Below are positions 1 to 64,000 of a stretch of DNA of 64,000 bases, in pieces (the first letter of the stretch is position 1; every line of letters begins with the position of its first letter). The DNA lies in contig JANWWK010000030.1 of the NCBI GenBank assembly GCA_025056175.1, positions 108,791-172,790 of the forward strand. The letters are read 5' to 3'. Source of the stretch: Anaerolineales bacterium (GTDB lineage: Bacteria > Chloroflexota > Anaerolineae > Anaerolineales > Villigracilaceae). The notes under the pieces are model-generated. The model did no database searches. It saw only the letters and a list, made by a program, of their open reading frames with translations, and was not told the DNA's origin. The translations under genes were made by a program, and so were the position numbers.

Positions 1-1097
1 ATGCCGGCGTGGGCGTTGCGCATGGGGATACCATCACGCGCCGTTTTTTGCGGGTCAACCAGAAATACTGTGATATTCTGGGCTACAGCCGCGAAGAGCT
101 GGAAAACCTTGATTTTGCCAGCATTACTTACCCCGAAGACCTGCAAAAGAACCTGGATTTGCTGGAAAAGTTGAAGCGCGGCGAAATTTCGGAATTCACA
201 ATGGAGAAACGTTATATCCGCAAAGATGGCAGCCTGGTGTGGGTCTTGTTGACTGTTTCCCCGCTGTGGAATCCGGGCGAACCACCTTCCACGCACATTA
301 CCGTTGTCCACGATATTACCGAACAAAAACGCGCCGAATATGCTTTGCGCTATAGCGAAGCGCAGTTACGCCGCCTGAATGCGGATTTGGAACAGCGCGT
401 GGCAGAACGTACCGCGCAGTTGCAGCTGGCAAACAGCGAACTGGAGGCCTTTGCCTACTCGGTTTCACACGACTTGCGCGCTCCTTTACGGGCGATAGAT
501 GGTTTTTCCAGAATTTTATTGCAAGATTACGCCAGCGAATTCAGCCCGCCTGCGCGCGAGTTGCTGGAGCGGGTGCGCGCTGCCAACCACAACATGAGTC
601 AACTGGTAGATGCTCTGCTGGGTCTTTCACGCATGAGCCGTGCCGCCATGTACCGCGAACCGGTAGACCTGGCGGAATTGGCGCGCGCCGTGATGATAAC
701 GTTACAGGAATCTGCTCCCGACCGTCACGTTCAGTTTCAAAGCGTTGAGCATGCTGTTGTGCAGGGAGACCCGCGTCTGTTGCGGGTGGTGATGGAAAAT
801 TTGCTCAGCAACGCCTGGAAGTTCACCGCCCGTACCACGCAGGCGCACATCGAATTTGGCCTGAAGACCATTGGAAGCGAAACGGTTTACTTTGTGCGCG
901 ATAACGGTGCTGGCTTCAACCCCCGCTATGCCGATAAACTCTTCGGCCCCTTTCAGCGTCTACACCGTGCCGATGAATTTGAAGGAACCGGCATTGGTCT
1001 GGCAACCGTGCAGCGTATCATTCGGCGGCATGGCGGGCGCATTTGGGCCGAAGGCCAGCCTGGACAAGGTGCAACGTTTTATTTCACTTTGCCCTGA
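1..1097 (+). CDS. PAS-domain sensor histidine kinase (5' end outside the window)
   Basis: The ORF is open to the left edge (same frame as 9..1097). It has a PAS-like N-terminal part, a coiled-coil linker, the HisKA H-box SVSHDLRAPL, and HATPase_c boxes (NAWKF, DNGAGF, GTGIGL). Confidence 0.85.
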   Translation, partial: AGVGVAHGDTITRRFLRVNQKYCDILGYSREELENLDFASITYPEDLQKNLDLLEKLKRGEISEFTMEKRYIRKDGSLVWVLLTVSPLWNPGEPPSTHITVVHDITEQKRAEYALRYSEAQLRRLNADLEQRVAERTAQLQLANSELEAFAYSVSHDLRAPLRAIDGFSRILLQDYASEFSPPARELLERVRAANHNMSQLVDALLGLSRMSRAAMYREPVDLAELARAVMITLQESAPDRHVQFQSVEHAVVQGDPRLLRVVMENLLSNAWKFTARTTQAHIEFGLKTIGSETVYFVRDNGAGFNPRYADKLFGPFQRLHRADEFEGTGIGLATVQRIIRRHGGRIWAEGQPGQGATFYFTLP

Positions 1098-1115
1098 TGC
1101 GGTTGGCTGGCCGCT

Positions 1116-2204
1116 TCAGGGGTGTTTTTTTCCCTGTAGAATCATCAGTTCATACAATCCGGTGCCTCGCTCGGTCACGTGCCGTCCGCCCCAGTGCAGG
1201 GAAAGCACCAGTTCGGCCTGAAAGCGAAAGTAGTAGGGATTGGAAAACAGACGCAACAGAGTGCGTTTCCAGGGTGGAAAACTTGCCAGCAGGCTGAATG
1301 CCTCCAACAATTGGGGGCGGCGCAGGCTGAGATGGATGCTCTCGGCGCCGTTTTCCCAGTCAAAATCCACTTCGCGCGGCCAGGCGCGCCCGCCAGGGTG
1401 GGGGATGAAGTCGGCGGCCAGAAACCTCAGTCTGGAGCCATCGCCGGTCAGGATTTGTTGCCCATGAGCGAGCAAAAAGACCGGGATGCGTGCAAATCCA
1501 TAGGCTTGCGCGGTCACCTGTTGGACGTAAATGAGCGTGTAGTCACCAAGTCGCGCGCGTCCCCAATACCAGTAATCCATCACCTGATACAGATGGACGT
1601 TGCCCCAGTTGTGGTCATGATAGCCTGCACCGCTCACGGGGCGGCTTTCTCCATCACAGCAAATTGTCCCCTCCACGCTGCCATAAGGGATGGCTGCCAG
1701 CCAGCCAAAGAAGCGCGTATGATTTCCGAAATAGGCCTTGCCGGCGCCAGGCCGCCAGGGTGGCGTCTCGCTGCGAAAGGTCAAATCAAAGGTGATGCCG
1801 CTGGAGAAGGTATCTGCTTCCGCTGGCAGTTCCACGTGTACCCGGTACGTGTGCAAATCTCCTTCGATGTAGTTGCGGCCTATCCGCACGTGACAGTGTT
1901 CGCGTGTAGCGTGGAATTCACTGACGGGGGAGAAGGCCGAATGTGTGATTTTGCCCCGCTCTGCGCAGTTTAAGGTGACCAGGACGACCGGTCGCAGTGG
2001 GCCGTCGCGGTCGAGCAGGGGTTTGGTGGCAAACACGATGACAACGGTTGTACCGTTATCGAGATGGGCATCGAAGTACCACCACTCGAAGAACCCGCGG
2101 CCTGTTTCGACGCGCAGACCGTCTTCCCACGGCTGAACAGTTTCGGTGAGACCTTCGCGTGCCAGGTCTGCGGGAGTTGTGCTGAACAAAACAGGTTTTG
2201 TCAT
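1116..2204 (-). CDS. CrtC/AttH-like (hydroxyneurosporene-synthase family) lipocalin-fold protein
   Basis: 362-aa ORF. The N-terminal FEWWYFDAHL motif and overall beta-rich composition resemble the CrtC/AttH family as I recall it. No signal peptide. Confidence 0.5.
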   Translation of the reverse strand: MTKPVLFSTTPADLAREGLTETVQPWEDGLRVETGRGFFEWWYFDAHLDNGTTVVIVFATKPLLDRDGPLRPVVLVTLNCAERGKITHSAFSPVSEFHATREHCHVRIGRNYIEGDLHTYRVHVELPAEADTFSSGITFDLTFRSETPPWRPGAGKAYFGNHTRFFGWLAAIPYGSVEGTICCDGESRPVSGAGYHDHNWGNVHLYQVMDYWYWGRARLGDYTLIYVQQVTAQAYGFARIPVFLLAHGQQILTGDGSRLRFLAADFIPHPGGRAWPREVDFDWENGAESIHLSLRRPQLLEAFSLLASFPPWKRTLLRLFSNPYYFRFQAELVLSLHWGGRHVTERGTGLYELMILQGKKHP

Positions 2205-3353
2205 TCAGGCCTCCATCTCCCAAGGGGCGCTTCCCCTTACTGTTCCGGAAAGCGCATCACGTAATGGCCCGGTCAGTTCAGGGAGCAGGTCTGCGGCGGC
2301 AGCCAGCAGACCGATGTTGCCTGCCAGCATCATATCGCCAAACGGGACAGCAAAATAGGGCTGCAACCGCTCTGGCGTGCGGAACAGGGCGCGGCGTGGC
2401 CCGGTGATGGCCACGTCCCAGCCGTTCGTTCCCAGTTCGAGCGGCGTATGGTTATAAACGAGCGCGCCGTGTCCCATGTCGTCGAACACTTCTGCATGGG
2501 TGAGCGTGCCATCGGCCAGGCGCAGGAGCAGAGATTCCAGCTTTGGCAAATCTATCTCGCCGGTATGATGCTCGAAGACGCCTTCGATGCCATGTTCCCC
2601 CAGTCGGAAGGCCAGGCAGTGAAAATTGCCGATGTTCAAAACCAGTTTACGCCGCCGGGCAGCGACTTGCGGGTCGAACGAAGCCCCCAGGATGGCAGCA
2701 GGCGCGGTATCCATCACCAGCAGGGGGGCGTCTATCCCTTGCGCCGAATCGGCTACCGCTTGCAGGCGGGTCATAATCGGGGGAATGTCATCGGCCAGGT
2801 AAGCAAATGCGGTGAGCGAATTTTCCTCGCGGATGCGCTCATCCAGGTAGTCGAAACGGAATTGCCGGTCTGAAACGCCTGGCGGAGAATCGCCATGGTC
2901 GAAAACCGCCACACACACGGCAGCCAGGCGGTTCAGGGAAATTCCAAAGCGCGCAAACGTTTCAGCCAGCAGGGGAAAATCGAAATCTTTCAGTTCGAGA
3001 CGTTGGACGTCAGGCGGCAGATGGCGTGTTTCTTCTTCCGAAATGATGCGAACCCCTATCTTTTCAACTTTGTCGAGCTCGTCATCTATTGTTCGGGCTG
3101 CTTCGGGCGTGGCGTAAATGGGCAGGCCGGCTCTGGCGTGGTCACGGGCGGCCCAGGCCGAAGGCCCGCCCCCCATCATTTTGCCGGTGAGCAAAACTGC
3201 TTCTCCCCGCCGAGTCGCTTCCCGAATGCGGTTGTGAATCATCATGGTTGGGGAAGGGAGAACCAGTTTGAAGCCGTTCTCTATGTCCAGGCGGGAGTCG
3301 TACAGAAAGACGTCCTGCGTGCCGGTGCCGACATCTACAGTGAGAATGTTCAT
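2205..3353 (-). CDS. DUF1786 family protein (ASKHA/actin-like ATPase fold)
   Basis: The start is trimmed to MNILTVDVGTGTQDVF (ATG at 3353), which carries an ASKHA phosphate-1-like DxGxGT motif. The stop codon abuts the start of the downstream CrtC-like gene with a 0-nt gap. Confidence 0.6.
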   Translation of the reverse strand: MNILTVDVGTGTQDVFLYDSRLDIENGFKLVLPSPTMMIHNRIREATRRGEAVLLTGKMMGGGPSAWAARDHARAGLPIYATPEAARTIDDELDKVEKIGVRIISEEETRHLPPDVQRLELKDFDFPLLAETFARFGISLNRLAAVCVAVFDHGDSPPGVSDRQFRFDYLDERIREENSLTAFAYLADDIPPIMTRLQAVADSAQGIDAPLLVMDTAPAAILGASFDPQVAARRRKLVLNIGNFHCLAFRLGEHGIEGVFEHHTGEIDLPKLESLLLRLADGTLTHAEVFDDMGHGALVYNHTPLELGTNGWDVAITGPRRALFRTPERLQPYFAVPFGDMMLAGNIGLLAAAADLLPELTGPLRDALSGTVRGSAPWEMEA

Positions 3354-3561
3354 GAGGCCATTCCATGGAGGAAAATTTAAGATTATCTTACCAGATTGTT
3401 GTACGGCATTCCAGAAGTTTGCAGCACAAATTGCTGGATGATGCCGTCCACAACCACCGCATGCGCCCTGCAATCGCGCCGCGCGCGAATGGAACGAGAA
3501 GTGTGTTGACTGGCAGAAGCGCAGACCGACACCGCGCGACAGGTGAAAGGTCAGTTCTCTG

Positions 3562-3570
3562 TGCTACAAT
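3562..3570 (+). promoter_or_regulatory. Extended -10 element TGcTACAAT placed for a leaderless transcript
   Basis: TACAAT is at 3565..3570, preceded by TG at 3562..3563. Exactly 6 nt separate the hexamer from ATG 3577. There is no SD, and the -35 (GGTGAA) is weak. Confidence 0.4.
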
Positions 3571-3576
3571 GTTCTC

Positions 3577-4488
3577 ATGCGCCAAAAACGGTTTCTGCTC
3601 GCTGCCCTGCTGTTTGTAATCGGCGTGCTGCTCTGGCAGGGCAGCCGCTTCACGCCGTCCAGTGGCACGTTCGATGGCGAACGCGCGTATCAGCATGTGC
3701 TTCGGCAGGTGGCTTTTGGGCCGCGCATTCCGGGAACAGAAGCACACGCGCAGACGATAGCCTATCTACAGGCCGAACTCAAACGCGCTGGATGGCAAAG
3801 TGAAGTGTTGACGGACGAAATTCGTGGGCAAACCGTCCGAAACCTGCGCGCCTGGCGAACAGCAGCCGAACCGGTGGTGTTGCTGGGGGCGCATTACGAT
3901 ACGCGCATGTATGCCGATAATGACCCCAATCCCCAGAACCACAGCCTGCCTGTGCCAGGCGGCAACGATGGTGCTTCGGGGGTAGCCGTTTTGCTCGAAC
4001 TGGCGCGTGTCTTGCCGCGTGATTCGGTGACGGTCGAACTGGTCTTTTTTGATGCTGAAGACAACGGGCGCATTGCCGGGTGGGATTGGATTCTCGGCTC
4101 CAGCGCCTATGCCGAACGGATGACCGTCCGCCCCCAGGCGGTGGTGATTGTGGATATGGTGGGAGATGCCGACCTGAATCTCTACATGGAGCGCAACTCA
4201 GACCCGCAAATCACCCGTCAGATTTGGAATACTGCCAGACGATTGGGGTATGAACAGTTTTTCCTCCCGGAGTATCGCCATCGCGTGCTGGATGACCACA
4301 TTCCCTTCCTTGCCAAAGGGCTTCGGGCTGTTGACATCATCGATTTGGATTATCCTTACTGGCATACTGTTGCTGATACGCCCGATAAGGTCTCTCCGCA
4401 TAGTTTAGAAGTGGTCGGAAACACCCTGCTGGCCTGGCTGGCCGAATATGGTGAATGTCTTCGTCTTTCCAACTGCAACGAAGAGTAA
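3577..4488 (+). CDS. M28 family metallopeptidase / glutaminyl-cyclase-like protein, membrane-anchored or secreted
   Basis: N-terminal hydrophobic segment. Motifs GAHYDTR, GGNDGASGVAVLLELAR and FFDAEDNG are typical of M28 zinc ligand regions. Confidence 0.8.
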   Translation: MRQKRFLLAALLFVIGVLLWQGSRFTPSSGTFDGERAYQHVLRQVAFGPRIPGTEAHAQTIAYLQAELKRAGWQSEVLTDEIRGQTVRNLRAWRTAAEPVVLLGAHYDTRMYADNDPNPQNHSLPVPGGNDGASGVAVLLELARVLPRDSVTVELVFFDAEDNGRIAGWDWILGSSAYAERMTVRPQAVVIVDMVGDADLNLYMERNSDPQITRQIWNTARRLGYEQFFLPEYRHRVLDDHIPFLAKGLRAVDIIDLDYPYWHTVADTPDKVSPHSLEVVGNTLLAWLAEYGECLRLSNCNEE

Positions 4489-4518
4489 ATTGCTTAAACC
4501 TCATCCATGCGCTAAACT

Positions 4519-5790
4519 ATGGGCATGACTCCACGCGATAGTCTGGCCTCTCTCCGCTCCCGGCTCGAGGAACGCGCCGCATCGGTGCTGGCGCCGGCAG
4601 TGGGGGTGCGTGAGAACTTTCGGGAGCAGTTGCAGCAATTCTTTGACTTGTTTGAGGAAGCGCTTGAAACTGGTCAAACCGCACCACTGATGCCGCTTCT
4701 GCGTGCATGGTCTGCCGACCCCACCGAAACCGACTTGCAGCGCGATGAACGCGCACTCTCGACCCTGATTCGGCAGATTGCCCTGCTCACCCAGGAAACG
4801 GCGCGGGAGTTGCTGCCCTCAGAACAGGCGATGGAGCTGCTCTCGAACGTCTGGCCGATGTATCTCGACTGCCTGGAGCAGGCGGCAGTGTATGAAACCG
4901 AAAGCCGCACAGATTATCTGACGCAGGAACTGGCGCGCCTGAACCGCATTGTCGCGCGGGTAGATAAAAGCAAATCAGACTTCGTGGCGGTTGCTGCCCA
5001 CGAATTCAAAACTCCGCTGGCGCTCATCGAGGGCTATGCCTCCATGCTGGATGAACTTCTGCCGCCCGAAATGGAGCAGTTTCACGCCCTGCTGCTGGGC
5101 ATGCGGAACGGCCTCAAACGTCTGCATGACCTGGTGAACGATATGCTGGATGTCTCGTTGATTGACAACAACCTGCTGGTTCTCAACAAACAACCGGTCT
5201 GGCTGCACCGCATTTTTCGGCTGCTGCAGGCCGAACTCCAACCCGTGCTGGAACAGCGCCGCCAAACGCTGGAGATTCGTTCCTTCCCTGGTGCCGAAGA
5301 GTTGTTTTTTGCCGACCCGGCGCGGTTATATCAGGCTTTTCGGAATTTGCTCAACAACGCCATCAAGTTTACGCCCGATGGTGGCAAAATTACGGTAGAT
5401 GGCCGCCTGATGAGCGGCTTTATCGAGGTGACCATCACCGATACCGGCATCGGCATCCCGCCCGAACATCAGGAAACGATTTTTGAGAAGTTCAGCCAGC
5501 TGGTCGATGTCTCTCTGCATTCAACCGGCAAGACCAAGTTCAAGGGCGGCGGCGCCGGCATGGGCTTGCCCATTGCACGCGGCATTATCGAAGCGCACGA
5601 TGGCTCTTTGTGGGCCGAGTCGCCAGGTTATGACGAGACGACCTGTCCGGGTTCGACCTTTCACGTCTTGCTTCCGCTGCGCACTCAACCCGATGACCCC
5701 ACCCTGTCGAAACTGTTTGCCGGCCTGGCATCGCAAAATGATTCCACCATTTCTTCCGGCGAATCTTCCTCTTTCTCGAAAGAATCCTGA
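4519..5790 (+). CDS. Sensor histidine kinase (cytoplasmic, no TM segments seen)
   Basis: HisKA H-box VAAHEFKTPLALIEGY. HATPase_c N, G1 and G2 boxes (NNAIKFT, DTGIGI, GGGAGMGL). Confidence 0.85.
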   Translation: MGMTPRDSLASLRSRLEERAASVLAPAVGVRENFREQLQQFFDLFEEALETGQTAPLMPLLRAWSADPTETDLQRDERALSTLIRQIALLTQETARELLPSEQAMELLSNVWPMYLDCLEQAAVYETESRTDYLTQELARLNRIVARVDKSKSDFVAVAAHEFKTPLALIEGYASMLDELLPPEMEQFHALLLGMRNGLKRLHDLVNDMLDVSLIDNNLLVLNKQPVWLHRIFRLLQAELQPVLEQRRQTLEIRSFPGAEELFFADPARLYQAFRNLLNNAIKFTPDGGKITVDGRLMSGFIEVTITDTGIGIPPEHQETIFEKFSQLVDVSLHSTGKTKFKGGGAGMGLPIARGIIEAHDGSLWAESPGYDETTCPGSTFHVLLPLRTQPDDPTLSKLFAGLASQNDSTISSGESSSFSKES

Positions 5791-5963
5791 TACCCGAGCG
5801 ATTGAATCACGAGGTTTCGACGTTTCCAGACGACTTTGGATGAAACACACCGACATTGATTGGTGGGATAGCGCAAACAGATTTTCCCGGCGGCTCCTTA
5901 CCCCAGAATCGCTGTGGTATGATTGCAAAGTTGGACGCCCCGCCATCTTCTTGATAGATAATT

Positions 5964-7307
5964 ATGCCCAAACGAACCCCTGAACCAACAACTCCACCCC
6001 GTGAACGCGCTTTTCTGGTTGGCGTGGAAATTTACCAGGAAAAAAATCTGCTTTCGCTCGAAGACTCCCTCTCCGAACTGGCTTTGCTGGCCGATACCGC
6101 CGGCCTGGACGTGGTTGGCGAAATGACGCAGAAGTTAGAACGTCCTAACCCCGAAACGTACATTGGCTCTGGCAAAGTGGAAGAACTTAAAGCCCTGGCC
6201 GAAGAAACCCTTGCCCAGGTCATCCTCTTCGATAACGAACTCAGCCCACGCCATCAGCGCGAACTGGAGCGCATCTTGGGCGAAAAGGTGCGTGTTCTCG
6301 ACCGCACAGCGCTGATACTCGATATTTTTGCTCAGCACGCACATACCAGCGAAGGCATGTTACAGGTGGAACTGGCACAATACGAGTATTACCTGCCGCG
6401 TCTCACCCGTCAGTGGACTCACCTGGCCCGGCAGGCGGGCGGCGGCGGTGGACGCGCCGGTTCCGTAGGCGGGGTAGGCTTGCGCGGACCCGGCGAAACC
6501 CAGCTGGAAGTAGACCGCCGCGAAATTCGGCGGAAAATTGCGCATCTCAAACGCGAACTGGAAAAAGTGCGCGCCCACCGCGAGCGTTACCGCGCCCAGC
6601 GCAAGCGCAGCCGTATCCCCACTGTGGCGCTGGTTGGTTACACCAATGCCGGAAAATCCACCCTGCTCAACCGCATCGCCGGTGCCGATGTGTATGCCGC
6701 CGACCAGCTGTTTGCTACCCTGGACCCCACCACCCGCCGCGTGGAAATGCGTGGCGGGCATCTGGCGCTGTTTACCGATACGGTTGGTTTTATTCAAAAA
6801 CTGCCCACCACGTTGGTCGCCGCCTTTCGCGCCACGCTGGAAGAAATTGCCGAAGCCGATTTGCTCCTGCACGTGGTGGATATTTCCCATCCCAACGCCC
6901 TGGCACAATTCCAGGCGGTGGAGCAGACCCTGCGTGAAATCGGCGCCGGGCATATTCCGGTGCTGACAGCGCTGAATAAGGTAGACCGCCTGAAAGACCC
7001 GCACGCTGCGCAGGCCGTGCTGACGAACTATCCCCAGGCGGTTGCGATTTCGGCACTCAAAGACATTGGCATTCCCGAACTGATGTCCAAAATCGCACAG
7101 GAACTGTATGAAACCTATACCCCCATCCAACTCTGGCTGCCTTACCAGGAAGGACAGTTACTTTCGCTCTTCCACGAATCGGGGCAGGTGGAGCGCATTG
7201 AACACGGACGCGGCGGCGTGTGGATTGCCGGGCGCATTCCCGGACGATTGGTCGCGCAGTTCCGTGAATATCTGGCCGCGCATCCGCCCCAAATTCAGGA
7301 GGCTTGA
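5964..7307 (+). CDS. hflX: GTPase HflX
   Basis: HflX N-terminal domain followed by a G domain (GYTNAGKSTLLN, DTVGF, NKVD). The length of 447 aa is typical. Confidence 0.9.
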   Translation: MPKRTPEPTTPPRERAFLVGVEIYQEKNLLSLEDSLSELALLADTAGLDVVGEMTQKLERPNPETYIGSGKVEELKALAEETLAQVILFDNELSPRHQRELERILGEKVRVLDRTALILDIFAQHAHTSEGMLQVELAQYEYYLPRLTRQWTHLARQAGGGGGRAGSVGGVGLRGPGETQLEVDRREIRRKIAHLKRELEKVRAHRERYRAQRKRSRIPTVALVGYTNAGKSTLLNRIAGADVYAADQLFATLDPTTRRVEMRGGHLALFTDTVGFIQKLPTTLVAAFRATLEEIAEADLLLHVVDISHPNALAQFQAVEQTLREIGAGHIPVLTALNKVDRLKDPHAAQAVLTNYPQAVAISALKDIGIPELMSKIAQELYETYTPIQLWLPYQEGQLLSLFHESGQVERIEHGRGGVWIAGRIPGRLVAQFREYLAAHPPQIQEA

Positions 7308-7310
7308 AGC

Positions 7311-7556
7311 ATGGAATTCAAACGCCGCGAACCCCAAACCTTCATCGAACGCATTTCCAAACTGGTAGATAGGGCATCCGAATACTTTGCCCATCGTAAA
7401 GGCTTATTGCCTATGCTGGGCATGCTCTTGATTTTCCTGAACCTGCTATTGACGATATTCCTGCCTGCTGATATGTTTCTCGTCCGCACCAACCTGGCTT
7501 TGCACATCGGCCTGCTGGTTGCCATTTTTGGCATTTTGCTCGCCTGGGCGCTCTAA
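7311..7556 (+). CDS. Small hypothetical membrane protein (2 predicted TM)
   Basis: 81-aa ORF starting 3 nt after the hflX stop, with two hydrophobic stretches. No recognisable family. Confidence 0.45.
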   Translation: MEFKRREPQTFIERISKLVDRASEYFAHRKGLLPMLGMLLIFLNLLLTIFLPADMFLVRTNLALHIGLLVAIFGILLAWAL

Positions 7557-7582
7557 TTCACCGCATTCCTCAAGGAGACCCC

Positions 7583-9373
7583 ATGACCGCTATCCCCCGC
7601 TGGGACCTTTCTAACGTCTATCCTTCGCTTGAATCCTCTGCATTTCAGGCTGATGTAGCCCGTGTTGTGCATCAACTGGAAGAATTGGAACAGTTTTTGG
7701 CCGGGCGCTTTGGTCAGGCCGATACATCTACCCCACCTGCTGCGTTGGGCGCACTGTTGGGCGAAGCCGTAGAACGGTTTAACGCGCTTCAGGAGTTGGG
7801 CTACACCGTGTATGCCTACATCCAGTCGTTTGTTGCCACCGATTCGCGTAACACGCTGGCGATGAAGAAACTCTCTGAATTCCAGCAGGTGATGGTGCGT
7901 TTTCAGGTGCTTGCTACGCAATTTCAGGCGCGGTTGGGAAAACTTGCCCCCGTGTTGGATGCCGCCCTGCAGACCAATCCCGTTGCGCAGGCGCACGCCT
8001 TCAACCTGAAAGAGGCAGCCGAACAATCCAGGTATCTGATGAGCGAGGCCGAAGAAAGCCTGGCTGCCGAACTCAGCCTGAGCGGCGCCAGTGCCTGGGG
8101 CAAACTGCAAGGCACGGTCACTTCCCAGATGACGGTTGAGTTTGAACTGGATGGTCAAATGCAGAAATTGCCCATGCCGGCGCTCATCAATTTACGCTCG
8201 CATCCTGACCCCGATGTGCGCCGCCGCGCCTACGATGCCGAAAACAAAGCCTGGGACTCCGTCCGTGAGACGCTGGCCGCCTGCATGAACGGCGTCAAGG
8301 GAACGGTCATCACGCTCAACAAACGGCGCGGACGTGAAGATGCTCTGCACAGTGCCATCGAAGCCGCCCGCATTGACCGCGCCACGCTGGAGGCCATGCT
8401 CGGCGCAATGCGCGATTCCTTCCCGATGTTCCGCCGCTACTTTGCTGCCAAAGCCCGCCATTTGGGCAAAGAAAAACTGGCCTGGTGGGATTTGTTTGCC
8501 CCGCTTGGAAAGACCGACACGCGATACACGTGGGAACAGGCTCGCACCTTCATCCTGGAAAACTTTGCCAGATTCTCACCCGAACTGGCCGATTTTGCAC
8601 GCCACGCCTTCGATAATCGCTGGATAGATGCCGAACAACGCGAAGGCAAGCGCGGCGGCGCGTTTTGCATGGGCGTTCCGGCGGTCAAAGAGAGCCGCAT
8701 TCTCTCGAATTTCGATGGTTCGCTCGACCAGGTCAGTACCCTGGCTCATGAACTCGGCCACGCCTTTCACAACTATTGCGCTTACCAGGCCGGCAAGACC
8801 ATGATGCAGCAGGATACGCCGATGACCCTGGCCGAGACCGCCTCCATTCTGTGTGAAACGATTGTCATGCAGGCGGTTCTCCAGCAGGTGAGTGACCCGC
8901 AGGAGGAACTTGCTATTCTCGAAACTATGCTCAACGGCGATTCACAGGTGATTGTAGATATTTACTCCCGCTACCTGTTCGAGAAAGAAGTCTTTGAGCG
9001 GCGCGAAAAGAGCGAACTCAGCCCCGATGAACTGTGTGAAATCATGGAACGCGCGCAAAAAGAGACTTACGGTGACCTGGAAGCCTACCAGCCCTACATG
9101 TGGACGTGGAAACCACATTATTACTCTGCCGGTTTATCGTTCTACAACTTCCCATACGCCTTTGGTTTGCTGTTTGGCACCGGGTTATATGCCATCTACC
9201 AGCAGCGAGGTGAGGCCTTTGTGAACGACTATAAAAATTTGCTGGCTTCCACTGGCGAGGCCACCGCTGCCGACCTGGCCGCCCGCTTTGGCATCGAAAT
9301 CCGCTCGCGCAAATTCTGGGAAGATAGCTTGAAAGTCATCGAAAAGAAAATCGAACGCTACGAACAATTGTGA
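7583..9373 (+). CDS. M3 family oligoendopeptidase (PepF-like)
   Basis: 596 aa. HELGHAFH zinc motif. SD AAGGAG lies upstream of the ATG. Confidence 0.85.
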   Translation: MTAIPRWDLSNVYPSLESSAFQADVARVVHQLEELEQFLAGRFGQADTSTPPAALGALLGEAVERFNALQELGYTVYAYIQSFVATDSRNTLAMKKLSEFQQVMVRFQVLATQFQARLGKLAPVLDAALQTNPVAQAHAFNLKEAAEQSRYLMSEAEESLAAELSLSGASAWGKLQGTVTSQMTVEFELDGQMQKLPMPALINLRSHPDPDVRRRAYDAENKAWDSVRETLAACMNGVKGTVITLNKRRGREDALHSAIEAARIDRATLEAMLGAMRDSFPMFRRYFAAKARHLGKEKLAWWDLFAPLGKTDTRYTWEQARTFILENFARFSPELADFARHAFDNRWIDAEQREGKRGGAFCMGVPAVKESRILSNFDGSLDQVSTLAHELGHAFHNYCAYQAGKTMMQQDTPMTLAETASILCETIVMQAVLQQVSDPQEELAILETMLNGDSQVIVDIYSRYLFEKEVFERREKSELSPDELCEIMERAQKETYGDLEAYQPYMWTWKPHYYSAGLSFYNFPYAFGLLFGTGLYAIYQQRGEAFVNDYKNLLASTGEATAADLAARFGIEIRSRKFWEDSLKVIEKKIERYEQL

Positions 9374-9436
9374 CCGGCCTCAGCCGCCGGGCGGAGATGG
9401 AAAACACCGTTTGGCGGCTGGCTGTTAGCCTGGCGT

Positions 9437-10006
9437 ATGTCTTTCTACCGGCCCCACAGAATTCTTTTTCTGGCACTTTTGGCGTTTTGGGTGGTCTCCT
9501 GCCGTTTCATGCAGGTGATGGAATCGCTGCCACCGCTCGTGCCAACCGAGACGGCGACGCCCTCCCCGCCCACTGAAACACCTCTCCCCACCTTTACGCC
9601 GACCTTTCCTCCAACCGCCACGCTCGACCGTGGCGTTCAGAACCCCGCCACAGGCCACTGGTATTTGCTTGTGAATGAAAGACGCACGTTTCATGCTGCA
9701 CAGGAATACTGTCGTGGCATGGGCGCGCACCTGGTCACCATCGAAGACCAGGCTGAAAACCGCTTTGTTTACACGCTCTCTCCAGTCACCTGGTTGGGCG
9801 CCAGCGATGTGAATGCAGAGGGAGAATGGCTTTGGGTCACCGGTCAGCCGCTTACTTACGTCAACTGGGCTGAGGGCCAACCGAACAACTGCGGGATGCC
9901 TGATTGCCTCCCCGAACATTATCTCGCTTTTGATGAGACTATCCCCCTGCAATGGAACGATGTCGCTGCGCAAGAACGACCGTTCGTTTGCGAGTGGGAA
10001 GAATGA
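9437..10006 (+). CDS. C-type lectin domain (CTLD) lipoprotein/secreted protein
   Basis: Signal peptide with a lipobox-like VVSC, then a Pro/Thr linker. The CTLD signature follows: YCRGMGAHLVTIEDQAEN, WLGASD, EGEWLWVTG, YVNWAEGQPNN, WND and FVCEW at the C-terminus. Confidence 0.8.
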   Translation: MSFYRPHRILFLALLAFWVVSCRFMQVMESLPPLVPTETATPSPPTETPLPTFTPTFPPTATLDRGVQNPATGHWYLLVNERRTFHAAQEYCRGMGAHLVTIEDQAENRFVYTLSPVTWLGASDVNAEGEWLWVTGQPLTYVNWAEGQPNNCGMPDCLPEHYLAFDETIPLQWNDVAAQERPFVCEWEE

Positions 10007-11061
10007 GACCGCCCATGAACTGGAGCAAGTGGTTCCATAAACTTGGCCTGGAAGCCAGCACCGCCCTGGTGACGGTTGCAGGAATTGGCCTTTCGGTTTT
10101 CCTCATCACCGCCATGCAGCGGCTTGTCGGCCAGGATGTGCATCTGCTTTTGCTGGTAGCGGCTATGCTTCTGCCCGTTCTTACGATTACGCCGCTGACC
10201 TATTTCGGCCTCGAACTCTTCTTCCGCAACGAAGAACTGGAAACCGAACTCATCCGCAAGGATGCCCAAATTGAAACCCTGCAAAAACAGGCCGCCGGCC
10301 AAAGCGAATCAGAAAAAGAGCAACTCATCCGCGATTTGAACTCCTTTGCCCAAACGGTGGCGCATGACCTGAAAACTCCTCTCACCACCATTACCGGGTT
10401 TGCGACCATGCTGGCTGACCAGAAGGTGCAGCTGCCGCTGGAACAACAGCGCGAAGCCTTGCAGATGATTGTCAAGACCAGCCTGAAAATGAACAACATT
10501 TTGCAAGAGTTGATGCTGCTCTCGGCAGTGCGCCAGGCCAACGTCCGGACCGGCCCAATTCAGATGGGACATGTCGTCAACCAGGCACGTCAGCGCTTGT
10601 GGGGCATCCTGACCGATAGCCAGGCCCAACTGATTGTTCCCGAAGCCTCTGCCTGGCCGCGCGTCATCGGTTACGCGGCATGGGTGGAGGAAATCTGGAT
10701 TAACTACATCAGCAACGCGGTTAAATATGGCGGCGCGCCACCTCGCATCGAACTGGGATTTGACCCGGATTACAAACGCTCACCGTCCGGTCACCGTATG
10801 GCCCGTTTTTGGGTGCGAGATAACGGCAAAGGCATTGCTCCTGAAGACCAGGCACAACTGTTTACGCAGTTTACCCGTCTGGACCAGATGCGCGCCGAAG
10901 GGCATGGGTTAGGCCTCTCCATTGTGGCGCGCATTCTTGAAAAACTGGGCGGGGAATACGGCGTCGAGAGCACACCGGGACAGGGCAGCCTGTTTTACTT
11001 CACCCTGCCCATGGCCGTCAACGAGCCAACCACACGCAGCGCGCCAAAGAGAAAAAAGTAA
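10003..11061 (+). CDS. Membrane histidine kinase with two TM helices and almost no external loop (intramembrane-sensing type)
   Basis: The start is trimmed to ATG 10003, giving an ATGA overlap with the lectin gene stop. There are 2 TM segments separated by about 9 residues. H-box VAHDLKTPL. HATPase_c boxes (NAVKYG, DNGKGI, GHGLGL). Confidence 0.8.
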   Translation: MRPPMNWSKWFHKLGLEASTALVTVAGIGLSVFLITAMQRLVGQDVHLLLLVAAMLLPVLTITPLTYFGLELFFRNEELETELIRKDAQIETLQKQAAGQSESEKEQLIRDLNSFAQTVAHDLKTPLTTITGFATMLADQKVQLPLEQQREALQMIVKTSLKMNNILQELMLLSAVRQANVRTGPIQMGHVVNQARQRLWGILTDSQAQLIVPEASAWPRVIGYAAWVEEIWINYISNAVKYGGAPPRIELGFDPDYKRSPSGHRMARFWVRDNGKGIAPEDQAQLFTQFTRLDQMRAEGHGLGLSIVARILEKLGGEYGVESTPGQGSLFYFTLPMAVNEPTTRSAPKRKK

Positions 11062-11091
11062 TCATTGTCTGTTTCTAGAGAGGAGCCGAGG

Positions 11092-12573
11092 ATGTCCGAA
11101 GAACCCAAGAAACCCACCGATTCCACAGGCGAAAAACGCGAAAAGCCCGAACCCAAAGATAACCTGGTTCTCACGCAGCACAAAATCACGTTGAACGGGC
11201 AGGAAATTGCTTACACCGTCACCACCGGCACGCTGGTTCTCAAAGAAGAACCCGACCGTGAAAAAGAATACGATGGGGAAAAGCCCAAAGCGCAGTTCTT
11301 CTTTGTCGCCTATACCCGTGAAGATGTGACCGACCCGGCGACCCGCCCGCTGACGTTCTCTTTCAATGGTGGCCCTGGCTCTTCTTCGGTCTGGCTGCAT
11401 TTGGGTTTGCTTGGTCCGCGCCGAGTAGCAATGACGTACGAAGGTGGCTTGCCTAAGCCGCCTTTTCAGCTGACCGATAACGCCTTTTCTCTGCTCGACC
11501 AGACCGACCTGGTCTTCATTGACCCGGTCAGCACGGGTTACAGCCGCCCTGCACAGGGTGAAAAGGCCAAACAATTTCATGGTTTCAAAAAAGATGTCGA
11601 AAGTGTGGGGGATTTCATCCGTTTATACACCACACGCTACAACCGCTGGCTTTCTCCCAAATTTTTGATTGGGGAAAGTTATGGCACCACCCGCGCCGGG
11701 GCATTGGCGGGCTATCTGCAAGAGCGACATGGCATGTATCTGAATGGTGTCATGCTCGTCTCAACCGTGCTGGACTTTGGCACGATTGACTTTACCCCCG
11801 GCAACGAATTGCCCTATGTCCTGTTCCTGCCCTCCTACGCGGCAACCGCCTGGTATCATCGCGCGCTCAAATTGCGCCGTCCGCTGGAAACGCTGTTGAC
11901 GGAAGTAGAGCGGTTTGCGCTCGAAGAATATGCCCCCGCTCTGCTCAAAGGCGCTTCGCTCTCTGCGCGCGAACGCGCCGCTGTGCTGGAAAAACTGGCG
12001 CGCTATACCGGCCTCTCTGCCGACTACCTCGAACGTTCCAACCTGCGTGTGCCGGATGCGCGCTTCTTCAAAGAACTACTGCGCGCACGTGGGCGCACTG
12101 TAGGCCGTCTGGATAGCCGTTTTTTGGGCATAGACCGCGATACGCTCGGTGAAACGGCTGAATACGACCCTTCTTATACCAATATTTTGGGACCCTACAC
12201 CGCCGCTTTTTATGACTACGTCCGCCGGGAATTGAAATACGAAACCGACCTGCCGTATGAAATCCTCAACTTTCAGGTCTGGCCCTGGTCGTATGCCGAA
12301 CACGAAAATCAGCATGTATACGTCGGAGAAACCTTGCGAAAGGCCATGACGGCTAACCCCCATTTGAAAATCTTCGTTGCCAACGGTTACTACGACCTGG
12401 CAACCCCCTATTTCGCCACCGAATATGTCTTCAACCATCTCGGCCTGGACGCCTCTCTACGGCAAAATGTTCAGATGGCTTACTACGAAGCCGGTCACAT
12501 GATGTATATTCACCTGCCTGCGCTCGAACAAATGAAGCAGGATTTGGCGGACTTCATCGAAAAAGCGAAATAG
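11092..12573 (+). CDS. S10 family serine carboxypeptidase
   Basis: Start at MSEEPKK, preceded by GAGGAG. Motifs NGGPGSSS and the catalytic GESYG are typical of peptidase S10. Confidence 0.75.
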   Translation: MSEEPKKPTDSTGEKREKPEPKDNLVLTQHKITLNGQEIAYTVTTGTLVLKEEPDREKEYDGEKPKAQFFFVAYTREDVTDPATRPLTFSFNGGPGSSSVWLHLGLLGPRRVAMTYEGGLPKPPFQLTDNAFSLLDQTDLVFIDPVSTGYSRPAQGEKAKQFHGFKKDVESVGDFIRLYTTRYNRWLSPKFLIGESYGTTRAGALAGYLQERHGMYLNGVMLVSTVLDFGTIDFTPGNELPYVLFLPSYAATAWYHRALKLRRPLETLLTEVERFALEEYAPALLKGASLSARERAAVLEKLARYTGLSADYLERSNLRVPDARFFKELLRARGRTVGRLDSRFLGIDRDTLGETAEYDPSYTNILGPYTAAFYDYVRRELKYETDLPYEILNFQVWPWSYAEHENQHVYVGETLRKAMTANPHLKIFVANGYYDLATPYFATEYVFNHLGLDASLRQNVQMAYYEAGHMMYIHLPALEQMKQDLADFIEKAK

Positions 12574-12588
12574 GCTGGCTTTGTCTCT

Positions 12589-13641
12589 ATGAAGGTCTAC
12601 CACTCCGACCTGCATGCCCTGCACGCGCCTGCTTTTGAGATTTTTGATGGTGGAGAGAAGATTCCCAGCTTTGAGACTCCTGAGCGCGTGGAGTGCATTC
12701 TGCAAGCTTTGCGCGCAGATGGCCGTTTCGAGATTCTTCCGCCGGAGCAGTGGAGTCTTGACCCCATCCGCGCTGTGCATGATGAAGGCTACCTGACGTT
12801 TTTGGAAACCGCCTTCACTGACTGGATGCGCGAACCCACCGATTACGAAAAAACAGCCCTGCTGCCGTCCACGTTCGCCCTTTCCCGTCGCGCAGGTCGT
12901 GTTCCAGCGAGCATTTTGGGGCGCGCCGGCTATTACATGATGGATTTATCGGCCCCAATTGTGGCCGGCACCTGGCAGGCTGCGCTGGCCTCAGCTCACT
13001 GTGCTTTGAGTGCCGCCCGATTGATTTCATCCCTCCGCTCTGCCGTTCAGACATCCGTTTCTGCTTTTGCATTGTGTCGCCCGCCCGGGCATCACGCCGG
13101 ACGGGCCTTCTGTGGTGGGTACTGTTACATCAACAACGCTGCCGTAGCCGCCCACTGGCTGACGCAATTCGGGAACGTGGCCCTGCTCGATGTGGACTAT
13201 CACGCTGCCAATGGCACACAGGACATTTTCTACGAACGCGCCGATGTGCTGACTCTCTCCATTCACGCTGACCCCGCCGAAGAATACCCCTACTACTGGG
13301 GCTATGCGGATGAAACCGGTGCGGGAGAGGGGAAGGGGTATCATCAAAACTTTCCGCTTCCGTTTGGGGTAGATGATACAACCTACCTGAAGACGCTGGA
13401 ACGTGCACTGGAGCGTATTGCCACCTATCGGCCTGCGTTCCTCGTCCTTTCCGCGGGGATGGATATTTATGGCCAAGACCCGCTCGGCAGAATTCGCGTC
13501 ACCACCGCTGGCATCGCCGAAATTGGCCGACAAATTGCCGCGCTTGCTCTGCCTACCGTGGTGGTGCTGGAAGGCGGCTACCACAACGCGGCGCTGGGGA
13601 CGAATCTGCTCGCCTTCCTGGAGGCTTTTCATGCTGCGTAA
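12589..13641 (+). CDS. Histone deacetylase-family amidohydrolase (acetylpolyamine/acetoin-utilisation type)
   Basis: Motifs CRPPGHHA and DVDYHAANGTQDIF, plus the C-terminal EGGY, are typical of the HDAC/AcuC/Aph family. Confidence 0.8.
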   Translation: MKVYHSDLHALHAPAFEIFDGGEKIPSFETPERVECILQALRADGRFEILPPEQWSLDPIRAVHDEGYLTFLETAFTDWMREPTDYEKTALLPSTFALSRRAGRVPASILGRAGYYMMDLSAPIVAGTWQAALASAHCALSAARLISSLRSAVQTSVSAFALCRPPGHHAGRAFCGGYCYINNAAVAAHWLTQFGNVALLDVDYHAANGTQDIFYERADVLTLSIHADPAEEYPYYWGYADETGAGEGKGYHQNFPLPFGVDDTTYLKTLERALERIATYRPAFLVLSAGMDIYGQDPLGRIRVTTAGIAEIGRQIAALALPTVVVLEGGYHNAALGTNLLAFLEAFHAA

Positions 13642-14518
13642 CATTCTGCGCATAGTGGTCGCATCTCTCGCTGTATTGCTTTTGTTTGTCTTTCTGGTCA
13701 ACCTGCTTGCGCGCCCGGTGTCAGACCATCCCTATTACGCCAACCGTCCCGCCGTGATGGTGATAGCCCATCAGGGCGGGGATGGTTTGTGGCCGGGCAA
13801 TACCCTGTTTGCCTTTCAAAACGCGGCTGCGCTGGGCGTAGACGTTCTGGAAATGGACCTGCACATCACCCGCGATGAAGTTCTGGTCCTGATTCACGAT
13901 GAAACCGTTGACCGTACCACCAATGGCCGCGGCGCAGTGGAAGAAATGACCCTCGCCGAACTCCAGGCTCTTGATGCCGGTTACCACTGGTCGCCAGATG
14001 GGGGTCAAACGTTTCCGTTTCGCGGACAGGGAATCACCATCCCCACGTTAGAAGAAGTCTTTCGGGCTTTTCCCGATTTGCGCATGGTTATCGAAATCAA
14101 GAAAACTGAACGCTCGATGGCTCAACCGCTGTGCGATTTGATTCGCCGCTACGACAGGCAGAAGCGTGTGCTGGTGGCATCGTTTCACGACCAGCGCATG
14201 GATGAATTCCGCGCCGTTTGCCCGGAAGTTGCCACCTCCTCGGCCCGCCAGGAGACGACCGCGTTCGTCCTGTTGAGCAAAGTATTTCTCAACGGGCTGC
14301 TCTCTCCTGCCTATCAGAGTTTGCAAGTGCCAGAATCTTCGAGCGGCATTCCGGTCATGACCCCTCAGTTTGTCCGCGCTGCGCATGCCCGCAATCTCAA
14401 AGTCGAACCCTGGACGATTGACGACCCGGCCCAAATGCGCGCATACCTTGCCTGGGGGGTAGATGGTATCATCACCGACCGCCCCGATTTGCTCCTGGAA
14501 GTTTTAGGAAAACGATAA
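13631..14518 (+). CDS. Glycerophosphodiester phosphodiesterase, N-terminally membrane-anchored
   Basis: The start is trimmed to MLRNILRIVV (ATG 13631), which overlaps the HDAC-like gene by 11 nt. GDPD motifs AHQGG and EMDLHITRDEVLVLIHDETVDRTTNG. Confidence 0.8.
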   Translation: MLRNILRIVVASLAVLLLFVFLVNLLARPVSDHPYYANRPAVMVIAHQGGDGLWPGNTLFAFQNAAALGVDVLEMDLHITRDEVLVLIHDETVDRTTNGRGAVEEMTLAELQALDAGYHWSPDGGQTFPFRGQGITIPTLEEVFRAFPDLRMVIEIKKTERSMAQPLCDLIRRYDRQKRVLVASFHDQRMDEFRAVCPEVATSSARQETTAFVLLSKVFLNGLLSPAYQSLQVPESSSGIPVMTPQFVRAAHARNLKVEPWTIDDPAQMRAYLAWGVDGIITDRPDLLLEVLGKR

Positions 14519-14526
14519 TTCCGCTT

Positions 14527-16764
14527 TCATGCGTTGCTTCGCAGCCGTTGGGCATCCAGCACGTTGGGCAGGTTTTCAATGCGGTTCAGCACGCGGCTCA
14601 GGTGGGCAATATCACGCACTTCCACCACCAGGCGAATGTCAGCGGTATCGGCCTTTTCGCGCCCATGGTTGACTTTGACTTTGACATCGGCGATGTTGAC
14701 GCCCTCGCCGTTAAGCAGGTTGGAAATATCGCCCATCAGCCCCTGCCGGTCGAAGGCTGTAACCCGAATCGGAACCGGGTACGTGTGGGTTGGCTTGCCC
14801 CAACTGACTTTGACGAAGCGTTCTCGCTCCTTGAGCGTGGCGCGCAGCACGTTCGGACAATCTTGCCGATGAATGGTAGCGCCGCGTCCGCGCGTGATGT
14901 AGCCGATGATGGGGTCACCGGGGGTGGGGTTGCAGCAACGTGCGGTTGTCGTCAACAACCCGCGCAGACCCACTACCGAAACCGCCTCCGAAGAAGTCGG
15001 CTCAGATTTGGGGGCTGAAGCCACCAGTTCATCGCTCGTTTCCTGCTCTGAAATCAGGTTGACGATGCGGCTCATCGAAAGGTCGCCGCACCCCAGTTCG
15101 ACGAACATCTCATCAGGATTTTTGTATTCCAGCTTGCGCGCCAGCGTTTCCAGGTTGATGTCGCTCAGCCCCAGGCGGCGGAACTCGCGTTCGAGCATGG
15201 CGCGTCCCTGCGCCAGGTTTTGCTCGCGGTCTTGCTTTTTGAACCACGCGCGGATTTTGGAGCGTGCCCGTTGAGTCTTGACCAGGCCCAGCGAGGGATT
15301 GAGCCAGTCGCGGCTGGGCCCGCCCTGCTTGGACGTGAGAATTTCCACCCGCTGTCCGGTTTTCAAAACGTAGTCGAGCGTCACCAGTTTGCCATCTACC
15401 TTTGCGCCGCGGCAGTGGTGACCTACGTCTGTGTGGACGTGGTAGGCAAAATCTATCGGCGTTGAACCGGCTGGCAGGTCAATGATGTCGCCTTTGGGGG
15501 TAAAGACATAGACGCGGTCCTCGAACACGTCGGTTTTCATGGAGTCGACGAATTCCTGCGCGTCGCTCACGTCCTGTTTCCATTCCATCATCGAACGCAG
15601 CCAGCGGATATGCTGTTCGTATTTCGGGTCGCGCCGTGCGCCGCCCTCCTTATAGCGCCAATGCGCTGCAATGCCGTATTCGGCGTTCTGGTGCATTTCG
15701 TGCGTGCGAATCTGCACCTCCAGCGGTTTGCCGTCATCGTAAATTACCGCCGTATGCAGGGATTGGTAGAAGTTGTCTTTGGGCGCGGCGATGTAATCGT
15801 CGAACTCGCCGGGGATGGGCCGCCAGTGCGTGTGGATGATGCCCAAGGCCGAGTAGCAGGAGGGAATATCGGCCACCAGCAGGCGCACGCCGCGAATATC
15901 ACGCACCATCTCGAACGATTTGCCCTTTTGAATCATTTTGCGGTAAATCGAATAGATGTGCTTGGGGCGTCCGCTGATTTCAGCTTTGATACCTGCCTGC
16001 TGAAGCACACGCGAAAGCGTTTTGATGATTTCTTCAATTTGTTGCTCGCGGGTCGTGCGCCGGTCGGCCAGTTGTTCGGCAATTTCTTTGTATTTTTCGG
16101 GGTTAACGTAGCGAAACGACAGGTCTTCCAGCTCCCACTTGACCTGCCAAATGCCTAACCGGTTGGCGAGCGGGGCGTAAATGTCGAGCGTCTCCTGTGC
16201 TATTCGCTTCTGTTTTTCGGGCCGCGCATAGCCCAGCGTTCGCATGTTGTGCAGGCGGTCGGCCAGTTTGATAAGCACCACACGCACGTCATCGTTCATC
16301 GCCAGAAACGTCTTACGCATCGTTTCAGTGGTCAACTGCTTCTTCCGCCGCGAAAGCTGCTCCGGCGTCAGGGGCGTTTCTGGCTCTCCGTTTTCTTCGT
16401 CGCCGAAGTGGTCACTGCGGGAAACGCGTGGCAGGCTGTCGAGTTTGGTCACCCCATCCACCAGGTTAGCAATCGTCTGCCCAAACTGCAGGCGCAACTG
16501 TTCCAGCGTCACATCAGTATCTTCGACTGTATCGTGGAGCAGGGCCGCAGCCACGACATCGGAGGGCATGCGCATTTCGGCGAGAATGCTGGCAACCGCC
16601 ACACAGTGATTGATGTACGGCTCACCCGAATGTCGCTTTTGCCCGGCGTGGGCTTGTGCGGCCAGTTCATAGGCGCGCCGTACCATATCCCGGTCAAATT
16701 CGTTGTAATAATCGGGAAGGTTTTGCATCAACTGGTCGAAATTGATGGCCTGTTCTACTTTCAT
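14527..16764 (-). CDS. relA: Bifunctional (p)ppGpp synthetase/hydrolase RelA/SpoT
   Basis: HD hydrolase domain (HDTVEDT), RelA_SpoT synthetase region, then TGS and C-terminal ACT-like domains. The start could be 16764 (MKVEQ) or 16803. Confidence 0.9.
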   Translation of the reverse strand: MKVEQAINFDQLMQNLPDYYNEFDRDMVRRAYELAAQAHAGQKRHSGEPYINHCVAVASILAEMRMPSDVVAAALLHDTVEDTDVTLEQLRLQFGQTIANLVDGVTKLDSLPRVSRSDHFGDEENGEPETPLTPEQLSRRKKQLTTETMRKTFLAMNDDVRVVLIKLADRLHNMRTLGYARPEKQKRIAQETLDIYAPLANRLGIWQVKWELEDLSFRYVNPEKYKEIAEQLADRRTTREQQIEEIIKTLSRVLQQAGIKAEISGRPKHIYSIYRKMIQKGKSFEMVRDIRGVRLLVADIPSCYSALGIIHTHWRPIPGEFDDYIAAPKDNFYQSLHTAVIYDDGKPLEVQIRTHEMHQNAEYGIAAHWRYKEGGARRDPKYEQHIRWLRSMMEWKQDVSDAQEFVDSMKTDVFEDRVYVFTPKGDIIDLPAGSTPIDFAYHVHTDVGHHCRGAKVDGKLVTLDYVLKTGQRVEILTSKQGGPSRDWLNPSLGLVKTQRARSKIRAWFKKQDREQNLAQGRAMLEREFRRLGLSDINLETLARKLEYKNPDEMFVELGCGDLSMSRIVNLISEQETSDELVASAPKSEPTSSEAVSVVGLRGLLTTTARCCNPTPGDPIIGYITRGRGATIHRQDCPNVLRATLKERERFVKVSWGKPTHTYPVPIRVTAFDRQGLMGDISNLLNGEGVNIADVKVKVNHGREKADTADIRLVVEVRDIAHLSRVLNRIENLPNVLDAQRLRSNA

Positions 16765-16898
16765 ATCTGGAATTTTAGCCCAAATAAATGAAAAAATCAT
16801 CACAAATCCGCAAGAATCCCATTACCTGTGCGAACATTTTCTACATAAATTCACAAATTCCAGTAAAATATCAGTGTTGTTTTTTTGAGGAGCCTGCT

Positions 16899-17879
16899 AT
16901 GCCCGACAGCCACCTGGAACTGCTTGCACAGGTTGCCAGTTTGTACTATGAACATAACCTGAAGCAAGAAGAAATTGCTGCCCGTACCGGTTATTCCCGT
17001 TCGATGATTTCGCGTTTGTTGACCGAAGCGCGCGAAAAAGGGGTGGTGGAAATTCACATCAATTATCCGCTCGAGCGTTGTCTGGACCTGGAAGAAGCCT
17101 TGCAAATGGCGCTTGGATTGCGGCTGGTGCGCGTCTTACAGCGCGGCACGCTAAGCTATGCTGAAATGCTCCGCAAATTGGGAGCCATGGCCGCGAAACT
17201 GGTGGAAGAACTGGTGGAGCAAGGCTGTAAGCGCATTGGCATTTCGTGGGGAACGGCGCTTTACGAAACCGTGACCGCGATGCGACGCCGCAATTACGCT
17301 GATACGCAGGTCTATCAAATCATTGGCTCTGCCGGCACCCTCACCCCTGAAACCGATGGCCCCAGCCTGGCCCGGCATCTGGCCGAGGCGCTGGGCGGAC
17401 AATATCACACCATCCCCGCGCCACTGATTGTTGCCAACCCCTCCTTGCGCGAAGCTTTGCTTTTGGAGCCAAGCATTGCGCGCGTTCTGGACGAGGCTGC
17501 CAGGCTTGACCTGGCTCTGGTGGGCATTGGCTCAATGGAACCAGCCTCTTCCAGTTGGGTGCGCGCCGGTTACTTCGATGCCGAACAGGCCCGCCGTCTG
17601 AGCCTTTCGGGCGTGGTAGGGGACGTATGTGGCATCTTGTTCGACCGTACCGGTCAATTGCGCGAACCCACTTTGCGCAATCGTGTAGTCGGTATTTCTC
17701 CCGAAGTGCTTCGGGCAGTGCCGCTCAAAATGGGCATTTCTGCCGGAGAGATGAAAACCCTGCCTATCCTGGGAGCCTGCCGTGCCGGACTGGTCAACTG
17801 CCTGGTGACGGACGAGACTGCTGCACTTGGCGTACTGGAGGCCTTCCGTGAAGATTTGGAACACACCGCGCGCTTCTGA
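16899..17879 (+). CDS. SorC/DeoR(Bsu)-family sugar-binding transcriptional regulator
   Basis: Start at MPDSHLE after GAGGAG. N-terminal HTH (EIAARTGYSRSMISRLL) followed by a SorC-type sugar-phosphate-binding domain. Confidence 0.75.
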   Translation: MPDSHLELLAQVASLYYEHNLKQEEIAARTGYSRSMISRLLTEAREKGVVEIHINYPLERCLDLEEALQMALGLRLVRVLQRGTLSYAEMLRKLGAMAAKLVEELVEQGCKRIGISWGTALYETVTAMRRRNYADTQVYQIIGSAGTLTPETDGPSLARHLAEALGGQYHTIPAPLIVANPSLREALLLEPSIARVLDEAARLDLALVGIGSMEPASSSWVRAGYFDAEQARRLSLSGVVGDVCGILFDRTGQLREPTLRNRVVGISPEVLRAVPLKMGISAGEMKTLPILGACRAGLVNCLVTDETAALGVLEAFREDLEHTARF

Positions 17880-17902
17880 TGAACGCGATTTTCTTTTTGC
17901 AC

Positions 17903-17925
17903 ATTCGTGAAAGTTGTTCACAAAT
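17903..17925. promoter_or_regulatory. Imperfect inverted repeat ATTCGTGAA-N5-TTCACAAAT, candidate operator
   Basis: 8 of 9 positions are complementary. It lies between the SorC-family regulator gene and the first dehydrogenase gene, about 25 nt upstream of a TACAAT hexamer (17951..17956). Confidence 0.35.
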
Positions 17926-17994
17926 GCTAGAAAAACTTTTGTGTTTTTTGTACAATAAGCCTGAAGATTCGTTTGCCGCTGGTCTTTGTTGCGT

Positions 17995-18969
17995 ATGTTG
18001 AACCCTTCTCCTCTTTCCCAGCCTTTTTCTCCTGAGCAGGCTTTGGGCTTGCTCGATACCATGCTTTTGATTCGCGCCTTTGAGGAAAATGCCGAAGAAA
18101 TGTATGCCCTGGGAAAAGTGCATGGCACCATGCATCTTTCAATTGGACAGGAAGCCTGCGCAGTTGGCACGGCCAGCGCTTTGCGTCCAGGTCACGACTA
18201 TCTCCTCAATGTCCATCGTGGACACGGCCACTTTCTGGCCTGGGGCGGTGATGTGAACCGTATGATGGCCGAATTCATGGGCAAAGAAACCGGCTATTGT
18301 CGTGGGCGCGGCGGCTCCATGCACATTGCTGATGTGGAAGCCAACAACCTGGGCGCCAACGGGATTGTTGCCGGGAACATGCCGATTGCCGTTGGGGTTG
18401 GACTGAGTATAAAGGCGCGTAAAACCGACCAGATTGTCTTGTGTCTGTTCGGTGATGGCGCGGCCAATGAAGGCGCGTTTCACGAATCGCTCAACATGGC
18501 TTCTATTTGGAAGCTTCCCATCCTCTATCTGTGTGAGAACAACGCTTATGCGATGTCTATGCCGGTTCGCAAGGCCATCAACATTGCTCAAATCAGCCAG
18601 CGTGCCTGTGCTTATGGCATGCCCGGAAAAACAGTGGATGGTAATGACTTGCTGGCCGTTCATCAGGCGGTTAAAGAAGCTGCAGAACACATTCGCACCG
18701 GAAATGGCCCCTACCTGCTGGAGCTGATTACCTACCGCTGGAAAGGCCATTCCAAAAGTGATAAACAGGCTTATCGCAGCCGTGAAGAAGTAAAGGAATG
18801 GATGACGAAAGACCCCATTCGACGTTTTGCTGCTCATATTGGCCTGCAAGAAGCCGCTCTGGAAGAACGCCGTAAGCAGGCGCGTGAGAAAATTCAGGCT
18901 GCTGTGGCGTTTGCTGAAGCCAGCCCGGAACCGTTGCTGGAAACCATCGAAGAGGGCGTCTATGCCTGA
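17995..18969 (+). CDS. TPP-dependent 2-oxoacid/acetoin dehydrogenase E1 alpha subunit
   Basis: E1 alpha TPP-binding region ([17 protein letters not shown]). ATG 17995 is in frame with the track ORF that starts at TTG 17986. Confidence 0.85.
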
Positions 18970-19948
18970 AATGACTTACGCCGAAGCCTTGCGCGATGCC
19001 ATGCGCCTTGCCATGCAAAAAGACCGGTCTGTTTTTGTGATTGGTGAAGACATCGGCGTCTATGGCGGCGCGTTTGGGGTCACTGCTGGTCTGATTGACG
19101 AATTTGGCCCCGAACGAATCATAGATACCCCCATCTCCGAAGCAGGGATTGCCGGGGCTTGTGTTGGCGCGGCACTGACCGGTATGAGACCTATTGGCGA
19201 AATGCAATTTTCCGATTTCGTCACCCTGGCAATGGAACAACTCGTCTTACAGGCTGCCAAAGTGCGCTTTATGTTTGGCGGCAAGGCCAGTGTGCCGATG
19301 GTCATGCGCTTGCCCGGTGGCTCTGGCACCGGTGCTGCGGCACAACATTCCCAAAGCCTGGAAGCCTGGTTTACCCACATTCCTGGTCTCAAAGTGGTCA
19401 TGCCTTCCACGCCGCACGATGCCAAAGGTCTGCTCCTGGCTGCTCTTTACGATGGCAACCCGGTTATTTTTGTCGAACACAAGCTGCTCTACAAAACCCG
19501 GGGAGAAGTTCCCGAAGGCTGGTACACCCTGCCGCTGGGCAAAGCGCGCGTTGTGCGCGAGGGGCGGCATCTGACTCTGGTTGCGACCTCCATCGAGGTC
19601 TTGCGTGCGCAACAGGCTGCGCAAACCCTTGCGGCAGAAGGTATCGAACTTGAGATTGTAGACCCGCGCACCTTGCGCCCGTTAGATGTTGAAACCATTG
19701 CCGAATCGGTCAAAAAGACCGGCAAACTGCTGATTGTGCATGAGGCGGTCAAAACCGGTGGATTCGGCGCCGAGGTGGCTGCCCGCATCGCTGAGCATGA
19801 AGCGTTCGATTACCTGGAAGCTCCCATCCGCCGTCTGGCCGGCCGAGAAACGCCCATTCCCTACAACCGAACGCTGGAATACCATACCGTGCCACAGGTC
19901 GAAGACATCATTGCCGAAGCCCGCAAACTGGCGAAAGGCGAGTATTGA
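18962..19948 (+). CDS. 2-oxoacid/acetoin dehydrogenase E1 beta subunit
   Basis: The start [10 protein letters not shown] overlaps the E1 alpha stop by 8 nt. The sequence is transketolase-like pyrimidine-binding and C-terminal domain type. Confidence 0.85.
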
Positions 19949-19950
19949 CC

Positions 19951-21273
19951 ATGAAAGCCGTCATTATGCCCAAATTCGGGTTCACTCAGGAAGAGAGCGA
20001 AATCCTGGAGTGGAAAGTAAAGAACGGAGACCGCGTCGAACAAGGTGACCCGTTAGCCGTAGTGTCCACTGACAAAGTAAGCATGGAAGTGGAAGCTCCT
20101 GAAGATGGGATTGTGGCGGGCATTCGCCATCCCCAGGGGACGGTTGTACGGGTGACCGATGTGATCGCATACATTCTGCAACCGGGAGAGTCTTTGCCAG
20201 CGGAAGCGGATGCTCCTGTGGTTGAACAACCTGCGCCGCAGGTTGCCCCTGCTGCTTCTGAACCGCTTTCTCAGCCAACGCCGGTTGCCGCCCGCCTGGC
20301 TGCTGACCTGGGGGTGAACCTTGCCGAAATCCCCGGCACCGGGCCTGGCGGACGAATCACCCGCGCCGATGTGGAACGGTATGCCACACGTCATGCGCCA
20401 GACAAACTGCGTGCGGTACCTGCTGCCCGCCGTTTGGCCCGTGAACTGGGCGTGAATCTGAATGAACTTACCGGTAGCGGGCCGCGCAGACGGATTCAGA
20501 GCGAAGACGTTCGCCGCGCAGCGCAGGAGCGCGTTTCGGCTGCCTCGCACGCTGCAGTGACAGAAGCAGGTTCCCGCCCGGTCTCGTTCCGTGAGGTCCC
20601 GCTTCAGGGAATGCGAAAGACCATTGCGACCAATATGTTGCGTTCGTGGCAATCTATTCCGACCATTCACCTGGAAGTGGATGTGGATATGGAAGCCAGT
20701 CTGGCGCTTTTGCTAATGGCACAACAACGCGCCGGTGAACGCAGGGTGTCTTTGACGGCGGTTGTCGTCAAAGCCGTTGCCTGGGCTTTGCGCCAACATC
20801 CCCGCCTGAATGCTCATCTGGAAGGTGAGGTCCTGCGTGAGTGGCATGAGGTTCATCTGGGCGTGGCGGTTGCGCTGGAGGATGGCTTGATTGTGCCGGT
20901 GCTGCATCACCCCGACCGGAAGGGAATTTTGCAAATTGCTGAAGAACTGAACGACCTCGCCAGCCGCGCCCGACAGAATCAGTTGCGCCTTACAGATTTG
21001 CAAGATGCAACGTTCACAATTTCCAATCTCGGAATGTTTGGAATTGACCGTTTTACGGCTATAATTAACCCGCCTCAGGTTGCAATTTTAGCGGTAAGCG
21101 CAATTAAAAAAACCTTTGTTGCTAACGAAACAGGCCAGCCGGTGTTACATTCGGTGATGAATCTTCGTCTCTCTGCCGACCACCGCGCAATCGATGGTGC
21201 TATCGCCGCGCGTTTTCTGGCTGACCTGCGTAAAGCACTGGAGACTCCTTCGGAGATGCTGTTATGGCAATAA
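19951..21273 (+). CDS. Dihydrolipoamide acyltransferase E2 (lipoyl domain, two tandem E3-binding/PSBD segments, catalytic domain)
   Basis: Lipoyl-lysine context STDKVSMEVEAP. Two PSBD-like segments (AARLAADLGVNLAEIPGTGPGGRITRADV and AARRLARELGVNLNELTGSGPRRRIQSEDV). Catalytic motif SADHRAIDG. Confidence 0.85.
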   Translation: MKAVIMPKFGFTQEESEILEWKVKNGDRVEQGDPLAVVSTDKVSMEVEAPEDGIVAGIRHPQGTVVRVTDVIAYILQPGESLPAEADAPVVEQPAPQVAPAASEPLSQPTPVAARLAADLGVNLAEIPGTGPGGRITRADVERYATRHAPDKLRAVPAARRLARELGVNLNELTGSGPRRRIQSEDVRRAAQERVSAASHAAVTEAGSRPVSFREVPLQGMRKTIATNMLRSWQSIPTIHLEVDVDMEASLALLLMAQQRAGERRVSLTAVVVKAVAWALRQHPRLNAHLEGEVLREWHEVHLGVAVALEDGLIVPVLHHPDRKGILQIAEELNDLASRARQNQLRLTDLQDATFTISNLGMFGIDRFTAIINPPQVAILAVSAIKKTFVANETGQPVLHSVMNLRLSADHRAIDGAIAARFLADLRKALETPSEMLLWQ

Positions 21274-21731
21274 CGTTGCAGGCTTACCTGGTTCCAGAAG
21301 CGCTTATCTTTGGCATGGATGCAGAGACTTCGGAAGAAGTCATTCGCAACCTGTGTGGTAAGTTGATGTACGCAGGTTATGTGCGTGGGGCATTTGTAGA
21401 GGGTGTACTGGCGCGAGAACGCGTCCAACCCACCGGCTTGCCGCTGGAAGGCAAGTATAACGCTGCCATTCCACACACCGATGTTGACCAGGTGATTAAA
21501 CCGGGGATTGCGATGGCAACCCTTGCGCGCCCCGTTTTATTCCGCAACATGGTTAATCCAGAAAAAGAAGTGCCGGTTCAACTGGTGTTTCTGCTTGCGC
21601 TGGACCAACCGAAATCGCAAATTGAGATGCTTCAGCAAGTTTCCCACGTTTTGCAAAACCCGGAGCTGGTGGAGCAACTTATGCATGCACGCAACCTCTT
21701 TCAGGTGCGCGAAACCTTACGTAAGGCCTGA
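21264..21731 (+). CDS. PTS EIIA component (EIIA-2 / mannitol-fructose-Ntr type)
   Basis: 155 aa. Candidate phospho-histidine context AAIPHTDVD. It overlaps the E2 stop by 10 nt. Confidence 0.75.
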   Translation: MAITLQAYLVPEALIFGMDAETSEEVIRNLCGKLMYAGYVRGAFVEGVLARERVQPTGLPLEGKYNAAIPHTDVDQVIKPGIAMATLARPVLFRNMVNPEKEVPVQLVFLLALDQPKSQIEMLQQVSHVLQNPELVEQLMHARNLFQVRETLRKA

Positions 21732-21799
21732 CGCAGTCAAGCCCCTTTGGGCTGGCTGCGTTTTGTTTTGCTCAAACATTTCAATCAGGAGAGAATGAG

Positions 21800-22090
21800 A
21801 TGCCACAAGCCAAACGAATTTTAGTTGCCTGCGGTACAGCCATTGCTACTTCAACGGTTGTAGCCAAAGCCATTGAAGATGCGCTGCGTGAGCGCGGCAT
21901 CGAGGTCATCACCCGTCAGTGCAAGGCAAGCGAAGTTGCCAGTATGGTGGAAGGGATGGACTTGGTCGTCACGACCACCCCCGTCCCGACCAATTTAGGG
22001 GTACCGGTCATTCAGACGCTTGCCTTTCTCACTGGAATTGGAAAGGAGGCAGTTATTGAGCAAATCGTCAAAGCACTCAACCAAAAATAA
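21800..22090 (+). CDS. PTS EIIB component (galactitol/lactose-type, Cys phosphorylation site)
   Basis: 96 aa. N-terminal KRILVACGTAIATST carries the active-site Cys. SD GGAG upstream. Confidence 0.8.
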   Translation: MPQAKRILVACGTAIATSTVVAKAIEDALRERGIEVITRQCKASEVASMVEGMDLVVTTTPVPTNLGVPVIQTLAFLTGIGKEAVIEQIVKALNQK

Positions 22091-22157
22091 TTTCCTCACC
22101 CTTCTCGTTCACGTCACTTTCATTCCATTTCTCACCCCAAGAAAGGAGTAAGGCAAG

Positions 22158-23549
22158 ATGGAAGGTTTTCTTACGGGTCTGAAGGCAATCATTGATGCCC
22201 TCGGCGCTACGGTATTGCTGCCCATCATCATCTTCATCATTGCGGCTGTGATGGGCGCCAAGCCCGGACGGGCGTTCCGCGCCGCCGTGACGATTGGTAT
22301 TGCCTTCATCGGCATTAACCTGGTCATTGGCCTGATGTGGGGGAGTCTGACCGAAGTCGGTCAGGCCATTGTCAGCAACCTGGGCATTCAGCGCGATGTG
22401 ATGGATATGGGCTGGCCTTCGGCGGCGGCTATCGCCTTTGGCAGCCCGGTTGGGTTGTGGGTCATTCCGATTGCCATCTTTGTTAACATCGTGTTCCTTG
22501 CCCTGCGGCTGACCAAAACGGTCAACATTGACGTCTGGAACTATTGGCACTTTGCTTTTCTCGGTTCGCTGGTCCTGGCCGCTACCAACAATCTGGTGTA
22601 TGGCTTGATTGCTGCTGCTATTGCTGCGGCACTGGCGCTTTTCCTGGGCGACTGGACGGCGAAAGCAGTGCAATCGTTCTATGGCACGCCAGGCATCTCT
22701 ATTCCGCACCTTACTTCCGCGCCAGGCGTTCCATTTGCGATTGTGACGAACTGGATTGTAGACCGCATCCCCGGCCTCAAAGACGTAGAAGCCGACCCCG
22801 AAACCATTCGTAAAAATTGGGGTGTGATGGGTGAGCCGGTCATTCTCGGCCTCATCATTGGCATTGTGCTGGGCATTCTGGCTTTCTACAATGCAGGCGA
22901 TGCGACCACCGTCATCACCAAAGTTCTGAAGACCGGTATGAACCTGGCAGCGGTGATGTTGCTCCTGCCCCGCATGGTGCAAATTCTGATGGAAGGCCTG
23001 ATTCCGGTTTCGGAAGCCGCGCGCGAATTCATGCAGAAGCGTGCTGCCGGACGTGAAATCTATATCGGCCTGGATTCGGCCATTCTGGTCGGGCATCCTG
23101 CCGCCATCTCGTCCTCGCTCCTGCTCGTTCCGATTGCTATCTTGCTCTCCATCATTCTGCCGGGCAATCGCGTCATTCTGTTCGCTGACCTGGCCGTTAT
23201 CCCCTTTGTGGTGGCCTTGTTTGCCCCTCTGATGCGCGGCAACATTGTGCGCATGGTGATTGCTGGCACGCTGGAACTGGCAGTTGGTTTCTACATTGCC
23301 ACCGGCCTGGCTGATTTCTTCACGGCCACTGCCCGCAGCGCCAACTTTGCCATTCCTGAAAACGCGGTACGTATCACCAGCATTGCCGATGGCTTCCTGT
23401 GGCCGGGCTTCCTGTTCACCAAACTGACCGAATGGTTGAACGTGGGCGGGTTGGTGGTTCTGGCGGTTCTGCTTGCTGCGGCCATGTTCTTCTACCTGAA
23501 GAACCCGCAAGAGTGGGAAGTGGCCGCCGGCGCGCCTGCCTCGAAATAG
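22158..23549 (+). CDS. PTS EIIC permease, galactitol (Gat) family
   Basis: 463-aa polytopic membrane protein whose size and sequence character fit GatC-type EIIC. SD GGAG upstream. Confidence 0.75.
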   Translation: MEGFLTGLKAIIDALGATVLLPIIIFIIAAVMGAKPGRAFRAAVTIGIAFIGINLVIGLMWGSLTEVGQAIVSNLGIQRDVMDMGWPSAAAIAFGSPVGLWVIPIAIFVNIVFLALRLTKTVNIDVWNYWHFAFLGSLVLAATNNLVYGLIAAAIAAALALFLGDWTAKAVQSFYGTPGISIPHLTSAPGVPFAIVTNWIVDRIPGLKDVEADPETIRKNWGVMGEPVILGLIIGIVLGILAFYNAGDATTVITKVLKTGMNLAAVMLLLPRMVQILMEGLIPVSEAAREFMQKRAAGREIYIGLDSAILVGHPAAISSSLLLVPIAILLSIILPGNRVILFADLAVIPFVVALFAPLMRGNIVRMVIAGTLELAVGFYIATGLADFFTATARSANFAIPENAVRITSIADGFLWPGFLFTKLTEWLNVGGLVVLAVLLAAAMFFYLKNPQEWEVAAGAPASK

Positions 23550-23583
23550 TTCTAACCTCTGTTTGTTTTCTCTCCTGATTCGA

Positions 23584-23621
23584 GCCGGGGCGGACTGGTC
23601 AACACACTGGTCTGCCCCGGC
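23584..23621 (+). other. Strong GC-rich hairpin between EIIC and the next gene (no U-tract)
   Basis: GCCGGGGCGGAC (23584..23595) pairs with GTCTGCCCCGGC (23610..23621). That is 12 bp including one G.U pair, with a 14-nt loop. It is followed by ATCTCTC rather than a T-run. Confidence 0.45.
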
Positions 23622-23636
23622 ATCTCTCTGAGCAAT

Positions 23637-24032
23637 ATGGTTGATGCAATTTTGCGCTCGATGATTGGCGACTGGGGCAACTGGTTGTTGGACCAGTATA
23701 TTGCTCACGCGTTGTGGATTAATGGGCTGGTGTTGGGATACGCTTTCCTGGTTGTGCTGGCGCGGCGGAACTATCAGACTATTTTGCAATTTTTTCTCGT
23801 TCATCTTCACGAAAAGTATGCCAGCCAGTTGCAAGGAAAGAATCAAAAGCAGGTTGCCCGTTTTCTGGCGCGGGTTTCTCTCCCCTGGAAACAAGCCCTC
23901 GCTCATGCGCCGTTGCCCCTTCTCTCGCCTCCGAATAGCATTCGCCTGTATCCGAAAACTGAGGCCGCGCTCAAGAAGCTTATTTCTCCCGAACGATTGG
24001 CCGAAGCGGTAACTGTCAAAAATACGCATTGA
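23637..24032 (+). CDS. Hypothetical small membrane protein embedded in the PTS operon
   Basis: 131-aa ORF with one clear hydrophobic segment (LWINGLVLGYAFLVVLA). No family recognised. Coding status rests only on ORF length and position. Confidence 0.4.
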   Translation: MVDAILRSMIGDWGNWLLDQYIAHALWINGLVLGYAFLVVLARRNYQTILQFFLVHLHEKYASQLQGKNQKQVARFLARVSLPWKQALAHAPLPLLSPPNSIRLYPKTEAALKKLISPERLAEAVTVKNTH

Positions 24033-24047
24033 CCCCTGGTTGTTCCT

Positions 24048-24317
24048 ATGCCTGAACTCACGCTCACCATTCAAAATAAAGTTGGTCTTCATGCCCGCCC
24101 GGCGAGTTTGTTTGTGCGCGAGGCGTCCAGGTTTCAATCGACTATCACGGTGTTGCATGGCGCCAAACAAGCCAATGCCAAAAGTATTCTGAATGTGTTG
24201 TCGTTAGGTGTCAATCAGGGTGCGCAAATTACCCTGCGTGCCGAAGGCCCCGACGCCGAAGCGGCGTTACACTCCTTGCGGGCGCTCGTTGAAAGCAATT
24301 TTGGTGAAACAGAGTAA
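24048..24317 (+). CDS. ptsH: Phosphocarrier protein HPr
   Basis: 89 aa. His15 context GLHARPAS and Ser46 context NAKSILNVLSLG. Confidence 0.9.
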   Translation: MPELTLTIQNKVGLHARPASLFVREASRFQSTITVLHGAKQANAKSILNVLSLGVNQGAQITLRAEGPDAEAALHSLRALVESNFGETE

Positions 24318-24322
24318 AGCCT

Positions 24323-26038
24323 ATGAGAACCATTCAGGGCATTGGCGCTTCTCCTGGTCTTGCCATTGGTCCGGCGCGTGTCTTTACGCCAGAAGACTTA
24401 ACTTTTTCCGTGTATGCGCCTGCTGACCGAGAGGCCGAATGGCAGCGCATGACCGTTGCGCTGCAAAGCGCGCGTGTGCAGTTGCAGGAAATTGGTGCGC
24501 GCGCTGCTGTGCAGTTGCACCCGGAAGAAGCCGCCATCTTCGATGCTCATCTGCAAATGCTCGAAGACCCTGAATGGCACTCAGCTATTCGGCAGTCCAT
24601 CCTGGAAGAGGGAAAAAACGCCGAAAGCGCTTTGATGGAAAGCGCCGAACGCTATGCTGCACAGTTGGAAGCCCTTGAAGAAGAGTATTTTCGCGCCCGT
24701 GCTGCTGATATTCGAGATGTTGCCCGCCGCTGCTTGCGAATTTTGCTGGGGAAACCCCAGCCGGATGTCACACTGAATCAGCCATCCATCCTTGTTGCAC
24801 GCGACCTGACCCCCTCCGATACCGTCTTGCTCGATAAAACCCGTCTGCTCGGTTTTTGCACAGCGGAAGGTGGCGCGACCTCGCACACCGCCATTCTGGC
24901 AAAAGCGTTAGGAATTCCTGCGGTTGTAGGCGCAGGCCAGGCTGTTCTTACGATTGCAACGAACGAACGTCTGATTCTCAATGCGCATCGTGGTACTGTG
25001 ATTGTAGAACCAGATGCTGAGACGCTTCAAGAATTTGAGCGCGCCAGAATGGCTGAGCAGAACCGCGCTGAACAGGAGCGCGCGCACGCGGCTGAACCTG
25101 CCATCACACGGGATGGTCGCCAGGTAGAAGTGGTTGCGAATGTCGGCAGCCTGGAGGATGCACATCGCGCTGTTGCCCTGGGCGCCGAGGGAGTCGGCCT
25201 GTTACGAACTGAGTTTCTCTATCTCGACCGGCAGACTGCACCGGATGAAGAAGAGCAATATCACGCCTATAAAGCCATTTTTGATGTGATGGGAGCACGT
25301 CCGGTCGTCATTCGCACGCTGGATGTGGGCGGGGACAAGGAATTGCCCTACATTGACCTGGGTCACGAGGAAAACCCCTTTCTGGGTTGGCGTGCTATCC
25401 GTATGTGTCTGGATAACCCCGATTTTTTCAAAACGCAATTACGCGCCATTCTGCGCGCCGCGTTTGGACACGATATTCGCATCATGTTTCCAATGATCGC
25501 AACAGTCCAGGAAGTGTTGCAGGCGCGCGCTTTGCTTACAGAAGCCCGCGCCGACCTGGAACGTGCGGGCATTCCATTTGCAGAGCGTGTTCAGGTGGGC
25601 ATTATGGTCGAAATCCCATCTGCCGCCGTGATGGCGGATGCGCTGGCAAAAGTGGTAGATTTCTTCAGTATCGGCACAAATGACCTCACTCAGTACACGC
25701 TGGCCGTTGAACGTACCAACAAACGGGTGGCGCATCTTTCCAACGCACTGGACCCAGCCGTTTTGCGGTTGATAGCCCGTGTTATTGAGGAAGGCCACAA
25801 AGCGGGGATTTGGGTGGGGATGTGTGGCGAAATGGCTGGCGATTCTCGCGCCATTCCGCTGTTGTTGGGCCTGGGATTGGATGAGTTCAGCATGGCACCG
25901 GCGCTTATTCCTCATGCCAAAGCGCTCATTCGCGCGTGCGATGTGACCACCTGCCGGACAATTGCCGAAACTGCTCTCAACTTGCCTGGTTATACCGACG
26001 TAGAGGCGCTTTTGACATCCTCTGTGCCTGCGCTTTGA
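24323..26038 (+). CDS. ptsI: Phosphoenolpyruvate-protein phosphotransferase (PTS Enzyme I)
   Basis: 571 aa. Phospho-His region GGATSHTAILAKALGIPAVVG. PEP-utilising C-terminal domain (GTNDLTQY, MCGEMAGD). Confidence 0.9.
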   Translation: MRTIQGIGASPGLAIGPARVFTPEDLTFSVYAPADREAEWQRMTVALQSARVQLQEIGARAAVQLHPEEAAIFDAHLQMLEDPEWHSAIRQSILEEGKNAESALMESAERYAAQLEALEEEYFRARAADIRDVARRCLRILLGKPQPDVTLNQPSILVARDLTPSDTVLLDKTRLLGFCTAEGGATSHTAILAKALGIPAVVGAGQAVLTIATNERLILNAHRGTVIVEPDAETLQEFERARMAEQNRAEQERAHAAEPAITRDGRQVEVVANVGSLEDAHRAVALGAEGVGLLRTEFLYLDRQTAPDEEEQYHAYKAIFDVMGARPVVIRTLDVGGDKELPYIDLGHEENPFLGWRAIRMCLDNPDFFKTQLRAILRAAFGHDIRIMFPMIATVQEVLQARALLTEARADLERAGIPFAERVQVGIMVEIPSAAVMADALAKVVDFFSIGTNDLTQYTLAVERTNKRVAHLSNALDPAVLRLIARVIEEGHKAGIWVGMCGEMAGDSRAIPLLLGLGLDEFSMAPALIPHAKALIRACDVTTCRTIAETALNLPGYTDVEALLTSSVPAL

Positions 26039-26502
26039 ACGAATCTACCCACTTCCACCTCCCCCAGCACCTGTCGTAAGTGCGCTGGTTTCAAAATAAT
26101 CCCTACATTGGGTTCACCCGAACCAAGTGAGATTTCTTCCGGCACGAACACGGCTTCATCGGCCAAAATTCGCAGTGGCGTGAGCAACCCCAGTGGGGAG
26201 ACTGTCCCAACCCGGTAGCCGGTAACCTGTAATACTTCTTTTTCGCTTGCCAGCGTGAGACGGGATTGCCCCAAATAGGCACGCAATGCCGGCCAGGAGA
26301 CCTGCGCGCGCCCGGCAGCCAGTACCATCACGAAGCGGCCTTCGCTCAGCCGAAATACCAGGCTGCGTATCACTTGCTCAGGCTTTTGTCCGCGCTCGTG
26401 AGCGGCCTGTTCCAGCGATGTAACTGGCCCGGCATGGCGAAAAACCTGATGTGGAATGCCGAGCGCCGTGAGAAGGCGCGAAACGGGAGGTGGAGCTGAC
26501 AT
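25990..26502 (-). CDS. YbaK/EbsC-family aminoacyl-tRNA editing (deacylase) domain protein
   Basis: About 170 aa with YbaK-like sequence character (LGIPHQVFRH...; GYRVGTVSPLG). It is convergent with ptsI and overlaps its 3' end by 49 nt. Confidence 0.65.
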   Translation of the reverse strand: MSAPPPVSRLLTALGIPHQVFRHAGPVTSLEQAAHERGQKPEQVIRSLVFRLSEGRFVMVLAAGRAQVSWPALRAYLGQSRLTLASEKEVLQVTGYRVGTVSPLGLLTPLRILADEAVFVPEEISLGSGEPNVGIILKPAHLRQVLGEVEVGRFVQSAGTEDVKSASTSV

Positions 26503-26513
26503 CGAGAAAAATA

Positions 26514-26917
26514 TCAAGAGTCCTGCCACCGCGCATTATAAAACATCAACCCAAACTCAGGGACGTTGCTGTATTGGCCGGTGCAGGTGTAGTCGATGGA
26601 CGTGTTGCCCCAAGTATACCCTGACGAGTACACGTAACGGACTTCACCCTTGCGCAGCACCCCCGCAGTGAAACGAAGGGGGCAAGCCGTACCCACTCCG
26701 CTGCGCTGCGGGGGGCTTCGCTCTAGCGCATTTCGGCGATTTTCGCGCCGCTGGAGTCGGTGGTGATTCTGGTGCTGCCCAGGTGGTCGGTCAGATAGCA
26801 AGTGGGGGCGGAGCAGGTCATCTCAAAGCAGGTCCGCGAGGCGATGCGCTGGGGCCCGGCAAAATAATACTTTGTCCAGGTGGTTTGCGCCGTAGGCGCA
26901 GGCTTGAGCCTGGGCAA
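26514..26917 (-). pseudogene. Decayed fragment of an RHS/YD-repeat core domain
   Basis: Two out-of-frame pieces. The first is TKYYFAGPQRIASR...CYLTDHLGSTRITTDSSGAKIAEMR*. The second is ...RKGEVRYVYSSGYTWGNTSIDYTCTGQYSNVPEFGLMFYNARWQDS*. They match the conserved end of RHS core domains (Y..DHLGS...TD..G, Y.PWGE.R, FTGQ, GLYYY.AR.YDP). The fragment stops just before the DPxGL boundary, and there is no upstream repeat body and no toxin tip. Confidence 0.7.
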
Positions 26918-27040
26918 CAGAACGGGCTTTGGGCAGTCCCGCCATGCGCCTGGCAGGTTGGGTGAGCGCGGACAGTTTGGCGCCGCCAGGAAAGTCGTCC
27001 TCTTAGAGGCCGGGCAGACCGGGGAATCCGTTCCACCGAA

Positions 27041-29074
27041 TCACGGAATGGAATACAAAACATAATTCCCATCTGAAGACCTGTCCACCTCGCTCAATAA
27101 TCCTTCCAGGCGGCTTAATTCTGCCCACTTCGCCAAATCAAACAGCGGATTGGAGGCGCGAGTCATTTCCAGGCCGTATCGAGAAAGCAACACATGGGTA
27201 TAGCCACTTTGTTTCCAGGCCGCCAACAGGCGTTCAGTACGTCCCCAACGATACAAAGCGTGTGCCAGGTTATCGTAGATTGCATCGATGAAAACCTTAT
27301 TGGTCATGCCATAAGAGCGCTGCTCGAAGAGAAAAAGCACATTTGCTTCTTCAGGCAACCGATTCACAAGACGCAATGCTTCAGAATAGCCAGGTTGAAT
27401 GCGGCGGAGATAATCCTGACGAGTTTCGATTCCAACCATTACCGCCAGGGGATGGCGCTTCAACACGAGCAAACCGAAATCAAGCAAGGTGAGCGAGATA
27501 AATAAAATAACCAGGTATGAAAACACAACACTGATACGAATCATATTCGTATCCAGTAGGCGCAGTTCCCGAATGCTGAATGCCATTGGCACAATCAGCG
27601 GGAGCAGCCCCGGAAACAGCAAACGCGTCTGCCAAAGGCTGGCTGTGTTTACTACGCCAAGCGTCCAGAATAGTGCGCTCAGGCAAAAGAACAGAACGGA
27701 CAGCTCAAACGCGGAACGAATTCGAGAATCCGCCGTCTTGCTCATTTTCCGCGTGGTCCAAACTGTCACAGGAATCAAAATCAAGAAAAACGGCCCAATT
27801 CTGCCATCCCACAGATTAAACAATTCACGATGCCCCAGTGTGATATTCAAGGGCAGCAACAACAACTCAGGAAGATTCCACCCAATCCCGGTTCCCGCGC
27901 CAGAATACCACGCCGCTCGAAAAGAATCCCAAAACATGCCACCAAACACAAACGGGTAGAACGGATTCTGCATCCATATCCAATTGCGCAGATACCAGGG
28001 AGAAGCAACCAGCAAGGCGAGAACGCTAAACTGAACAATGTTGCGCAAAATATCGGATATTGCCGCTTTCTTCGTAAACCAGCGGGCAAAAATAAAAATA
28101 ACCACAAAAACAGGCAGGACAAAACTTGTGTATTTTATGCCCATCGCAAAGCCGGCCATGAGCGCTGTAACATTCAACCAGTGTGAATTACCGGTATCTC
28201 GCCATCTCCACAGCGAATAGAGCGCGCCGAGGGTAAAAAATGAAAGCGCAAGGTCAGTATAAGCCCAGGTCGCCAGCCATAAAAACGCCGGAATGGTAAG
28301 CAGTAAAACCATAGCCCACCAGGCTGTTGCGCCATCCGAAATAGAAAAGACCCAAAACCAAAGCAGCAAGGCAATTAACACGGCAAACGTCATGTGCAGT
28401 AATTGGGTCACAATGTCACTCCCCAGTGCCATGGGCCAGACGAACATGCCCTCCACCAACCCCGGAAACCAATAATGCGGCATATCCACAAGACGCAAGC
28501 CGCCATCTCGCAGCCACATGGCCGGAACCGGTAAGTGATAGAATAAAGAATCAAAGCCGTCGGCGGGTGGGGCTAAAGATTGAGTGAATACCAGTGTCAG
28601 CGCAACCCCAACGGCAAAGTGCATCCAGGCAGCCTGTCCTGCAAATTTCGTTATTGAACCGAATAAGATTCGGAAAGACTCCAGGGCCATACGAAGCGTT
28701 CCGCTAAAAGCCTGCCAGGCCAGTAAAAGGAGAAGGACGCACAGCAACAAATAAGGATTTGCCAGGTTGAACGCCGCCAGTATAAACCCTGCCAAACCGA
28801 AAAAGCCTAATCCGATACCTGTTCCGAGCAATAATTTTTCAATTGGTTCGAAGGTGCTGGCCGTCAGGAGTAGATACCCCACGCCTGCCGCAATTGCAAC
28901 GATTACACCCCACACCCCCAGCGTCCAGGCAAGAAAGCCAAGCCCCGAAAGTACCTGAAGGGCAACCGGTTTTTGAAAAACGAAAATCGCAGATAATACA
29001 ACGGTTGCCCAGACCAAAAAGAGAATCCCCACGCCCACTTTTCCACCATCAGTCTTGTTCAAAATTTGCCGCAT
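27041..29074 (-). CDS. Large polytopic membrane protein, GT-C (ArnT/PMT-like) glycosyltransferase-type
   Basis: 677 aa with at least 12 hydrophobic segments followed by a soluble C-terminal domain. Strong SD GGAGG. Noticeably AT-richer than its neighbours. Confidence 0.5.
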   Translation of the reverse strand: MRQILNKTDGGKVGVGILFLVWATVVLSAIFVFQKPVALQVLSGLGFLAWTLGVWGVIVAIAAGVGYLLLTASTFEPIEKLLLGTGIGLGFFGLAGFILAAFNLANPYLLLCVLLLLLAWQAFSGTLRMALESFRILFGSITKFAGQAAWMHFAVGVALTLVFTQSLAPPADGFDSLFYHLPVPAMWLRDGGLRLVDMPHYWFPGLVEGMFVWPMALGSDIVTQLLHMTFAVLIALLLWFWVFSISDGATAWWAMVLLLTIPAFLWLATWAYTDLALSFFTLGALYSLWRWRDTGNSHWLNVTALMAGFAMGIKYTSFVLPVFVVIFIFARWFTKKAAISDILRNIVQFSVLALLVASPWYLRNWIWMQNPFYPFVFGGMFWDSFRAAWYSGAGTGIGWNLPELLLLPLNITLGHRELFNLWDGRIGPFFLILIPVTVWTTRKMSKTADSRIRSAFELSVLFFCLSALFWTLGVVNTASLWQTRLLFPGLLPLIVPMAFSIRELRLLDTNMIRISVVFSYLVILFISLTLLDFGLLVLKRHPLAVMVGIETRQDYLRRIQPGYSEALRLVNRLPEEANVLFLFEQRSYGMTNKVFIDAIYDNLAHALYRWGRTERLLAAWKQSGYTHVLLSRYGLEMTRASNPLFDLAKWAELSRLEGLLSEVDRSSDGNYVLYSIP

Positions 29075-29186
29075 GAAAAATTCCTCCTTCCTCTTTGTTC
29101 GTGAGCCAGGGCAAGTCTAACATAATACGCACCGCGCAAAAGAAAACCCGGCGAAACTAAAGTTCCTTGGACAATACTTCGCCTTG

Positions 29187-29215
29187 TTGGCAGGGTAGAT
29201 GGTTGCCGTTACAAT
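29187..29215 (+). promoter_or_regulatory. Sigma-70-type promoter TTGGCA-17-TACAAT positioned for a leaderless recO mRNA
   Basis: -35 TTGGCA at 29187..29192, a 17-nt spacer, and -10 TACAAT at 29210..29215. Exactly 6 nt then precede ATG 29222. No SD. Confidence 0.6.
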
Positions 29216-29221
29216 AAGCGC

Positions 29222-29980
29222 ATGAATCAGCCCCGTTCATTTCGCACCGAAGCGGTGGTTATCCGTCATGCCGATTGGGGCGAGGCCGACCGCATTCTCA
29301 CCCTGTTCACGCGCGAACAGGGCAAGCTGCGTGTGCTTGCTAAAGGTGCCCGAAAGGTTCTCTCGCGCAAGGCCGGACATTTGGAGCCGTTCACCCGCGT
29401 TACGTTACAGCTGGCGCGCGGGCGTGATTTGCCGATTGTTACCCAGGTCGAAACGCTGGATGCTTATCTGCCTTTGCGTGACGACCTGCTTAAGGTGGGA
29501 TATGCTGCCTACGTCCTGGAATTGATTGACCGCTTGACGTACGATGAAGAAGGAAATACGTTTTCGCTCTTTCGCCTGTTGACCGAGACTCTGGAGCGTA
29601 TTGCCAGCGAGGCCGATGGTTGGTTAGCCGTGCGTTACTATGAAATGCGCTTGCTGGACTTTTTGGGTTTTCGCCCCAAACTGTTCGAGTGCGCCAATTG
29701 TGGACGTCCGGTAGAGCCGCGTGACCAATACTTTTCTCCCGGAGTGGGAGGCGTTATTTGTCCGCAATGTGGCATGGGGTTGCCCGGCTTGTGGAATGTG
29801 GATGTGGAAACACTCAAGTATTTGCGGCATTTCCAGCGCAGTTCTTACGCTGAGGCAGTACGGGCGCGCCCAAATGCCGAGGCGCGCAAGAAAATCGAAG
29901 CGTTGATGCAGGCCTATTTCACATATTTGCTGGAGCGCGAACTGAATACGCCTGGCTTTTTGAAGCGCGTGCGAACTTAA
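29222..29980 (+). CDS. recO: DNA repair protein RecO
   Basis: N-terminal OB-fold region (EAVVIRHADWGEADRILTLFTREQGKLRVLAKGARK) and a C-terminal zinc motif (CANCG...CPQCG). Confidence 0.9.
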   Translation: MNQPRSFRTEAVVIRHADWGEADRILTLFTREQGKLRVLAKGARKVLSRKAGHLEPFTRVTLQLARGRDLPIVTQVETLDAYLPLRDDLLKVGYAAYVLELIDRLTYDEEGNTFSLFRLLTETLERIASEADGWLAVRYYEMRLLDFLGFRPKLFECANCGRPVEPRDQYFSPGVGGVICPQCGMGLPGLWNVDVETLKYLRHFQRSSYAEAVRARPNAEARKKIEALMQAYFTYLLERELNTPGFLKRVRT

Positions 29981-30771
29981 TCGCTTTGCCCATATAACCC
30001 ATACAGGAAAATTCCCGCCGCCACGGCCAGGTTCAGCGAAGAAGCCCGTCCGCGCATGGGCAGCGAGAGCAGCTCATCACAGGCAGCCATCTGTTCGGCG
30101 CTCAACCCTTTTTGCTCCGAACCAAGCAGCAATATCGTCGGGCGCTGGTCGCGGTGAAACGTGTGCAGGCGGGTAGATGCGTGTGCTGAGGTGCCAACCA
30201 ACCGAAAGCCGCCCTGTTTTGACCATTCTGTGAAGGCGCGGAAGCTGGTTTGAACGAACGGTTTCCAGAACAGAGTGCCCATGCTGGCGCGCACACAGGC
30301 TGGCTGATATGGGTCGGCGCCGCCTTCGAGCAGGAACAACCCGTCAGCCCCAACTGCGTCGAGGGTGCGGAAAATCGAACCAATGTTGCCCGGGTCTTGC
30401 GGCGCGACCAGTGCCGCCGCCAACCGAAAGGGAGGGAATTCTCCCAGCGTCAAATGACGCTCACGGACGAGCGCCGCGATGCCTTGCGGGTTCTCTTTTT
30501 CTGCAAAGGTCTCAAAAGCAGCTTCGCTGACCGCAACCACACGCACACCCTGGCCGGCGAGTTTCTCCGTCAGTGCCTGTCCAAAGCCGCTTCGCAGACG
30601 CTCCGGGCAGTAGAGCAGAGTGTCAATCTCCCACCCGGCTTCGGCGGCTTCACCCACATGAAGAATACCTTCCACGAGAAACAGACCGCTTTCCTGGCGG
30701 GCTTTTTTCTGCCGCAAGGCGCGGGCTTGCTTGATGAGCGGGTTGGAGGGGCTGGTAATGAGCGTGGACAT
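29977..30771 (-). CDS. TrmH/SpoU-family RNA 2'-O-methyltransferase
   Basis: Start trimmed to MSTLITSPSNPLIKQ. SpoU substrate-binding N-domain and SPOUT motifs (LLLGSEQKGLS, LSLPMRGRASSLNLAVAAGI). Confidence 0.8.
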   Translation of the reverse strand: MSTLITSPSNPLIKQARALRQKKARQESGLFLVEGILHVGEAAEAGWEIDTLLYCPERLRSGFGQALTEKLAGQGVRVVAVSEAAFETFAEKENPQGIAALVRERHLTLGEFPPFRLAAALVAPQDPGNIGSIFRTLDAVGADGLFLLEGGADPYQPACVRASMGTLFWKPFVQTSFRAFTEWSKQGGFRLVGTSAHASTRLHTFHRDQRPTILLLGSEQKGLSAEQMAACDELLSLPMRGRASSLNLAVAAGIFLYGLYGQSD

Positions 30772-30773
30772 CG

Positions 30774-31169
30774 TCAGCGCGCAATCAATTTCCCTGCCAT
30801 GCCTGCCGCCAGGTGGCCCGGAATACTGCAAATGACCTGATATTCGCCCGGCGCGTCAATGGTAAACGTGAACGTGTCGGATTTGCCGGGTGCAAGCCGC
30901 GCCTCGAATAAAATATCTGCCTGGTGCGCCGTGCGGTCGAAGTTGCCTTCGGCAACCACGCCCTGTTTGAGAATCACAAAATCGTGTTCGATGGCGCCTT
31001 TGTTGACCAGCTCGAGGGTAATTTCCTGCCCGGCAGGCACGGTGAAGGTTTTTGGCTCAAACATAAATTCGACCATATCCACCTGGAGCGTAGTGGTGGT
31101 TTCTCCGCCGCCGCAGGCGGACAGCAACAGAATCAGGAGCAAGAACAGGGGAAGCAGAGCGTTTTTCAT
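30774..31169 (-). CDS. Blue-copper (cupredoxin) lipoprotein
   Basis: Start trimmed to MKNALLPLFLLLILLLSACGG (lipobox). Type-1 Cu ligand pattern: H in IEHDF plus C-x4-H-x4-M in ICSIPGHLAAGM. The 5' extension in the track ORF (to 31622) overlaps the upstream gene and is not credible. Confidence 0.8.
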   Translation of the reverse strand: MKNALLPLFLLLILLLSACGGGETTTTLQVDMVEFMFEPKTFTVPAGQEITLELVNKGAIEHDFVILKQGVVAEGNFDRTAHQADILFEARLAPGKSDTFTFTIDAPGEYQVICSIPGHLAAGMAGKLIAR

Positions 31170-31174
31170 GGCAT

Positions 31175-31798
31175 TCAAAAAAGGAAAGGGATGAACAGTT
31201 TGCTTTTCTTTTTGTACGCGGCAAATTCCGCGTAGCGCGCCAGCGATTGGTCTTTTTTGCGCATTTGACCCAACCAGAACCCGAAGACAAAGCCCGCCAG
31301 AATGACCAGCGGCAGCCAGTGCATGGAAAGCAGGGCAAAACTCAGGTAAATCAAAAGTTCGCCAAAGTAGTTGATATTCCGCGTGCGGGCAAACAGCCCG
31401 TCCGTTATCAGGTGACCGGGGTGATATTTGAGTTGAACGTACTTTTGCATATCCGAGACGAAGTGAAAGAACACGCCAAAGACGTTCATGCTTACGCACA
31501 GGCCAATCAGCCAGGCAGGGGCTTTGACATCGAGCCAGGTAATCAGCAAACCGCTTACCCAGTAGGCGCTCAGCCCCGCGATAATCAGCAGGGCATAGGC
31601 GGCGCCTTTGTCTTCTTCCCACTGCTTATCGGGAAACAGGCGGCTTTTCAGCACCCACAAGAGACCATACGTGCCGTGCAGGGCCAGGTACACCCACGCA
31701 GTGACGCTTTCCCAGCGTCCAAACCAGGCCATCATCGCCAAAAGAACTACAAAGGTGATGCCTTTGTGCGTATCAATAAAGTATTTTTGTTTGAACAT
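31175..31798 (-). CDS. DUF1295/ICMT-like membrane methyltransferase-family protein
   Basis: 207 aa with 5-6 TM segments. The C-terminal motif RTRNINYFGELLIY is typical of the isoprenylcysteine carboxyl methyltransferase / DUF1295 superfamily. SD GGAGAA. Confidence 0.6.
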   Translation of the reverse strand: MFKQKYFIDTHKGITFVVLLAMMAWFGRWESVTAWVYLALHGTYGLLWVLKSRLFPDKQWEEDKGAAYALLIIAGLSAYWVSGLLITWLDVKAPAWLIGLCVSMNVFGVFFHFVSDMQKYVQLKYHPGHLITDGLFARTRNINYFGELLIYLSFALLSMHWLPLVILAGFVFGFWLGQMRKKDQSLARYAEFAAYKKKSKLFIPFLF

Positions 31799-31870
31799 GG
31801 CGTGTTCTCCGTTCGAGAAATCGTAAAATGCCTGATAGAATTATACAGGTAAACGTTGTGGGGCAGGGTT

Positions 31871-32533
31871 ATGGAGTCTCGTCCACGGTTCACACTTTTT
31901 GGTCTGTTGTGGTTTCCAATTGGTGTGTTGCTCAACATGTCTCCGTTGACAGCGGCAGGATTGTTGCTGCTTTCGATGACGCTATGCGGGTTCCTGTATC
32001 GCTCCGTTAATTCCGATTTTTGGGGACTGGCAGCGCCGCCGTGGACGGAGTTTAAGTTTTCTGAAAATTATCGCCGCGTCACTACTGCTGATGGTCGTTC
32101 ATGGGAAATCACCTACGAGAAAGACACATTTTCGGTCTTTACTGGTGTTGCACGCGAGGTGATTCACTGGCGCGATGAACCGGAAATTCCGTTTGCTACC
32201 CATGATATTCTGATTACCAACGGAGAATACTCCTCCGTCTCGCTCGTTACTGCGCGGGTACGCAATCACACGGTGCGTTATCAGTGGTACACCGACCGTT
32301 TACCAGAAGGGACAATTAATCTCCTGCATATCGTGCCGCTTAACGAGGAGGTTTACCATCACCTGTTGCAGATTCGCCGCTGGAATCTGGTCAGCATCAA
32401 AGGGCAGGAAATCCTGCGCATCGAAAGTTTTAACCGTCAAGGTGCGCTCCGTCTGGTGTTTCAGGATGCCGGCTGTAACACCATTCTGGTCACTTCGGTT
32501 CAAATTCTCGCGCAAGGCACGCCTGTCCCCTAG
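31871..32533 (+). CDS. Hypothetical membrane-anchored protein
   Basis: ATG 31871 is in frame with track ORF 31856. Two N-terminal hydrophobic segments are followed by a roughly 160-aa soluble domain. No family recognised. Confidence 0.45.
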   Translation: MESRPRFTLFGLLWFPIGVLLNMSPLTAAGLLLLSMTLCGFLYRSVNSDFWGLAAPPWTEFKFSENYRRVTTADGRSWEITYEKDTFSVFTGVAREVIHWRDEPEIPFATHDILITNGEYSSVSLVTARVRNHTVRYQWYTDRLPEGTINLLHIVPLNEEVYHHLLQIRRWNLVSIKGQEILRIESFNRQGALRLVFQDAGCNTILVTSVQILAQGTPVP

Positions 32534-32562
32534 AACAACGGACTGTGCGGCGAAGGTGGATA

Positions 32563-32591
32563 TTGACGAAGCACTGCAAACGGCGTAAACT
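32563..32591 (+). promoter_or_regulatory. Sigma-70-type promoter TTGACG-17-TAAACT for the riboswitch transcript
   Basis: -35 at 32563..32568, a 17-nt spacer, and -10 at 32586..32591. The predicted TSS lies a few nt before the P1 helix of the riboswitch. Confidence 0.55.
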
Positions 32592-32601
32592 TGAATTGCC
32601 C

Positions 32602-32694
32602 CGATGGGGAGTAGCGCCCGGGTTCACCCGGAAAGACAGTCGTCAAGACGGAAAGAAATTTCCCGGCTGTCTGAACGAGACCGCAAGACCATCG
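32602..32694 (+). promoter_or_regulatory. yybP-ykoY (Mn2+) riboswitch aptamer
   Basis: P1 is CGATGG (32602..32607) pairing with CCATCG (32689..32694). The conserved GGGGAGUAGC is at 32606..32615. Hairpin CCGGG-UUCA-CCCGG. Stem GACAG/CUGUC encloses AGUCGUCAA and a GGAAA-GAAA-UUUCC hairpin. The 3' conserved GCAAGACC is present. The layout mirrors the Lactococcus lactis yybP-ykoY sequence as I recall it. Confidence 0.8.
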
Positions 32695-32717
32695 CGCCCG
32701 TTCGCGTTGGTTTTTTT
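32688..32717 (+). terminator. Intrinsic terminator forming the riboswitch expression platform
   Basis: ACCATCGCG (32688..32696) pairs with CGCGTTGGT (32703..32711), with one T.T mismatch and a 6-nt loop. The last paired T is also the first T of a TTTTTTT run (32711..32717). The 5' arm overlaps the 3' strand of P1, so P1 and the terminator are mutually exclusive. Confidence 0.75.
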
Positions 32718-32742
32718 CGTTAAGTCATGAGAGGAGGCTGCG

Positions 32743-32970
32743 ATGTCCACCCCATCCCCAACCCACAAACGTTCTTCCCTGTTGCGCCGTTGGTGGAAGC
32801 CCGCTGCCGCGACCGGTGCAGGCGGCGGCGCCATCAGCCTGTGGTACGAGGAAATCATCCTGTTTGCTGAGGAAATTTTTACCCTGATTACCATTGTTCT
32901 TTTAGCAGGCGTGATTTACCTGCTCAACTTCATCCTGTTCAAAACCCAAATGCCGCACAAAGAGGAATGA
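32743..32970 (+). CDS. Small single-TM protein co-transcribed with the P-type ATPase
   Basis: 75 aa. Strong SD GAGAGGAGG lies 5 nt upstream of the ATG. Basic/Gly-rich N-terminus and a C-terminal TM helix (IFTLITIVLLAGVIYLLNFILF). Its stop is 3 nt before the ATPase ATG. Confidence 0.6.
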   Translation: MSTPSPTHKRSSLLRRWWKPAAATGAGGGAISLWYEEIILFAEEIFTLITIVLLAGVIYLLNFILFKTQMPHKEE

Positions 32971-32973
32971 ACG

Positions 32974-35655
32974 ATGCCGCCAACTTCCCCCTGGCACACT
33001 CTGTCCGCTGACGAAGCCTTCTCCGCACTTCAGAGCAGGCCGGGCGGGCTGACTGAAACAGAAGCCCAACAACGACTGACCGAGTATGGCCCCAACGAAT
33101 TGCAGGCTGCCCGCCGCATCTCACCGTGGGAAATCCTGCTTGAGCAGTTCAAAAACATCCTGATTCTCATTCTGCTGGGCGCAACAGCCATTTCGTTGTT
33201 TCTCGGCCATGGCATCGAATCCATCGTCATTGCCATCATCGTCCTGTTTGCCGTTGGACTGGGGTTTATTCAGGAATATCGTGCCGAACGTGCCATCGAG
33301 GCGCTCAAGCAGATGGCTGCGCCGACGGCCAGCGTTTTGCGCGAGGGCGAAGAAATTAAACTTCCCGCGCGCGACCTGGTGCCGGGAGATGTCGTCTTGT
33401 TGCATACCGGCGACCGGGTGCCGGCGGATGGACGCCTGCTCGAAGCCGTCAATCTCCAGGTGGAAGAGGCCGCCCTCACCGGTGAGTCGGTACCGGTCGA
33501 AAAGCATATCCACCCGCTTGAACGCGGCGACTTGCCCATCGGCGACCGCCGCAACATGGTCTATGCCGGTACGTCCATTACCTACGGACGCGGGCGGATG
33601 CTGGTGACGGCAACCGGAATGCAAACGGAGTTTGGCAAAATTGCCCAAATGTTGCAAGAAGTGGAAACTACCCGCACGCCGCTCCAGCAGAATCTGGATA
33701 AAGTCGGGACGGCGCTGGCGCGGGCGGCTTTTGTGGTGGTCGCTATCATTGTGGCGCTGGGTTTGTTGCGCGGACAGCCGTTTATCGAAATGCTCATCTT
33801 TGGCATTGCCCTGGCCGTTGCAGTCGTGCCAGAAGCCTTACCTGCGGTTGTTACCATTTCGCTGGCAATTGGCGTGCAGAAAATGGTGCGGCGGCATGCG
33901 CTCATCCGTCGTCTGCCCGCGGTAGAGACGCTGGGCAGTACTTCGGTCATCTGCTCCGACAAAACCGGCACCCTGACCCGCGATGAGATGACCGCACGAC
34001 GTTTGTATTGTGCCGGAGAGAGAATTGACATTACTGGAGCCGGGTATGTACCCGAAGGACAGTTCTTGTGTAACGGACAGGCCTGCGCCTCGCCGAGCCA
34101 GCCTGCCTTGCGGTTGCTGACTGCTGCTGCTCTGTGCGCCGATACACGCCTGATTCGGCATCCCAACGGCACCTGGGACATCAAAGGCGACCCCACCGAA
34201 GGCGCTTTGGTTGTGGCTGCTGCCAAAGCCGGACTGTGGAAAGAGACGCTCGAAGCCGAACAGCCGCGTGTGGATGAAATTCCCTTTTCTTCCGAAACCA
34301 AACGCATGACTACCCTGCACCGCACCAATGGAACACTGACCGCTTACGCTAAAGGTGCGCCGGAAGTCATCTTGCAAAGTTGTGATTTCGTGCTGCTGGA
34401 AGATGGCGTTCATCCGCTGCACACTTCAGCGAGGCAGGAAATTCTCACCCGCGCGCAAGAGATGGCGCAAGATGCTTTGCGCGTGCTGGGAGTGGCCTTC
34501 AAACCCCATGCCACACGTGAAACTGCCGAAACAGGCATGACCTTTCTGGGTTTAGTCGGCATGATAGACCCTCCGCGTGCAGAAGCCAGAGACGCAATTG
34601 CCGTGTGCGCCCAGGCCGGGATTCAACCGGTAATGATTACTGGCGACCACCCCGTGACGGCAGCGGCGGTGGCGCGCGAATTGGGCTTGTTAAACAATGG
34701 CGGTCGGGTCGTCACCGGCGCAGAGCTCGACGTGATGAGCGATACCGACCTGACACGCGACGTTGAGAACATTCGCGTTTACGCGCGCGTTTCGCCAGCC
34801 CACAAATTGCGGGTGGTGACGGCCTGGCAGACGCGCGGTCACATTGTTGCCATGACCGGCGACGGTGTGAACGATGCCCCCGCTCTGAAAAAAGCGGATA
34901 TCGGTGTGGCGATGGGTATCACCGGCACCGATGTAACAAAAGAAGCAGCCGCCATGACCCTGACCGATGACAATTTTGCCTCCATTGTCGCTGCCGTCGA
35001 AGAAGGACGCGGCGTATTTGGCAACATCAAAAAGTATCTGATGTACTTGCTCTCTTCCAACATTGGTGAAATTGGTCTGATGGCCGGTTCCGCTTTACTC
35101 GGTTTGCCGCTGCCTTTAACCGCGGTCCAAATCCTTTACGTCAACCTGGCGACCGATGGTTTGCCTGCCCTGGCGCTTTCGGTGGACCCGCCCGAAAGCG
35201 ATTTGATGAAACGCAAGCCGCGCGACCCCAAAACCGGCATCTTTACCCGTCCGGTGGTGACGCTCATGATACTGGGAGGGGTCTGGTCTACCCTGGTCAA
35301 CCTCGGATTATTCACCTGGGCGCTTGAAACCGGGCGCGGCCTGGAACATGCCATGACCATGACGTTTGTCTCGCTGGTCTTGATTCAGTTCTTCAAAGCT
35401 TATAACTTCCGCTCCGACCGGCATTCGATTTTTAACCGTCCATTCCAGAACAAGTGGTTGAATCTGGCAGTTCTCTGGGAACTGCTTTTGCTGATGTTGA
35501 TTGTATATCTGCCATTTCTTCATGAGCCGTTCAGCACTTATGCTCTTTCTGCGAGCGATTGGTTGATTGTGGCCGGGCTGGCTGTTACCGTCGTACCGGT
35601 GCTGGAACTGGCGAAGTGGATGGTGCGGAAAGGCTGGCTGGGAACGGTGGAGTAA
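32974..35655 (+). CDS. P-type (P2-like) cation-transporting ATPase, candidate Mn2+ (or Ca2+/Mn2+) exporter
   Basis: 893 aa. Cation_ATPase_N region, TGES, phosphorylation site ICSDKTGTLT, hinge MTGDGVNDAPALKKADIGVAMG, and TM4 motif VPEALPAV. The metal assignment comes only from the upstream riboswitch class. Confidence 0.85.
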   Translation: MPPTSPWHTLSADEAFSALQSRPGGLTETEAQQRLTEYGPNELQAARRISPWEILLEQFKNILILILLGATAISLFLGHGIESIVIAIIVLFAVGLGFIQEYRAERAIEALKQMAAPTASVLREGEEIKLPARDLVPGDVVLLHTGDRVPADGRLLEAVNLQVEEAALTGESVPVEKHIHPLERGDLPIGDRRNMVYAGTSITYGRGRMLVTATGMQTEFGKIAQMLQEVETTRTPLQQNLDKVGTALARAAFVVVAIIVALGLLRGQPFIEMLIFGIALAVAVVPEALPAVVTISLAIGVQKMVRRHALIRRLPAVETLGSTSVICSDKTGTLTRDEMTARRLYCAGERIDITGAGYVPEGQFLCNGQACASPSQPALRLLTAAALCADTRLIRHPNGTWDIKGDPTEGALVVAAAKAGLWKETLEAEQPRVDEIPFSSETKRMTTLHRTNGTLTAYAKGAPEVILQSCDFVLLEDGVHPLHTSARQEILTRAQEMAQDALRVLGVAFKPHATRETAETGMTFLGLVGMIDPPRAEARDAIAVCAQAGIQPVMITGDHPVTAAAVARELGLLNNGGRVVTGAELDVMSDTDLTRDVENIRVYARVSPAHKLRVVTAWQTRGHIVAMTGDGVNDAPALKKADIGVAMGITGTDVTKEAAAMTLTDDNFASIVAAVEEGRGVFGNIKKYLMYLLSSNIGEIGLMAGSALLGLPLPLTAVQILYVNLATDGLPALALSVDPPESDLMKRKPRDPKTGIFTRPVVTLMILGGVWSTLVNLGLFTWALETGRGLEHAMTMTFVSLVLIQFFKAYNFRSDRHSIFNRPFQNKWLNLAVLWELLLLMLIVYLPFLHEPFSTYALSASDWLIVAGLAVTVVPVLELAKWMVRKGWLGTVE

Positions 35656-35709
35656 TCTACCAACCGTGATAAAATCCCCCCATGAACCCATCCGCTGGCC
35701 GAGGTGAAC

Positions 35710-36285
35710 ATGGGAGAGGAAACGCTTGACCGTCGGGAGTTTCTCTCGCGCATTGGCGTCTTCTTTTTCATCATCGGGGTTTTTGCCCTGATGATATTTA
35801 TTTCGACCGACGTCTCCCGCACCGGCCAGGCGCAAGCTATCCCGCTGACGAACACTGCCTATGCTGCGCTCGCCATCCAGACGCAACAGGCGGGCGCAGC
35901 CACTGCGCAGGCGCAAAATCTGCCGACCCCCACGCGCGTCAAAGTCAAAGACCTGCGCGCCACACAGGAGTTCATCATGTATGGCGTGCAGGTCTTGCAG
36001 ACGCGCGACGCCGCTCAAAAAACGGCAGTGGCGTTGGGCATTCCGCCTACGCCGATTCAACTCGCGCGTGAAGACATCGAAAACTACATTCAAAGCCGCC
36101 AGAGTTTCAGTTACCTGGCGTTTTTGTGCATTGGTGCGCTCGGCATTGGCGGTGGGCTGTTGCTGTTGCGCATGAGCGCGCCGCCCCCCAAACCTGCCGG
36201 GCGCTTTGCACGCATCCGTGCCTGGCTGCAAAAAATGCGCGAAGACCGCAAGAAACGCGCCGAAGCCAGACAGAAGAAAAAATAA
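35710..36285 (+). CDS. Hypothetical membrane protein (N- and C-terminal TM, Lys/Arg-rich tail)
   Basis: ATG 35710 is in frame with track ORF 35704. No recognisable family. Confidence 0.4.
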   Translation: MGEETLDRREFLSRIGVFFFIIGVFALMIFISTDVSRTGQAQAIPLTNTAYAALAIQTQQAGAATAQAQNLPTPTRVKVKDLRATQEFIMYGVQVLQTRDAAQKTAVALGIPPTPIQLAREDIENYIQSRQSFSYLAFLCIGALGIGGGLLLLRMSAPPPKPAGRFARIRAWLQKMREDRKKRAEARQKKK

Positions 36286-36313
36286 CACCCCTGCTCCGCA
36301 AAAAGGTTTCCGC

Positions 36314-37216
36314 ATGTCCAGACTCATTTCTCTTCATGATGCTATCGCTCAGTTCGTTCACGATGGAGACCTGGTGTATGCCGCCGGCTTTACCCATCTG
36401 ATTCCGTTTGCCGCCGGACATGAAATCATTCGGCAGGGCAAGCGCAACCTGACCCTGGCGCGCGCCACTCCCGACCTGATTTACGACCAGATGGTGGCCG
36501 CCGGATGCGCCCGCAAGGTGATTTTTTCTTACATGGGAAACCCCGGCGTGGGCAGTTTGCGCCTGGTGCGCGCGGCCATCGAACGCGGTGAACTGGAATG
36601 GGAAGAATACTCTCATTTCGGCATGATTACCCGCCTGCAAGCCGCAGCCAGCGGGCTGCCCTTTTTGCCAATGAACCAGACCGCAGCCACCGATTTGGAA
36701 CGTGCCAACCCCAACATCAAACGGGTGACCGACCCGTACAGCGGACGTGAAGTCATCACGGTACCGGCGCTCCACCCGGATGTGGCGATTGTTCACGTGC
36801 AGCGCGCCGATGAGAACGGCAATGCCCACCTTTGGGGAATCATTGGAGAACAAAAAGAAGTGGCGTTTGCCGCCAGGCGTGTGATTCTCACTGCCGAAGA
36901 AATTGTTCCCGAAACAGTGATTCGCTCTGACCCGAACCGCACGCTCATCCCGGGCTTTCTGGTCAGCGCAGTTTGTCATGTTCCGTATGCCGCGCATCCC
37001 TCCTATGCCCAGGGGTATTATGACCGTGATAATGAGTTCTACCTGGCGTGGGATAAAATCTCCGCCGACCCCGAAGCAACCCGCCGCTACCTGGAGGAAT
37101 GGGTGTATGGCGTCAGAGACCGCGCGGAGTATTGGGCCAAACTGGGGGAGGAGAAGCACACCCGCTTACGAGTTCCGCCGCTCTGGAGTGAACCGGTCAA
37201 TTACGGCAGATATTAG
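36314..37216 (+). CDS. CoA-transferase family I subunit A (glutaconate/3-oxoacid CoA-transferase A-like)
   Basis: Start trimmed to MSRLISLHDAIAQFVHDGDLV. The sequence character matches GctA/AtoD-like alpha subunits. No beta subunit gene is adjacent. Confidence 0.65.
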   Translation: MSRLISLHDAIAQFVHDGDLVYAAGFTHLIPFAAGHEIIRQGKRNLTLARATPDLIYDQMVAAGCARKVIFSYMGNPGVGSLRLVRAAIERGELEWEEYSHFGMITRLQAAASGLPFLPMNQTAATDLERANPNIKRVTDPYSGREVITVPALHPDVAIVHVQRADENGNAHLWGIIGEQKEVAFAARRVILTAEEIVPETVIRSDPNRTLIPGFLVSAVCHVPYAAHPSYAQGYYDRDNEFYLAWDKISADPEATRRYLEEWVYGVRDRAEYWAKLGEEKHTRLRVPPLWSEPVNYGRY

Positions 37217-37243
37217 AACCTCCCTCCTCTCGCTCGAATCTCA

Positions 37244-39784
37244 ATGCCCGCCATGCGAAACATCACCCTGACCCTGTTGCTCTTTGCCCTGTTCTTCGGT
37301 CTCGTCTCGCCCGCACAGGCAGCGGACCCGATTCGGGTGTACTACGCCGGGCAGCGAGATTCGGTCTATACCGCGCTCACCCTCGCCCCAGCGGGCACCT
37401 TCGCTTTCGTGGATGACCCGCTTCAGGCGGATGTCTTCGTCCTGAACGGGGAGATTCCGCCCGATGAGCGCATTGCACGGCAAATCGAATCTGGTGCAGG
37501 AGTGGTGTTGCTGCTGGCGCCGGGCATTGATAGCGCGCAGGCGCAAAGGGTGACCGGCATTGCGCTCACGCTGCGGGCAACCGACAGCCCAATCAGCGTG
37601 ACGCAGGCGAAAGGCAGTTCCGACCCGCTCGTTACTGGCATCGTGTGGAACAGCGCGCCCCAATTGCGGGAGCGGTATCAGGTCGAATCGCCGGTTTCGT
37701 CTCTCATTCCGCTGGTGATGAGCTACGAAACCGGCGATTGGATTGTATTCTCTCACCGCGAGCGAGTCTTTTTGTGGACGGCCTGGCTGGGAGAGAATAA
37801 CCGCCAAATTCAGGAGTGGGCTTATTTCAACTACCTGGTCTATCACCTGACGGTGCGCGCCGCCGGGCAGACGCCGCTTCCCTTCGCAGAGTATCCGGCT
37901 TCGCCCATTCCGCACGCTGTTGAGCGTAACCTGATTGTGGGCGCAGTGCTGACGCTGGTGGCGCTGACGCTGGTGGCGTTCTTCTTTGTGCGCCGTTACA
38001 GCCTGGCGCACCCCGAAGTGTTAGACCGCATCGTTGCCGACCGCGCCGATTTCCAGACGCGTCAGGAACAGACCGCCTGGGAGGAAGTGGGCTTTCACCG
38101 CCCGCTTTCGGGCTTTTTGCTGGCGCTGGCGATGGGCATCGTCCTGTTCATCCCGCTCATCATCTACCAGAATCTCATCCTGCCCAACTACATCCTGCCC
38201 TCGGCACAGGCGCTGGGAACCTGGGGGCGCGTGACGCAGTTCTTCAACCTGATGTGGACGTTCTTCGACATGGGCACCTCGCTGGCCTTTATCAAGTATC
38301 TCAGCGAGTATCGCGTTCACGACCCCCGGCGCGGCATCCAGTTTGGGCAGTTGTTCGTGTGGTGGCAGGCCATTTCGGGCGCGATTCAGGTGGCGCTGGT
38401 GATTGCGCTCACGGCCACCTATGCGCCTTCTTCGGCCTTTGCGCTCTACACCTGGAGCGTCATCGTCCATGCTCTGATTCAAGTGCCGGGCTTTTATCAG
38501 GTCTTCCGTCACGCGCTCACCGGCTTTCAGCGGCAAGATTACTCCCGCGCACTCGACCTGGCGGTGACGATGTTCCCGCTGGTAGTGCAGCCAATCGTTG
38601 TGACGCTGATGTACCGCTGGGGAACAGCCAACCCGGTTTACGGCGGCGTGAATGGCGGCGTGATTGGCATGGGGATTGCGGCTTACCTGGTGGAGTTTCT
38701 CACCTTCCTGCTCGGCTTGTGGCTGTATCGCCGTATTGGCTATAACGCCGGCATTTTGTTCCTGGCGCACTTCGATTGGGAGACCGTGCGGACGAGCCTG
38801 CGCTTTGGCGTGTTTGCGATGGTCGGCTCGATGGCCTGGGCAGCCGGACAGGCGGCGGAAATTGCCATCACCCAGGCGCGGCTGGTCAATTACGCCGAAA
38901 TTTGGGGCAACTGGGGCATGGCGCAGAACTTCATCTTTGCCTTTAACATCGTGGCAATTCTGTTTGACGGCACGATGGCAGCGGTTTCGGAGGCGGTTTC
39001 CAGCGGCAAACGGCTGCTGGCGCAGTATTACAGCGCGATGATGTACAAATGGGGCGCGCTGATGAGCGCCTTTTTGGGCGCGGTCTTGCTGGCGGTGGGG
39101 CCAAAGTTCATTTTGGGCGCAACTGGCGTCGAGTTCGAGCGCGCTGCTGTGTACATCCTGCCGCTGGCCGTGTGGGGCGCGCTCCAATACCCCTCGTGGG
39201 TCTCCGACCAGGTGGCGCTGGGCGCCGATAAGCCCTGGCTCAAAGCGTTGATGGTCTTTGGCGAGCAAGTGCTGCGCGTGGCGCTGGTCTTCTTGCTGCT
39301 GGAACGCTTCCAGGTGACGGGTCTCATCATCGCCTACCTGATTGCCCTCAACGCCAAAAACATCACGGCCTACTTCGTCAACCATCGGCTGTGCTACCCG
39401 CAGAAATTCTATGCCTGGCAATCGTTGTTCGCGCCCCTCCTGGCCGCAGCGGCGCACTACCTGGTGCTGGATTTCATCAACAATCTGGTATGGCGTGATG
39501 ACCAGGTCACCAGCATCCTGATTTTCTTCATCGGCATTTTGCCTTCTTTTCCGGTGTATCTGTTCTTCTACGGGCTGGCCGGCGGCTGGGATGATGATAC
39601 CCTGGCCGAGTTCAGGCAGGCGGTGGAATTGAGCGGTTTCACCCGTCCGCTTGCATGGGTGATGTGGAAGGCCTCCGAACTCGGCGCGCGGCTCAGCCCG
39701 CTGACGGGGCGCTTCCCGATTACCATTCGCGCGGCGGCGATGGATGAAGCCCGCGCGCTGACCGAAGAACGGGTGCGGCTGTAA
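37244..39784 (+). CDS. Polysaccharide/oligosaccharide flippase-family (MOP/Wzx-like) membrane protein with a roughly 230-aa N-terminal extracytoplasmic domain
   Basis: 846 aa. Signal-like N-terminus, a soluble domain, then about 14 TM segments with the composition of 'polysaccharide biosynthesis protein' families. Confidence 0.55.
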   Translation: MPAMRNITLTLLLFALFFGLVSPAQAADPIRVYYAGQRDSVYTALTLAPAGTFAFVDDPLQADVFVLNGEIPPDERIARQIESGAGVVLLLAPGIDSAQAQRVTGIALTLRATDSPISVTQAKGSSDPLVTGIVWNSAPQLRERYQVESPVSSLIPLVMSYETGDWIVFSHRERVFLWTAWLGENNRQIQEWAYFNYLVYHLTVRAAGQTPLPFAEYPASPIPHAVERNLIVGAVLTLVALTLVAFFFVRRYSLAHPEVLDRIVADRADFQTRQEQTAWEEVGFHRPLSGFLLALAMGIVLFIPLIIYQNLILPNYILPSAQALGTWGRVTQFFNLMWTFFDMGTSLAFIKYLSEYRVHDPRRGIQFGQLFVWWQAISGAIQVALVIALTATYAPSSAFALYTWSVIVHALIQVPGFYQVFRHALTGFQRQDYSRALDLAVTMFPLVVQPIVVTLMYRWGTANPVYGGVNGGVIGMGIAAYLVEFLTFLLGLWLYRRIGYNAGILFLAHFDWETVRTSLRFGVFAMVGSMAWAAGQAAEIAITQARLVNYAEIWGNWGMAQNFIFAFNIVAILFDGTMAAVSEAVSSGKRLLAQYYSAMMYKWGALMSAFLGAVLLAVGPKFILGATGVEFERAAVYILPLAVWGALQYPSWVSDQVALGADKPWLKALMVFGEQVLRVALVFLLLERFQVTGLIIAYLIALNAKNITAYFVNHRLCYPQKFYAWQSLFAPLLAAAAHYLVLDFINNLVWRDDQVTSILIFFIGILPSFPVYLFFYGLAGGWDDDTLAEFRQAVELSGFTRPLAWVMWKASELGARLSPLTGRFPITIRAAAMDEARALTEERVRL

Positions 39785-39816
39785 ACGTCTCCCCGAAATT
39801 TGGGGCAAGAATCCTC

Positions 39817-39845
39817 TTGACACATCTCGCCCTCTGGCATAGAAT
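39817..39845 (+). promoter_or_regulatory. Near-consensus sigma-70 promoter TTGACA-17-TAGAAT of the aromatic operon leader
   Basis: -35 TTGACA at 39817..39822, exactly 17 nt of spacer, and -10 TAGAAT at 39840..39845. Confidence 0.7.
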
Positions 39846-39856
39846 ACCGCCCAATT

Positions 39857-39940
39857 ATGAACATGCCTGTTTCGACCCGCTGGTTTGCGTTTTACTTTTA
39901 TTACGGCTTCCGACCCCCGGTTGCCGGCGGCGGCGCTTAA
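39857..39940 (+). CDS. Attenuator leader peptide MNMPVSTRWFAFYFYYGFRPPVAGGGA (aromatic-codon-rich)
   Basis: 27 codons plus TAA. Codons 9-18 (39881..39910) are W F A F Y F Y Y G F, which is 8 aromatic residues of 10. It lies between a consensus promoter and an intrinsic terminator, upstream of aroH. No SD; the predicted 5' UTR is only 4-6 nt. Confidence 0.65.
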   Translation: MNMPVSTRWFAFYFYYGFRPPVAGGGA

Positions 39941-39974
39941 GAGCAGGCAAAGACCACCAGCCTGACCTGAAAAA

Positions 39975-40005
39975 GAGCGAGCCACACGGCACGCTCTTTT
40001 TGTTT
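39975..40005 (+). terminator. Intrinsic (attenuator) terminator upstream of aroH
   Basis: GAGCGAGCC (39975..39983), loop ACAC, GGCACGCTC (39988..39996). The stem is 9 bp with one A.A mismatch. It is followed by TTTTTGTTT (39997..40005) and preceded by an A-tract. The aroH ATG is 60 nt downstream. Confidence 0.75.
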
Positions 40006-40064
40006 ATCCGCGCGGGATGGTTTTCTTCCAGCTTCATTTGTCATTCATCTTCCAGGAGTCTCTT

Positions 40065-40436
40065 ATGCCCACTCGTGGTATCCGCGGCGCCATCACTGTC
40101 GAAGACGATTGCCCTGAACTTATCCTCTCTGCCACGCGCGAACTGCTTGAAGCCATTTTGCAGGCCAACCAGGGTATGACCCCCGAAGATATTGCCAGTG
40201 CGTTTTTCACCGTCACCGCCGATTTGTCCTCTACCTTTCCGGCCCAGGCCGCGCGGGAAATGGGCTGGAGCCAGGTGCCGATGATGTGTGCGCGTGAAAT
40301 CCCGGTTCCGGGTAGTTTACCGCGCGTCATCCGCGTGATGGTTCACTGGAACACCGAGCGGCATCAGAGCGAAATCGTCCACGTCTATTTGCGCGAGGCC
40401 GTCAAACTCCGTCCCGATTTGGTTGCCGCGCAGTAA
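40065..40436 (+). CDS. aroH: Chorismate mutase, AroH (monofunctional, B. subtilis) type
   Basis: Start MPTRGIRGAITV after GGAG. The RGIRGA N-terminus and a length of about 123 aa are typical of AroH-class chorismate mutase. Confidence 0.85.
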   Translation: MPTRGIRGAITVEDDCPELILSATRELLEAILQANQGMTPEDIASAFFTVTADLSSTFPAQAAREMGWSQVPMMCAREIPVPGSLPRVIRVMVHWNTERHQSEIVHVYLREAVKLRPDLVAAQ

Positions 40437-40493
40437 TTGCCCGTTTTTCCCTCATCTCTCATTCAATTTGTTCTTCAAGGAGGAGCCTGTCCT

Positions 40494-41546
40494 ATGATGA
40501 TAATCATGAAGCCCAACGCCACCCCGCAACAGGTGGAAAACGTTATCAGTCATATCAGAGCGGCTGGTCTGGCCGTTCACCTTTCTCAGGGTGTGGAGAC
40601 CACCATCATCGGCGCAATAGGGGAGACGCACAGCATCCCCACCGAGCGCTTCGAGGTGCTGGAGGGCGTGCAAGAAGTGCAACGCATTACCAAACCCTAC
40701 AAACTGGCCTCGCGCCAGTTCCACCCGGAGAATTCCGTCTTTCCGCTAGATGGGTTCACGGTGGGCGGCGAGGAAATTGCCGTGATTGCCGGGCCATGTT
40801 CGGTAGAAAGCCGTGCGCAAATTATCGAAACTGCCCATGCCGTCAAAGAAGCGGGGGCGTGCGCCCTGCGCGGTGGCGTCTTCAAGCCCCGTACCTCCCC
40901 CTATGCCTTTCAGGGGCTGGGCGAAGAAGGTCTGGAATACCTGGCCGAAGCCCGCGAACAGACCGGCCTGCCGATTGTGGTCGAGATTATGTCTCAAACC
41001 CAACTCGACCTGATGGTGAAATACGTGGATGTCTTACAGGTCGGTGCGCGGAACATGCAAAACTTCAACCTGTTGCGTGCCATTGGCGAAACCCGTACAC
41101 CCGTCCTGCTCAAACGCGGCCTTTCGGCCACCATCGAAGAACTGCTCATGTCTGCCGAATACATTCTTGCTGGGGGAAACAAACAAGTGATGCTCTGTGA
41201 ACGCGGCATCCGCACTTTTGAGACCGCCACCCGCAACACCACCGACATCAATGCCATCCCTGTCCTCAAATCGCTCACCCATCTCCCTGTCATTCTCGAC
41301 CCCTCCCATTCCACTGGTCATGCTGATTTCGTCAGCGCAATTGCCCGTGCCGCCATTGCCGCCGGCGCCGATGGCCTTATTGTGGAAGTGCATCCCAACC
41401 CTGCGCAGGCGCTTTCGGATGGGAAACAATCTCTCAAGCCGGAAGCGTTTGCACAAATGGTCAAACAGGTCGGGCAAATTGCCCAAATTATGGACCGCCG
41501 TTTGGCTGCCGTTCATGGCGCTTATGCTCCGCAGGGATGGGCGTGA
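40494..41546 (+). CDS. aroF: 3-deoxy-7-phosphoheptulonate (DAHP) synthase, type I-beta with N-terminal ferredoxin-like regulatory domain, copy 1
   Basis: Start [10 protein letters not shown] after AGGAGG. About 65-aa N-terminal domain followed by a KDSA/DAHPS I-beta barrel ([24 protein letters not shown]). Confidence 0.85.
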
Positions 41547-41604
41547 TGCACTAATCAGCGAACAGTGGTCAGTGAGCGGTGAGCAATGAGCGAGGAGTTT
41601 TACT

Positions 41605-42651
41605 ATGATGATAATTATGCAGCCTGGCGCAACGCGCGCGCAAATCGAACACGTCATTGAACATATCCGTGAACAGCGGCTTTCGCCACACGTCATCGAA
41701 GGTGTCGAACAAACGGTTATTGGCGCGGTGGGCGAGAGCCACGCCGTGCCGACCAGTGTCTTTGAGGGATTGCCCGGCGTTCAAACCGTGCAACGCATCA
41801 GCAAACCTTATAAACTGGCCTCGCGTCAATTCCATCCTCACGATTCCGTCTTTCCGCTGGATGGGTTCACGGTGGGAGGGGAGGAAATTGCCGTGATTGC
41901 CGGACCGTGTTCTGTGGAGGGACGTTCTCACATCCTTGAAATTGCCCATGCCGTCAAAGAAGCCGGCGCCAACGCCCTGCGCGGGGGCGCCTTCAAACCG
42001 CGTACCTCGCCTTACGCCTTTCAGGGGTTGGGCGAAGAAGGCCTGGAATACCTGGCCGAAGCCCGCGAACAGACCGGCCTTCCGGTCGTTGCCGAAGTGA
42101 TGGCAATTTCTCAAATCGAAATCATGACCCGTTACGTGGATGTTCTGCAAATCGGCGCGCGCAACATGCAAAATTTCAACCTTCTGCGCGCAGTGGGCGA
42201 AACCCGCACGCCCGTCCTGCTCAAACGGGGGCTTTCGGCCACCATCGAAGAACTGCTGATGTCGGCGGAGTACATCTTGAGCGGTGGCAACCATCATGTT
42301 ATCCTGTGTGAACGCGGCATCCGCACCTTTGAGACTGCCACCCGTAACACCACCGACATCAATGCCATTCCGGTCCTCAAAGCGCTCACGCATTTGCCGG
42401 TGTTTCTTGACCCTTCCCATTCCACCGGCCTGGCCGATTACGTGACCGCAATTTCCAAAGCCGCCATTGCCGCCGGTGCCGATGGTCTTATCATCGAAGT
42501 CCACCAGGACCCGGCGCATGCCCTGTCCGACGGCAAGCAATCGCTCACGCCCGAAGCCTTTGCCCGCCTGATTCGTCAGGTGCGGGCGGTAGCCGAAGCG
42601 GTTGAGCGCCGTCTGGCTGGCGTTCCACAATCTGCAACCCGTCCGGTCTGA
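41605..42651 (+). CDS. aroF: DAHP synthase, type I-beta with N-terminal regulatory domain, copy 2
   Basis: Start [10 protein letters not shown] after GAGGAG. Same architecture as copy 1. Confidence 0.85.
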
Positions 42652-42652
42652 T

Positions 42653-43504
42653 ATGGACTCTGGCTTTTCGCTCAAATCTGCTACAGTAGCGGTTGTGGGC
42701 CTGGGGTTGATGGGCGGCTCGCTGGCCCTCGCGCTGCGGGGACAGTGTTCCCGTCTGCTGGGCATAGACCCCGACCTGGCTGCGCTGGAACTGGCTTGCC
42801 GTCAAAACATCGTAGACCAGGCCGAAACAGACCCCGCTAAACTGCTTCCACAGGCCGACCTGGTCATTCTGGCCGCGCCGGTCCCCGCCATCCTTGACCT
42901 GCTCGAAGACCTGCCCAACCTGACGCCCAACTCCTGTATTGTGCTGGACCTGGGCTCGACCAAACGCGCGGTGGTCGAACGAATGGCTGCCCTGCCTGCA
43001 CGTTTTGACCCTATCGGTGGACATCCCATTTGCGGCAAAGAGAAGCTTTCGCTTGCCAATGCCGAACGCACTCTGTACTACGCCGCGCCTTTCCTGCTGA
43101 CTCCGCTCCCGCGTACCACCGAACGCGCCCGCACCGCTGCGGTACAATTGCTCACCGTTTTGGGCGCCAAACCCATCTGGCTCGACCCCATCGAACATGA
43201 CCGCATCCTGGCGCACACCAGTCATCTGCCTTTTCTGCTCTCATCCATCCTGGCGCTGGCGACCCCAGCCGAATGTGCCCCTCTCATTGGCCCCGGCTTT
43301 CGTTCCACTGCCCGGCTGGCTGGCACGCCTTCCAGCATGATGATGGGGATTTTGCAGACCAATCGCGAGAACATCCTCGCCGCGCTCGAAGCCGTGCAAG
43401 AGGAATTGGCGCTTCTCATTTCCGCCCTGGCGGAAGACGACTATGACACCCTGCAGCTGACCCTCGATTCAGCCCGCAAAAAGTATATGGAACTGGTTGG
43501 CTAA
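42653..43504 (+). CDS. tyrA: Prephenate (or arogenate) dehydrogenase
   Basis: Start MDSGFSLKS, 1 nt after the DAHPS-2 stop. Rossmann motif VAVVGLGLMGGSLALAL and a prephenate dehydrogenase C-terminal domain. Confidence 0.8.
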   Translation: MDSGFSLKSATVAVVGLGLMGGSLALALRGQCSRLLGIDPDLAALELACRQNIVDQAETDPAKLLPQADLVILAAPVPAILDLLEDLPNLTPNSCIVLDLGSTKRAVVERMAALPARFDPIGGHPICGKEKLSLANAERTLYYAAPFLLTPLPRTTERARTAAVQLLTVLGAKPIWLDPIEHDRILAHTSHLPFLLSSILALATPAECAPLIGPGFRSTARLAGTPSSMMMGILQTNRENILAALEAVQEELALLISALAEDDYDTLQLTLDSARKKYMELVG

Positions 43505-44811
43505 TGGAAATTACGCCTCTTTCTGCTCCTCTGCGTGCCTCTGTGCGTGTTCCTGGCTCCAAATCACTCACCAACCGCGCTCTGCTCGTTGCAGCGCTGG
43601 CCGAAGGCACAACGCGCCTGACGAATGCCCTCTTCAGCGATGATTCGCGTTATTTTGCGCGCGCTTTGCAAACGCTTGGCTTCGATGTCATCCTGGATGA
43701 AGATGCCAGACAAATGACCGTGACCGGCCGGGGTGGAGAGATTCCCGCTCCTCACGCCGAATTGTACATCGGAAACGCCGGCACCGCTGCGCGCTTCCTG
43801 AGTGCCTTTCTCACGCTGGGACAGGGAGAATACGTGTTAGATGGCGATGCGCGCATGCGAGAACGCCCGATTGGTGACCTGGTGGCCGCGCTCCAATCGC
43901 TTGGGGCGCGCCTGAGCGCTTTGAACGCCAGAGAGAACCCCCAGATGCCCGATTTCTCCTCGCTCTGCCCTCCTCTCAAAATCCACGCTTCCGGCTTACC
44001 CGGCGGTAAAACCACCGTTGCCGGCAACATCTCCAGCCAGTTTCTCTCAGCGTTGTTGATGGTCGCTCCGTATGCCCGTCAACCGGTTGAAATCGAAGTT
44101 TCTACCGAACTTAACTCGAAACCGTATGTAGAGATGACCCTTGCCGTCATGCGCGACTTTGGTGTGACGGTGGAGCGTGACGGCTACCAGTTCTTCAAAA
44201 TCTCTCCCGCTCGCTACAAAGCACGCACGCAGGATTACACCATCGAGTCTGATGCCTCTGCGGCCTCTTACTTTTTTGCCGCGCCCGCCGTGTGTGGCGG
44301 CTGGGTACGGGTTGAAAACATCTCCCGCCGTTCGGTGCAGGGCGATATTGCTTTTCTGGAAGTTCTGCAGCAGATGGGCTGTTCGGTTCGAGAGGAGCAA
44401 AACGCCATTGTCGTTACCTGTCAACCGCCGCTGACTGGCATCGAAATAGACATGCGCGACATCCCCGATACGGCTCAAACCCTGGCTGCGATTGCCCCTT
44501 TTGCTGCTTCTCCTACCCGCATTCGTGGCATCGCCTCGGCGCGCGTCAAAGAGACCGACCGGATTGCCGCTACCTGCGCCGAACTATCCCGTCTGGGCGT
44601 GAAGGTGGAAGAACACCCCGACGGCATGACCATCTATCCGCTTTCGTCAGCCGATTTCCGGCCCGCGATGGTCAGAACGTACAACGACCATCGGATGGCA
44701 ATGGCGTTCTCGCTCATCGGTTTGCGCCTGCCCGGCATTGTTATCGAAAATCCCTCCTGCGTCTCCAAAACCTTTCCCAATTTTTTCACCGTCCTGGAGA
44801 CCCTGCGTTGA
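43504..44811 (+). CDS. aroA: 3-phosphoshikimate 1-carboxyvinyltransferase (EPSP synthase)
   Basis: VPGSKSLTNRALLVAAL N-terminal motif. 435 aa. TAATG overlap with tyrA. Confidence 0.9.
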   Translation: MEITPLSAPLRASVRVPGSKSLTNRALLVAALAEGTTRLTNALFSDDSRYFARALQTLGFDVILDEDARQMTVTGRGGEIPAPHAELYIGNAGTAARFLSAFLTLGQGEYVLDGDARMRERPIGDLVAALQSLGARLSALNARENPQMPDFSSLCPPLKIHASGLPGGKTTVAGNISSQFLSALLMVAPYARQPVEIEVSTELNSKPYVEMTLAVMRDFGVTVERDGYQFFKISPARYKARTQDYTIESDASAASYFFAAPAVCGGWVRVENISRRSVQGDIAFLEVLQQMGCSVREEQNAIVVTCQPPLTGIEIDMRDIPDTAQTLAAIAPFAASPTRIRGIASARVKETDRIAATCAELSRLGVKVEEHPDGMTIYPLSSADFRPAMVRTYNDHRMAMAFSLIGLRLPGIVIENPSCVSKTFPNFFTVLETLR

Positions 44812-45677
44812 TGCTTTCTTCCGCCGCATCTCTTCCCATGCCCTACACCCTCGGTCTGACCGGCTTTCCCCTCGGTCACTCGCTCTCCCCAAAAATTCAT
44901 GCTGCTGCGCTGGCTGCCTGCGGCCTGGAAGGGACGTATGCGCTCTTCCCGGTTTCGCCGGAGCAGCCTTCTGAGCTTGCGGCTTTGCTTCACCGACTGC
45001 GCACCGGAGAAATTCACGGCCTCAACGTCACCATCCCCCACAAGCAGAGCATTTTGCCCCTACTCGATGACCTGACCGAAACGGCGCGTGCGATTGGGGC
45101 GGTGAACACCATTTGCCTGCGTCAGGGAAACCTGATGGGTGACAACACCGATGCGCCCGGTTTCCTGGCCGACCTGAACCGCTTTTTAAGTCAATCCCAC
45201 ATCCCAAACCCGCGCCAGGCGCTTGTTTTGGGGGCGGGCGGCTCGGCGCGTGCGGTGGTGTATGCCCTGTGCAGCGCCGGCTGGCAGGTGACTGTGGCTG
45301 CACGCCGTCTCGAACAGGCACGGCAGCTGGCCCAGACCTTTTCGCAAGCGGCTGTCCGCGTAGCGGATTTTTCCCAACTGCCCGCGTTTGCGGCTCTCAA
45401 TCCCTGCTTTGTGCTTATCAACACCACTCCGCTGGGCATGACGCCCCACACGGAAACCTGTCCCTGGCCCGAAGACCTGCCTTTACCGGCGCAGGCTGTT
45501 GTTTATGACCTGGTGTACAATCCCCGTGAAACCCGTCTTGTTCAGCGTGCGCGTGCGAGCGGGCTGCCTGCCGTCAGTGGGCTGGGGATGCTTATCGAAC
45601 AGGCCGCCCTGGCCTTTGAGATTTGGACTGGCTGCCGCCCGCCGCGCGAGGCCCTTTGGCGCGCTGTTGAATCCTGA
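44811..45677 (+). CDS. aroE: Shikimate dehydrogenase
   Basis: The ATG overlaps the aroA TGA (TGATG). Motifs SLSPKIHAAA, LNVTIPHK and GAGGSARAV. Confidence 0.9.
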   Translation: MLSSAASLPMPYTLGLTGFPLGHSLSPKIHAAALAACGLEGTYALFPVSPEQPSELAALLHRLRTGEIHGLNVTIPHKQSILPLLDDLTETARAIGAVNTICLRQGNLMGDNTDAPGFLADLNRFLSQSHIPNPRQALVLGAGGSARAVVYALCSAGWQVTVAARRLEQARQLAQTFSQAAVRVADFSQLPAFAALNPCFVLINTTPLGMTPHTETCPWPEDLPLPAQAVVYDLVYNPRETRLVQRARASGLPAVSGLGMLIEQAALAFEIWTGCRPPREALWRAVES

Positions 45678-45721
45678 TACTTCGTTTCCCCTTCTCTTTG
45701 TCAACTGTTTCTGGAGTTCCC

Positions 45722-46897
45722 ATGCTTCGTTTGCTGACTGCCGGAGAATCCCACGGACCCTCTCTCACTGCCATTCTCGATGGCATTCCCGCCGGGCTGC
45801 CGCTTGCCCCTGAAATCATCAACCAGGAACTGGCGCGCCGTCAACAGGGATACGGCGCGGGTGGGCGCATGAAAATCGAACGCGACACCGTCCGCATTTT
45901 GGGTGGTGTGATGGGCGGCGAAACCACTGGCGCGCCGCTTGCACTTCTCGTCGAAAACGCCGACCACATCAAGTGGAAGGGCAAACCAATTGCGCCATTT
46001 ACTGCGCCCCGCCCGGGACATGCCGATTTGACCGGCGCCATCAAATACGCTTACCGCGACCTGCGTCCGGCTCTCGAACGCGCCTCGGCCCGCGAAACCA
46101 CAATGCGGGTTGCAGCCGGGGCTATCTGTAAACACCTGCTTGCACAATTCGGCATCGTCATTGGCGGATACGTCTGCGCCATTGGCGAAATTCAGGCCGA
46201 TTTTGGCGCGATGTCTTACCCGGAGCGTTTCCAGGCGGCAGAAGCCTCTGAGGTGCGCTGTCCCGATTCTGGCGCGGCAGACCGCATGAGGGCGCGCATC
46301 GAAGCCATTATTCATGGCAAAGACACACTTGGCGGCGTGCTGGAAATCGTCGCCCTCAACGTGCCACCGGGTCTGGGCAGCTATGCCCAGTGGGATAGAC
46401 GCCTGGAAGCCCGCCTGGCGCAGGCGGTGATGAGTGTGCAGGCCATCAAAGGCGTCGAAATTGGCGATGCTTTCGAGAATGCCCGTCTGCCCGGCACCCA
46501 GGCGCATGATGCCATTTGCCTGACGCCAGAGACCAGCCACCTCACACGCCCTACCAATCGCGCCGGCGGCATAGAAGGCGGCATTTCCAACGGTCAGCCA
46601 ATTGTCATCCGCGCCGCCATGAAACCGATTGCCACCACGCTGACCCCGCAAACCACCGTTGACCTGGCAACCAGACAGCAAGGTCCAACCCGTTACGAAC
46701 GCTCCGACTTTTGCCCCGTGCCGCGTGCCGTGCCGATTTTAGAAGCGATGGTGGCGTTCGTGCTGGCCGATGCCCTGCTCGAAAAACTGGGCGGCGACTC
46801 ATTGGCCGAGATGAAGCCTCGTTTTGAGACGTTGCGGCGCGCCTGTTTGGAGGATTTGCCGATGGAAAACCGCGAACATCTCTGGTGGGAAGGATGA
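45722..46897 (+). CDS. aroC: Chorismate synthase
   Basis: Start MLRLLTAGESHGPSL after GGAG. Typical chorismate synthase signatures throughout. Confidence 0.9.
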   Translation: MLRLLTAGESHGPSLTAILDGIPAGLPLAPEIINQELARRQQGYGAGGRMKIERDTVRILGGVMGGETTGAPLALLVENADHIKWKGKPIAPFTAPRPGHADLTGAIKYAYRDLRPALERASARETTMRVAAGAICKHLLAQFGIVIGGYVCAIGEIQADFGAMSYPERFQAAEASEVRCPDSGAADRMRARIEAIIHGKDTLGGVLEIVALNVPPGLGSYAQWDRRLEARLAQAVMSVQAIKGVEIGDAFENARLPGTQAHDAICLTPETSHLTRPTNRAGGIEGGISNGQPIVIRAAMKPIATTLTPQTTVDLATRQQGPTRYERSDFCPVPRAVPILEAMVAFVLADALLEKLGGDSLAEMKPRFETLRRACLEDLPMENREHLWWEG

Positions 46898-48516
46898 CAC
46901 CTGACGCGAAACGTGATAAATTTATGCGAAAATCCGCTCGCTTCACCGACCCTCGCATGAATCACATCTTTCTTTATGGTCCCCCTGGTTCTGGCAAAAG
47001 CAGTGTAGGGCGCGTTTTGGCCTCCAACCTGGAAATGGAATTTGTTGACCTGGATGCCGAAATCGTGGCCTTCACTGGTCAAACCATCCCGCAAATCATG
47101 GCGGAATGGGGTGAATCTGGTTTCCGTGACATCGAAAGCACTGCCCTGCGGCGCGTGACCAAAGGCCCGCCGCGCGTCATTGCCCTGGGAGGCGGTGCCT
47201 TGCTCCGCGCGCAAAACCGTTCGCATGCTGAATCCAAAGGCGTTGTGATTGCGCTCTCGGCCCAAATGGAAACGCTTCAGGAGCGTCTGGCCCAGGATTC
47301 GACCGAGCGCCCGCTTCTGGCCGATGACCTGCCCGGCAAACTGGCGCGCCTGCTGGAACGCCGCTCTGACCACTACCGCTCCTATGATTTGCGCGTAGCC
47401 ACCGATGGCCTTTCTCCTGAAGATGTAGCCTGGCACATTCAGACCATGATTGGCCGTTTCCGGGTGCGCGGTATGGGACAATCTTATGATGTGGTTGTGC
47501 AGCCGGGCGGCTTCGATACGCTTCCCGATTGGTTGCGGCGCAGCGGCCTGGAAGAAGGCCCGATGGTTATCGTCAGCGACGAAAACGTGGCCCCCCTGTA
47601 TGCCGAACGCCTGATGAAACTGCTCCGACGCAATGGCATGCACTCCACCCTGGTTACCATTCCGGCAGGAGAACAACATAAAACCCTCGAAACCATTACC
47701 GAGTTGTGGCGTAAATTTCTGGCAATGGGGTTGGACCGCAAAAGTACCTTGCTGGCTCTGGGTGGGGGAGTCGTGGGTGACCTGGCCGGCTTCGCCGCCG
47801 CAACCTTCATGCGTGGCATGAACTGGGTTGTTTTGCCCAGTACCTTGCTGGCAATGGTAGATGCCTCCATGGGCGGTAAAACCGGCTTCGACTTACCCGA
47901 AGGCAAAAACCTGGTGGGTGCGTTCTACCCCCCAAAGCTGGTGTTTGCCAACCCCTATATGCTTTCCACTTTGAACGATGCCGAACTCCGCTCCGGCCTG
48001 GCCGAAGTGGTGAAACATGGCGTCATTGCCGACCCGGCTCTGTTTACGCTCTGTTCGGGCGGTTTGGAAGCCGTCAAGGATGATGTTACCCAAATCGTTC
48101 AGCGTGCGATGGCGGTTAAAGTGCAAATCATCGAAGCCGACCCCTACGAAAAAGGCATTCGTGCTGCGCTCAATTTCGGCCACACCATCGGACATGCCAT
48201 TGAAAAAGTCTCAGATTACCGCATTCGACACGGGGAGGCCGTTTCGATGGGCATGGTGGCAGAAGCGCGTCTGGCTGAACGCTTGTGGATTTGCTCCAAA
48301 GGGCTGGCAAACCGCATTGCTGCCACCCTGAACAGCCTGGGTCTGCCCACCGAAATTCCGTCCGATTTGCCGCGCGAAGCCCTGCTCGCAGCCATGAAAC
48401 ACGATAAAAAACGCAAAGGCGGCGTCGTCCACTTTGCTTTGCCTGAAGAAATTGGTCAGATGCAGGTGGGCGTCGCTCTGGATGACCTGCGCCTGGTTTT
48501 CGAGGAAAAATCATGA
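46894..48516 (+). CDS. aroKB: Bifunctional shikimate kinase / 3-dehydroquinate synthase (AroK-AroB fusion)
   Basis: ATGA overlap with aroC. The N-terminal part has the P-loop YGPPGSGKSS and shikimate kinase character. The C-terminal roughly 360 aa has AroB motifs (GGGVVGDLAGFAAATFMRG, DASMGGKTG, LNFGHTIGHAIE). Confidence 0.85.
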   Translation: MTPDAKRDKFMRKSARFTDPRMNHIFLYGPPGSGKSSVGRVLASNLEMEFVDLDAEIVAFTGQTIPQIMAEWGESGFRDIESTALRRVTKGPPRVIALGGGALLRAQNRSHAESKGVVIALSAQMETLQERLAQDSTERPLLADDLPGKLARLLERRSDHYRSYDLRVATDGLSPEDVAWHIQTMIGRFRVRGMGQSYDVVVQPGGFDTLPDWLRRSGLEEGPMVIVSDENVAPLYAERLMKLLRRNGMHSTLVTIPAGEQHKTLETITELWRKFLAMGLDRKSTLLALGGGVVGDLAGFAAATFMRGMNWVVLPSTLLAMVDASMGGKTGFDLPEGKNLVGAFYPPKLVFANPYMLSTLNDAELRSGLAEVVKHGVIADPALFTLCSGGLEAVKDDVTQIVQRAMAVKVQIIEADPYEKGIRAALNFGHTIGHAIEKVSDYRIRHGEAVSMGMVAEARLAERLWICSKGLANRIAATLNSLGLPTEIPSDLPREALLAAMKHDKKRKGGVVHFALPEEIGQMQVGVALDDLRLVFEEKS

Positions 48517-48959
48517 CCGCTCTGCTCATCTTGCATGGTCCGAATCTGAACCTGCTTGGAACACGCGAACCGGACGTATACGGACGTCTTACGCTGGACG
48601 AAATCAACGCTCGTTGTATCGCACTCGGACGTGAATTCGGAGTAGAAGTGCGCTGCTTCCAATCCAATCATGAAGGCGCGTTGATAGATGCCCTGCACGA
48701 GGCGCGTCAGTGGGCCGATGGCGTGGTCTTCAACCCCGGCGGTTACACTCACACCTCCGTAGCCCTGCGCGATGCCATCACCGCCATCGGCCTGCCGGTG
48801 GTTGAAGTCCACCTTTCCAACGTCTATGCCCGCGAGGACTTTCGCCATCACTCTCTGCTCTCTGCCGTCTGTCGTGGCAAAATCAGCGGACTGGGCTGGC
48901 GCTCTTACACGATGGCGCTGCGCTTTCTGGTGGAATTGCTGACCGAAAACCAGCAGTAA
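48513..48959 (+). CDS. aroQ: Type II 3-dehydroquinate dehydratase
   Basis: ATGA overlap with aroKB. Motifs ILHGPNLNLLGTREP and NPGGYTHTSVALRDA. Confidence 0.9.
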   Translation: MTALLILHGPNLNLLGTREPDVYGRLTLDEINARCIALGREFGVEVRCFQSNHEGALIDALHEARQWADGVVFNPGGYTHTSVALRDAITAIGLPVVEVHLSNVYAREDFRHHSLLSAVCRGKISGLGWRSYTMALRFLVELLTENQQ

Positions 48960-49097
48960 GCTACGCTAATGTTACAGGCTCAGGCTTTTTTTATCGCAAT
49001 TTCACTTCGACCATTATCTAAATTGCCAACATCGGGTAAAATCAACCTATCCCTTTCTTTACTTCCCACCTATCTCTGCTCCCTTCTGGAGACCTTC

Positions 49098-50600
49098 ATG
49101 AACCCCACCTATCAACAACTCAAAGCCCGTCTGGCTGAAATTGCCGACCTGCACCACGCTGCTGCTCTCATCGGCTGGGACCAGCAAGTGTACATGCCTC
49201 CCGCCGCCGCCGAAGAACACGGCAACATGCTGGGTACGCTTGGCAAAATTGCCCACGAGAAATTCACCTCCGATGAGACCGGCAAACTGCTCGAAGAACT
49301 TAAACGCGACTTGCCCCACCTCGACCCCGACTCAGAAGAATACCGCCTCATCAAAATCACTGCCAAAGATTATGACCGCGCGACTCGCGTTCCGGCGGAG
49401 TTCGTCGTCGAACAGGCGCAGGTGACGGCCATTGCCCACCAGGCCTGGGCCGAAGCCCGCGCCCGGAGCGAATTCGGCCTCTTTCAGCCGCATCTCGAAA
49501 AAATCCTCGACCTGGTGCGCCGTTACGTCACCTTCTTCCCCCCCGCCGACCATCCCTACGATACGCTGCTCGATAACTTCGAGCCGGGCATGAAAACCGC
49601 TGAAGTGCAGGCCATTTTCGAAGCTCTGCGTCCCCGTCAGGTCGAACTGATTCGCGCGATTGGCGAACGTCCCCAGGTGGAAGACTCCTTCCTGCACCTG
49701 CAATACGATGAAAAAACGATGTGGGATTTCAGCGTTGAAGTCGCCACCGCCTTTGGCTACGATTGGAAACGCGGACGCCAGGACCCCACCGTTCATCCCT
49801 TCTGCACCTCTTTCGGTGTCAACGATGTCCGCATCACCTCTCGCTGGGTGCCCGACCTGCCGTTTGCCCTGCTCTTCGGCACCATGCACGAGACCGGTCA
49901 TGCCCTTTACGAACAGGGTGTGGGCCTTCAGTGGAATCGCACCCCCGTCGAAGGCGGCGCCTCGCTGGGGCTGCACGAATCCCAAAGCCGCATGTGGGAG
50001 AACCTTGTCGGACGCTCCCGCCCCTTCTGGGAATACTTCTACCCCAAACTGCAAGCGCGCTTCCCTTCCCAACTGGCGAACGTCTCGCTAGACCAGTTCT
50101 ACCGCACCATCAACAAAGTCCAGCCCTCCCTGATTCGCGTCGAAGCCGACGAAGCCACCTACAACCTGCACATCATGCTCCGCCTCGAAATCGAAATTGC
50201 CATGCTCGAAGGTAAAGTGGCCGTCCGCGACCTGCCCGAACTGTGGAACGCCAAAATGCAGGATTACCTCGGCCTGACCCCACCCAACGATGCGCTTGGC
50301 GTTTTGCAAGATGTTCACTGGTCAGGCGGTATGATTGGTTACTTCTCCACCTACGCGCTTGGCAACATCATCTCTGCCCAGCTATGGGAAAAATTCAACT
50401 CCACCCATCCACAGCTGGAAGATGAAATGCGTTCTGGCGATTTCTCCGCGCTCCTTTCCTGGCTGCGCGCCGAAATTCACCAGTACGGGCGCAAATACGA
50501 GCCGCAAGAACTGGTTCAGCGCGTCACCGGCGAGAGCATCAACTCGGCTCCTTACCTGCGCTACCTGCAAAAGAAATACGCCGAAATTTACAACCTGTAG
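49098..50600 (+). CDS. M32 carboxypeptidase (Taq-type metallocarboxypeptidase)
   Basis: Start MNPTYQQLK after GGAG. Motifs HPFC, HETGHALYEQG, HESQSRMWEN and QDVHWS. Confidence 0.85.
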   Translation: MNPTYQQLKARLAEIADLHHAAALIGWDQQVYMPPAAAEEHGNMLGTLGKIAHEKFTSDETGKLLEELKRDLPHLDPDSEEYRLIKITAKDYDRATRVPAEFVVEQAQVTAIAHQAWAEARARSEFGLFQPHLEKILDLVRRYVTFFPPADHPYDTLLDNFEPGMKTAEVQAIFEALRPRQVELIRAIGERPQVEDSFLHLQYDEKTMWDFSVEVATAFGYDWKRGRQDPTVHPFCTSFGVNDVRITSRWVPDLPFALLFGTMHETGHALYEQGVGLQWNRTPVEGGASLGLHESQSRMWENLVGRSRPFWEYFYPKLQARFPSQLANVSLDQFYRTINKVQPSLIRVEADEATYNLHIMLRLEIEIAMLEGKVAVRDLPELWNAKMQDYLGLTPPNDALGVLQDVHWSGGMIGYFSTYALGNIISAQLWEKFNSTHPQLEDEMRSGDFSALLSWLRAEIHQYGRKYEPQELVQRVTGESINSAPYLRYLQKKYAEIYNL

Positions 50601-50643
50601 TACACTCTCCTCCCGCAGGCAACTGCGGGAGGTTCTCTAAGAA

Positions 50644-51624
50644 ATGCGAAACGCTGTTTTACTTCTCCTTTTTCTGGCTTTGTTTGGTTGTACCCGTCTG
50701 GAAGGAACTGCCGCAGTGCCGTTTCCTACGCCCGAACCTTCTCCCACGCTGGAAACGCCGCTGCCTCCCTCGGCAGAGACCCTTCCCACTGTCGTTGTGC
50801 TTCCGTTAAGCGAACCGACTCTCTCTCCAACGATTCTTCCTCCCCTTGTCGAACCGACCTGGACGGCGACTGCGCCTGCTTCCACGCCTTCGGCCACCTC
50901 TCCCTGGCGGCGCACCCGCACCCCTTCACCCACCCCCACCATTACGCTGACTCCTACCCTGGATGTCACTTCCCGCTTTCAATTGCGGATTGTCTCGCCC
51001 GGGCCGCTTTCCAAAGTCATCTCGCCGATTTCGTTCATCGTCCACATCCATCCCGATTACACCGGCCTGACGCGCATTGAACTCATCGGCGAAGATGGGC
51101 GTGAAATTTATCGTAAAGTTTTCAAAACTTATTCAAATGTCGGGTACTTTACCAGAGTGGAAGAAAAAGTAACCTTTGAGTTAAAAGGCGCTGCTGAAAT
51201 TGCCCGCTTGCAAATCAGCACCTATGATTCCAAAGGGAACATCTTATCTTTCAATTCCGTGCGACTTTTGTTGCTTGCCACCGGTGAAAACCAATTTACG
51301 CCCTCTTACCCTGCGCAAGAGCGCATTGGCCTGCGTCTGAAGCGGGAAGCCGAAATTACCGGCGGGACGCTCGAATTGCGGGGAGAAATTAATCCCATCA
51401 ACAATACTCCGCTTATTGTTGAGCTGTTTGATGCGGAGGGTCGTATTGTTGGCTCGCGTCTGGTTCAACTTGCCCCCGCCGATGGCAAATACCAGATGTT
51501 CGAGACCAGTATTCCCTACCAGGTTGCCGAGCGCACGGCTGTTCGTCTCGTTTTGCGTCAATCGGACGACCGCATCAGCGGTCTGGCGTATCTGTACAGC
51601 CTGCCAGTTTTCCTGAGTCCATAG
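50644..51624 (+). CDS. Hypothetical lipoprotein with a Pro/Thr/Ser-rich linker and a beta-rich C-terminal domain
   Basis: Lipobox LALFGC, about 90 aa of P/T/S-rich low complexity, then a roughly 210-aa domain. SD GGAGG. No family recognised. Confidence 0.55.
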   Translation: MRNAVLLLLFLALFGCTRLEGTAAVPFPTPEPSPTLETPLPPSAETLPTVVVLPLSEPTLSPTILPPLVEPTWTATAPASTPSATSPWRRTRTPSPTPTITLTPTLDVTSRFQLRIVSPGPLSKVISPISFIVHIHPDYTGLTRIELIGEDGREIYRKVFKTYSNVGYFTRVEEKVTFELKGAAEIARLQISTYDSKGNILSFNSVRLLLLATGENQFTPSYPAQERIGLRLKREAEITGGTLELRGEINPINNTPLIVELFDAEGRIVGSRLVQLAPADGKYQMFETSIPYQVAERTAVRLVLRQSDDRISGLAYLYSLPVFLSP

Positions 51625-51656
51625 CGTGGAGCCAATCCGCGGGTTGCCTGCACAAA

Positions 51657-52364
51657 TCACGGCTTTGCGCCTGGTGTTGTCTCCGCGTAATAGCCTCGAT
51701 ATTCCTTCGGCAAGAGCCGGGCAATATGCGTCATCACCAGGTCGGCATTGCGCTGACGGGCTGCTCGCCGCGTTTCGCCGCGCCCCTTGATGGGAGGTAA
51801 AGTGAGCGGCTGGCCGATGGTCATCGTCAGAGCAGGGTGTTCACCGCGCATTGCGCGTCTGAAAAAATCATCGGTCGTGCCGGTAATTCCCACCGGCACC
51901 ACTGGCACCCCCGTCATTTCCACCAAAAATGCCAGGCCGGGTTTGGCTTGCCGCATGGCAACAGAATGCGTTCTGCCGCCCTCCGGTGCCATCAACAGGG
52001 GATAGCCAGAATTCAGCACGTGTGCTGCGCGTTCCAGCGCCTGCCGGTCATACGCGCCGCGTCGAACGGGGATGGCTCCAAACAGCCGCACGAGCAAATT
52101 CTGACCAAAGGATTTGCGTTCCCAAATTTCCGCTGCGCCGAGCGCTTCGATGTTTTCCGGCCAAAAGGTGAGCGTAAATGCCGGGTCGAAGGTCGAAATG
52201 TGGTTGAAGACCGCCAGATAAGCGCGGCCTTTAGGCACGTTTTCTTCTCCCTTCACAGTCACTTGCGCCAACAGGTGAAACAACCCTCGAAATACCGGGC
52301 GCATCAAAGCGCGGCTGATTTGATTGGTGAGGGGCGGGCGATATGGCGCATTCATGCTTTGCAC
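51657..52364 (-). CDS. plsC: 1-acyl-sn-glycerol-3-phosphate acyltransferase
   Basis: Acyltransferase motifs NHISTFDP (HX4D) and MAPEGGRT. It overlaps the cmk stop by 13 nt. Confidence 0.8.
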   Translation of the reverse strand: MQSMNAPYRPPLTNQISRALMRPVFRGLFHLLAQVTVKGEENVPKGRAYLAVFNHISTFDPAFTLTFWPENIEALGAAEIWERKSFGQNLLVRLFGAIPVRRGAYDRQALERAAHVLNSGYPLLMAPEGGRTHSVAMRQAKPGLAFLVEMTGVPVVPVGITGTTDDFFRRAMRGEHPALTMTIGQPLTLPPIKGRGETRRAARQRNADLVMTHIARLLPKEYRGYYAETTPGAKP

Positions 52365-53029
52365 AACGCATAAACTTTTGCGAACACCTGGTCGGCATCC
52401 AGCGTATCGGAATCCAGGATAACCGCATCTGCGGCAGGTTTGAGCGGAGCCACCGCGCGCGTTGAATCAATGCGGTCACGTTCGCGCACTTTTTCCAGCA
52501 CGTCTGCGTACTCGGCCCGGCCTCCCCGTTCTATAATCTCGTTGTAACGGCGGCGTGCGCGTTCTTCGGGAGAAGCATCCAGGTAGATTTTTAAGTCGGC
52601 TTCCGGCAAAACCACCGTTCCGATGTCGCGCCCAACCATCACCACCCGCCCGCGCATCCCGATTCGGCGCTGTTGCAGCGTCAGTGCGCGGCGCACACCA
52701 GGGTATGCCGAAACGACCGAAACATTCGCATCCACTTCCGGTTTGCGAATGTCCCACGTGATGTCATGACCGTCTACAACCACATCACAGGGGCGGCCAT
52801 CCTCCAGCGAGGGCGCTGTTACTTCAATGGGGACATCTTCTGCCAGGCGGGTGACGGCAGCTTCATCGTGAATATCAATACCCTGGTTGAGCGCCAGCCA
52901 GGTGACGGCGCGGTACATCAGTCCGGTGTCAAAGTAGAGATAGCCCAGCGCTTCGGCCAGGCGAAACCCTAAAGTGGATTTGCCCGAAGCCGCCGGGCCG
53001 TCTATCGCAATAATCGAGGGAAGGGGCAT
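52352..53029 (-). CDS. cmk: Cytidylate kinase
   Basis: P-loop IAIDGPAASGKST and a typical Cmk length of 225 aa. Confidence 0.9.
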   Translation of the reverse strand: MPLPSIIAIDGPAASGKSTLGFRLAEALGYLYFDTGLMYRAVTWLALNQGIDIHDEAAVTRLAEDVPIEVTAPSLEDGRPCDVVVDGHDITWDIRKPEVDANVSVVSAYPGVRRALTLQQRRIGMRGRVVMVGRDIGTVVLPEADLKIYLDASPEERARRRYNEIIERGGRAEYADVLEKVRERDRIDSTRAVAPLKPAADAVILDSDTLDADQVFAKVYALCKA

Positions 53030-53087
53030 GAATTGAAAAAACCTTTCGTCAGTTCAGGCATGAATTGCTTCGTAATTTGAGCGTTTT

Positions 53088-54803
53088 TCAGGGCTGCGAA
53101 TCTGGAAATAAATCATTGCGTACCCAGAGAATGAGCGCTTCCTGTCCTTCAGTGGTCTGGTGACGGAATATCCAGCGCAGCCAGTCTGTGGGTTGCAACT
53201 CGTCCCAAAAAGTTTGTGTGCGCCAGATGAAATCTTGTCCGCGGTAGGATTCGGCCAGTGCCGGGCTTTCCTGTTGAACAGGGGTAATCAGCACATCGGG
53301 CGTTTCGGTGAGTGTGGCCGCGAACGTGAAATCTGGCTTCCAGTCTCGCAGTGCCCAGCGCAGTGCTGCCGATTCAACCCCTGAAACCGTAATCGTCAGC
53401 GGTTGTGCTGGTTGCCATTTCCAGCGTTCGACCTCACGCAGTTGTTCGGTCAGGGCATGGGAATAGCGCACTGGCAGGCCGGGCGGCCACATTTCGGCGG
53501 TGGGAATGGCTCGCAATCCACCCGCGGCCATGGCCGTAGAGAGATGCCATACCAGCAAAATGACCAGCCCACCCCAGATGCTGCCCTGCACAGCGACTGG
53601 TGCCGACCAGCCATATGCCACCAGAAAGATGCTCACAATCAACATGACCAATCCGGCCAAAAGCAAAAGAAGGCGGATTTGCGTTTGTTCGACAGTGAGC
53701 GTGTTGAGTGCCAGCCCGCTAAAGTTGCTTCCGACAAAGAACAGGAGCGATAGGGTGAAGGCCATCATGCTCGCGGTTTCCCACACGTTGCCTTCTGCAG
53801 GGCGGAGATGTCGGGCTGCTTCCAGCGCCGCCAGGGCCAGAAGTGGCAGGAGCGGCCAGGCCAGGTCAAATACTTGCCGGGCCGGGTTTGCCAGTGCCAG
53901 AATCAGCGCAACGCCGAACCAGATTCCCAATCCCAGCGTCAACGCATCTCGCTGGAGAATGCCGCGCACCAGGGTAATCACCGCCAGCAGAAGTGCAGGG
54001 AACGCATAGACCCCAAGTGCTATCAACAAACGGCTGGCCGGTACAAACGCGCCCGGTTCGGCAAACAAGGTGTCGTCGAAATTGAACCAGCCGCTCAAGT
54101 ACGCGGAGAGGGATTGTATTAGTCCGCTGAGACTCCCCGGTGAAAGCAGAAACAGCGTGCCGACCGTCAGAATCGTCCCGACTGTATACAGCAGGGCGCG
54201 AGTCGCTTCGGCGCGTCGCAAAGGCCTCTCGTTCATGCCGGGAGCAAAAAAACGATGAAACAGTCCCGCAGAAATTGCCAACCCCAGCAACCCGGGCCAG
54301 ATTTGTGGACCCCCGAGCAGGGCCAATCCGGCTAGAATGCCGGCGGCAGGAATGAAACCGTTTCGCCACGCGCCCCAGGCCAGTACGAGCGCACTCACCG
54401 CCAGAACAGGGCTGCCTGCCAATCGTGAGATTGCTAGAAAACCGGGGTCAAGTGCCAGCAAAAAGGCCAGCACAAGCGCCGGCTTTTCTCCCAACCGGTC
54501 TTGAAAGAGGGCTGGTGCAATCACAAGCGCTGCGCCAAAAACTGCAGGCGCGAGCCGGGCTGTGAACTCGCTTGCCTGAAAAACAAAAAATGCAAGTGCG
54601 GTAAAAAGCACATAACCCGGATGTGCGCCGATTTCCGGGCGCAACCCCTGAACCATCTCGAAGGCTTGCATTGCCCAGCGGGCTTCTTCTTCGGTCAGTG
54701 GCCAGGCGTCTAATCGAATCAACCGCACAGCCAGCGCCAGTCCAAAGGCGAGAACGTAGAACCAGAAGGACGAGCGGGGCAGGGATTCAAAAAGTTTCAT
54801 CAT
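53088..54803 (-). CDS. GT-C-type polytopic membrane protein (ArnT/PMT-like; possibly the TIGR03663/Agl23-like family)
   Basis: 571 aa. N-terminal VRLIRLDAWPLTEEEARWA loop after TM1, at least 10 TM segments, and a soluble C-terminal domain. The family assignment is from memory of the family description, not a search. Confidence 0.5.
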   Translation of the reverse strand: MMKLFESLPRSSFWFYVLAFGLALAVRLIRLDAWPLTEEEARWAMQAFEMVQGLRPEIGAHPGYVLFTALAFFVFQASEFTARLAPAVFGAALVIAPALFQDRLGEKPALVLAFLLALDPGFLAISRLAGSPVLAVSALVLAWGAWRNGFIPAAGILAGLALLGGPQIWPGLLGLAISAGLFHRFFAPGMNERPLRRAEATRALLYTVGTILTVGTLFLLSPGSLSGLIQSLSAYLSGWFNFDDTLFAEPGAFVPASRLLIALGVYAFPALLLAVITLVRGILQRDALTLGLGIWFGVALILALANPARQVFDLAWPLLPLLALAALEAARHLRPAEGNVWETASMMAFTLSLLFFVGSNFSGLALNTLTVEQTQIRLLLLLAGLVMLIVSIFLVAYGWSAPVAVQGSIWGGLVILLVWHLSTAMAAGGLRAIPTAEMWPPGLPVRYSHALTEQLREVERWKWQPAQPLTITVSGVESAALRWALRDWKPDFTFAATLTETPDVLITPVQQESPALAESYRGQDFIWRTQTFWDELQPTDWLRWIFRHQTTEGQEALILWVRNDLFPDSQP

Positions 54804-54890
54804 TTTGCTCCATGTTCAACACGTTTTGGCAAATTTTTTGCCAGATGCTGTGATATGCGCCTGGAGTGGGGCGAGCATTTTACCACGTGC

Positions 54891-57395
54891 TTACGGAACT
54901 TCATAAATGGTTACTTCACCCTGACGGTAGATTTCCCGCAGGTAGACCATGAATTTCTCTTCGTATACCGGATAGGTGCGGCGTTCCAGCGCGCCGATGT
55001 AGACATACCGGATATTGTACCGCGTCAGGATACTACGCGCCGTTTCCCAATCGGTGGTTGTATAGAGCAGGGCAACATCTTCACCGCGCGTGCCTTGTTC
55101 CTTGTAGCCGCCGCGCCATTGTCCCTGATGCCCCGGCCAGTTTAATACATTCGGATGACCGGTATGGGTGGCAACGCGCGCGTATTCGCTATAACTGCCG
55201 CCCACTGCTTCGGCTACTACCCCCAGCGGTAAGGTTTTCATGTACTGAATGGCCATATAATCATCAGGAGAGTAGTCCATCAAATAGGCTGCGCTATCCA
55301 GTGTGCGTTTTTCCGGGTTGGAAACGTTGAAAGAGTTCGTTTTATTTGGAAGAGACAGGAGGGGATACGTCAGCCCAACAAGGAACACACCCGCCAGAAT
55401 CCCGCCGCTTAATCCCAGCCAGATGCCGCGCGCCTCGCGTAACAAGACGATGGCTCCAAAAGCGGCAGCAACAGACCACAGCGCCCAGGCCTGATAGTAG
55501 AACTTGAAGATGGTGTTCATGCGTGTTCCGAAGTTATCACGCAAGTAAACGAATTCTGGCGCGAGGACGAGCACACCTCCGAACACAATCAGCATCCACA
55601 CAAAGGGCAGGGGAGAAGAATTTGCTTTGGTTGCTTCTGCTTCATCGGTGTTCTCATCTGTTTTCCCTGCCAGATGTGCTGCTGCTGTCCCTATCAGCAG
55701 AATCAATGTCAGCAGACCGCCGCTAAAGGCCAGCCGCCGCCCGAACGCCTCTCGCAGGACTTCTCCCAGCGAACTGACGCCTTGCGAGCTGATGAGAACC
55801 TGACCGATTTCCGTCTGTGCAGCGACCAGCGTCAGGAGCAGCGAGAAGGTGCCAAGCAGGGCGGTAAAGGCAACGGTCAGCCCCAGACCGACTTTCCAGG
55901 CCAGGGATTGTTTTCGTGCCGTATGGGCCAGGAACAAAAAGAGCGGCGCGAATAGCGTCCCAAACATGACCCACAAATGCGCTCCGCGTGTGGGGAAAAT
56001 GACATTTGGCAGGATGCCGCCCGCCTGGGAGGAAAACGTCACATAGAACGGCAGGTATATCACAATGCTGACTGCTGCCAGCGGCAGAGCAAATTTAACC
56101 CCTTCTTCGAGCAGGTCCCATCTCCAACCGCGTTCTTGCTGGAGCGAGAGAATCAGCGCGCCGGAAACCACCGCCAGATATGTCGGAAAATCCCATGTGT
56201 TCAGAAAGGCCAGCCCGCCCAGTGTGATTGCCAGCAGCGCAAAGCCTTCCCGGTGGATGGGAATCTTAACCCACTTCAAATCGGTGTTGCCGCGCCAGCC
56301 GCCCAGAAAAAGATGAAGTGCCAGCCCCGCCGCCAGCAGGCCGAAGGGCATTGCCAGGACGTGTGGATGTAAATCACCCAGCAGGTACGAGAAAAAGGGA
56401 AACTCGTCAATGACTTCTACGAAGTTACCCATCAGGTCGTAATCCTGTACGACGCGTGAGGCGCGCCACCAGAACCAGAAACGCGGCTCACTGCCCGGCA
56501 ATGGAAATTCGCGCAGGTCTTTAATGTCCAGCCATGTCCAGAAGTTATAGGCTTCCAGGTTCGGGCGTGCTAGCCGTCCGAGCGTTGTCCACAGGTTCAC
56601 ATCCCCTGCCTGACCCGACCAACCGATACCATACCTGCGTAAAAGCTCCAAAAACCCCTCTACATTACTGAGAAAGAGCAGGGTGAGCGGGCCGAGCAAA
56701 GAAAGGGCGGACAGAAGAGTCGGCCTGAGGGGGGAGGCTTTCCAATACGCAGCCAGCAAATTGTAGAGCAGTCCGAACGCGCCAAGCACACTCAAGGCAA
56801 ACACCAGTGCAAGCATCAAGTTGAAGGCGACGCTGCCGCTGGTAAACGTCAATTTTGCCAGCATAGCCGCCATCACATAGCCGAAGTAATAGTAGGAGAT
56901 AGCGTAGCCGGAAAGCCAGGGGTCGTTCGGCGGAAACGCCGGCGAACGCAGAATTGCGTTAATGAAGGCCAGTTCCATTGGTTTTTCCGTGCCGACGTTT
57001 TCCGGGTTGTTGGCGCGCACGAACGCCATAAACGCAAATCCAATCAGAAACAAGAGTTCGACCGTAATGACCAGGCTGCGGTTGGATTGCAGCCATTTGA
57101 TAACACAGGATAAACTGCTGGTCAGGTTATCCTCATGCGGTTTGCGTATTTTCTGCAACGCCCATGTGGACAATCCGACTACAATCAGCAACGCCAGCAA
57201 AATGCCTGTGCTGTCGTTGCGCGTCAGGCCGAAAGAAGTCATCAGCCAGAAGAAGAACGCCCACAGCAGCAGGCCAAGTGTGCGGCTCAGACTATACCCG
57301 CGGTCGGCCAGCGCCGGTAACATGTGGTAGGCGATTGGAAAGGTCAGCAAGCCGACCAGGCTCAGGGTGAGATACCAGAGAAGAAAGGAGAACAT
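54891..57395 (-). CDS. DUF2298 ('YYY-motif', Chloroflexi/Archaea) membrane protein
   Basis: 834 aa. PNDPWLSGYAISYYYFGY motif, many TM segments, and a C-terminal soluble domain ending ...GEVTIYEV. Confidence 0.7.
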   Translation of the reverse strand: MFSFLLWYLTLSLVGLLTFPIAYHMLPALADRGYSLSRTLGLLLWAFFFWLMTSFGLTRNDSTGILLALLIVVGLSTWALQKIRKPHEDNLTSSLSCVIKWLQSNRSLVITVELLFLIGFAFMAFVRANNPENVGTEKPMELAFINAILRSPAFPPNDPWLSGYAISYYYFGYVMAAMLAKLTFTSGSVAFNLMLALVFALSVLGAFGLLYNLLAAYWKASPLRPTLLSALSLLGPLTLLFLSNVEGFLELLRRYGIGWSGQAGDVNLWTTLGRLARPNLEAYNFWTWLDIKDLREFPLPGSEPRFWFWWRASRVVQDYDLMGNFVEVIDEFPFFSYLLGDLHPHVLAMPFGLLAAGLALHLFLGGWRGNTDLKWVKIPIHREGFALLAITLGGLAFLNTWDFPTYLAVVSGALILSLQQERGWRWDLLEEGVKFALPLAAVSIVIYLPFYVTFSSQAGGILPNVIFPTRGAHLWVMFGTLFAPLFLFLAHTARKQSLAWKVGLGLTVAFTALLGTFSLLLTLVAAQTEIGQVLISSQGVSSLGEVLREAFGRRLAFSGGLLTLILLIGTAAAHLAGKTDENTDEAEATKANSSPLPFVWMLIVFGGVLVLAPEFVYLRDNFGTRMNTIFKFYYQAWALWSVAAAFGAIVLLREARGIWLGLSGGILAGVFLVGLTYPLLSLPNKTNSFNVSNPEKRTLDSAAYLMDYSPDDYMAIQYMKTLPLGVVAEAVGGSYSEYARVATHTGHPNVLNWPGHQGQWRGGYKEQGTRGEDVALLYTTTDWETARSILTRYNIRYVYIGALERRTYPVYEEKFMVYLREIYRQGEVTIYEVP

Positions 57396-57421
57396 ATCGC
57401 TGATAGGGAATCCGTGAAGGG

Positions 57422-57793
57422 TCAGGGCAGGGAGGGCGGCAGGGAGAACAGGCCGTTTTCGTCAGGTGGGAGGTCAACCACTGCCAGCACAGCAGACAGG
57501 TTGAGCGGGCCGTACAGGTGGGGGAAGAGCGAAGAACTCACGGGCGGCAAATCCGAGCCTGCCGGATGAAGGGGCGGTTCGTAGCGTAATTCCGCTTTCA
57601 AATGCTCTGTTTCAACGCTCAACAGCACCAGGCCGTTCTGACCGCGATAAAAAGCGTGGGCAACCTCCAAAATCTGATGACGTTGCGAAAAGTGGATGAA
57701 GCCCTCGTGCGACAGGCTGGAGGGGCGATATTCACCGTTTCGTTCGGCATCCTGCCACGCCGTGCGTGTGGTGATGTGATAAATTCGGCTCAT
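57422..57793 (-). CDS. DUF952 domain protein
   Basis: 123 aa. The N-terminal IYHITTRTAWQDAERNGEYRPSSLSHEGFIHFS is typical of DUF952. ATGA overlap with the upstream giant gene. Confidence 0.7.
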   Translation of the reverse strand: MSRIYHITTRTAWQDAERNGEYRPSSLSHEGFIHFSQRHQILEVAHAFYRGQNGLVLLSVETEHLKAELRYEPPLHPAGSDLPPVSSSLFPHLYGPLNLSAVLAVVDLPPDENGLFSLPPSLP

Positions 57794-60700
57794 CGAATCA
57801 CCTGGTAAATCGCGGTCTGTCCATTTTCATAAATTTTGTTCCACAAAACGCCGTTCAGGCGCTCGAATTTTTCGATTCCTTCGGGATGGTAAATCCGTTC
57901 CAGTTGTCCGACGATGATGTACTCCACGTTGTACTTTTGCAGGAACTCACGCGCATATTCACTGCTGGTGGCTTCGTAGAAGAAGCGCACGGCGTCCACC
58001 CGGTCGGTCACCCAATTCGAGGGGAAGAGCGCGCGCTGCTGGCGCTGATGCCAGTTCCAGCCGACGACGCCCGGCAGACCGGTGTAAATGGTGTAGCGCG
58101 TTCCCCACCGATATTCGGGGGTGTTGGCTTCTACGATGACCGGTGTGCCGGCGATGTTGTCTTGCATCCAGCGGATGGCTTCGTAGTCCTCGCGCAGGTT
58201 CATTTCCTGTTTATCCCAATACGTTGAGTGGCGCATGTACTCCATGCTATCAAACGTGAAGGGCGTTTCGGCGCTCATCCGGTCGCGCAGTTTATCGAGT
58301 GTGCCGGTGAAGAGATAGAGCAGCGCCCCCGCAAACAGGAGTGTGACACCTGTGTACCAGAAATTACGCCAGTTGACGCTCCACTGGTCGAGTTCTTCCA
58401 ACAACCATCCCAATCCTGCGGCTGCGCTGAGCGCAAACAAAACCCACACTTGCAGATAGAACTTGAACACCGTGTTCATACGGCCAATATCGCCTACCAG
58501 CACGATGACTTCCACCGCGAGAGTCAAGACCAGTCCGGTGCCGACCATGAACAAGACCAGTCGTTTGGCATCTGGCTGACCGGGGCGCAGTATCAGCACG
58601 AGCGCCCACGCTGCCAGTGGGAAAGCCAGCCAGGCTATTTCCACTTTGAAGAAGAATTGGAGCAGCAAGGTCAACAAGACCAGAAGTGCCAGCGCAATTT
58701 CAATCAATAAAGTGTAAGGCCGCAATTTCGCCAGTGCTGAAACCGGTGTCTGTGCCATCCATTGACGGGTTTCCCACACCATCCAGGAGATGATAAGGAA
58801 CAGGAACAATCCCCAATGGGTCAGATAGGAGCCCAGCGGTGTTTTCTCGTTTTGCCACTGTTCCAGGCTGCTGTAGCCAAGTCCATACCAGCGGGCAAAT
58901 GGTTGATACAACAGGAGCGCAAAAACAGTCAGCAGCCCCATGGCTCCGAGCGCCAGGAGCGCACGTTGGACGAGCGGAGAAAGCCCCAGGCGGGTCTGGC
59001 TGCCTACGCTGGCATATCGGAACACGGCATACCCGGCGACAATTGCACCCAGTGCCAGATAGGTTGGAAAATCCCACGTGTTGGTTGGCCGCAATGCGCC
59101 GATGACCAGGCCGCCAAAGGCCAGGGTCGCCAGCCATTGCCAGCGCGGGAGATGACGCGCCCGAAGCATCGAGAGCGCCCATGCGACGGCCAGCACCGTC
59201 AGCGGAAGGGCAATCATGTGCGCGTGCAGGTCACTGTAAATGAAAGTAAAGAGCGGAAACTCCGTAATTGCCAGGTCGCCAACCGGCATTACGCGGCTGG
59301 GAGCCCAGTACCACTCACCCCAGCCGATGGGAAGACTTTCGCCCGTTAACAGCTTTCCCAACCCTTGCACAACCCAACCCAGACGCTGGAAAACCGAAAT
59401 AGACGGGTCTTCCACGACTGTATTCGGCACGACCAGTTTCTGTAACGCCTGATAAATCAGCCGCACCGTACCGAGATTCCCCACCAACACCAACCCTGCA
59501 CTCGCTGCCAGCCCGGAAAGCCATGGAATGCTGAAGATTTCCCTGTCTTCTTGAACCTGCGAATCCCCCTCTGTCTCTTTTCCTGCTCCCTGAGACCTGC
59601 TCCCTGAGACCAGATTCCACACCACCGAAAACCCGCCAAGACCCAGCATTGCAAACAACGTGGGCAGGACAAAGTTATAGGCAATCGAAGGCACAATCCC
59701 AAGCATCTTAATCGGTGTGCCGACCAGGACAAAACCCCAGTAGTAATAATTGATATAGCCGCCCGCATACCAGGGATCGTAGGGCGGAAAGGCCACGCTT
59801 TTGAGAATGGCGTTCAGGTATGAAAAGTCCATCGGGCGTTCGCCGCCTCGTCCGGGGTGCCACAAATCGGGATTTCCCAGCCGAATGCCGAAATCAATCA
59901 GGAAAAGCACCAGGAACAAGCCCTCGACGAGCAGGAAATAACGCCGATTTTCGCGCCAGGCAGTGATGAGCGCCTGGCGTTGTTTCCAGAATGCAGCAGC
60001 GCCTGCCAGCAAAATCAACACGTACCCCGCCGCAATCGTTCCCCGGCTATATTCCCCGCCGAGCGAGCCGACCATCCATGCAAACCAGGCCAGCAGGAGC
60101 AAACCGGTCAGCCGCGCGAGCGGATAGCCGCCATCGGGCAGGCCGGGCAAGAGTAGCCGCACAATTGGCCAGGTAAACAGTCCCAAAATGCCAATTGTGA
60201 GATACCATAACAGCAACCCCAGCAGCGGAAAGGCATTCTGCGGCCAATCGTAAGAGAACAATTCGCTCCATGTGCCGCCCTGCCGTTGTTTAGCAGCCTG
60301 TACTGGCGAGAGCGTCAAATCACCGGGGTAGCGGCTGGCCTGGCGCGGCGTGATACGCACCACCTTCGATAAGTCCACTTTCTCCAAAATTGCGCGGACG
60401 GTGGCACTGTTATAGGTCTCCGTTTTCTTGAAAATCAGCACCTTGGGGGCATCGTAGACGGTAAACGCTTCTTCGGCAAATTGTGTATTGATTTGATACC
60501 CGAAAATTTCCGGGTACGAGGTGAATGTCTTAACCAGTTCGTACCCCAGTTGCCCCTGAAACATGCCTGGTTCGGCCACGTTGTAGCACCAAATCACATC
60601 TCTTTCTGCCGGGCAGCCGATGAGCGCACGGTAAAAGGTCGTTGTCAGCGGATAGCGTTCTGGCACGCGCGTGGTGGTTGCCCATTGCCGGTTCGAGGTG

Positions 60701-62868
60701 ATGAAAATGTAATCTCCACTCTCCAGGTTGCCCAGGAAACGTTCCAATTTTTCCTGGTTGTCGTCCCAGTACATTTCAAAGTTCAACCCACCCTGATAGA
60801 TACCGCCGTAGGGGTCGTAACCATCCATACGTAGCGGCAGACCATCGTCCCACGATGTTTCGTGGATCGGCGAGGCTCCGCTGACAGTCAACAGTGTGGT
60901 GGAAACCAGCCGCAAATAGTACGTGCGGCTTTTATCGAGCGGGATGGGCGGGTCGAACGTCAGCGTAAAGGATTCCCCTTTGGGGTTGTTGCGCGGGCCA
61001 AAATCTGCTGTCAGCGTGGCTGTGCCTAAAATCGTTCCTGCTTCAAACGAAAAATCCGAAGCCACCTGGGCGGTGAAAGTTTGTTCGCCGCCGAGCGTGT
61101 AATCTACGGCATATCCCAGCACGAGTTCTTTCATTTCCCCCGAAGCGGCAGCCATAAAGGCTGTGTTGTAAGGCAAGCCTGGAGAAAAGACGTAGTTGTA
61201 CGAAAGCGGAAGAGGCTGGTTATATACACTCCCATCGTTTTTGATGATACGCACATTGAGCGGCCCCGGCACGTTCTGGTAAATCCAGCGTGTGGCCTGT
61301 ACGCGTGAATGCTCACGGGTATAAATACGGGTGAAGGCATACGTCCAGGTTGCTGTGCCGAGCAGGACGAAAACGGCAAGCAGCGGATAGCCAAAGCGCG
61401 AAAGAACTCCTGAAAGGGACGACCCGTTGGTTGCTTTTCGCGGCCCGTTAAAAATAAACCAGGCCGCAAACAACGCCAGCAGCGGATAAATCGGCAATTG
61501 ATAGCGCATGGTCGGGTTCCACTGGAGCGATTGCCAGGTGAAATAGAATGCCACCCAGCCCCATAGCAACAGGTGTGCTTTGCCTTCTCCGCGCAAAATG
61601 CGCCAGCCCATATACAGAAAACCGGCAACAGCCAATACCCCTAGCGGCCATCCCAACCCCCAGGCCAGAATGTTATAGCCTGAAAACCACACAGGTCGTC
61701 GCGCCCACTGCAACGCAGGCGGAAAATCCACATCTCCGCTGGCCTGCGCCCGCTGGTCGGCGATATTCTGCACCCACTGCGGGTTGGGTTTAATGCCAAA
61801 AAATCCTGGCCCGCTAAATGCATACGGTTGGAAAACCCGGAACGCAAGCACAGACACAAAGGCGCCCAACACCAGCAGGAGGAGCGAGGTTTCCAGCGAG
61901 AGAGGAGAATGGCGAGTTTTTCCTGGGAAATGCGTCAAATCTGCTTCCGTATCAGTCTCTGCGCCGCTCTCAGATTTTCTCTGCGTATCTGCTTCTGCCT
62001 GTGTTTTCCCATCTGTGCTGCCATCTGCTGCTATCCAATAGCGCACCAACAGCGCGCCCGGCAGCAGAATTGCCAGCGGCGCGGCATTGAGCTTGGAGGC
62101 CACGGCGGCTCCCAACGCAAACCCGAACCCAACTGTGTTCAGCACCAGCGGCGAGAGTGCGATACGCCCGAATGCCTTCCAGTCGTTTACATCGAAACGC
62201 CCGGAGAATTGCCAATCGAACTGCGCGTCATTGCGTCCGGTCATCACTTCGACCGCAAAAAAGGTTGCCAGAAAAATAAAAAAGTTGGCGAAGCTATCTA
62301 CCACGTAAAAGTGCGCTTGTTGAATTTGCATCACTGCCAGCGCCGAAAAAGCCGCAGCCAGCACTCCCACCTTACGTCCATACAACCGTCTTGCAATCAA
62401 ATACAGCAGGACGATGGAACCCAAATCAGAAAGCGCCGCAAAGACACGCCCGACCAGGGTAATTTCATCGTACCCGGCCCAGTTGGGCGTGGCTGCTAAC
62501 GCTTTCATCAACGGTGCGAGCCAGTTGTTCTCGCCATGCTCGAACAGATATTGCGCTGCCTTCGCTGCGCCCTGTGTCATCCATTCCGCTGCATAGCGCA
62601 CGATGAAGACTGGCAGCGTGCCGTAAACATAAAATCCGTATCCGCGGTTGTGTGGATTGAGAGTCGAATTCGCTGTATCGAAATATTCCGAAATGCTGCT
62701 CACAGGCTGGAGCGCAGTCGAAACCATCGTCAAAAAACGCTCGTCTGGGTGCAGGTGTTGACTTTGGTCCCAGTTCAACCCCATCAGACGCAGATAGGCG
62801 GCCCCAATCAGCACCAGCACGAACAGGAGATTGAGAACAATGCGCGAACGGAAAGGTTTCATCATCAT
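57790..62868 (-). CDS. Giant fusion membrane protein: N-terminal GT39/PMT-like GT-C domain, soluble middle domain, C-terminal DUF2298 (YYY) domain
   Basis: Start taken at MMMKPFRS, giving a TAATG overlap with the upstream gene; the track ORF starts at 62907. The N-terminal part has an HPDERF loop after TM1. From about residue 895 of the track ORF (nt ~60225 downward) it parallels the 834-aa paralog from that protein's first residue (LLWYLT..., P.L.D.GY.L.R..GLLL, YPPYDPWYAGGYINYYYWGF, and the C-terminal ...GQTAIYQV). Confidence 0.7.
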   Translation of the reverse strand: MMMKPFRSRIVLNLLFVLVLIGAAYLRLMGLNWDQSQHLHPDERFLTMVSTALQPVSSISEYFDTANSTLNPHNRGYGFYVYGTLPVFIVRYAAEWMTQGAAKAAQYLFEHGENNWLAPLMKALAATPNWAGYDEITLVGRVFAALSDLGSIVLLYLIARRLYGRKVGVLAAAFSALAVMQIQQAHFYVVDSFANFFIFLATFFAVEVMTGRNDAQFDWQFSGRFDVNDWKAFGRIALSPLVLNTVGFGFALGAAVASKLNAAPLAILLPGALLVRYWIAADGSTDGKTQAEADTQRKSESGAETDTEADLTHFPGKTRHSPLSLETSLLLLVLGAFVSVLAFRVFQPYAFSGPGFFGIKPNPQWVQNIADQRAQASGDVDFPPALQWARRPVWFSGYNILAWGLGWPLGVLAVAGFLYMGWRILRGEGKAHLLLWGWVAFYFTWQSLQWNPTMRYQLPIYPLLALFAAWFIFNGPRKATNGSSLSGVLSRFGYPLLAVFVLLGTATWTYAFTRIYTREHSRVQATRWIYQNVPGPLNVRIIKNDGSVYNQPLPLSYNYVFSPGLPYNTAFMAAASGEMKELVLGYAVDYTLGGEQTFTAQVASDFSFEAGTILGTATLTADFGPRNNPKGESFTLTFDPPIPLDKSRTYYLRLVSTTLLTVSGASPIHETSWDDGLPLRMDGYDPYGGIYQGGLNFEMYWDDNQEKLERFLGNLESGDYIFITSNRQWATTTRVPERYPLTTTFYRALIGCPAERDVIWCYNVAEPGMFQGQLGYELVKTFTSYPEIFGYQINTQFAEEAFTVYDAPKVLIFKKTETYNSATVRAILEKVDLSKVVRITPRQASRYPGDLTLSPVQAAKQRQGGTWSELFSYDWPQNAFPLLGLLLWYLTIGILGLFTWPIVRLLLPGLPDGGYPLARLTGLLLLAWFAWMVGSLGGEYSRGTIAAGYVLILLAGAAAFWKQRQALITAWRENRRYFLLVEGLFLVLFLIDFGIRLGNPDLWHPGRGGERPMDFSYLNAILKSVAFPPYDPWYAGGYINYYYWGFVLVGTPIKMLGIVPSIAYNFVLPTLFAMLGLGGFSVVWNLVSGSRSQGAGKETEGDSQVQEDREIFSIPWLSGLAASAGLVLVGNLGTVRLIYQALQKLVVPNTVVEDPSISVFQRLGWVVQGLGKLLTGESLPIGWGEWYWAPSRVMPVGDLAITEFPLFTFIYSDLHAHMIALPLTVLAVAWALSMLRARHLPRWQWLATLAFGGLVIGALRPTNTWDFPTYLALGAIVAGYAVFRYASVGSQTRLGLSPLVQRALLALGAMGLLTVFALLLYQPFARWYGLGYSSLEQWQNEKTPLGSYLTHWGLFLFLIISWMVWETRQWMAQTPVSALAKLRPYTLLIEIALALLVLLTLLLQFFFKVEIAWLAFPLAAWALVLILRPGQPDAKRLVLFMVGTGLVLTLAVEVIVLVGDIGRMNTVFKFYLQVWVLFALSAAAGLGWLLEELDQWSVNWRNFWYTGVTLLFAGALLYLFTGTLDKLRDRMSAETPFTFDSMEYMRHSTYWDKQEMNLREDYEAIRWMQDNIAGTPVIVEANTPEYRWGTRYTIYTGLPGVVGWNWHQRQQRALFPSNWVTDRVDAVRFFYEATSSEYAREFLQKYNVEYIIVGQLERIYHPEGIEKFERLNGVLWNKIYENGQTAIYQVIR

Positions 62869-64000
62869 TACTCGCCGGTCAAAGAATCGGAGACGGTATA
62901 AATCCAAAAGTCTTTGCCCTCGATGGGCGAATCGAATTTGCCCAGCGCGCCGTTCGGATACAACGCGCGCAACATCCCTAAACTATTCAGGTCTTCATCT
63001 TTCACAATGAATAGCTTATTGCCCGGTACGTCCAGCGTGCGCTCGAACTCCTCTGGCCACAGCGCTGCATCGCGGGTGGGATACCCGCTCTGAATGCCCA
63101 CCAGGCGCGTATCTACCCAGTATGGATACGGGACAACCCAGGCATTTTCTACATTGTTGCCTGCTGCCACAAAAGCACGAATCACCCGCCCCATGTCTGA
63201 ACTGTTCCAGGCTGCGGCGCGGAATTGGGTGGCGAATTTATCGAATTCCAGTGTGTAGTTTTGGAGAAAGATGACGGATAGCAACCCCAGCACCACCACA
63301 CCCGCAAAGACACGATTCCCGTTTTGGGTTGCCTGCCCTCCCCGCAAAGCCAGATACAGGCCATCAAGCATTTGCCCGGCAATCACAAACACCACCACCG
63401 CTGCTGCCCCTGTGCGGTTCAGCGAGGGATTCTCGCCCGGAAAAGCCAGCGAAAGAATGGAGGGCATCATCAGCAGTGGAATTGCAAGCAAGAAGAACAA
63501 ATCCAGCCAGTTTCGCTTTACCAGGTAGCGCACCAGCAAAAACGCGCATCCGAGCGTGTAAAGCGCCGCCGAGACGAAATCTAACGCCGGGCGGCCTGGC
63601 ACCGAATGCACCCAGATGCCACCATTATCGTATTGGAACATGATGAGCGCCTTAAACGTGTTGTCAAAAAATACCTTGTACAGCGGGTCATCGTTTTCGG
63701 CGTTCACCGGATTGGTCAGGCTTTTCCAGAATCGCTGAAGCGGCGTATCTGCTTCGGGCAGGGTATCCCCTGCAATGCGCGTCAGGGCGCGGTAAGAGAA
63801 CATATCGGGGCGGTCTATTGCATAGCGGCCCAGTGGAAGGAAAACCAGCACCGCAGCCAGCACCAGCATCATGAACAGCGTAATCGTTTGTTGACGTAAT
63901 CCCCTGGAGACGGTGTGAAGCAAATACAGCCCCACGCCCAGCGTCACCACGAATGGGACGAAGCGAAATGGACTGTAACCGTGCAAACCCAGCCCCAGGA
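62868..64000 (-). CDS. Polytopic membrane protein, C-terminal part (5' end outside the window), probably another GT-C-type enzyme
   Basis: The reading frame stays open to the right edge (no stop between 63986 and 64000). Multiple TM segments are followed by a soluble C-terminal domain. It is first in the same-strand operon. Confidence 0.5.
   Translation of the reverse strand, partial: LGLGLHGYSPFRFVPFVVTLGVGLYLLHTVSRGLRQQTITLFMMLVLAAVLVFLPLGRYAIDRPDMFSYRALTRIAGDTLPEADTPLQRFWKSLTNPVNAENDDPLYKVFFDNTFKALIMFQYDNGGIWVHSVPGRPALDFVSAALYTLGCAFLLVRYLVKRNWLDLFFLLAIPLLMMPSILSLAFPGENPSLNRTGAAAVVVFVIAGQMLDGLYLALRGGQATQNGNRVFAGVVVLGLLSVIFLQNYTLEFDKFATQFRAAAWNSSDMGRVIRAFVAAGNNVENAWVVPYPYWVDTRLVGIQSGYPTRDAALWPEEFERTLDVPGNKLFIVKDEDLNSLGMLRALYPNGALGKFDSPIEGKDFWIYTVSDSLTGE

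What the first reader, a model, noticed from the sequence alone, without database searches (positions are those of the whole stretch)
32563..32717. Unannotated yybP-ykoY (Mn2+) riboswitch with terminator platform upstream of the P-type ATPase operon
Seen in the sequence:
- A promoter TTGACG-17-TAAACT.
- An RNA whose 5' CGATGG pairs with 3' CCATCG (P1).
- Invariant-looking blocks GGGGAGUAGC, AGUCGUCAA, CGGCUGUCUGA and GCAAGACC.
- Three hairpins that differ in sequence from, but are equivalent in position to, those in the Lactococcus lactis Mn2+ riboswitch as I remember it. One example is GGAAA-GAAA-UUUCC here versus GUGAG-GAAA-CUCAC there.
- The 3' strand of P1 is also the 5' arm of a terminator (32688..32717 with a T7 run).

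Ligand-stabilised P1 should therefore prevent termination. That is an ON switch, as established for this riboswitch class. The ORF track alone gives no hint of this element, and it changes the functional reading of the two downstream genes.
Basis: partly seen in the sequence, partly recalled or inferred. Interest (0 to 1): 0.65.

Follow-up and report, generated by a model that had tools for sequence, protein, structure and literature searches.

The report
Manganese riboswitch lacking its fourth helix
This is a real RNA switch of the well-known manganese-sensing (yybP-ykoY) kind that most likely turns on a metal-export pump, but it is a shortened three-helix form that the standard Rfam model does not detect; the same form was already described in Streptococcus, so it is a useful annotation rather than a discovery.

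Summary
The sequence features are there: promoter (32563-32591), P1 (32602-07/32689-94), the conserved L1/L3 blocks, and a terminator (32687-32717) whose 5' arm is the P1 3' strand. The predicted check failed: Rfam RF00080 gives no hit at its gathering score or at E<=10, although the same tool finds the E. coli mntP riboswitch. The cause is architecture. Only two hairpins (P2, P3.2) exist; a 9-nt linker (32673-81) replaces P4, giving a three-way junction. Twenty-one pattern-found Chloroflexota relatives share this layout, and wherever enough downstream sequence is held (14 loci) they also carry an orthologous LMCA1/SPCA1-like P-type ATPase. In loci chosen only through the downstream 75-aa protein, the element is present in 15/15 with >=3 kb upstream. 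Stems covary. The adenine matching the Mn2+ ligand A41 is invariant. A model built from these sequences finds the E. coli mntP riboswitch. A metatranscriptome contig starts at 32605. The P4-less form with a terminator and a PII-type ATPase was characterised in S. pneumoniae mgtA (PMC6649816). Verdict: genuine yybP-ykoY-type ON switch, a new member of a known subtype. Mn2+ response is inferred, not tested.

The parts
32563..32591 (+). Sigma-70-type promoter: -35 TTGACG (32563-68), 17-nt spacer, -10 TAAACT (32586-91). Predicted transcription start about 32598.
   Evidence: only such site in 32300-33100; same -35/-10 arrangement 10 nt upstream of P1 in all 21 relatives. RNA contig from a ~98%-identical strain starts at 32605, with zero RNA depth over 32300-32604.
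32602..32607 (+). P1.1 5' strand (CGAUGG), the switch helix.
   Evidence: Pairs with 32689-94. 100% paired in 22 and 25 relatives. One CG->UA double change (L086).
32608..32613 (+). L1 5' strand (GGAGUA). A at 32610 corresponds to L. lactis A9, the flipped-out A of the cross-helix A-minor contact.
   Evidence: Invariant in A1 and in the protein-anchored alignment A4. Role taken from 10.1101/553354 and PMC6649816.
32614..32616 (+). P1.2 5' strand (GCG), pairing with 32682-84 (CGC).
   Evidence: G-C and C-G invariant in all relatives. The third pair is specific to the window.
32618..32631 (+). P2 hairpin (CCGGG-UUCA-CCCGG).
   Evidence: Compensatory changes at 3 of 5 pairs in A1.
32634..32642 (+). 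P3.1 5' strand. C32641=G32665 corresponds to the A-minor receptor pair (L. lactis C37=G61).
   Evidence: Pairs with 32664-72. 4 pairs show double changes in A1. The receptor C=G is invariant.
32643..32649 (+). L3 loop (UCAAGAC). U32643 and C32644 match the L. lactis U39/C40 stack. A32645 matches A41, whose N7 binds Mn2+.
   Evidence: A32645 equivalent is invariant while the next base varies A/U/C in the protein-anchored sample. Roles taken from 10.1101/553354 and PMC6649816.
32650..32663 (+). P3.2 hairpin (GGAAA-GAAA-UUUCC).
   Evidence: 4 of 5 pairs show compensatory changes in A1.
32664..32672 (+). P3.1 3' strand (CGGCUGUCU).
32673..32681 (+). Single-stranded purine-rich linker (GAACGAGAC) in the place of helix P4. 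Together with U32672 it reads UGAAC. The clade consensus is UGAAAGAAAAC.
   Evidence: No hairpin is predicted here in the window or in any Chloroflexota-type relative. PMC6649816 describes P4 replaced by UNAAA in S. pneumoniae mgtA.
32682..32688 (+). P1.2 3' strand (CGC, 32682-84) and L1 3' strand (AAGA, 32685-88).
   Evidence: GCAAGACC is invariant in A1. One G variant (GCGAGACC, as in E. coli mntP) occurs in A4.
32689..32694 (+). P1.1 3' strand (CCAUCG). It is shared with the 5' arm of the terminator.
32687..32717 (+). Intrinsic terminator: stem 32687-96/32703-12 (one U.U mismatch), loop CCCGUU, T7 run 32711-17.
   Evidence: -11.6 kcal/mol alone; full-leader MFE -50.2 vs -37.5 with P1 enforced. 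An equivalent hairpin plus T-run is present in 21/21 relatives. The strain variant T32712C turns a G.U pair into G-C.
32743..32970 (+). First regulated gene: conserved 75-aa small membrane protein (SD AGAGGAGG at 32730-37).
   Evidence: 72 metagenomic relatives at 37-58% identity. No Pfam or NCBIfam match.
32974..35655 (+). Second regulated gene: P2A-type (PMR1/SPCA1/LMCA1-like) cation P-type ATPase, 893 aa. It starts 3 nt after the small ORF's stop codon.
   Evidence: Pfam. (TIGR01522 PMR1-type, 763.8 bits). (best PDB relatives: Listeria LMCA1 6zhf, human SPCA1). (ortholog downstream of the riboswitch in 14 relatives).

Best explanation
Window 32602-32694 is the aptamer of a yybP-ykoY-family (Mn2+) riboswitch in its P4-less, three-way-junction form. 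It is transcribed from the promoter at 32563-32591 and followed by an intrinsic terminator (32687-32717). Shown by sequence and comparison: the nascent RNA can fold into P1.1/L1/P1.2/P2 (one leg) and P3.1/L3/P3.2 (the other leg), joined by a 9-nt linker instead of P4, and the P1.1 3' strand is also the terminator's 5' arm, so the two structures exclude each other. Inferred from solved homologues: Mn2+ (with Mg2+ at the neighbouring site) bridges L1 and L3. A32610 makes the A-minor contact to C32641=G32665, and A32645 N7 contacts the metal. The two legs dock, and L1 and P1.1 are locked. RNA polymerase then reads through the T-run into the 75-aa membrane protein gene and the LMCA1/SPCA1-like P-type ATPase, which exports excess Mn2+ (possibly also Ca2+). 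At low Mn2+, P1.1 is displaced, the more stable terminator forms and transcription stops at 32711-17. It is an ON switch acting kinetically during transcription.
For: Core blocks are present and unlikely by chance. The MFE fold of the RNA up to 32694 is exactly the P4-less aptamer (-34.5 kcal/mol); the full leader prefers the terminator (-50.2 vs -37.5 kcal/mol with P1 enforced). All 21 pattern-found Chloroflexota relatives have the same promoter-aptamer-terminator layout with the P1/terminator overlap, and the 14 with enough downstream sequence held carry an orthologous ATPase (44-80% identity over the longer matches). Covariation: 95.4% of cells paired vs 22-46% when partners are slid, and 12 pairs with double changes vs 4-7. 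Independent sample: 97.3% vs 25-50%. In loci selected only through the small protein, the element is upstream on the same strand in 15/15 with >=3 kb and 24/26 with >=2 kb upstream; GGGGAGUAGC and the A41-equivalent are invariant while the neighbouring base varies. Homology to validated members: model R1, built only from P4-less sequences, finds the E. coli mntP riboswitch (21.4 bits, E=0.016 in 838 kb; locus fetched by accession) and RF00080-positive L011 (56.4 bits) and L021. RF00080 gives weak hits on the right strand and place (20-27.6 bits) to 6 sibling elements. Transcript: an RNA contig from a ~98%-identical strain spans 32605-32934, with no RNA upstream. Precedent: S. pneumoniae mgtA has the same P4-less 3WJ, terminator and PII-type ATPase, with Mn2+-dependent read-through in vitro and in vivo (PMC6649816). 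The ATPase is closest to LMCA1 and SPCA1.
Against: RF00080 gives no hit for the window even at E<=10. No binding or termination assay exists for this clade, so ligand identity rests on conserved core residues. The S. pneumoniae homologue also binds Ca2+, with higher affinity than Mn2+ (PMC6649816). P1 is almost invariant within the clade, so P1 itself has little covariation support. The window's linker (UGAAC...) departs from UNAAA. The RNA evidence consists of low-depth assembled contigs from a related strain and may include DNA. R1 E-values are rough because calibration was shortened.
Confidence: 0.85

Rival explanations
1. Same aptamer fold and ON-switch mechanism, but the physiological signal in this clade is Ca2+ (or both Ca2+ and Mn2+, or another divalent ion), matching a Ca2+-exporting LMCA1-type ATPase.
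For: The ATPase's closest solved relative is the Listeria Ca2+-ATPase LMCA1, and its best NCBIfam models are Ca2+-ATPase families. The P4-less S. pneumoniae aptamer binds Ca2+ with higher affinity than Mn2+ (PMC6649816 abstract).
Against: In S. pneumoniae only Mn2+ gave robust read-through in vitro and in vivo despite Ca2+ binding (PMC6649816). The 'soft' ligand A (32645), which specifies Mn2+ in the structures, is invariant. SPCA1/PMR1-type pumps transport Mn2+ as well as Ca2+ (established knowledge).
Confidence: 0.1
2. A conserved structured leader with a constitutive or protein-controlled attenuator, not a metal-sensing RNA. The resemblance to yybP-ykoY is a remnant or convergent.
For: No RF00080 hit. 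No experimental data for the clade.
Against: The exact metal-site residues are invariant across protein-anchored relatives while flanking bases vary. Stems covary. There is reciprocal CM detection of validated members and consistent pairing with metal-efflux-type genes. No leader peptide or known protein-binding motif is evident in the 141 nt between the predicted start and the ATG.
Confidence: 0.03
3. An alx-like dual sensor in which pH tunes Mn2+ sensing and control is translational.
For: The alx aptamer is also a three-way junction in this family (PMC12153347).
Against: alx lacks P2 and keeps P4, whereas this element keeps P2 and lacks P4. alx-like elements are reported only in Enterobacterales. 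Here the SD (32730-37) lies outside any predicted pairing and the platform is a terminator.
Confidence: 0.02

Closest known systems
Streptococcus pneumoniae mgtA Mn2+ riboswitch (yybP-ykoY family, three-way-junction form; Martin et al., NAR 2019, PMC6649816)
   Same: P4 is replaced by a short single-stranded A-rich linker. L1, L3 and the C=G A-minor receptor are conserved. An intrinsic terminator with a U-run follows directly and competes with the aptamer. The downstream gene is a PII-type (LMCA1-like) Mn2+/Ca2+ ATPase. It is an ON switch.
   Different: Different phylum (Chloroflexota, hot-spring community, versus Streptococcus). The linker is longer (9-11 nt; window GAACGAGAC after U32672, clade consensus UGAAAGAAAAC) rather than an invariant 5-nt UNAAA. 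A conserved 75-aa membrane-protein gene (and, in sibling loci, a DedA/VTT gene) lies between the riboswitch and the ATPase. Whether the two P4 losses share ancestry or are independent was not determined.
Lactococcus lactis yoaB Mn2+ riboswitch (crystallised four-way junction)
   Same: The same L1 and L3 sequences (GGGGAGUAGC; GUCGUCAA...CGGC; GCAAGACC), a P1.1 switch helix, a terminator platform, and a P-type ATPase as the regulated gene (as described in PMC6649816 and 10.1101/553354).
   Different: L. lactis has P4 stacked on P3 (4WJ). The window has no P4. The L. lactis sequence itself was not retrieved here; the comparison was made through close Bacillales analogues such as L011.
Escherichia coli mntP riboswitch (RF00080 member, 4WJ, translational)
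   Same: Shares GGGGAGUAGC, the GUCAA core of L3 and the GAGACC 3' strand. It is found by the P4-less model R1 at E=0.016.
   Different: It has P4, a longer L3 (GUCAACAUAC), and translational rather than transcriptional control. Its regulated gene is the MntP exporter rather than an ATPase.
Escherichia coli alx riboswitch (three-way junction lacking P2)
   Same: It shows that the family tolerates loss of one peripheral helix.
   Different: The helix lost is P2, not P4. It is pH-modulated, translational and restricted to Enterobacterales (PMC12153347).

Membership tests
yybP-ykoY / Manganese riboswitch (Rfam RF00080) | Covariance-model score at or above the curated gathering score (45 bits) | tested here: not met
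   No hit at gathering score on the whole window and none at E<=10 on 32480-32800. The positive control, E. coli mntP, scores 41.6 bits. Sibling P4-less elements score 20-27.6 bits or nothing: 0/17 reach 45 bits.
yybP-ykoY / Manganese riboswitch (Rfam RF00080) | Conserved L1: 5' GGGGAGUAG with the flipped-out A (L. lactis A9), and a 3' strand with invariant AGA | tested here: met
   32606-14 GGGGAGUAG and 32685-88 AAGA. Invariant in the protein-anchored alignment A4 apart from one CGAGA variant. Only sequence was tested, not conformation.
yybP-ykoY / Manganese riboswitch (Rfam RF00080) | L3 with the metal-contacting C and A (L. lactis C40, A41) directly below a C=G pair of P3.1 that receives the A-minor contact | tested here: met
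   C32641=G32665, then G-C, then U32643 C32644 A32645. The pair and the A are invariant in A1 and A4, while the next base varies.
yybP-ykoY / Manganese riboswitch (Rfam RF00080) | P1.1 switch helix whose 3' strand pairs alternatively within the expression platform | tested here: met
   32689-94 is shared between P1.1 and the terminator stem. The same overlap is seen in 21/21 relatives.
yybP-ykoY / Manganese riboswitch (Rfam RF00080) | Four-way junction: P2 stacked on P1 and P4 stacked on P3 | tested here: not met
   P2 is present and P4 is absent (9-nt linker, 32673-81). The literature accepts 3WJ members (alx lacks P2, PMC12153347; S. pneumoniae mgtA lacks P4, PMC6649816), so this feature is typical rather than obligatory.
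yybP-ykoY / Manganese riboswitch (Rfam RF00080) | Detectable homology to experimentally validated members | tested here: met
   Model R1 (P4-less sequences only) hits E. coli mntP at 5466-5572 of L001 (21.4 bits, E=0.016), L011 (56.4 bits) and L021 (21.3 bits), the last two being RF00080-positive. E-values are rough and the mntP hit is marginal.
yybP-ykoY / Manganese riboswitch (Rfam RF00080) | Location in the 5' leader of Mn2+ efflux or tolerance genes | tested here: met
   PMR1/SPCA1/LMCA1-like P-type ATPase downstream. Conserved in 14 relatives.
yybP-ykoY / Manganese riboswitch (Rfam RF00080) | Selective Mn2+ binding and Mn2+-dependent gene activation | not testable with these tools
   Requires ITC or probing and transcription or reporter assays.
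P4-less three-way-junction subtype (S. pneumoniae mgtA type, PMC6649816) | P4 replaced by a short unpaired UNAAA-type linker | tested here: inconclusive
   P4 is replaced by an unpaired linker (met). The window reads UGAAC-GAGAC (4/5 of UNAAA). The clade consensus UGAAAGAAAAC does start with UGAAA. The linker is about twice as long as in Streptococcus.
P4-less three-way-junction subtype (S. pneumoniae mgtA type, PMC6649816) | Intrinsic terminator immediately 3' of the aptamer, and a PII-type ATPase as the regulated gene | tested here: met
alx-type (P2-less, pH-tuned, translational) | Absence of P2; terminator within P4; translational platform | tested here: not met
   P2 is present with covariation, there is no P4, and the SD is not sequestered.

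The most novel reading that the evidence does not exclude
The Chloroflexota P4-less elements form a distinct, Rfam-invisible subclass whose longer purine-rich linker substitutes structurally for P4 and may retune metal selectivity or kinetics. In addition, the conserved 75-aa membrane protein co-regulated with, and translationally coupled to, the pump may be a previously unrecognised small regulatory subunit of bacterial P2A ATPases (phospholamban/sarcolipin-like).
Probability: 0.12. Interest if true: 0.55.

Novelty: new member of a known kind. Interest (0 to 1): 0.3.

Why it matters
For annotating this genome, the element changes how the 75-aa gene and the P-type ATPase should be read: they are most likely a Mn2+-induced efflux operon, not a constitutive Ca2+ pump. 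More generally, it shows a blind spot in RF00080. None of 17 P4-less Chloroflexota-type copies reached the gathering score, two other pattern-matching elements (P2-less Bacillus L061, Variovorax L012) gave no hit, and even E. coli mntP falls just below the threshold. Mn2+ riboswitches are therefore probably under-counted in Chloroflexota and other phyla, and adding 3WJ sequences to the seed alignment would fix this. The biology itself is not new, since the same architecture and gene pairing were characterised in Streptococcus in 2019.

Tried and rejected
(1) Rfam at gathering and at E<=10 found nothing for the window. I considered a tool or library gap and excluded it with the E. coli mntP control. 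(2) The simple terminator scan found none; folding shows the hairpin has one U.U mismatch that the scan does not allow. (3) A possible mini-P4, GUCU(32669-72)/AGAC(32678-81), was rejected: it would consume the P3.1 3' strand, and no relative can form an equivalent. (4) For a time I treated P4 loss as possibly undescribed: searches for P4-less or Chloroflexi links found nothing, and PMC12153347 mentions only the P2-less alx form. Reading PMC6649816 showed that the P4-less form is published. (5) My architecture-parsing heuristic mis-assigns several sequences (e.g. L057, L054, L009), so the class counts are approximate. (7) Attempted PMC ids for Price 2015 / Dambach 2015 / Barrick 2004 (ids from memory) returned no held paper, so the structural roles are cited from 10.1101/553354, PMC6649816 and PMC12153347. 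(8) M-box or another metal riboswitch: no Rfam hit of any family in the region. (9) RNA evidence was limited to assembled contigs of one metatranscriptome from a related strain, so the ratio of terminated to read-through transcript could not be measured.

Full report
OBSERVATION. TTGACG-17-TAAACT (32563-32591) is the only sigma-70-like site in 32300-33100. CGATGG (32602-07) and CCATCG (32689-94) can pair. The blocks GGGGAGTAGC, AGTCGTCAA, CGGCTGTCTGA and GCAAGACC are present. A combined pattern of three of these blocks matches once in the 64-kb window and never in 100 shuffles. The leader folds better than shuffles (z = -3.4). A terminator hairpin (32687-96/32703-12, one U.U mismatch, T7 run at 32711-17) overlaps the P1 3' strand. 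The simple terminator scan missed it because of the mismatch. The exception is the claim of 'three hairpins equivalent in position to L. lactis'. Only P2 (32618-31) and P3.2 (32650-63) exist. Where P4 should be there are 9 unpaired bases (32673-81).

THE PREDICTED TEST FAILS, AND WHY. Rfam 15 gives no family at gathering score anywhere in the window. It gives nothing at E<=10 on 32480-32800. This is not a library gap: the same tool finds RF00080 on the E. coli mntP leader (41.6 bits, E = 7e-10), itself below the family's 45-bit threshold. The printed model consensus includes a 7-bp P4 and a GUCAACAUAC L3 block, and has no P1 pairing. An element without P4 and with the shorter GUCGUCAAGAC L3 is heavily penalised.

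RELATIVES. Parsing them shows three architectures: P2+P4 four-way junctions, P2-less forms (mostly Firmicutes) and P4-less forms. The window belongs to a tight P4-less group of 21 Chloroflexota (mostly Anaerolineae) MAG loci. A few P4-less examples also occur in Clostridia, Deinococcota, Acidobacteriota and Bdellovibrionota. All 21 relatives have a promoter-like site 10 nt upstream of P1, the aptamer, and a hairpin plus T-run whose 5' arm is the P1 3' strand. The 14 loci with enough downstream sequence held carry an ortholog of the window's ATPase (44-80% identity over the longer matches), and five also have the 75-aa ORF.

STRUCTURE. RNAalifold on the 22 sequences gives P1.1, P1.2, P2, P3.1 and P3.2, and no P4. 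For that structure 95.4% of cells are standard pairs, against 22-46% when partners are slid. Twelve pairs show double changes against 4-7, and no shuffle out of 500 reaches the covariation score. P1.1 is almost invariant inside the clade (one CG->UA change). Its pairing is supported across the family by AAAGG/CCUUU in Firmicutes against CGAUGG/CCAUCG here. The MFE fold of the RNA up to 32694 is exactly this aptamer (-34.5 kcal/mol). Once the 3' arm is transcribed, the terminator form is favoured (-50.2 against -37.5 kcal/mol with P1 enforced). That is the pattern expected for a kinetically controlled ON switch.

CONTROL FOR ASCERTAINMENT. The three blocks were forced by my pattern. I therefore fetched 72 metagenomic loci using only the 75-aa protein and searched them with a covariance model (R1) built from the P4-less alignment. 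There were 31 hits, all upstream of the ORF and on its strand. The element is present in 15/15 loci with >=3 kb upstream and in 24/26 with >=2 kb; most misses lack upstream DNA. In this sample GGGGAGUAGC is invariant. The adenine matching L. lactis A41 (window 32645) is invariant, while the next base is A, U or C. One copy has GCGAGACC, as E. coli mntP does. Every copy has a linker instead of P4, with consensus UGAAAGAAAAC. Pairing is 97.3% against 25-50% when slid.

HOMOLOGY TO VALIDATED MEMBERS. R1 was built only from Chloroflexota P4-less sequences. It finds the E. coli mntP riboswitch in a locus fetched by accession (21.4 bits, E = 0.016 in 838 kb). It also finds L011 (56.4 bits) and L021 (21.3 bits), both RF00080-positive at 51.6 and 52.9 bits. 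Conversely, RF00080 gives weak hits at the right place and strand to 6 of 16 sibling P4-less elements (20-27.6 bits, E 0.0012-0.21). None reaches threshold. Those hits extend past the aptamer, which suggests the model's P4 is being fitted to the terminator.

CORE RESIDUES. The structural literature (10.1101/553354, PMC6649816, PMC12153347) describes the following. [quoted passage not shown] A9 makes an A-minor contact to C37=G61 in P3.1. L3 stacks below it (U39, C40). Mn2+ is bound by phosphates and by N7 of A41. The window equivalents are A32610, C32641=G32665, U32643/C32644 and A32645. All are conserved.

TRANSCRIPT EVIDENCE. The window sequence occurs in hot-spring metagenomes. One mat metatranscriptome holds contigs from a ~98%-identical strain. 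One contig spans 32605-32934, starting a few bases from the aptamer's 5' end and running through the terminator into the small ORF. Others cover the ATPase gene. There is none over 32300-32604. The two strain differences inside the element preserve structure: A32636G gives G.U in P3.1, and T32712C turns a G.U pair into G-C in the terminator stem. These are low-depth assembled contigs, so they show presence only.

REGULATED GENES. The 893-aa protein is a P2A ATPase (Pfam E1-E2_ATPase, Cation_ATPase_N and Cation_ATPase_C). Its best NCBIfam model is the PMR1-type Ca2+-ATPase (763.8 bits). Its closest solved structures are Listeria LMCA1 and human SPCA1, the Ca2+/Mn2+ pump. The 75-aa ORF has its own SD. 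It ends 3 nt before the ATPase ATG and has no family match.

COMPARISON WITH WHAT IS KNOWN. PMC12153347 states that all crystallised aptamers are four-way junctions and that alx lacks P2. [quoted passage not shown] That riboswitch controls a PII-type ATPase related to LMCA1, and Mn2+, not Ca2+, drives read-through in vitro and in vivo. The window element has the same architecture, the same platform and the same gene class. It differs in phylum, in a longer and less fixed linker, and in its extra co-regulated genes.

VERDICT. This is a genuine, conserved yybP-ykoY-type ON riboswitch of the published P4-less subtype, in a hot-spring Chloroflexota genome. It is a new member of a known kind. The main practical lesson is the blind spot in the Rfam model. 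Ligand identity and switching remain inferences from homology. I put 0.85 on the mechanism as stated, 0.10 on a Ca2+ or mixed signal through the same mechanism, and 0.05 on the remaining rivals.

Noticed in passing
window 32743-32970: The 75-aa ORF between the riboswitch and the ATPase is a real, conserved gene. It has 72 metagenomic relatives at 37-58% identity, with invariant G28 W34 E36 E37 A55 G56 Y59 L60 F66 K67 P71. It has no Pfam or NCBIfam family. It appears to have an amphipathic N-terminal part followed by one hydrophobic helix, and its stop codon lies 3 nt before the ATPase start. It could be a small subunit or regulator of the pump (untested idea).
   Followed up: partly
L076, L082, L104, L013, L095, L084, L053 (first ORF downstream of the aptamer): In many sibling loci the first gene after the riboswitch is a ~220-235-aa DedA/VTT-domain membrane protein (PF09335, scanned on the L076 copy only, E=1.3e-20; the others are visibly homologous by eye), followed by the small ORF and/or the ATPase. 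The window lacks this gene. None of the yybP-ykoY papers read here mentions DedA as a partner gene.
   Followed up: partly
window 32639-32695 (runs X1 record 2, X9 record 5): The same hot-spring community contains a second, more abundant organism whose riboswitch 3' half matches these 57 nt with 5 differences but has different flanks. In the metatranscriptome it sits in a 6.6-kb contig at depth ~94, against ~3.5 for the window-type transcript.
   Followed up: no
L001 5462-5558; L061; L012: In this Rfam 15 copy, RF00080 scores the experimentally validated E. coli mntP riboswitch below its own gathering score (41.6 vs 45 bits). It gives no hit at E<=10 to a P2-less Bacillus timonensis element (L061) or a Variovorax element (L012), although both match the core pattern and model R1.
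   Followed up: partly
L018 3436-3544 and 4563-4656: A MAG labelled as a Mn-oxidising Nitrospirae bacterium (MnB_6) carries two R1 hits about 1 kb apart on the same strand. The second was not found by the sequence pattern.
   Followed up: no
window 32599-32609: The bases just 5' of P1 (CCCC; ACUCC in most relatives) are complementary to the G-rich L1 strand (GGGG / GGAGU), and the full-leader MFE pairs them. This could stabilise the OFF state, but it depends on where transcription starts.
   Followed up: no
L015 and L016, ~950 and ~530 nt downstream of the aptamer: A 180-aa protein with a Lamin Tail Domain (PF00932, scanned on the L015 copy, E=2.6e-11) lies between the riboswitch and the ATPase in L015; L016 has a visibly similar 180-aa ORF downstream of its aptamer, and its held sequence ends before any ATPase. 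Its relevance to the operon is unknown.
   Followed up: no

Follow-up and report, generated by a model that had tools for sequence, protein, structure and literature searches.

The RNA of the Escherichia coli trpL leader comprises four regions, of which 1 and 2 pair into a pause or anti-antiterminator hairpin, 2 and 3 into the antiterminator, and 3 and 4 into the terminator. In attenuators of the pheL type, it is the position of the ribosome that chooses between termination and read-through (PMC3082878, PMC11802643). A leader with Phe-Tyr-Phe codons, aroR, has been described upstream of aroF in Corynebacterium glutamicum (Neshat et al. 2014; PMC11802643, PMC7356990), and according to the description in one of these sources it responds to the limitation of Phe but not to that of Tyr (PMC11802643). 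Additionally, leaderless leader peptides are known from Deinococcus deserti (PMC4007540), and polycysteine leaderless sORF attenuators from mycobacteria (bioRxiv 10.1101/834739).

Here, we describe the region preceding aroH in an Anaerolineales bacterium, located in a 64-kb stretch of DNA that was analyzed as a whole and that we refer to as the window. Anaerolineales, and among them Villigracilaceae, are Chloroflexota that abound in wastewater, sediments, and groundwater and have mostly not been cultured. The arrangement and the conservation of the region make it very likely to be a ribosome-mediated leader-peptide transcription attenuator of the trpL/pheL type, which would gate the aro operon according to how much charged tRNA-Phe and tRNA-Tyr is available, with charged tRNA-Trp counting as well in most lineages. 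The mechanism class is already known, and the Anaerolineales leader is a further example of it, and as such a well-supported mechanism by which Anaerolineales/Villigracilaceae would regulate aromatic amino acid biosynthesis in cis.

Comparison with described leaders

As in the E. coli pheL-pheA and pheM-pheST systems (Rfam Phe_leader, RF01859), a short Phe-rich ORF, a terminator, and, here as a candidate, a competing antiterminator lie upstream of a gene of the Phe pathway. However, the leaders share no homology in sequence or structure: the window gave no match to Phe_leader, and a relative with a consensus-type leader (L016) reached only 16.8 bits (E = 2.3), the gathering score being 55, with its other matches being terminator-driven sRNA noise. 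Moreover, pheL contains Phe codons only and serves pheA alone, whereas the Anaerolineales leader mixes Phe, Tyr, and Trp codons, is leaderless-like without a Shine-Dalgarno (SD) sequence, occurs in the phylum Chloroflexota, and would have as its target the common pathway in its entirety, plus chorismate mutase and tyrA. The Rfam leader models searched were those of Phe_leader, Trp_leader, His_leader, Leu_leader, Thr_leader, and the leu/phe leader. No leader family and no T-box was found in the interval 39500-40400 at E values up to 10, at which two unrelated matches of chance level appeared (14.3 and 13.1 bits), and the whole window contained no Rfam match at gathering thresholds. A T-box, a riboswitch, and the known leader families were rejected, as no Rfam family matched even at permissive thresholds.

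By its description, aroR of C. glutamicum likewise encodes a mixed-aromatic leader peptide that controls a DAHP synthase operon, that is, the entry to the common pathway. It differs in that its described run comprises only the three residues F-Y-F, as compared with 6-10 aromatic codons in the Anaerolineales leaders, and in that the Anaerolineales operon consists of nine genes, including those for chorismate mutase and TyrA. A first-pass annotation of this DNA had called mixed-aromatic leaders rare and had named a Corynebacterium aroR-aroF leader; the rarity held, and the precedent is real as far as PMC11802643 describes it. A single leader integrating Phe and Tyr, usually also Trp, for the common pathway, chorismate mutase, and tyrA would be a much richer form of the aroR-like idea.

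The leaders of Deinococcus and mycobacteria resemble the one studied here in that they start at, or a few nucleotides from, the 5' end, lack an SD sequence, and are enriched in codons for the amino acid of their pathway. They concern other amino acids and other target genes, and the spacing in Anaerolineales (mostly 10 nt from the -10 hexamer to the ATG) predicts an untranslated region of 2-4 nt and not a 5'-terminal AUG. Anaerolineales would be the third lineage in which leader peptides appear to begin without an SD sequence. The searched literature contained nothing relevant on attenuators of Chloroflexi/Anaerolineae or on leaders with Tyr codons, in agreement with the earlier statement, borne out also by Rfam, that leader-peptide attenuation had not been described for Chloroflexota.

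Promoter, leader ORF and terminator upstream of aroH

The features of the region, all on the + strand, are as follows:

39817..39845, +, sigma-70-type promoter (-35 TTGACA at 39817-39822, 17-nt spacer, -10 TAGAAT at 39840-39845)
39846..39856, +, interval of 11 nt between the -10 hexamer and the ATG, without an SD sequence
39857-39940, +, leader ORF of 27 codons plus TAA, translated as MNMPVSTRWFAFYFYYGFRPPVAGGGA
39881-39910, +, aromatic run WFAFYFYYGF (1 Trp, 4 Phe, and 3 Tyr in 10 codons), where ribosomes are proposed to stall
39904..39926, +, stem-loop P1 within the ORF (CGGC-UU-CCG-ACCCC-CGG-UU-GCCG), its 5' strand including the last aromatic codons
39924..39938, +, candidate antiterminator 5' strand CCGGCGGCGGCGCUU (consensus CCGUUGGUGGCGCUU), reaching across the final codons of the leader to the first base of its stop codon
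39938..39940, +, stop codon TAA of the leader, lying within the invariant GCGCUUAAG
39944..39964, +, hairpin P2 (CAGGC...GCCUG) between the stop codon and the terminator, seen in folds and in the alignment
39970..40005, +, intrinsic terminator (A-tract, stem, and T-run), conserved in all related loci
39975-39996, +, terminator hairpin GAGCGAGCC-ACAC-GGCACGCTC, with the loop ACAC
39997-40005, +, T-run TTTTTGTTT, directly 3' of the hairpin
40054-40058, +, SD sequence AGGAG of aroH, identified in the sequence
40065-40067, +, ATG of aroH, the ORF encoding an AroH-type chorismate mutase (TIGR01796, 151.5 bits)
40065..48959, +, nine-gene operon behind the leader, with NCBIfam and Pfam assignments

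The first-pass annotation had read from the letters a near-consensus promoter, a 27-codon ORF with eight aromatic codons among ten, and an intrinsic terminator behind its stop codon, and all three were recovered. The promoter matches the consensus at 11 of 12 positions and is the sole promoter-like site within 38500-41500. Translation of the ORF confirmed the aromatic run, which is unique in the window: no other stretch of 10 codons in any of the six frames contains at least 8 aromatic codons, and 8 of 10 was reached by 0/30 shuffles. The terminator folds with -18.4 kcal/mol (z = -4.4), a value equalled by none of 200 shuffles; its stem has one A.A mismatch and is extended through A-U pairs. 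A simple terminator scanner missed it only because of this internal mismatch. The small leader ORF itself was unannotated, having been missed by gene callers.

The distance between the promoter and the ORF is short throughout. Among 78 sequences, the -10 hexamer and the ATG were separated by 10 nt in 71, by 8 nt in 6, and by 11 nt in the leader of the window; among 188 leaders, the spacing was 10 nt in 152, and 13-18 nt in a small subclade. With such spacing, the 5' untranslated region of the leader is predicted to be about 2-5 nt long, that is, leaderless-like, as had been proposed earlier from the lack of an SD sequence. An SD-led start is typical of enterobacterial attenuators, yet it is not essential to the class, and this leader lacks it. 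We infer the transcription start site and the translation of the ORF from the sequence, and efficient translation is assumed, because the leader has no SD sequence and, with 2-5 extra nucleotides at its 5' end, is not strictly leaderless.

Conservation of the leader region and its linkage to aroH

The promoter, the leader ORF, and the terminator were found upstream of aroH in all 77 related Anaerolineales loci that were informative, i.e., species-level loci with enough upstream DNA. TTGAC and TAGAAT are conserved, and the 17-nt spacer was present in 76 of 78 sequences. Alignment of the regions upstream of aroH, a check suggested by the first-pass annotation, showed that the aromatic run and the terminator occur together in 77/77 species-level loci and in more than 100 metagenome loci, which, along with the codon-periodic substitutions described below, strongly supports the earlier proposal of a leader-peptide attenuator in front of the aromatic operon. 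When the RNA motif alone was used for scanning, independent of aroH, 107 of the 109 usable metagenome loci had an aroH gene on the downstream side, at a distance of 19-197 nt. The two exceptions without aroH were a chance match at a tRNA-like gene (L102) and a rearranged or chimeric contig (L197). The window contains no copy of the motif other than that upstream of aroH.

The gene on the other side of the element is not conserved among relatives, and the element therefore belongs to the aro operon. The possibility that the terminator merely ends this upstream gene, which encodes 846 aa, was rejected, since the gene is not syntenic in any relative while the promoter-leader-terminator block always accompanies aroH. 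The terminator and aroH are separated by a spacer of variable sequence and length (19-197 nt) that contains no conserved promoter. The segment reaching from P1 to the terminator (GCGCUUAAGUAGACAG ... AAGAGCGAGACC) is near-invariant, with many columns at 90% or above, across relatives whose AroH proteins are only 60-89% identical to that of the window.

Selection on the aromatic codons

The 191 leaders collected from 77 species-level and 114 metagenome loci encode 151 distinct peptides, every one with 6-10 aromatic residues. Substitutions within the run follow a 3-nt period across these leaders (T, then T/A, then T/C); in codons 5-7 of the run, the first position holds T in 97% or more of the sequences, whereas the second holds T or A and the third T or C. 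Such periodicity indicates selection for Phe and Tyr codons and not for a fixed sequence, and the aromatic codons of the run are thus under codon-level selection. Phe and Tyr are roughly equally frequent across the leaders and are joined by one Trp codon, which 12 of 77 species and 43 of 191 leaders (22%) lack. Consequently, of the joint Trp/Phe/Tyr signal proposed earlier, the Phe and Tyr part stands, and the Trp part is weaker.

Downstream of the run, the constraint is of another kind, as the RNA is conserved irrespective of the reading frame. Frame variants ending with ...LPLVALK terminate at a TAG located 4 nt further on, and in 185 of 188 leaders the stop codon is at +4, +8, or +11 of CGCTTAA in whichever frame is used. 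The conserved C-terminal GFRxSVAVGGA was considered as a functional peptide and rejected, because it disappears from the frame-shifted variants even though their nucleotides are retained. With these variants, the roughly 190 aligned leaders are a natural dataset in which codon-level and RNA-level constraint can be told apart cleanly, and they would support a new Rfam family.

RNA structures and the proposed mechanism

Structural support was obtained for the terminator, P1, and P2. For the terminator, 97.9% of the cells in the alignment are paired, 4 pairs show compensatory changes, and a hairpin followed by at least 4-6 T is present in essentially all loci. Two divergent leaders (L043 and L066) carry a GA to AG change in the 5' arm of the terminator that is compensated in the 3' arm, and the UU of the antiterminator can still pair with it. 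P1 appears in the MFE and centroid folds and in the RNAalifold consensus, and its apical helix changed in a compensatory way from GC to AU in 4 sequences and from AU to GC in 12. P2 shows compensatory changes at 4 of its 5 pairs. The terminator-state structure as a whole has 92.5% of its cells paired, with compensatory changes at 11 pairs; on four of five measures the observed value was reached by 0/500 shuffles, and on the remaining one, further pair types, by 22/500. P1 was absent from the earlier account of the locus. It probably acts as an anti-antiterminator, and it may possibly serve as a pause hairpin.

The terminator could be prevented from forming by a segment at the end of the ORF. 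In truncated or masked folds, 39924-39938 pairs with 39975-39989, the duplex having -17.0 kcal/mol in the window. Across the relatives, the CCGUUGGUGGCGCUU segment was the best 16-nt partner of the 5' arm of the terminator in 65 of 77 sequences, and the mean energies were -17 kcal/mol for the antiterminator duplex and -22 for the terminator. The complementarity is conserved (93.7% of cells paired), and when the run and the 5' strand of P1 were masked and the 3' arm was absent, the core of the antiterminator formed in 77/77 single-sequence MFE folds. Its extension by CCGU:ACGG formed in 66/77 of the masked folds and was lost once the 5' strand of P1 was free. The middle 3 bp of the duplex are mismatched (C.A) in about 20/77 sequences, and in the window the masked or truncated fold with the antiterminator was no more stable than shuffled sequence (z = -0.05). 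No covariation was seen among the antiterminator columns, with values no better than those of shuffles; as these columns are almost invariant, covariation neither proves nor refutes the pairing. Thus, the earlier suggestion that GGCGCTT pairs with the 5' arm of the terminator was upheld in part: this motif is the core of the best-scoring alternative pairing, but it gained nothing from covariation.

In ribosome-free folds, the 5' arm of the terminator paired with the antiterminator segment in 17/77 sequences and with the region of the Arg-Trp-Phe codons in about 15-19/77. The latter pairing, UGGUUUGCG-UUUU with the Arg-Trp-Phe-Ala codons, formed in the ribosome-free fold of the window and was considered as an alternative antiterminator; it was set aside as secondary or incidental in view of its occurrence and its mean energy of about -12 kcal/mol as compared with -17. 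Our assignment of the antiterminator to CCGGCGGCGGCGCUU is what these folds and energies suggest.

The geometry of the region fits a choice made by the ribosome. In the window, 13 nt lie between the end of the last aromatic codon (39910) and the antiterminator strand (39924). Given the established size of the ribosome footprint, a ribosome at the stop codon would cover this strand and one stalled in the run would leave it free. The first-pass annotation had reasoned in the same way, and its logic agrees with the geometry because the stop codon lies inside the antiterminator segment; in 185 of 188 leaders it is no more than 11 nt from CGCTTAA. We propose that transcription starts 2-5 nt 5' of the leader AUG, giving a leaderless-like leader without an SD sequence, and that a ribosome translates the 27-codon ORF. 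With plentiful aromatic aminoacyl-tRNAs, the ribosome would run to the stop codon and cover CCGGCGGCGGCGCUU (39924-39938), so that the terminator hairpin (39970-40001) would form, RNA polymerase would stop at the T-run, and the operon would be off. Under shortage of Phe or Tyr (or Trp), it would instead stall within 39881-39910 and melt the 5' strand of P1, leaving 39924-39938 free to pair with the 5' arm and loop of the terminator (39975-39989). The terminator being blocked in this way, transcription would continue past it into aroH and the other eight genes.

The logic of E. coli trpL can be drawn onto this leader. Region 1 would correspond to the 5' strand of P1 with the last aromatic codons, region 2 to the 3' strand of P1 and CCGUUGGUGGCGCUU, region 3 to the 5' arm and loop of the terminator, and region 4 to its 3' arm and the U-run. 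In contrast to trpL, however, no more than the first 4 nt of region 2 are taken up by P1, and the same region contains the stop codon. An additional hairpin, P2, is inserted between the stop codon and the terminator, and the regulatory codons are those for Phe and Tyr.

Alternative explanations

If the short ORF were an independent micropeptide gene with its own promoter and terminator, and the aro operon were transcribed from a separate downstream promoter, then the strong promoter and the strong terminator would simply belong to the ORF, and RWFAFYFYYGF is indeed hydrophobic and partly conserved. This is highly improbable, as Phe and Tyr are freely interchanged among the distinct peptides, the C-terminal half is wholly changed in frame-shifted variants whose nucleotides are unchanged, the element is strictly linked to aroH, and the variable spacer behind the terminator offers no conserved promoter. 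The unusual conservation from P1 to the terminator, which seemingly exceeds what alternative pairing needs, and the lack of covariation in the antiterminator could point instead to a switch that does not depend on translation, in which a protein, a tRNA, or a small ligand binding the P1/S2/P2 RNA would select between terminator and antiterminator, the ORF being incidental. We consider such a switch very unlikely: the ATG is invariant and at a fixed distance from the -10 hexamer, aromatic-preserving substitutions with a 3-nt period are hard to explain without translation, and the stop codon adjoins the antiterminator segment in every frame class. Moreover, the hairpins P1 and P2 are very small and their loops vary, and no riboswitch, T-box, or protein-binding leader of Rfam matched.

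The remaining explanation keeps control by the leader peptide but exerts it through Rho-dependent termination or mRNA stability, with the hairpin and the T-run as a minor element or one of processing or stability. Polarity dependent on the translation of a short ORF is known from the mycobacterial Cys leaders (10.1101/834739), and the default state of the untranslated leader is ambiguous in our folds. A canonical hairpin with its T-run in essentially all loci, with compensatory changes, and an alternative pairing that overlaps the 5' arm of the terminator both argue against this route, to which we assign a very low probability. Attenuation by a ribosome translating the leader thus remains our preferred reading.

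The leader may have an additional role. Conservation of the segment from P1 to the terminator seems to exceed the needs of a simple terminator/antiterminator switch, and its near-invariance would be explained by a function in trans. Such functions of an attenuator leader RNA and peptide have been described for rnTrpL and peTrpL of Sinorhizobium (PMC6614838, PMC7298713). It is unlikely, though conceivable, that here too the terminated leader transcript (~150 nt) or the peptide acts in trans, or that the conserved nascent chain R-W-F-A-F-Y-F-Y-Y-G-F itself modulates stalling of the ribosome.

The aromatic operon

The order of the genes behind the leader is aroH, two genes for DAHP synthase, tyrA, aroA, aroE, aroC, aroK-aroB, and aroQ. 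DAHP synthase, the entry enzyme in the comparison with aroR, is thus encoded by the second gene of the operon, after aroH; both DAHP synthases carry a ferredoxin-like domain, and aroK-aroB is a fusion. The NCBIfam and Pfam assignments confirmed all nine aromatic-pathway genes of which the first-pass annotation had named aroH as the first. The translational coupling claimed for them holds in the sense of tight packing, but not as overlap throughout, as the second DAHP synthase gene is preceded by an intergenic gap of 58 nt and aroC by one of 20 nt. A scan of the operon revealed no strong internal promoter or terminator, which makes it plausible that the control by the leader would extend to all nine genes. 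The order aroH-DAHPS-(DAHPS)-tyrA-aroA is kept in the relatives.

Predicted attenuator and aromatic operon

The first-pass annotation had proposed a leader-peptide transcription attenuator ahead of the nine-gene aromatic operon headed by aroH. Its promoter, leader ORF, aromatic codon run, terminator and aroH were each found where it had placed them:

39817-39845 (+): promoter, TTGACA (39817), 17-nt spacer and TAGAAT (to 39845), 11 of 12 consensus positions
39857-39940 (+): leader ORF, translated as MNMPVSTRWFAFYFYYGFRPPVAGGGA followed by stop
39881-39910 (+): aromatic run WFAFYFYYGF, 8 of 10 codons aromatic
39975-39996 (+): terminator hairpin GAGCGAGCC-ACAC-GGCACGCTC, lengthened by A-tract/U-tract pairing
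39997-40005 (+): terminator T-run TTTTTGTTT, directly 3' of the hairpin
40054-40058 (+): AGGAG preceding the aroH ATG at 40065, read from sequence
Up to 48959: nine operon genes (NCBIfam and Pfam), namely an AroH-type chorismate mutase, two DAHP synthases, prephenate dehydrogenase, aroA, aroE, aroC, an aroK-aroB fusion and type II aroQ

The promoter was the sole site found by a scan of 38500-41500, and the run was the only 10-codon stretch with eight aromatic codons in the six frames of the 64-kb window, a density reached in 0 of 30 shuffles. The runner-up, EFFFWHFWRFGW at about 9459-9494 (+), had 7/10. Judging by the standard distance from a -10 hexamer to the start site, the predicted transcript would have a leader 5' UTR of a few nucleotides. 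The terminator had a folding energy of -18.4 kcal/mol (z = -4.4), matched by 0 of 200 shuffles; it was missed by a simple terminator scanner because of one internal A.A mismatch in the hairpin. Promoter-like and terminator-like matches inside the operon were weak and at chance level.

Conservation of the predicted attenuator in related loci

The AroH of the window shows full identity to an annotated protein of an Anaerolineales MAG and has thousands of relatives, the best 120 of them at least 77% identical. Scanning species-representative genomes with an AroH alignment gave 80 loci, all from Anaerolineales or Candidatus Villigracilaceae-type MAGs, with AroH 76-89% identical to that of the window. 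Three were left out, as their contigs end 25-157 nt from aroH. A homologous short ORF was present in 77/77 loci with sufficient upstream DNA, with the consensus M-L-K-S-x-R-W-F-A-F-Y-F-Y-Y-G-F-R-x-S-V-A-V-G-G-A and run variants such as WFAYFYFYGF, WFSYFYFYGF, FYFAYYFNGL and WFAYYYFTAP. TTGAC and TAGAAT were conserved as well, the spacer being 17 nt long in 76 of 78 sequences, and the distance from the end of the -10 hexamer to the ATG was 10 nt in 71 of these 78, 8 nt in six and 11 nt in the window. No Shine-Dalgarno sequence was seen upstream of the leader ATG in the loci of this species set.

The gene order aroH-DAHPS-(DAHPS)-tyrA-aroA was kept across relatives. Directly 5' of the attenuator promoter, the window carries an 846-aa ORF (37244-39784, +) that had no Pfam or NCBIfam match and was missing beside aroH in all 80 related loci. 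The predicted attenuator is tied to aroH rather than to the upstream gene.

Metagenome contigs were searched with an RNA-only pattern (CGCTTAAG, gap, AAGAGCGAG, gap, CGCTCTTT), independent of aroH, which returned at least 120 loci. Among the matches listed that had at least 250 nt downstream, aroH begins 19-197 nt past the terminator in 107 of 109. In some of the metagenome loci AroH is merely 60-69% identical to that of the window, and the leaders are still there (e.g., MKQSYRFFFSFYYYGSRTRLPLVALKK and MNQSYRFYFSYYFYYGSSPRTPFVALKR). Of the two exceptions, one (L102, 4091-4166) was rejected as a chance hit: it lies in an AT-rich contig, at a tRNA-like gene that seemingly contains an insertion and has a terminator behind it. 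The other (L197) has, past its attenuator and in place of aroH, an ORF on the reverse strand that looks like a DNA methyltransferase or type IIG enzyme; this could reflect a rearrangement or a chimeric assembly. A metagenome subclade (L143, L146, L099 and L165; AroH 66-69% identical to that of the window) has leaders starting M-N/K-Q-...-H-L-W-F-A-Y, at about 13-20 nt from the -10 hexamer and still without a Shine-Dalgarno sequence; thus, the leaderless-like start is not universal among these attenuators.

Selection on aromatic codons and on the RNA

The leaders pooled from species genomes and metagenomes (n = 191) comprised 151 distinct peptides, each with 6-10 aromatic residues. Substitutions in the core of the run followed a strict 3-nt period: in run codons 5-7, position 1 was T in 97% or more of the leaders, position 2 was T or A in about equal shares, exchanging Phe and Tyr, and position 3 was T or C, which is synonymous. 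This pattern is the signature of selection on Phe/Tyr codons as opposed to a fixed RNA or peptide sequence, and it argues strongly that the leader ORF is translated. The joint sensing of Trp, Phe and Tyr proposed earlier holds up for Phe and Tyr, but as the single Trp codon was kept in 65/77 species and 148/191 leaders, Trp sensing appears to be an optional extra. A core signal of Phe and Tyr would fit an operon with chorismate mutase and tyrA and without trp genes.

From the last Tyr codon on, nucleotides were conserved whatever the reading frame (UACGGUUUCCGA-NNN-UCGGUUGCCGUUGGUGGCGCUUAAGUAGACAG). In some variants, a 1-nt indel within or past the run shifts the unchanged RNA into another frame (...TAPNRLPLVALK, then stop), and the ORF ends at a UAG 4 nt past the usual UAA. 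Relative to CGCUUAA, the stop codon started at +4 in 156 leaders, +8 in 22 and +11 in 7 (185/188). The frame-shifted variants and the stop placement indicate that the conservation of GFRxSVAVGGA reflects conservation of the RNA together with a need for translation to end there; this RNA-level conservation past the run goes beyond the first-pass annotation. Two leaders (L007, from Ca. Villigracilis affinis, and L066) had third-frame reading or an extra A, with the stop 17-24 nt further on, near the terminator; for L007 a homopolymer indel error is possible, its contig name (tig...) suggesting a long-read assembly.

Alternative RNA structures and predicted mechanism

The terminator-state structure was evaluated on alignment A2 (77 sequences) and consists of the terminator and two upstream elements:

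P1: stem-loop inside the ORF, ACGG/CCGU plus CCGA/UCGG, with the last aromatic codons within its 5' strand
P2: hairpin past the stop codon and before the terminator, ACAGA/UCUGU

On A2, 92.5% of cells were paired and 11 pairs changed on both sides; the observed values were met by 0/500 shuffles on four of five measures, and by 22/500 for further pair types. Slid registers all scored far lower, and P1 and the terminator were recovered independently by RNAalifold.

When the alignment was ended before the terminator 3' arm, RNAalifold paired GG...CGCUU with the 5' arm, the very pairing put forward earlier as a candidate antiterminator. A stalled ribosome was then imitated by masking the run and the P1 5' strand. 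In the resulting single-sequence MFE folds, which lacked the 3' arm, CGCUU:GAGCG formed in 77/77 sequences and GG:CC in 63/77. The masked folds also contained a CCGU:ACGG helix reaching into the terminator loop in 66/77, and the candidate antiterminator would be longer than first proposed. With the P1 5' strand unmasked, this helix gave way to P1, so that P1 would act like an anti-antiterminator, a role absent from the earlier proposal, and the layout would map onto the four-region trp logic. When a 16-nt window was slid along each leader against the terminator 5' arm and loop, the best partner was the segment starting CCGUUGGUGGCGCUU in 65/77 sequences, with a mean duplex energy of -17 kcal/mol versus -22 for the terminator hairpin (77 sequences). 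Truncated folds of the studied sequence paired 39929-39931 with 39981-39983 and 39934-39938 with 39975-39979, its duplex having -17.0 kcal/mol versus -18.4 to -19.4 for the terminator.

For the antiterminator, 93.7% of cells were paired with values equal to those of shuffles, the columns being nearly invariant, which makes the covariation test uninformative here. About one sequence in four had mismatches at the middle three pairs, and the masked fold of the window did not exceed shuffled sequence in stability (z = -0.05). Slight support comes from the resemblance of the antiterminator segment to the terminator 3' arm (GGU-GG-CGCUU vs. GGUCU-CGCUC), from the unusual invariance of the terminator lower stem and two loop positions, expected if two partners are needed, and from L043 and L066, in which GA of the 5' arm has become AG with a compensating 3'-arm change, and pairing with the antiterminator UU is still possible. 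Pairing of the 5' arm was heterogeneous in ribosome-free folds: its partner was the antiterminator segment in 17/77 and the region of the Arg-Trp-Phe codons in about 15-19/77.

At the level of sequence, the promoter, the ORF, a run under codon selection, the P1/P2/terminator structure and the strict association with the aro operon are established, as is the position of the stop codon within the stretch that complements the terminator 5' arm. With abundant charged tRNA-Phe, -Tyr and -Trp, a ribosome would reach the stop codon and cover 39924-39938, the terminator would form, and transcription would end at 39997-40005. With scarce charged tRNA, a ribosome stalled in 39881-39910 would open P1 and free 39924-39938 to pair with 39975-39989, blocking the terminator and allowing the nine genes to be transcribed. 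That the predicted attenuator is real is well supported by comparative genomics, and the initial reading was essentially right.

Comparison with known systems

The enterobacterial pheL and trpL attenuators share the architecture and no homology. Rfam gave no match in the window, and its Phe_leader model scored 16.8 bits on a consensus-type relative against a 55-bit threshold. The nearest functional analogue, by its description, is Corynebacterium aroR, a Phe-Tyr-Phe leader 5' of aroF that reportedly responds to Phe and not to Tyr (PMC11802643; PMC7356990). A survey of Actinobacteria contained no Phe or Tyr attenuator (PMC1262725), and full-text searches turned up no account of leader-peptide attenuation for Chloroflexi or Anaerolineae, nor of a Tyr-codon leader. 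Starts without a Shine-Dalgarno sequence, at or beside the 5' end, are described for 14 predicted leader peptides of Deinococcus deserti (PMC4007540) and for mycobacterial Cys leaders (bioRxiv 10.1101/834739). Genes predicted to be leaderless do occur in Chloroflexi but make up a small share, averaging 4.7% in 4 of 12 genomes (PMC3160421). The predicted attenuator is a new family within a textbook mechanism.

Further features of the operon and its flanks

Both DAHP synthases (tandem genes, 40437-42651) have a ferredoxin-like N-terminal domain, and we take them to be of the feedback-inhibitable type, as established for this domain, which would add a layer of control at the enzyme level. A single DAHP synthase gene is seen in 26 or more of the 80 relatives, versus two in the window. 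An M32 (Taq-type) carboxypeptidase gene (48969-50600, +) begins 9 nt past aroQ and may be co-transcribed with the operon.

In many relatives (e.g., L016, L021, L023 and L024), the promoter spacer corresponding to 39823-39839 carries by eye the repeated word TTGACGCAT-N5-RTGACRGGCATAGAAT, which is not in the spacer of the window and might serve as operator for a second control layer based on a protein. Immediately 3' of the attenuator terminator, a small hairpin (ATCCGCGCGGGAT then GGTTTTCTT; 40006-40030, +) could be a weak tandem terminator; no conserved counterpart was seen among relatives. Between the terminator and aroH, L024, L044, L057 and L080 contain an additional GC-rich palindrome (e.g., CCCTCACGTTCCCCTCTCCCATTGGGAGAGGATTAGGGGTGAGGG) that looks like a REP-like repeat.
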